From Candidatus Bathyarchaeia archaeon (GTDB lineage: Archaea > Thermoproteota > Bathyarchaeia > Bathyarchaeales > Bathycorpusculaceae): DNA of 18,149 bases. Shown here piece by piece: positions 1 through 18,149 of this stretch. The notes below the pieces were generated by a model, which was given only the letters and a program-made list of their open reading frames with translations, searched no databases and was not told the origin of the DNA. The first letter of the stretch is position 1. Each line of letters opens with the position of its first letter. The stretch is taken from assembly GCA_050010515.1 (NCBI GenBank), contig JBEKKX010000043.1, forward strand, positions 1 to 18,149, given 5' to 3'. Made by a program: the position numbers and the translations under genes.

Positions 1-1
1 A

Positions 2-565
2 AACTCCATCGATTCACCATTTTTCAACAAAGCTAAAATTCGCCTATCAAAAGAGTCCATAATAGACCTATAATAGCGAAAGAAGGATAAAAACCATTTT
101 AGACCAATTTAGCAACGGGCTGACGCGCGCACTCAATGGCTTCTTAGTGTTTATCATCGGATGGATCGCCATCATAGTAACATCATTCTCTTCCTTGTTT
201 GGGATTCTCTGGAGCTTTCTTGCAGTGGTGGGCGGTATGCTCATAATGCTGGCGGGTAATCTCCCAAGCGTGCGCGCTAAGACAGCAGCTCCTACCGCGA
301 CTGAGGTTCATCCAGAAACTACAAAGACAGTAACCAGCGAAAACATTCCTGTGCATCCTCCAGTGGAAGCGTCACCTATCGTTTACTGCGGATACTGTGG
401 ATTTAAAAATGATAAGGATTCTGCTTATTGTCAGAAATGCGGAGGAACTTAACTGGAGGGATTACAGCAGAAGCTGGTCCTACGGAGAAATTCTGCGCTA
501 ATTGCGGAACCAAGAATAAAAGCGAAGCTATTTTCTGCAAAAACTGCGGAAAACAACTCTCCTAA
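2..565 (+). pseudogene. Frameshifted membrane protein with C-terminal double zinc ribbon (5' end outside window)
   Basis: ORF 147-452 has two TM segments and CGYC..CQKC, then stops at TAA 450-452. The -1 frame 449-565 continues LTGGITAEAGPTEKFCANCGTKNKSEAIFCKNCGKQLS*, a second zinc ribbon. The frame is open upstream to 66, and another open frame spans 2-70, suggesting a second shift near 70. Confidence 0.7.
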
Positions 566-964
566 GCGAACGCACGTACTTTGGCTTAATAGAAACTACC
601 AAGATATTGTTTTAGGAAGCGTACGCTTTAATTTTTGGCTGGAAGAATGATAACTATCGCTGAACTCCAAACTTCCTTGAAATTTTGGCTGGAGTATTTG
701 CTTTGCGCTCGTGTGCATGGCGCGCAGAAACTGCTTCTGCCTATACTCACATTATGAGCGTCTATGTGCCCAAATAAAGTTATTCACCTTTGCCGTCTGA
801 GTAACTCTGAACTTTCATCCATTAATGTCAAGCTAATGCCTTCTCATCATCCGGCAAGAACAATTTAGTGTAAGCGAGATAAAAGCGTATAGATGTTGTT
901 TTAATTTGAGTAGGGAACGCTTTTATTTTCGGTTTGCAAACTTATTTTATCAGGAGTTATAAGC

Positions 965-1537
965 ATGAATTTTAATGGTAGTCAAACAGAAAAAAACCTC
1001 TTAGCAGCGTTTGCAGGCGAGTCACAAGCACGAACCAGATACACATTCTTTGCCAGCATAGCCAAAAAAGAAGGATACGAGCAAATTGGCGGCATTTTCG
1101 AGGAGACTTCAGGCAATGAGAAGGAGCATGCGGAATTATTCTTTAAGCATCTCAAGGGTGGCGTGGTTGAAATCAAAGCTTCTTACCCTGCTGGCGTAAT
1201 TGCATCAACCGCTGAGAATCTTAAGGCTGCAGCTGAAGGAGAAAAACTCGAGTGGGGCACACTTTACCCTAATTTTGGAGATGTAGCTCAACAGGAAGGT
1301 TTTCCAGATGTTGCAGCGACGTTCCGGATGATTGCAAAAGTAGAAGCCTACCATGAACGAAGGTACAATAAGTTGCTTGAAAGCGTGCAGCAAAGCAAAG
1401 TGTTCAAGAAGGATCAGCCGATCAAATGGAAATGCAGAAACTGCGGTTACGTCTTTGAAGGAAAAGAAGCACCAGGCAAATGTCCTGTATGCGCTCATCC
1501 GAAAGACTATTTTGAAGTTTGGGTTGAAAACTACTGA
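965..1537 (+). CDS. rbr: Rubrerythrin
   Basis: N-terminal TEKNLLAAFAGESQA, diiron motifs EKEH and EAYH, C-terminal rubredoxin-like CRNC...CPVC. AGGAG RBS at 952-956. Confidence 0.97.
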   Translation: MNFNGSQTEKNLLAAFAGESQARTRYTFFASIAKKEGYEQIGGIFEETSGNEKEHAELFFKHLKGGVVEIKASYPAGVIASTAENLKAAAEGEKLEWGTLYPNFGDVAQQEGFPDVAATFRMIAKVEAYHERRYNKLLESVQQSKVFKKDQPIKWKCRNCGYVFEGKEAPGKCPVCAHPKDYFEVWVENY

Positions 1538-1591
1538 CAACCCTCAATTTTTTTCTAATCAAAGTGCAAACGCAGAAATCTGATTGATGTT

Positions 1592-2098
1592 TTAAACAAT
1601 GTATTTGCCTGTTATTTCAAAATCTTTCACAATCTCCATTACACGTTTGGGCGCATTGAATGGTCCAAGAGGAATATCCTTTAGCAGAACCCAAGGGCTT
1701 TTACATGCAACCACTGTTGCAATGTGTTGTTCTCCAAAGCATTTCTTCGCAACTTCAACAACCATGCGTCTTACTTCAACCTCGGAATATTCGCCCAGTA
1801 CATGTAAATACTCATGCAATAAGAGATTGTAAACCAAAGCATTAACCGTCGGCTTAGAGCTTACGGATGCTTCAACGATTTCAATCAACGAGCGGTTTAA
1901 GACGATGTTGTTGGTTCCTATCGGGTAATAGGCGCCAAGTTGCAGAGGCAAATCGTCCAAAAACAGCATCATGCTATCTCTTCTTTTGCCTAAAGAAAAC
2001 TGTATTGTGTCCTTTACTATTTGCCAGACTTCAGCGTAATTTTTAGCTGTATTTAACCTTGCGTCGAACCGCTCAATTTCTTTGGAATTATCGCTCAA
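1592..2098 (-). CDS. Hypothetical protein with HExxH zinc-metallopeptidase-like motif
   Basis: 168-aa ORF with TTG start and LLHEYLH motif. Confidence 0.7.
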   Translation of the reverse strand: MSDNSKEIERFDARLNTAKNYAEVWQIVKDTIQFSLGKRRDSMMLFLDDLPLQLGAYYPIGTNNIVLNRSLIEIVEASVSSKPTVNALVYNLLLHEYLHVLGEYSEVEVRRMVVEVAKKCFGEQHIATVVACKSPWVLLKDIPLGPFNAPKRVMEIVKDFEITGKYIV

Positions 2099-2229
2099 AA
2101 AGCTAGCCGCCTTCTAAAAAATAATGATGGGAAACGAGGCTTTAAGTTTTGCACTATTAGCGGCGTGCGATAAACAAAAAATTGATAAATGACAAGGGCT
2201 TTTGTCTTAGACGTTAAGGTGAAATTTGA

Positions 2230-2652
2230 ATGGCAAGCAATGTTCTCGTAAGAGATATAATGTCAAAAGATGTTAAAACTGTGCGCAATGATACGTCAGT
2301 AAAAGAAGTAGTTGCGTTAATGAACAAGTTCGACAAAGATGCAATACTTGTTGAGCAAAGCGGAAAACCGACAGGAATCATAACAGTCAAAGATGTTCTG
2401 GTAAGAGCAGTTGAACATGGCGTACCCCTGAGTACAATAATAGCAAGAATGGTCTACACAAACCCACTGGTGACAATTGAGGAGACAGCAACCGTTGAAG
2501 AAGCAGCTAAACTGATGAAAGAATGGCGAATCAAGCACTTACCAATCGTTGACAAAAACGGCAGCCTCGTAGGCATGTTAAACGATAGGGACGTAATATA
2601 CGCGGTTCCTTCTTTAATGTCAACGATGGAAGAGTTCTGTCGAACAAAATAA
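2230..2652 (+). CDS. CBS domain pair protein
   Basis: VRDIMSKDV...GIITVKD and LVTIEETATVEEAAKLM...IKHLPIVD...GML: two CBS repeats. Confidence 0.93.
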   Translation: MASNVLVRDIMSKDVKTVRNDTSVKEVVALMNKFDKDAILVEQSGKPTGIITVKDVLVRAVEHGVPLSTIIARMVYTNPLVTIEETATVEEAAKLMKEWRIKHLPIVDKNGSLVGMLNDRDVIYAVPSLMSTMEEFCRTK

Positions 2653-2912
2653 TTTTGATACCCAAATAATTCTTTTTTATCCACAACTTTTTGAAACTTA
2701 CAATTGCTGTATTATCGTACAATTATTGGGCTATGCTCAATTTTAAATCGTTGAACCTGCAGACAAACAAGTTTCCAGCGGTGTTTTTTCAGCTATAGGT
2801 ATAGGGAGGGCGGTGGGCATCTTTGCGTTTGTGCACGATAAAGGCTTTATCGCCTGTTATTGTGTAGGTGAAAGTCAAAATTTTCAGGGTACAGGAGGGA
2901 GGGGTAGGCTAT

Positions 2913-3019
2913 TTGTTGATGAATTTCTCTAGCAAATATGCGGTATCCTCTCTCGATAGGCGCATTATTGGATGAAAATTACGTCAAAAGTGCGGGTATC
3001 CTTCCAGATAAGGAGGGCG
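2913..3019. repeat. Imperfect ~52-bp tandem duplication
   Basis: aaatatgcggtatcctctctcgatagg (from 2934) vs aaaagtgcgggtatccttccagataagg (from 2986), each preceded by ttg(g)atgaa. Confidence 0.55.
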
Positions 3020-3054
3020 TTCATTTAAGATTTTATGAAGTTTTCATAGATGAT

Positions 3055-3084
3055 AAGTCTTAAATCTGTATAGCGTAGAAATAG
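3055..3084 (+). promoter_or_regulatory. Cassette motif copy A (BRE/TATA-containing repeat)
   Basis: AAGTCTTAAATCTGTATAGCGTAGAAATAG, ending 7 nt before ATG 3092. Confidence 0.8.
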
Positions 3085-3091
3085 CTTAAAC

Positions 3092-3301
3092 ATGGCAAAG
3101 AAAGAAAGACATCCCAACTATGATACTCCAGAGGCAAGTCTCACATGGGGATATAAGTGTTCGGGCAAGGCATTAAGCAGTTTAAGAGAACAAGATATTA
3201 AGAATACACGGAAAGCGATTTATGACGTAAGAGAATCTATTAGAGATGCATTATTTCTGCTCAAGAATCCTAAAAAAAACAATAGTGAGCAAAAACAATA
3301 G
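3092..3301 (+). CDS. Small basic hypothetical protein
   Basis: 69-aa ATG ORF directly downstream of motif copy A. Confidence 0.55.
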   Translation: MAKKERHPNYDTPEASLTWGYKCSGKALSSLREQDIKNTRKAIYDVRESIRDALFLLKNPKKNNSEQKQ

Positions 3302-3346
3302 CTGAACCGAAAAACTAATCCAGAATAGTAAAAACAGTGAATCAGA

Positions 3347-3841
3347 ATGAGTGAGTATATCGGCGTAATTGGTGTAATCACTGGTTCTATTGGCACAGCA
3401 ACAGGGATTATTGCTCTTATAAGGATATACAGAAAAGAGAAGCCAAACCTGAAAATAGAAAAAGTAGAAAGTTCACATAACTTCACACATAACCCATCCG
3501 AAAAAACTCACATTAATTTCTGGGCTAAATTTCATGTCAGCAACTTAGGGGATAGAGGAACAAGAATAAACGATATAATCTTATCATTTAGAGTTGATTC
3601 AAAAGACTATATTTTAAAAAAGCAAGACTTCTTTCGAGTGCCATCGGTAGGGTTAAGTGCAAAAATCGAAAAAAGCATATGGCTTGAGGCGCATGATTCG
3701 AGTTATTTTCAAGTGCAATTTATCCAAGAATATGATAGTACCGAGAAAGAACAAATAGATTGCAATTTCAAGATTATTCATACGCATGGTTCAAAGTATG
3801 CCAAAATCACTTCTGTGTTAACGACGGAACATAATTTATAG
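3347..3841 (+). CDS. Membrane-anchored hypothetical protein
   Basis: N-terminal TM helix (YIGVIGVITGSIGTATGIIALI) followed by a beta-rich soluble domain. Confidence 0.75.
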   Translation: MSEYIGVIGVITGSIGTATGIIALIRIYRKEKPNLKIEKVESSHNFTHNPSEKTHINFWAKFHVSNLGDRGTRINDIILSFRVDSKDYILKKQDFFRVPSVGLSAKIEKSIWLEAHDSSYFQVQFIQEYDSTEKEQIDCNFKIIHTHGSKYAKITSVLTTEHNL

Positions 3842-3854
3842 ACAAAACAACTCG

Positions 3855-3913
3855 CCCCTTTTTGTTTTTTGACTTTTTGGCAAAAACTTAAATCTGCATA
3901 GCGTAAAAAATAG
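3855..3913 (+). repeat. T-tract motif plus cassette motif copy B
   Basis: CCCCTTTTTGTTTTTTGACTTTT (3855-3877), then AAAACTTAAATCTGCATAGCGTAAAAAATAG (3883-3913). Confidence 0.8.
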
Positions 3914-3957
3914 GCTGCACATCGCAAAAAAGAAAAACAAAGAAAAAAGGGAAAATA

Positions 3958-4572
3958 TTAGTAATAGTATGTTATCGTTACTGTTTCAGTTGCCCCGCTA
4001 CTAAGAAAACTAAGCCCGTTTCCGACTCCAATTGTTATACTTGAAGACGGTAATACTGGGAATACTGCCGAAGAACCTACATTTATTGCCTGATTTCCCG
4101 TATAAGCTTGGCTATAACTGACTCCATTAGAAGAGTAGCTTATCTCAACCCAAGTGCCAGCAACGGTTGAACTTTGAACATCAACAGAAACGTATCCAGC
4201 ATAACTTGCTGATAGACTAAAGTCAGAGTATGCACCGTTTCCTTGACTTACAGTCTTGTCATTTGCCACAACTGTAGAATCTTGAAGGCTGTTTATGGCA
4301 TTTGCGTTTGCAAGTTGACTCGTTAATGTGGTGATCTGAGCGTTTGCGGTTGCAAGTGCTGTCTCATTTCCACTTAACCATGTTTTTAGGTTGGTAATTT
4401 GAGCGTTTAGTGAAGAACTTGAAGAACTTGAAGAAGATTTTAGTGCATTGTACATGTTGTTTTGATAGACATATACACTAACCATGCCAACAGCAAGGAG
4501 TATGCAAATTATTCCCAAAACAATCGCTGGCGTATTTCTAACAACTTTCTTTGGTTCACTCATTTCAATCAC
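3958..4572 (-). CDS. Membrane-anchored surface protein with coiled-coil stalk
   Basis: N-terminal TM, poly-Ser, heptad-like segment (LNAQITNLK...QITTLTSQL), Ser/Thr-rich beta domain. Confidence 0.8.
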   Translation of the reverse strand: MIEMSEPKKVVRNTPAIVLGIICILLAVGMVSVYVYQNNMYNALKSSSSSSSSSLNAQITNLKTWLSGNETALATANAQITTLTSQLANANAINSLQDSTVVANDKTVSQGNGAYSDFSLSASYAGYVSVDVQSSTVAGTWVEISYSSNGVSYSQAYTGNQAINVGSSAVFPVLPSSSITIGVGNGLSFLSSGATETVTITYYY

Positions 4573-4581
4573 TAAGGTTCT

Positions 4582-4610
4582 CTATATATCCCTTTTCAGA
4601 TATAAGATTT
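4582..4610 (-). promoter_or_regulatory. Cassette motif copy C (divergent, minus strand)
   Basis: Reverse complement reads AAATCTTATATCTGAAAAGGGATATATAG then AGAAC, just upstream of the 4572 start. Confidence 0.6.
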
Positions 4611-4615
4611 TAGCC

Positions 4616-4685
4616 CATACCCTTTTATTTTTTGAAAGCACGAAAAGTCTTAAATCTGTATAGCGAAGAATAGAAGAACTGAGGG
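4616..4685 (+). repeat. T-tract motif plus cassette motif copy D
   Basis: CATACCCTTTTATTTTTTGAAAG, then AAGTCTTAAATCTGTATAGCGAAGAATAG (4645-4673), then AGAACTGAGGG. Confidence 0.8.
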
Positions 4686-4690
4686 TAACT

Positions 4691-4960
4691 GTGAGCAGTA
4701 ATGGAGAAAATAAACGACTGCAAATTCGCAATAACAGAATAAGACTGATAAGGGATTATAAAAAAGAGAAAGGTAACGGAACTTTAACCCCTGAAAAAGA
4801 ACGAGGTTACATTGAGTGGTTGATAATAAACACTCAATCAGCAAGGTCTTTAGAAGGTCTTACTACGGGAAAAGAGAAATGGTTAGGGGAGAAGGATAGG
4901 GAAGAGTTTGTGAGAAGTTTTGAGAGACAAGCAAAAAAAGATTTAGGAATTGAAGAATAA
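4691..4960 (+). CDS. Small charged hypothetical protein
   Basis: 89-aa GTG ORF with GAGGG RBS, bounded by motif copies D and E. Confidence 0.7.
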   Translation: MSSNGENKRLQIRNNRIRLIRDYKKEKGNGTLTPEKERGYIEWLIINTQSARSLEGLTTGKEKWLGEKDREEFVRSFERQAKKDLGIEE

Positions 4961-4961
4961 T

Positions 4962-5001
4962 AAGTCTTAATCTGCATAGCTTAGATTAGTAGAACTGAGG
5001 G
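4962..5001 (+). promoter_or_regulatory. Cassette motif copy E
   Basis: AAGTCTTAATCTGCATAGCTTAGATTAG then AGAACTGAGGG, starting immediately after the 4960 stop. Confidence 0.8.
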
Positions 5002-5007
5002 AAAATA

Positions 5008-5568
5008 TTGTCAAATGAAGATACGGTTTTGAAAGAAGCCTATTCCTCATTTAGCCAAAGACTTAGTTTTAATGATTTTCAGAATAAGATTAATCTGAAG
5101 ACATTAGGGACAGATAAATGGAATTTTGCCAGAGCGGTTCAACAATTTCAAGAAGCCATTAAATATGAAGAATCTAATCCAGATTTAGAAATAGCTTTAT
5201 TATGCTCTTGTGCTGAAGCCCTACAACTTGAAAAAACTTCTTTAAAAAGATTCAAAGAATTTTATTTGCGGTATTGCCCTTCCAATCTTAGGACTTCCCC
5301 AATAAAATATTATCCTAATGGCAAAGTACCTGAAATTACCGCACCATTTGGCAAAGCACTTGAATTCATATATAGACAGTTAAGAAGTGTTTATATTCAT
5401 GAAGGAACTGAACATTTAAAACCTGAACCAATTCGAAATGGGATTTTCGGGGATGTAATTAGGAATAAAGATGGCACGAAAGACTTTTATTTTTTTGATA
5501 AAATGAAAACACTCGAATGGTTCAGACAAATCACCTTTGAAAGCCTTTATGTAATGTTAACTAAATAG
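5008..5568 (+). CDS. Putative HEPN-domain protein
   Basis: Helical protein with LCSCAEAL and an Rx4H motif RSVYIH. Confidence 0.6.
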   Translation: MSNEDTVLKEAYSSFSQRLSFNDFQNKINLKTLGTDKWNFARAVQQFQEAIKYEESNPDLEIALLCSCAEALQLEKTSLKRFKEFYLRYCPSNLRTSPIKYYPNGKVPEITAPFGKALEFIYRQLRSVYIHEGTEHLKPEPIRNGIFGDVIRNKDGTKDFYFFDKMKTLEWFRQITFESLYVMLTK

Positions 5569-5574
5569 CTCATA

Positions 5575-5596
5575 CCCCTTTTGTTTTTTGACTTTT
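5575..5596 (+). terminator. Shared T-tract motif, likely archaeal terminator
   Basis: CCCCTTTTGTTTTTTGACTTTT right after the stop, nearly identical to 3855-3877. Confidence 0.65.
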
Positions 5597-6135
5597 GATA
5601 AATTGCCGATTTTTAACAGAGGTATAGTTAAGGAATTATGTAAATTTGTTTTAACCTTCTCAAGAGACTTGATGAAGAACAAATCCAAAACCGATTCAAA
5701 AACTATTCCAAAATCAATTTCAAAAATGATTGAAGAACCGTTAAAAATCTCGGAAAATTTTTTGATAAATTTATTTCCAAAAAACAGTTTGCTGAAAAAG
5801 GCGTATGTACGCATCCGAGCCTCATGCTACTCGTGGCTTCTTAGCTTGAATCGCCTTGATTCTCAGAGATTTCGATGTTTTAACCGTATCATTGGCTTTC
5901 ACTACTTAGATAATAGCTAACAGCAATTAAAACTTTAAGATTTCAAAACAAAAGGTTTTAACATTTATGAATAACAATTAAGTAACGGCTTAACACCAAA
6001 ATAAGCCAAAACTACCTCCCTACCGTTTATATAAACGCAATCCCTGACTGCCGAAGCTCACCCTTCTTATATTATGTCCTAAAATTTTTTAATGACACTA
6101 TTGATTTTGGGGTTTTGATGTTTTTTTGATAGTAC

Positions 6136-6855
6136 CTAAAAAAGAGTTAAGAGAACCAATATCAAACCACACATAGCGAAAACGAATATTCCTATTTGTA
6201 TACCTCTTTTTTTGAATGCATTTATGAGCCACTGATTTTTGACATGATTAAGAAGCCACATGTACAACCTGCTACATTTGACACAATAGCGCACGCGCCA
6301 CTCGTACCACTTGTGAATTTTGGCATCATAATATAACCACTTGCGACTTTTGGCATAATAATATTCAGACCAAAATCCGAAGAATATGTATATGAGCGAA
6401 AATGTTAAAGCAAAAAGCAAGATGAATGATAACCCAAACCACACTTGCTGGTCTAACCGATAAAGGGTACTGGATATTCCGTATATGGAGAACTCATGAA
6501 TGTTCTTAAAAATATCTGTTAAATATATTTGAATCCCGAAAATGACTGTAGTATTATTCGCGACCGCGCTGGAAAGGGCTTCTTTTTCTGTAACTGTCAA
6601 GACTGTGGTGTTCATCCATGCCCAAAATATTATTTTTGACGCAAAATATTCGATTAAGCTAATTGGCAAACTTAAAACCAATAAAAACCATATTCTGTGG
6701 TTGTTATATAATTCTCTGAAATCTTTGCTGGAAATCAATACAAAAATACCAACTGTTAAGGCTAATACATAGCCAACATGATTGGTAGTTTGCGAACTAT
6801 AGCTGTTAATTAATGCTGTTCTCAAGCTTTCGAAATCTGGATTAATAGCTGACAA
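6136..6855 (-). CDS. Multi-pass membrane hypothetical protein
   Basis: 239 aa with about four hydrophobic segments; upstream AAAAAGTCTTTTAAG TATA-like box. Confidence 0.75.
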   Translation of the reverse strand: MSAINPDFESLRTALINSYSSQTTNHVGYVLALTVGIFVLISSKDFRELYNNHRIWFLLVLSLPISLIEYFASKIIFWAWMNTTVLTVTEKEALSSAVANNTTVIFGIQIYLTDIFKNIHEFSIYGISSTLYRLDQQVWFGLSFILLFALTFSLIYIFFGFWSEYYYAKSRKWLYYDAKIHKWYEWRVRYCVKCSRLYMWLLNHVKNQWLINAFKKRGIQIGIFVFAMCGLILVLLTLF

Positions 6856-7094
6856 ACCAATCCAGTTTTAGTTGTTTGGTTTTATCTTAAAAGACTTTTT
6901 ATTCTGAATGTTTATGGTCTAAAGTTTTCAGAATTTGTTGATAATTAACGGTTTTTCGTTGTTGTTGGATTCTGATTCTTTTCATGCATTAACCCCCTCA
7001 AAAGATTCATCTTTTTTTTCATATTGAGGTTTCAACGGTTCAATTTTGCCTTTTTTTAACGAATTCGTTTAAGAACTTGGATGTCAAAACAAAA

Positions 7095-7469
7095 TCATGC
7101 GTGTTCTATAAATGTCTCCTTTGCAGCTTCTTTTTTCATATACTCCTTGAGTTTTTCTGGAGGTATACAATTCTTGAGACTGGGGCAATATTTGTTCGTG
7201 TGAAAAGCTAGAAGCTCAGAAAGTGGCTCAACAATTTCCCTGTTCAAAGAGTACAGCTTCTCTTTTCCGGAACCCTCTGAGCGCACTATTGCGTAATGTT
7301 CTAGCCGTTTAAGGTTATAAGCGACTGCGCTTTCATCTTGTTCCAGAGCATCTGAAACTCCTGAAATGTTTTTGGGGCCTTCTTTTAGAACATCAATTAT
7401 GGCCAGACGCGTTCTATTTGCCAGTGCAGAGAAAAACAGATAATATGCTTCGTTCGAGAAATTTTCCAT
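7095..7469 (-). CDS. ArsR/SmtB family transcriptional regulator
   Basis: FSALANRTRLAIIDVLKEGP...VAYNLKRL...Y wHTH signature; GGTGA RBS. Confidence 0.9.
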   Translation of the reverse strand: MENFSNEAYYLFFSALANRTRLAIIDVLKEGPKNISGVSDALEQDESAVAYNLKRLEHYAIVRSEGSGKEKLYSLNREIVEPLSELLAFHTNKYCPSLKNCIPPEKLKEYMKKEAAKETFIEHA

Positions 7470-7926
7470 TTTAATTCACCATAGGGGGAGACTTTTGTTA
7501 ACAAAATAAGCTTGTGCCGTAGTACTTTAATTTTGCTTAATGTTAACGGTAATGTTCTTAAGTGGAAAAATTGCTTGGGCATAAACGAATCAAGTACAAT
7601 GTGTTTTAGAGGGTTTTACAAAGCATAGTGTGTTTTGCAAGGCTCAACAAAGTAAGTGTCAATAAACGGACATGTCTTGAGAAGAATCAATGAAAAAATT
7701 TTATTGCGGGAAGCTGGGAAGCTGGCTTGCCCCGAAATTGAGTTAATGTTTACTGTTTTGGAACCGTTAATTGTAAGTATAACTATGTTCCTAAAATTTA
7801 GCTTGAGTAGGGTCAAATCGTGGTGTTGGGAAAATTGGAACTAAACTTGGGAAATGTTTACTTAAGAACGCTTAATATCTCCCTTAATATTGCAATATTG
7901 ATAATTAAAAGGATGGAGGTGAACAA

Positions 7927-8514
7927 ATGAAAACCATCGTTCTAATAGCAATCATAGTAACTCTACTTCTATGCCTCACAGCCATAGCTAACGCAACGAC
8001 TACAACGCTAACGGCAACTCCTAACAACAGCAACGTATTCCAAGTCAAAGGAACAGGATTCACACCTGGCGAAATCGTAAACCTGACGCTGTACAATAAA
8101 ACTGCAATCGTATTCAAATTCAACAATCTCACAGCAGATTCCACCGACTCAATCAATGGAACAGAAATAATCCCAACAAGCATAGCAGGAGGAAACTACA
8201 ACATTACCGCAGTAGGGTTAACAAGCAAGCTTGCTGCTACAGTCATAAACTACGCAGTACCCAACCTCATCGGAAAAACAGGAGCAACAGGAGCAACTGG
8301 TGCCACAGGAACAACTGGCGCTGCAGGAGCAACAGGAGCAACTGGTGCCACAGGAACAACAGGAGCAACTGGTGCTACAGGAGCAACAGGGCAATCGGCT
8401 GACATGACTGCCTCTTACATTGCCGTATTTCTCAGCTTAATAGCTATTGTCATAGCTGTCATCGCAGTGATAAAAGGAAAAGCGCGCGAGCCTCCACCGC
8501 CTCCCCCACTATAA
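7927..8514 (+). CDS. Secreted, membrane-anchored collagen-like protein
   Basis: Signal peptide, 14 consecutive Gly-X-Y triplets (mostly GAT), C-terminal TM and poly-Pro tail; GGAGGTGA RBS. Confidence 0.88.
8272..8397 (+). repeat. Gly-X-Thr collagen repeat region
   Basis: 9-nt units; ggagcaacaggagcaactggtgccacaggaacaac occurs at 8281 and 8326. Confidence 0.9.
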
Positions 8515-8766
8515 CTTTTCTTTTTCCATGTTAACTTTTTTGCAGTTTTGTTTCTGTCTATTTGAAGTTCTGTATTGACGAATCATTTTGAATAGCAACT
8601 GCATCATAAGTTCTATTTAGAAGCCTTATCCTTCCATAAACTATCTATTGCATCCAATCCTAACTCGAAAACTCAAACAGGCAGGATCGAGAAATTGAAG
8701 CATAGACATACGCTAATATCTTATCTAAATTGAAACCAATTTTTAACTGCCATTTACTATTAAATT

Positions 8767-8791
8767 GGGGTTTGAATCCCCTTCAGCGCCA
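8767..8791 (+). other. Degenerate 3' tRNA fragment (possible att site)
   Basis: GGGG-TTTGAAT-CCCC T-arm-like hairpin followed by TTCAGCGCCA; no tRNA 5' half upstream. Confidence 0.5.
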
Positions 8792-8850
8792 CTTGAAAAG
8801 ATTAAGCATGTTTTCTAAAAAATGGGCAATGAAGGATGCGGTGGTATCTT

Positions 8851-8967
8851 AGAGCATTTAGGGTTTGCTGAGGCTCTGGAACACTTTTAAGGAGAAAAGA
8901 ATGAAGCTTGCTAAAGGCTATTGCTTTTCGTGAATTTAACCAGAGCCTTCTCAGCCCCATCTACTCT
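8851..8967. repeat. Long imperfect inverted repeat
   Basis: agagcatttagggtttgctgaggctctgg (8851-8879) pairs with ccagagccttctcagccccatctactct (8940-8967). Confidence 0.7.
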
Positions 8968-9054
8968 TTCTTCTCTGTATTTTCTCTTATGCCTTTGATT
9001 TTGATTGTTTTTTAAGACTAAAAAAGGGGAAAGTAAAGGGGTTCATTCCCTTAC

Positions 9055-11649
9055 CTATGGTCGTTTTCTGAGCATCAGCATTGCCAGTATAACGCCGATT
9101 ATGATTATCACAACTATTGCAGCAACGATCCCAATAGTTAGGGCTGACATTGTTGCTAGGCCTGTTACAGGTGCAGCTGTTGGCGCTGGTGTTGCCGATG
9201 CTTGTTGTACAGTGCAGTAAGTTGTTGAGGTTGAGCCATAGTAGGAATTGGTTCCGCTGAATGTGGCTGTGATATGGTAGGTTCCTGGGACTGATGGAGG
9301 CGTCCATGAGAAGCCGTAGTTGCCGGAGGTGTCGGTTGTAGTTGTACCAAGGGTGATAAAGTTGTGGTTGGGGTCAATGGCTGTTAGGGTAACTTGGACG
9401 CCGGTCGTGTTTGTTGGCATTGGTTGCTGTTCGTAAACGTATTCCATAAACTGAGTCATGCTTGCGTCAGATACGCATGGTAAGCCGTTGGGGAAGTTTG
9501 CTGCTACTGCGTTTTGTTGTGAGCCCGCAGAGATGTCCATTACTGAACCCGTTATCGTCACTGGTGTAGCAGTTGTAACGCCAACTTGAGGTGCTGTAAC
9601 AGTTGTTTTGCTTGGTCCCATGCCATAGGCATATATCTGGTTGTCGTAGCCGTTTAGAGCCATGAGGATGCCATCTGAAACGGGCGTAATGCCTTCGTAA
9701 AATGAAGTTATGCTCCAGAGTTCAGTTCCAGAAGTAGCGTTTACACAGTAAAGTTGTGCTCCTCTGAACACGGGGTCACCATGAGTGTCACCAGTTTGCA
9801 AGTAGATTTTTCCGTCAGCAACGGTCATAGAAGTGCCTTCAAACGGATAGTAACTGAAACCGGGGAAATCCACTCCACTACTAATTCCTTTAAAATCCCA
9901 CAATTTCTGGCCAGTTGTGAGATTAAAGGCGTGAACCCCATCCGCGGCAAATCCATATAGGATTCCATAAGCAATTTGGGATGACGACGCGGATCCTTCT
10001 GAACCCCAAGGATCAGTATCCGATGCAGTTGGACCCCACAGCTTAGCGCCAGTGTTAGCATTATAGGCGTACCACTGCTCACTTAAGGAGTCGTATGCTG
10101 TGAATATGCCGTCAGCCATTGGTCCCAGACTGTAGTCGAATCCTGTTGTGGGTCCAGATGGCAGTGTTACTTTTTGAATCCATAGTTGTTGCCCTGTTGT
10201 TGCGCTATAACCTATTTCTGTTGTAGAGCTCTGTGGCGCAAAATAGCTAAATACTCCCGACAATGTGCTTGCAAGTACTATTCCTGAATTGACGTCTGCT
10301 ATTGCCTCACCTGGGTAAGTTTGAACCGTAACGTTCCATTGTACTCCTGTATTCCAGTTAAGAATCGCTCCAATTGGCGGACTCCAGACCCAAGAGTTTG
10401 AACTAAACAGTGGGATCGGCGGGGTATAGCGTCCGAACGTTCCGATGCAAAGAGACGAGTTCCACATAGCTATCCAATTAGTCCCAATGATATAGTCCAG
10501 CAGTTCACCACTAGGTCCTTCGACAGTTGTGCCGCCGGTTATTGCATTTGCAACTTGTAATATCCGGTTTCCTGTGTTAGCGTCATACATATCCCACGTA
10601 GTTGTGCCAGTAAACCACAAGTAGGGAAAGCCTCCTTCCATGTTAGGCGACAGATAGTTATACACTTGACCTATCGAAATCCCTGGATAAGCCCAACCTG
10701 TCACTAAACCGCCCATAGGTTGGTACACTGGTTCAGTGCTGTTTTGCCACCATAACGTTTGTCCCGTACGCAAATCTACAGCATAAAATCCTTCTCTGGG
10801 ATTCGTAGGAGCATTATAATAGAGTACGCCATTGATGATTATTGGTGGTTGGAACTCTGTTTGATATGTCTTTCCAGTAAAGTAGTTACTTGTACCGGTT
10901 CCGCCGAACTCTCCTCCGATTAAGCCTCCAGCCTCCAATGGCTTAGTCCACATTATATGAGCACTATTAGGCGCGGTAGTCCACGCGTTAAAGTTTCCAG
11001 TCGCGTTGTAATTTGTTGATCCAAAAGTGGATGCACCTAATGCCAGCCAATTTCCTGAAATTGTGTACCATGCTTGATTTTGAGAATTTATCGGGCGAGT
11101 CCAGTAGGTTGTTGGAAGCGGAGCTTGAGGCGTTGTTGTTGCTGCTTGCTGTTGCACCGTAAGGATTGCCGTGGAACTGCTTGCTGCATAATAACTGTCA
11201 ACCGGTGCCATCGTTAGTGGACTGATTCCAGTTACGTGCTGTCCTGGAAAAGTGAACTTAAAGGTGTAGTTGCCGAGTTGATTAGGAGTGTAGGTTGTGA
11301 CCGCGAATGAAGCATCATTAGCTGTGAAAGGCCCTAGCGTTAGAGTGGTTCCGTCAGGCTTTGTGACCGCTATTGTAAAACCTGCCCATCTACCACCAAT
11401 TAAACCAGTTGCAGTCGGATTGGGCTGCCCTAACCACATCTCTATGGTTACCTGCTGATTGATTCCTGCAGGGCTTGGCGAAAGAGCAATAAAGGCATTC
11501 GTCGGAAGAGGAGAAGCTGCAGTCTGCGCTTTTGAAGTTGGAATAGCCGCCATTATTCCGGAAACTGTCAACAGCAGAATCAAAGCAATTGAAAATAGTG
11601 TCTGTTTTCCATGAATTTTAGCATTCTTTCTAATGAAGTTGATAGACAT
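9055..11649 (-). CDS. Large secreted PQQ-like beta-propeller repeat surface protein
   Basis: Signal peptide, repeated (A/C)xDxxTGxxLW-type blade motifs, Ig-like flanks, C-terminal TM + RKRP. ATG 11649 preferred over the TTG at 11715. Confidence 0.9.
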   Translation of the reverse strand: MSINFIRKNAKIHGKQTLFSIALILLLTVSGIMAAIPTSKAQTAASPLPTNAFIALSPSPAGINQQVTIEMWLGQPNPTATGLIGGRWAGFTIAVTKPDGTTLTLGPFTANDASFAVTTYTPNQLGNYTFKFTFPGQHVTGISPLTMAPVDSYYAASSSTAILTVQQQAATTTPQAPLPTTYWTRPINSQNQAWYTISGNWLALGASTFGSTNYNATGNFNAWTTAPNSAHIMWTKPLEAGGLIGGEFGGTGTSNYFTGKTYQTEFQPPIIINGVLYYNAPTNPREGFYAVDLRTGQTLWWQNSTEPVYQPMGGLVTGWAYPGISIGQVYNYLSPNMEGGFPYLWFTGTTTWDMYDANTGNRILQVANAITGGTTVEGPSGELLDYIIGTNWIAMWNSSLCIGTFGRYTPPIPLFSSNSWVWSPPIGAILNWNTGVQWNVTVQTYPGEAIADVNSGIVLASTLSGVFSYFAPQSSTTEIGYSATTGQQLWIQKVTLPSGPTTGFDYSLGPMADGIFTAYDSLSEQWYAYNANTGAKLWGPTASDTDPWGSEGSASSSQIAYGILYGFAADGVHAFNLTTGQKLWDFKGISSGVDFPGFSYYPFEGTSMTVADGKIYLQTGDTHGDPVFRGAQLYCVNATSGTELWSITSFYEGITPVSDGILMALNGYDNQIYAYGMGPSKTTVTAPQVGVTTATPVTITGSVMDISAGSQQNAVAANFPNGLPCVSDASMTQFMEYVYEQQPMPTNTTGVQVTLTAIDPNHNFITLGTTTTDTSGNYGFSWTPPSVPGTYHITATFSGTNSYYGSTSTTYCTVQQASATPAPTAAPVTGLATMSALTIGIVAAIVVIIIIGVILAMLMLRKRP

Positions 11650-11798
11650 TTTCTTTTTTTCTCCTTTATTCTTGTAAGCATCGAATTGTAGGTTATTGCA
11701 TTTAAAAAGTGGCAAGAAAGCCCCTTGCTTTCAGAAAAATTTAAAACTGCACCAGCCTTAAATGTATATAGGCAATATGGGGCATATTGGGGAGGGGG

Positions 11799-12590
11799 AT
11801 GATGCTTCAGGGTGAAGATGTTCAGACTCTTAGAGGATTTGGGCTCACATTTCTCCAGGCAAAGGTTTACCTCACCTTAGTTAAAACGGGTAATAGTACA
11901 GTTAAAAAGATTGCAGAAAAGACAAATATAGCTCGGCAAGAAGCCCAGCGAGTCGCTGCTGAACTGCAAAGTCTAGGTTTAGTAGAAAAATTGCTCGTCA
12001 ATCCAACAGAGTTTGGGTCAGTTCCCATAAACGATGCTGTTACGTTTCTGCTTGAACGTAGAGAAAAGGCATCTTTGGAGCTTGAGCAGAAGGCAAACAT
12101 GCTGCTCAAGAACTTCGCAAACAGTCAAGTGGAAAGCCCACATGAAGGAAAGAAGGTTCACTTTGTTATTACAAGCGGGAAGGAAGCTATCATAAGAAAG
12201 TCAAGAATGGTGGTGGATGGAACAAAAGAGTCATGCGACCTTATCAATGGTTTATGGGCAAATGTCGGTTACGCCAGCTCCCTTTTCAAAGAGCAAAACA
12301 TTCAAGCGCTAGAAAGACATGTAAAAATCCGAATTGTGGCAGAGAAACTTCCTGAGGAACAATCCGTTCAGGAAATCTATAAACATTCCATTGCGTCTCA
12401 GAATTTCGAGATCAAGTTTGTTTCATCTTCGCTACCAGCGATAATTGGTATATACGATAAAAAAGAACTGCTTGTCTACTCGTCGCCTGAAAAACTCGTA
12501 GGTGACTCTCCTATGCTGTGGACGGATAGTCCCTCCCTCATAGCGGCAGTCCAGACTTATTTCAACAAACTATGGGAACAAGCGGGTTAG
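11799..12590 (+). CDS. TrmB family transcriptional regulator
   Basis: FGLTFLQAKVYLTLV wHTH N-terminus and TrmB-type C-terminal domain (IYDKKE...YFNKLWE). Start codon uncertain among 11787, 11799 and 11802. Confidence 0.9.
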   Translation: MMLQGEDVQTLRGFGLTFLQAKVYLTLVKTGNSTVKKIAEKTNIARQEAQRVAAELQSLGLVEKLLVNPTEFGSVPINDAVTFLLERREKASLELEQKANMLLKNFANSQVESPHEGKKVHFVITSGKEAIIRKSRMVVDGTKESCDLINGLWANVGYASSLFKEQNIQALERHVKIRIVAEKLPEEQSVQEIYKHSIASQNFEIKFVSSSLPAIIGIYDKKELLVYSSPEKLVGDSPMLWTDSPSLIAAVQTYFNKLWEQAG

Positions 12591-12855
12591 TTTCTAAATC
12601 GTTATTCTAACAAGAATGTTAAGGTTGTAAGCGACTACTTTAGTCATTAGTTCTTTCCGTTGATTATCTCTTCGAATAGATGACAGCTGAAGACAATTTT
12701 TATTTTTATTGAGCAAGAAGCGTAAATGCTATCGCTCAACAGAGCCCTTTTTGTCACCAACTTACTTATAAAACCTTGCAAATAGGCAAAAAGTGGAAAT
12801 GCAATGGTGACGTCAAATATTAAACCTTTAGTTGTTGTGCTTTCGACTGTGGGTT

Positions 12856-13199
12856 CTATCAAACACAGGCAGAGAAATCACTAAGGGAATTGTTGATGTT
12901 AAAGGCGACAGCGCAGAAAGCGTGAAAACTTTAGCTGTGCGCAATGGTGAAAAAAAGCTGCCATTGCAGCCGCAGTTTTTTACATCACTGCAGTAGCTTT
13001 GACGCCTGTTACTTGGCTTTTAGGTTTGGTATCAATCTGGTTTGTGCCGTTTGTTCTGGTTACTGACTGCGGGCTTGTAGCCTCTTCAGCGCTTTTGCTT
13101 AAGGATTATTCGCGTGACAATTCTAGGCGAATAAAAAACATGGTTCTTTTATGGTTCATTTTTGGGTTGTTAGCATACATTTTTGGCACTTTCAAGTGA
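12856..13199 (+). pseudogene. 3' remnant of UbiA-family prenyltransferase (DGGGP-synthase-like), 5'-truncated and frameshifted
   Basis: LSNTGREITKGIVDVKGDSAESVKTLAVRNGEK matches the second Asp-rich UbiA motif. A -1 shift at the A7 run 12950-12956 leads into the frame of ORF 12999-13199 (TM helices). In-frame TAG at 12829 upstream. Confidence 0.8.
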
Positions 13200-13290
13200 A
13201 AAACGCGCCGTTATTTTGAACATATATACGTGCATGTTAGCAACAATTAAATCCCCATTATGTTGCATCATCATTCAAGAAGATGTTAAC

Positions 13291-13944
13291 ATGTCTGAAA
13301 ATTTCGCTAAAAAATGGGAACCAAAAAGAGAAGAAGAATCATTCAGTAGCGCATTACACAACACAATTACGCCGCCGCCACCACTAAAGACAGCCTTAGA
13401 CTTAGCCGTCAGAAAACTTGACTTGCAAATTAACAAGCTTGACCAGGCAAATGAACGCTTCACAGAGAAAGACAGGGCTCTATTCGCTAAATTAGTAAAC
13501 GCTTATACTCAACATGATACGGCACACGCTAACATTTACGCTACCGAACTAGCTGAAGTACGCAAAATGTCAAAACTTGTCATGAACGCAAGACTTGCAT
13601 TAGACCAAGTATCGCTGCGCATAAAGACAGTAACCGAGCTAGGAGACGTCATTTCCGCACTGGGACCATGCATCGGAGTACTACGCAGCGTCAGCACTGG
13701 ATTATGCGGTGTTTTGCCTGAAGCCGAAAACGAACTGGGCGACATCGGCAACATGCTGAGCGGTTTAATGTTTGAAGCAGGAACAAGCAGTGGAATGTCA
13801 CTAAACTTCAACTCCGTAAACGAAGACGCAGAAAAAATCCTTGCTGAAGCAGCAACCGTTGCAGAACAAAGAGTCAGCTCGAACTTCCCTGATTTGCCTC
13901 CTGGAATGCCAGCTGGCGCAGCAAGCAACAAATCAAAAACTTAA
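13291..13944 (+). CDS. cdvB: ESCRT-III / Snf7 family protein (CdvB-like)
   Basis: Helical hairpin with ANIYATELAEVRKM...LDQVSLRIKTVTELGD, EDAEKILAEA, and a Pro-rich FPDLPP tail. ATG at 13291. Confidence 0.88.
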   Translation: MSENFAKKWEPKREEESFSSALHNTITPPPPLKTALDLAVRKLDLQINKLDQANERFTEKDRALFAKLVNAYTQHDTAHANIYATELAEVRKMSKLVMNARLALDQVSLRIKTVTELGDVISALGPCIGVLRSVSTGLCGVLPEAENELGDIGNMLSGLMFEAGTSSGMSLNFNSVNEDAEKILAEAATVAEQRVSSNFPDLPPGMPAGAASNKSKT

Positions 13945-14213
13945 GGCAAAGTATCTTCTTCTCTTAGCCTCTTCTTTTTTTCTTATTCCTAACTTAGTTA
14001 GCTTAAGCAATCATGTATTGAGGCAATTATTACGCACATTAGAGCTCTGAACAATTGAGCAATTAACAAGTACCTTTTTTACTAGCACAGTTATCACCAG
14101 GAACATTTGAGCATACCTCTTTGAGGTACATGGTAGAGGTAGAAGCTTAGAATATTGTTATAATCTTAGATCCTTGGTTACTCGTGATATTTAGGTAAGT
14201 ATTCATGGATAAT

Positions 14214-14242
14214 AAATCTTAAATCTGGATAACTTAGAATAG
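14214..14242 (+). promoter_or_regulatory. Cassette motif copy F
   Basis: AAATCTTAAATCTGGATAACTTAGAATAG upstream of ATG 14268. Confidence 0.7.
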
Positions 14243-14267
14243 TCCAAACAATGGTGAAACATCAGAT

Positions 14268-14486
14268 ATGAATAATAAAATTTTTGCCATGTTTCTATTG
14301 ATTGGCGGTTTAGTTCTCTTACTTGTCGGCGTTGCGATTGCGATATCCTCAATGAACCAAGCGATAGAAAGCCCATTCATTACAAATGTTAACAGTACTT
14401 GGAATACTGAAGCAGTGGCTATTCTATTAGCAGCAATTGGAGCTATTCTAATTCTTTTTGGAATTTTGATTCTTTTTAGAAGCTGA
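14268..14486 (+). CDS. Small two-TM membrane protein
   Basis: 72 aa with two hydrophobic helices, preceded by motif F. Confidence 0.75.
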   Translation: MNNKIFAMFLLIGGLVLLLVGVAIAISSMNQAIESPFITNVNSTWNTEAVAILLAAIGAILILFGILILFRS

Positions 14487-14514
14487 TTTTCATTTCATCA
14501 ATCTATCAAAGCAT

Positions 14515-14763
14515 TTGGAAACCATCAAAAAAACGGTCCTTAGACTCGACCCGAAAGCACAAACCTACCTGTTCGGCTCAACCGCAGAGAAAGAACACAG
14601 CTACTCAAGCGACATAGACATCCTCATAATCACAAACCTGCCTCCAGCAAAGATACACTGCGAGATGTGGAAAGCTGGAATAAAAGAGCCATTCGAAATA
14701 CATGTACACTCACCTAAAGAAGCCTATTTTTTCAAAAAAAGAGCAAAACTCGTAAAAATATAG
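14515..14763 (+). CDS. Minimal nucleotidyltransferase (MNT), probably N-terminally truncated
   Basis: YLFGS...SDIDILI motif. No ATG start; the frame stays open back to the previous gene's stop. Confidence 0.8.
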   Translation: METIKKTVLRLDPKAQTYLFGSTAEKEHSYSSDIDILIITNLPPAKIHCEMWKAGIKEPFEIHVHSPKEAYFFKKRAKLVKI

Positions 14764-14929
14764 TTTTGTCTCTCCACCTCATTTTTTGAAAGGCGATTTG
14801 GCACTATGCTAAATCTGTTTAGCAAAAATACCTAACTAAAATTGACCTCATCCCTCTTTTCTGAAAGGCTTTTTTCAAGTTGCTTTTTTGGTTTAGGGTT
14901 TGATTTTGCGTTAGGTTGCGGGAAATTTT

Positions 14930-14971
14930 GGGTAATAAAGGGTAATAAAGGGTAAAAAAGGGTAAAAAAGG
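14930..14971 (+). repeat. 10-bp tandem repeat (GGGTAAWAAA)x4
   Basis: GGGTAATAAA GGGTAATAAA GGGTAAAAAA GGGTAAAAAA GG. Confidence 0.9.
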
Positions 14972-15116
14972 TGTGCGCTGGCAACATAGGATTTTTTATG
15001 TTGAATAATTCCAAGGTGGGTTGTTGAGCCAATGGTAAACGTTAACCCTTTTTGTAAGGGTCGTTTGATTGCGAAGGATTTATAGTTTACATTGTATATT
15101 TTATTAACTGACCTTT

Positions 15117-15566
15117 ATGGCTGAGAAAACAGTTTCAATTCTTAAAGCGTTGGGCAACCCGAACAAAGCCAAGATAATTGCTCACTTGGCTAAGCACAAA
15201 GGAGAGACTGCTGAAGACGTCGGGAAACATTTAGGCTATCCTCTACCAACCGTCTACAAGTATCTGCGGGAGCTTGAGGCGGCAAGAGCCGTCGAGAGCG
15301 AAGCCAAGGGTAACACGAGAGTGTATTTTGCGGGGGACTTCAAGCTTGAGGTTTCGCCTGAGAAGTTGATGGAGGCGTTCGAGGCAAAGACGATGACAAA
15401 TCTCTACATAGGCAGATTTGGGGATAAGGGCATGACTAGGTTTAACGAAGTTGCAACTAAGGTGAAGGCTGGAAGGATGACCTTCAGACAAGCAGCCGCG
15501 ACTCTGGGAATAACCTATTACGAGTTTGTCTCACTTCTTGATGAAGCCGGCGCATTTGATGCCTAG
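15117..15566 (+). CDS. ArsR-like wHTH protein with UPF0175-like C-terminus; probable antitoxin
   Basis: ILKALGNPNKAKII...TVYKYLRELE wHTH; C-terminal MTFRQAAATLGITYYEFVSLL; overlaps the PIN gene. Confidence 0.75.
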   Translation: MAEKTVSILKALGNPNKAKIIAHLAKHKGETAEDVGKHLGYPLPTVYKYLRELEAARAVESEAKGNTRVYFAGDFKLEVSPEKLMEAFEAKTMTNLYIGRFGDKGMTRFNEVATKVKAGRMTFRQAAATLGITYYEFVSLLDEAGAFDA

Positions 15567-16056
15567 CTATCTTGTGGTAGATTCATCAATTGTCATATTC
15601 TTTGATAGAAAAGGGAAACTGGAAGATTTCTTGCGACAGAAAAGGAAAGAAAACTATAATGTTATAATCCCGAAAGCGATAGCAAAGGAAGTCGTTGACG
15701 AACCAAAATGGTTTGCAGAAAAAATGAGAGAAACAGACCCAGAGTCGGCAAACAAAATATTGGATTCTGCCGAAAGGATTAACTCCGCTATTCAGCAAGG
15801 ACTCATTCAAGTTGAAACAGTGAATTATAGAAAATATTCTAAAGTTATCGATAATGTTAGGAAGCACTTGAGTAAGCTAGAGGCGAAGCCCGAATACGCA
15901 CTAAAAAAGGGCGATCCAGAACTTATAGCGCTCGTTATCCAGCTGTATGATGAAGCTAAGGAAAAGGTCTTTGTTGCAGCATTAGATAAGGGGCTGCTAA
16001 AAGCGCTTAAGCCGTTCAGCGACAAAGTAGAATATGAAGTCTTGAAAACGCTTTGA
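15559..16056 (+). CDS. PIN-domain (VapC-like) toxin
   Basis: LVVDSS, IPKAIAKEV, GDPELIA, AALDKGL acidic tetrad; ATG 15559 overlaps the upstream gene end. Confidence 0.85.
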   Translation: MPSYLVVDSSIVIFFDRKGKLEDFLRQKRKENYNVIIPKAIAKEVVDEPKWFAEKMRETDPESANKILDSAERINSAIQQGLIQVETVNYRKYSKVIDNVRKHLSKLEAKPEYALKKGDPELIALVIQLYDEAKEKVFVAALDKGLLKALKPFSDKVEYEVLKTL

Positions 16057-16075
16057 ACATTAGCTTAGAAATTTC

Positions 16076-16288
16076 CCAACCAACGGCACACAATCAAAAT
16101 GGACCTGATAATTGCAGAAAAAGATGTCGTTGCCACATACGCAACCGCCGCCAGAGCCATGGGCTTTGAACCCGTGGAAATCTCTCACATCAGAAGAGCA
16201 TTCGAGAAAGGACTAGGAAACATTAGCAACATAGAAATCAGGCTCTAAGCTTGAAGACGTAAGACAAGTGTTTAAGAGAGGTAAGTAA
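16076..16288 (+). pseudogene. 3' remnant of DUF362-family gene with two frameshifts
   Basis: PTNGT/IKMDLIIAEKDVVATYATAARAMGFEPVEISHIRRAFEKGLGNISNIEI/GSKLEDVRQVFKRGK* resembles the DUF362 C-terminus. Shifts near 16091 and 16240. Confidence 0.75.
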
Positions 16289-16406
16289 CGCCAAGTTGAA
16301 TCCCAAGAATAGGCATAACAGACGATTCTATCGGCGAAAAAACGAAAAAAGAGTTAAAAGTGCAAAGGCAAGATAGCTTAACGCTATAATTGAAGCTTAT
16401 TAAATT

Positions 16407-16910
16407 CTATTTAACCCTCACACGAGTAAAGGTGCGATTGAATTCTTTAATTGTGTCCTCGACTAAATCTCTACATTCACTAGCCTTATTGTGATCAATA
16501 CTATAATTGTTGATTTCTTTATGATGTACAATCTTATTGCGTAATTCTTCAAAAGCCTGTAAGTTTTTCCATCGGTCAGCTTGCTTAAATTCTTTCGCAT
16601 GTATTTGAGAAAAGTATTCGATGAGAAATAGCAGTTTCTTCAAGGTAGATGGTCTTATGCTTATCTCTTTAAACTTTCCATCATCATCAACTGTTAAGTC
16701 TTTTTCCTTTAAAAATAATTTCTCGCTGTCTTTAATTCTGGTTCCCATAGAGAGGCTGTCACACATAGCGTTAACATATGATTCAAAACACATCCAAGCT
16801 AGCAAAGTCGCTGCTACATTGTTATATTCAATTTCTTCGGGATCTAATTTGGCGGTTGGTAAATTTAGGAAATATTTGCTAGCGTTTAGATAAAACTTGT
16901 AAGTCTTCAT
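16407..16910 (-). CDS. HEPN-domain protein (putative RNase effector)
   Basis: AWMCFESYVN plus the Rx4H motif LRNKIVH; TAATG overlap with the upstream gene. Confidence 0.75.
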   Translation of the reverse strand: MKTYKFYLNASKYFLNLPTAKLDPEEIEYNNVAATLLAWMCFESYVNAMCDSLSMGTRIKDSEKLFLKEKDLTVDDDGKFKEISIRPSTLKKLLFLIEYFSQIHAKEFKQADRWKNLQAFEELRNKIVHHKEINNYSIDHNKASECRDLVEDTIKEFNRTFTRVRVK

Positions 16911-18148
16911 TAAAACGCTCTCTTTCGCTTCTCTTCCGCAGCAATGTTATCCATGTTTGAGTGGAAAATATCAATCGCTGCATTACACATTTGCTCAGTA
17001 ACTTTTGGCTTATCAGAATTAGAATAGTTAAGCCAAAGATACAGAAGTCTTCCTCTCTCTTTTGCATCTTCTCGTGTGCCTAATCCTCGATAAGTATCTA
17101 AATCTGATTTATGTTTTGCCTTTGCCATTCCCTGCGCATTTAATGGATCGTCTTTCCCACATAAATCTGGCAACGCGTAAAGTTTCTTTTGCCTTGTAGG
17201 ATATTTTGACAGAACACCAGCAGCAAAAGCCCAACTTGCTACTGTGGCTAAATTATAGGCTTTAAGCTTATATTGCCGTTTAACACTTCCACCTATCTCT
17301 TCAGCTTTAGCATACTGAGTTTCATGTAGTCTGGCAAAATTTTTCGCGGCATTGATTAACCCATTATCAGTAAAGTTTGCTTCAGATTTGAACTTGTTGA
17401 AGATTGCAAGATATTCTTCGTCTATTCCTCGTCCCGACTTGCAGAGATATGGAACCTCTGCCGCTTTATCTATATCTCCGTTAAAATTAACACCTTTGAA
17501 GTAATTAACAATAAAACTTCTTAACATTCTTACGGTAGGTGTAAAATCTTCGTCATACCTTCTTTTATCGCCAAAATCCTCTTCCTCCTTAAGCAAGCCA
17601 GTCGTATAGCAGAAGTTACGCAGCATCCCTGAAGGCTCAAGCCTTTCCTCTTCTATCCTATCTCTTAAATCCGTTGAAACGCTAATATTAGTATTTGAAA
17701 TTCTCATTATGTCCGCTCTTTGGTCCTTGTTTAGATTAAAATATACCTTTACTCCATGGATTTTATCAAGGCTGTCTTCCAAGAAGGCGCGTCTAATAGC
17801 TTCAGTTCGATGTTGCCCACCCAATACTTTAAGTGGAATTGTCTCTTTATACGTCGTATTATATTCGATGACTATGTCGGAAAATGTTCTACCTCTCTTG
17901 GCATCTTCAACCATTTGTAAAAAGTAAAGATTCGCTGGCTCTAATTCTCTGTTGGCTCTAAATTCTTCTTGGAGTTCAGGATCTATGACAGCATCGGTAT
18001 CGCATTTAGCGATTAGTTCCTTAGATAATATATGACATTCACAGTAATAAGCATTTGACCTACCATCCAATAAAACTAGCAAGACCAGTTTTGATTGTAT
18101 TTCATATGTTGATATGTTTTTTGAAAAATCTAATACTTCATTAAGCGC
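16910..18148 (-). CDS. DGQHR/DndB-like (ParB/Srx superfamily) protein, 5' partial
   Basis: VLGGQHRTEAIRRA motif followed by a ...QRADIMRISN helix. The frame is open to the window edge, so the true start lies outside. Confidence 0.65.
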   Translation of the reverse strand, partial: ALNEVLDFSKNISTYEIQSKLVLLVLLDGRSNAYYCECHILSKELIAKCDTDAVIDPELQEEFRANRELEPANLYFLQMVEDAKRGRTFSDIVIEYNTTYKETIPLKVLGGQHRTEAIRRAFLEDSLDKIHGVKVYFNLNKDQRADIMRISNTNISVSTDLRDRIEEERLEPSGMLRNFCYTTGLLKEEEDFGDKRRYDEDFTPTVRMLRSFIVNYFKGVNFNGDIDKAAEVPYLCKSGRGIDEEYLAIFNKFKSEANFTDNGLINAAKNFARLHETQYAKAEEIGGSVKRQYKLKAYNLATVASWAFAAGVLSKYPTRQKKLYALPDLCGKDDPLNAQGMAKAKHKSDLDTYRGLGTREDAKERGRLLYLWLNYSNSDKPKVTEQMCNAAIDIFHSNMDNIAAEEKRKRAF

Positions 18149-18149
18149 T

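What the first reader, a model, noticed from the sequence alone, without database searches (positions are those of the whole stretch)
3055..5596. Array of unrelated single genes separated by a conserved terminator+promoter repeat: candidate archaeal gene-cassette system
Seen: a ~30-bp motif recurs at 3055 (AAGTCTTAAATCTGTATAGCGTAGAAATAG), 3883, 4582-4610 (minus strand), 4645 and 4962, with a weak copy near 3310 and distant copies at 14214 and possibly 14807. Most copies sit just upstream of a short unrelated ORF. A second motif, CCCCTTTT(T)GTTTTTTGA, follows stops or precedes the motif (3855, 4616, 5575). Conservation extends ~20 bp past the TATA box, and the motif is absent in front of rubrerythrin, CBS, TrmB and cdvB. 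It is pseudo-palindromic: copy E reads TAATCT-gcatagctt-AGATTA. Cargo is membrane proteins, small ORFans and a HEPN protein. Inference: modular cassettes shuffled by recombination at the repeat, analogous to integron arrays or repeated-promoter modules in T4-like phages. No attC-type GTTRRRY hairpin and no recombinase are visible in the window.
Basis: partly seen in the sequence, partly recalled or inferred. Interest (0 to 1): 0.8.

Follow-up and report, generated by a model that had tools for sequence, protein, structure and literature searches.

The report
Shared promoter heads swappable archaeal gene cassettes
A 32-base promoter sequence is copied in front of dozens of unrelated small genes in the variable islands of a peat Bathyarchaeon, and gene swaps between relatives start or stop at it, much like the promoter cassettes that shuffle genes in T4-like phages.

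Summary
The repeat is real. Five of the eight claimed copies are significant in the window (3037-3097, 3860-3913, 4623-4688, 4955-5003, 14192-14254). The genome holds 37 copies at E<=1e-3. The conserved part runs from -7 to +25 around the organism's normal TATA box (GATAAGT-CTTAAATC-TGCATAGCGTAGAAATAG). Start codons follow 32-50 nt after the TATA start, so it is a promoter of leaderless or short-leader, mostly single-gene units.

It is restricted to part of one Bathyarchaeia genus. It sits almost only in species-specific DNA: 5 of 37 downstream stretches align to a complete relative, against 62% of random stretches. Window 2757-7092 is a 4.3-kb island missing from relatives whose flanks abut. 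Multi-copy clusters are always co-oriented. Cargo is non-homologous, mostly small membrane proteins and ORFans.

Homology between copies in different contexts begins or ends at the motif edge, and one 58-aa cassette occurs in three contexts bounded by motifs. This fits modular shuffling at a shared promoter, as with phage PeSLs.

The integron analogy fails: no hairpin and no linked integrase. The terminator half is present in only 8 of 37 copies. Transcription, the binding factor and the recombination mechanism are untested.

The parts
2757..7092 (.). 4.3-kb species-specific island between the CBS-domain gene and a converging ArsR-type HTH gene
   Evidence: None of the 150 listed matches from 60 genus relatives covers it (145 further matches were not listed). 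The flanks are 37 bp apart in G016 and 63 bp apart in G062, and enclose a different ~980-bp insert in G046.
3037..3097 (+). promoter motif copy A (conserved core 3052-3084; TATA CTTAAATC at 3059-3066); the ATG at 3092 is 33 nt after the TATA start, so probably leaderless
   Evidence: nhmmer E 4e-14; exact core; sequence
3092..3841 (+). unit A cargo: 69-aa ORF (3092-3301) and 164-aa ORF (3347-3841), no detected motif between them, probably one transcript
   Evidence: ORFs; no Pfam, PADLOC or PHROG family; no motif near 3310
3855..3880 (+). T-rich stretch after the 164-aa gene, likely an oligo-T archaeal terminator; runs straight into copy B
3860..3913 (+). promoter motif copy B, an orphan: no + strand ORF follows; it faces the 3' end of a reversed gene
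   Evidence: nhmmer E 1e-9; no ORF of 35 aa or more downstream. The same layout occurs at G000 C21:38483.
3958..4572 (-). reversed 204-aa gene: N-terminal membrane anchor plus Asn/Gln/Ser-rich coiled region
   Evidence: ORF. Only weak, below-cut-off matches: SoxE_N and MapZ, Rz-like spanin at E 3e-4.
4582..4625 (-). promoter of the reversed gene; possibly a decayed family member (14 of 16 core bases of the TCTGAAAAGC variant, by eye)
   Evidence: sequence; nhmmer E=5, not significant
4623..4688 (+). promoter motif copy D, preceded by a T-rich stretch (4616-4632)
   Evidence: nhmmer E 2e-12. Homology to metagenome contig L134 starts at 4643, 5 nt before the TATA.
4691..4960 (+). 89-aa cargo ORF (GTG start, short leader with GAGGG)
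4955..5003 (+). promoter motif copy E (1-nt deletion in the TATA), directly abutting the stop codon of the 89-aa gene
   Evidence: nhmmer E 1e-7
5008..5568 (+). 186-aa cargo protein of an uncharacterised family with invariant R126-x4-H131
   Evidence: 15 homologues at 44-59% identity plus the window's own cluster; alignment of 13 of these 16; model pLDDT 84 with no PDB fold match at E<=0.001
5574..5600 (+). T-rich terminator-like stretch followed by GATAAAT but no TATA or core. It reads as the upstream half of a module cut at the core start. Homology to L133 ends at 5572-5593.
14192..14254 (+). distant promoter motif copy F heading a 72-aa two-TM protein (14268-14486), in DNA without a listed match in relatives
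   Evidence: nhmmer E 1e-7

Best explanation
The repeat is an extended archaeal promoter. It has a BRE-like GATAAGT, the organism's ordinary TATA box CTTAAATC, and an 18-bp family-specific segment TGCATAGCGTAGAAATAG that fills the space up to about 5 nt before the expected transcription start. Each copy drives one short unit, usually a single gene, leaderless or with a leader of 20 nt or less.

The family is confined to part of one Bathyarchaeia genus and to its flexible genome. Copies stand in co-oriented arrays inside small islands that differ between species. They head non-homologous cargo, mainly small membrane proteins and ORFans.

Because every unit begins with the same ~32 bp, the promoter doubles as a patch of homology. 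I infer that recombination between copies, most simply homologous or short-homology recombination, inserts, deletes and replaces promoter-equipped gene units. A newly placed gene is then expressed at once and under the same control as its neighbours. The 18-bp segment between TATA and start is probably the site of a shared DNA-binding regulator.

Shown: the motif, its geometry, its restriction to variable DNA, and the mosaic homology that ends at its edges.

Inferred: promoter activity, the regulator, and recombination as the cause of the mosaics.
For: Promoter reading.
- CTTAAAT-type boxes lie about 33 nt before mature tRNA 5' ends in this genome.
- Of 38 downstream ORFs, 5 start 32-33 nt and 19 start 35-50 nt after the TATA start.
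- All 9 multi-copy clusters are co-oriented with their cargo.

Family-specific extension.
- In 58 copies from two species, information is 1.2-1.8 bits from -6 to +21 (except +10, +12, +16).
- 25 ordinary promoters with TTAAAT at the same distance show 0.6 bits or less outside the box.
- The consensus is the same in three species whose conserved genes are about 87-93% identical.

Distribution.
- G000 has 44 hits at E<=1 and 37 at E<=1e-3.
- The pattern occurs in 11 of 24 other species of the genus and 0 of 16 genomes of other families. The reversed-pattern control gives 0 everywhere.
- It occurs in 5 of 5 further close relatives, with 7-19 copies each.

Flexible genome.
- Only 5 of 37 downstream 300-bp stretches align to the complete genome G003, against 62% of 20,000 random stretches (binomial p 1e-9). 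Those 5 also sit at synteny breaks.
- 0 of 23 G046 copies lie in collinear DNA shared with G000: 12 are in unmatched DNA and 11 are at alignment ends.
- G003's copies lie in 2.8-6.5-kb inserts where G000 has 137-775 bp.
- 27 of 37 copies lie within 5 kb of a contig end, against 26% expected.

Mosaics.
- G000 C18 and C21 share only [motif - 58-aa gene - motif], at 88% identity from -4 of one motif to +31 of the next. The same cassette sits in a third context in G046.
- C5:60745, C5:61988 and C15:722 share upstream sequence plus motif only; homology ends at +27 to +30.
- G046 L025:7914 shares upstream sequence plus motif with C40 and C47, ending at +21.
- Metagenome contig L134 matches the window only from -5 of copy D.
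- G020 L006 shares motif plus gene with G003.
- 12 of 137 alignment ends fall within -55..+35 of a motif. Expected: 2.0 if uniform (maximum 8 in 5000 permutations).

Cargo. There are only 5 paralogous pairs among 38 downstream ORFs.
Against: - Promoter activity and the start site are therefore inferred from geometry alone.
- With a null restricted to DNA free of ORFs of 80 aa or more, the breakpoint enrichment is modest: 12 observed against 6.8 expected, with 177 of 5000 permutations reaching 12. Breakpoints fall between genes anyway.
- Homology that ends at a motif edge is also what one expects whenever two unrelated units merely share the motif, whatever moved them.
- The outer borders of the window's island are not in a motif.
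- No pair of copies is near-identical over long flanks (best 92.7% over 905 bp), so there is no sign of very recent movement.
- No circular or excised form could be sought.
- No regulator was identified, and the number of TFB genes does not track the motif.
- 12 of 37 copies have no ORF of 35 aa or more starting within 90 nt.
Confidence: 0.6

Rival explanations
1. Regulon only. The motif is a promoter plus operator kept by selection because one regulator controls all these accessory genes. Gene turnover in the islands happens by ordinary illegitimate recombination or horizontal transfer. The motif marks module borders only because promoters lie between genes.
For: All positions from -7 to +25 are conserved, with the same consensus in three species, as expected for a protein-binding site. 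The breakpoint enrichment is weak under an intergenic null (p about 0.035). The island's outer borders are not in a motif.
Against: It does not explain how dozens of non-homologous, species-specific genes each acquired the same 32 bp (5 paralogous pairs among 38). It does not explain why one cassette recurs in three contexts cut exactly at motifs, or why upstream-plus-motif segments are shared in front of different genes. Some copying of the promoter together with, or onto, genes is needed in any case.
Confidence: 0.2
2. Remnants of a lineage-specific virus or plasmid. The islands are integrated pieces of mobile elements whose early or accessory genes all use one element-specific regulatory sequence, as in rudiviruses and HGTV-1.
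For: Archaeal viruses place one conserved BRE/TATA-containing regulatory sequence before many small unrelated single genes (PMC11065993, abstract and section 6 read; PMC3950731, passage on HGTV-1 read). Cargo is ORFan-rich. The islands are insertions into intergenic sites.
Against: No capsid, replication or integrase genes occur in or next to the arrays: 5 PF00589 hits in the genome, none within 5 kb of an array, and Pfam and PHROGs find nothing viral. The arrays are short (1-6 kb) and scattered over 22 loci. The only 3 IMG/VR contigs with the motif are one host-like locus syntenic with G000 C29, with one copy each.
Confidence: 0.12
3. Integron-like site-specific system. The motif is an attC-like site cut and joined by a dedicated recombinase encoded elsewhere.
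For: Co-oriented arrays of single unrelated genes separated by a repeat. Integrons have been reported in Archaea (10.1101/2022.02.06.479319, search listing only).
Against: The motif forms no hairpin on either strand: z +0.3 to +1.9, and -0.05 for copy E. No integrase is linked. Each cassette has its own promoter. There is no attI- or Pc-like head of the array.
Confidence: 0.03
4. Assembly or binning artefact. The repeats and islands are chimeric joins or foreign contigs in the bin.
For: 27 of 37 copies lie within 5 kb of contig ends.
Against: The window's island is flanked on one contig by core genes that are syntenic in relatives. Arrays also occur inside a complete single-contig relative. 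The island's words are held by runs of many studies (17 rows with at least half of them; 5 rows may be the source).
Confidence: 0.02

Closest known systems
PeSLs (promoter-early stem-loops) of T4-type phages (Arbiol et al. 2010, PMC2839356, abstract and sections 13 and 16 read; Comeau et al. 2014, PMC4122927, abstract read)
   Same: A repeated consensus promoter sits immediately upstream of ORFans. It is concentrated in hyperplastic regions between conserved blocks. Insertions, deletions and replacements between close relatives are bounded by the repeats. The units bring their own expression signals.
   Different: This is a cellular archaeal chromosome, not a phage. The promoter is a BRE/TATA type, not sigma-70. 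There is no stem-loop, and a T-rich terminator accompanies only 8 of 37 copies. The conserved stretch is ~32 bp rather than ~100 bp. Mini-circles have not been tested.
Consensus regulatory sequences before early and anti-defence genes of archaeal viruses, e.g. SIRV2 (Bhoobalan-Chitty et al. 2024, PMC11065993, abstract and section 6 read), and the TATA-plus-inverted-repeat motif of haloarchaeal virus HGTV-1 (PMC3950731, passage read)
   Same: A highly similar BRE/TATA-containing sequence precedes many small, mostly single, mutually unrelated genes in variable genome regions. A repressor site within the sequence is proposed.
   Different: Here the copies lie in chromosomal islands at 22 loci with syntenic core flanks. 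No viral genes are present. No inverted repeat is present. No timing or regulator data exist.
Putative mobile promoters (PMPs) of prokaryotic genomes (Nijveen et al. 2012, PMC3575422, most of the text read)
   Same: Near-identical upstream sequences occur before non-paralogous genes within a genome and in related species. The mode of spread is unknown.
   Different: PMPs were defined as at least 80% identity over at least 50 nt in the -150..-50 window, and most families are pairs. This family has 37 copies, a 32-bp core abutting the start site, array organisation, and restriction to variable islands.
Integron cassette arrays
   Same: Co-oriented arrays of unrelated single genes separated by a repeat; accessory cargo.
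   Different: No attC hairpin, no integrase, no common Pc promoter. Each unit has its own promoter.

Membership tests
Integron (attC cassette array) | attC site: imperfect inverted repeat that folds as a single-strand hairpin | tested here: not met
   7 folds of 5 copies (2 also on the minus strand): energies no better than shuffles, z -0.05 to +1.9
Integron (attC cassette array) | Linked tyrosine recombinase (IntI) at the head of the array | tested here: not met
   PF00589 gives 5 hits in G000 (C22, C9, C21 broken, C1, C2). None is within 5 kb of a motif cluster and none is in the window.
Integron (attC cassette array) | Mostly promoterless cassettes read from one Pc promoter | tested here: not met
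   The repeat itself has promoter geometry in front of each unit
PeSL-type mobile regulatory cassette | Repeated motif matching the host's consensus promoter directly upstream of ORFans | tested here: met
   The TATA equals the organism's usual box. 25 of 37 copies have an ORF of 35 aa or more starting within 90 nt. Most cargo has no family. Activity itself was not tested.
PeSL-type mobile regulatory cassette | Stem-loop terminator as part of the motif | tested here: not met
   No stable hairpin. A T-run of 5 or more lies within 60 nt upstream in 8 of 37 copies.
PeSL-type mobile regulatory cassette | Concentration in hyperplastic regions, with indels and replacements between close relatives bounded by the motif | tested here: met
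   The enrichment of breakpoints is strong against a uniform null and modest (p about 0.035) against an intergenic null.
PeSL-type mobile regulatory cassette | Excised mini-circles with one chimeric motif | not testable with these tools
PeSL-type mobile regulatory cassette | Resides in a T4-type phage genome | tested here: not met
   Chromosomal context with core genes syntenic in relatives
Archaeal-virus consensus regulatory sequence (early / anti-defence genes) | Conserved BRE+TATA-containing sequence before many small unrelated genes | tested here: met
Archaeal-virus consensus regulatory sequence (early / anti-defence genes) | Located on a virus genome; early expression; wHTH repressor | tested here: not met
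   The viral-location part was tested and not met: no viral hallmark genes, and the 3 viral-collection hits are one host-like locus. Expression timing and the repressor are not testable here.
Putative mobile promoter (PMP) | At least 80% identity over at least 50 nt upstream of non-paralogous genes | tested here: inconclusive
   The core is ~32 bp. Subsets share 55-120 bp including upstream sequence.
MITE / insertion sequence end | Terminal inverted repeats and target-site duplication | tested here: not met
   All 9 multi-copy clusters are co-oriented, with no inverted partners. No duplication is visible at the island borders examined (by eye only).

The most novel reading that the evidence does not exclude
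Archaeal chromosomes may have their own recombinase-independent gene-cassette system. A lineage-specific ~32-bp promoter/operator would be both the expression signal and the crossover site, so that a genus-wide pool of promoter-equipped single-gene cassettes (envelope and conflict genes) is continually inserted, deleted and swapped in small islands. This would be a cellular counterpart of phage PeSLs. Unchecked notes of this scan on ammonia-oxidising and DPANN archaea hint that it could be widespread, with a different motif in each lineage.
Probability: 0.35. Interest if true: 0.8.

Novelty: new variant of a known kind. Interest (0 to 1): 0.62.

Why it matters
Archaeal pangenomes are full of small islands of unannotated genes, and it is unclear how these are built and expressed. 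A shared promoter that also bounds the exchanged units would explain two things at once: how foreign or new genes are expressed immediately, and why turnover is confined to harmless intergenic spots.

It also gives a practical handle. In uncultured Bathyarchaeia, which are abundant in peat and sediments, scanning for the motif picks out the flexible, probably co-regulated gene set. The 18-bp segment is a bait for the unknown regulator.

I found no description of such a system in a cellular archaeal genome in full-text searches. The searched library lacks most subscription journals, and supplements were closed.

Tried and rejected
- RNA evidence: no RNA holder listed.
- Rfam: no match in window 2500-7300 or in locus L122.
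- Cargo function: PADLOC gave only two weak hits (E about 7e-4 to 8e-4) among 10 cargo proteins. PHROGs gave two weak hits among 10.
- 186-aa protein: no Pfam family. Its nearest Atlas clusters are unnamed. No PDB fold at E<=0.001. 'HEPN' therefore stays a guess resting on an invariant R-x4-H. A genome-contig scan with this protein found no relative. The metagenome scan found 3 loci, one of them identical to the window.
- Dedicated TFB paralogue: TFIIB-domain match counts do not separate motif-bearing from motif-free genomes. G000, with the most copies, has 4 matches, the same as many motif-free species.
- Linked integrase: none.
- Viral origin: the viral-contig scan gave 3 contigs, all one host-like locus.
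- CRISPR-like array: rejected, because spacing is 300-800 bp and filled by ORFs.
- Target-site duplications at island borders: none seen by eye. Intergenic divergence at 87% identity limits this check.
- Earlier notes on this genome or this sequence: none.
Full report
**What is there.**
The window is one whole 18,149-bp contig (C43) of a 2.38-Mb, 66-contig genome that is 98.5% complete. Record titles of its relatives identify it as a Bathyarchaeia archaeon. The island's words occur in peat and wetland metagenome runs.

The core CTTAAATCTGYATAGC matches 7 places in the window with up to 3 mismatches, against 0.41 expected. A profile built from 20 genome copies finds five significant copies in the window: 3037-3097, 3860-3913, 4623-4688, 4955-5003 and 14192-14254. 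The claimed copies at 4582-4610 (minus strand), near 3310 and at 14807 are not significant.

Genome-wide there are 44 hits at E<=1 and 37 at E<=1e-3. They form 22 clusters. The nine clusters with two or more copies are all co-oriented, and 27 of 37 copies lie within 5 kb of a contig end, against 26% expected.

**Anatomy.**
I aligned 58 copies from this genome and from its nearest relative, G046. Information content is high from -7 to +25 relative to the first base of the TATA box: gAtAAGT-CTTAAATC-TGcATAGCGTAGAAatag. It is near zero beyond those limits.

CTTAAAT-type boxes stand about 33 nt before tRNA 5' ends in this genome, so the box is the organism's ordinary TATA. In 25 ordinary promoters with TTAAAT at the same distance from an ATG, the flanks carry 0.6 bits or less. 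The 18 bp between TATA and start are therefore specific to this family.

Start codons follow 32-33 nt after the TATA start in 5 of 38 downstream ORFs and 35-50 nt after it in 19. The units are thus leaderless or have short leaders.

A subset, 13 of 37, also shares an upstream AAGTTTTCAT..GATGATAAGT extension. Only 8 of 37 have a T-run of 5 or more within 60 nt upstream.

The motif does not fold into a hairpin on either strand. It matches no Rfam family.

**Where it occurs.**
The pattern, with up to 3 mismatches, is found in 11 of 24 other species of the genus and in 0 of 16 genomes from other families of the order. The reversed-pattern control gives zero hits in all 41 genomes. Five further close relatives all have it, with 7-19 copies each. 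The consensus is the same in three species whose conserved genes are 87-93% identical.

**The motif marks the flexible genome.**
Window 2757-7092 has no counterpart among the 150 listed matches from 60 genus relatives; 145 weaker matches were not listed. Its flanks lie 37 bp apart in G016 and 63 bp apart in G062, and they enclose a different ~980-bp insert in G046.

I fetched the complete chromosome of relative G003 for a direct comparison.
- 61.8% of this genome aligns to G003.
- Only 5 of 37 stretches of 300 bp downstream of a motif are at least half covered, against 62% of 20,000 random stretches (p 1e-9).
- Even those five sit at synteny breaks.

G003's own 12 copies lie in inserts of 2.8-6.5 kb where this genome has 137-775 bp. 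Of 23 copies in 140 kb fetched from G046, none lies in DNA collinear with this genome. Twelve are in unmatched DNA and eleven are at the ends of alignments.

**Cargo.**
Among 38 downstream ORFs there are only five paralogous pairs. Most have no Pfam family. The exceptions are:
- a GNAT acetyltransferase;
- a 2H phosphoesterase;
- a NosD-like beta-helix protein;
- a membrane-anchored metallophosphatase;
- a borderline Trypco2 match, just under its cut-off.

By a crude hydropathy rule, 17 of 25 cargo proteins have at least one hydrophobic segment, against 29% of 1,596 ORFs of 150 aa or more. PADLOC and PHROGs add nothing firm.

The window's 186-aa protein belongs to an uncharacterised family with an invariant R-x4-H. 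It has no known fold match, so 'HEPN' is unproven.

**Mosaic structure.**
Contigs C18 and C21 of this genome share only [motif - 58-aa membrane protein gene - motif]. Identity is 88%, running from -4 of the first motif to about +31 of the next, with unrelated flanks. The same cassette sits in a third context in G046.

Other examples:
- C5:60745, C5:61988 and C15:722 share upstream sequence and the motif but not the gene. Homology ends at +27 to +30.
- A G046 copy shares upstream sequence and motif with C40 and C47 and then diverges at +21.
- A metagenome contig from another population matches the window only from 4643, 5 nt before the TATA of copy D. A second contig stops matching just after the stop codon of the 186-aa gene.
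- A G020 locus shares motif plus gene with G003.
- In G046 an island of three units begins about 30 nt before its first TATA, where this genome has an empty 100-bp spacer.

Counting all alignment ends in the G046 loci, 12 of 137 fall within -55..+35 of a motif. The expectation is 2.0 under a uniform null (maximum 8 in 5,000 permutations). It is 6.8 under a null restricted to DNA free of ORFs of 80 aa or more, where 177 of 5,000 permutations reach 12.

The association with breakpoints is therefore real. Part of it is only the fact that breakpoints lie between genes.

**Interpretation.**
The simplest reading has three parts.
- The repeat is a lineage-specific extended promoter that heads exchangeable single-gene units.
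- Recombination between copies inserts, deletes and replaces units.
- The 18-bp segment is a shared control site.

This is the logic proposed for PeSLs of T4-like phages (PMC2839356 and PMC4122927; abstracts read, plus sections 13 and 16 of the former). It also resembles the conserved regulatory sequences before small unrelated early genes of archaeal viruses (PMC11065993, abstract and section 6; PMC3950731, passage on HGTV-1).

The present case differs in three ways. It is chromosomal. It lacks a stem-loop. It is short.

The integron analogy fails on hairpin, integrase and promoterless cassettes. A pure regulon does not explain how unrelated species-specific genes acquired the same 32 bp. A viral-remnant origin lacks any viral gene, and the three viral-collection hits are one host-like locus.

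**What remains open.**
Nothing here shows transcription, the regulator, the recombination mechanism or the direction of events. The window's own island borders are not in a motif. Twelve of 37 copies have no nearby ORF of 35 aa or more; among them is orphan copy B at 3860-3913, which faces a reversed gene. These may be scars of rearrangement, may drive tiny ORFs or RNAs, or may be antisense promoters.

Unchecked notes of this scan describe similar shared-promoter cassettes in ammonia-oxidising, Aenigmatarchaeota and Nanoarchaeota genomes and in an archaeal virus. They are leads for a wider survey, not support. Paper supplements were closed and may hold motif tables that bear on novelty.

Noticed in passing
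window 2955-3012; also G000 C25:11449, C23:2278, C18:20549, C6:52016, C8:30115, C16:40338, C3:75399, C5:12390: A second short repeat family of about 45 nt, consensus roughly GCGCACTATTGATATGAAAAYTACGTCAAAAGTGCGGGTATC, with a CGCAC...GTGCG stem around a 25-nt loop. Several copies are preceded by a TATA-like TTTAAAAA about 20 nt upstream. It may be a small RNA or a leader element. No Rfam match in the window copy.
   Followed up: partly
G000 C21:37561-37860 and about 32 other places (e.g. C32:24957, C28:21091, C7:66652, C4:46642, C8:58005, C49:2729): A ~230-bp intergenic repeat family at 78-88% identity, both orientations, some copies truncated. One copy lies just upstream of the C21 motif array and one lies near an island site on C4. 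No Rfam match. Possibly a MITE-like element.
   Followed up: partly
window 8768-9680 (5' part of the 886-aa PQQ/Ig-like surface protein gene, minus strand): This stretch has paralogous matches elsewhere in the genome (C28:2241-3002 at 79%, C5:2348-3203 at 75%), so the large secreted protein belongs to a multi-copy family.
   Followed up: no
G000 C2:15294-15438 and G003 2097894-2098040, 1481778-1481910: A ~145-bp sequence directly upstream of the motif copy at C2:15450 recurs at 73-74% identity in G003. One copy lies beside G003's motif island at 2.10 Mb. This may be a longer upstream module of some copies.
   Followed up: no
G046 L024/L030 versus G000 C8:25662-25720: A rearrangement breakpoint between the two species has a motif array on the G046 side. 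The first motif lies 17 nt from the break. Arrays may also mark larger rearrangements.
   Followed up: no
window 7927-8514: A 195-aa ORF with a collagen-like triple-helix repeat match (E 1e-7), next to the island and conserved in G046.
   Followed up: no
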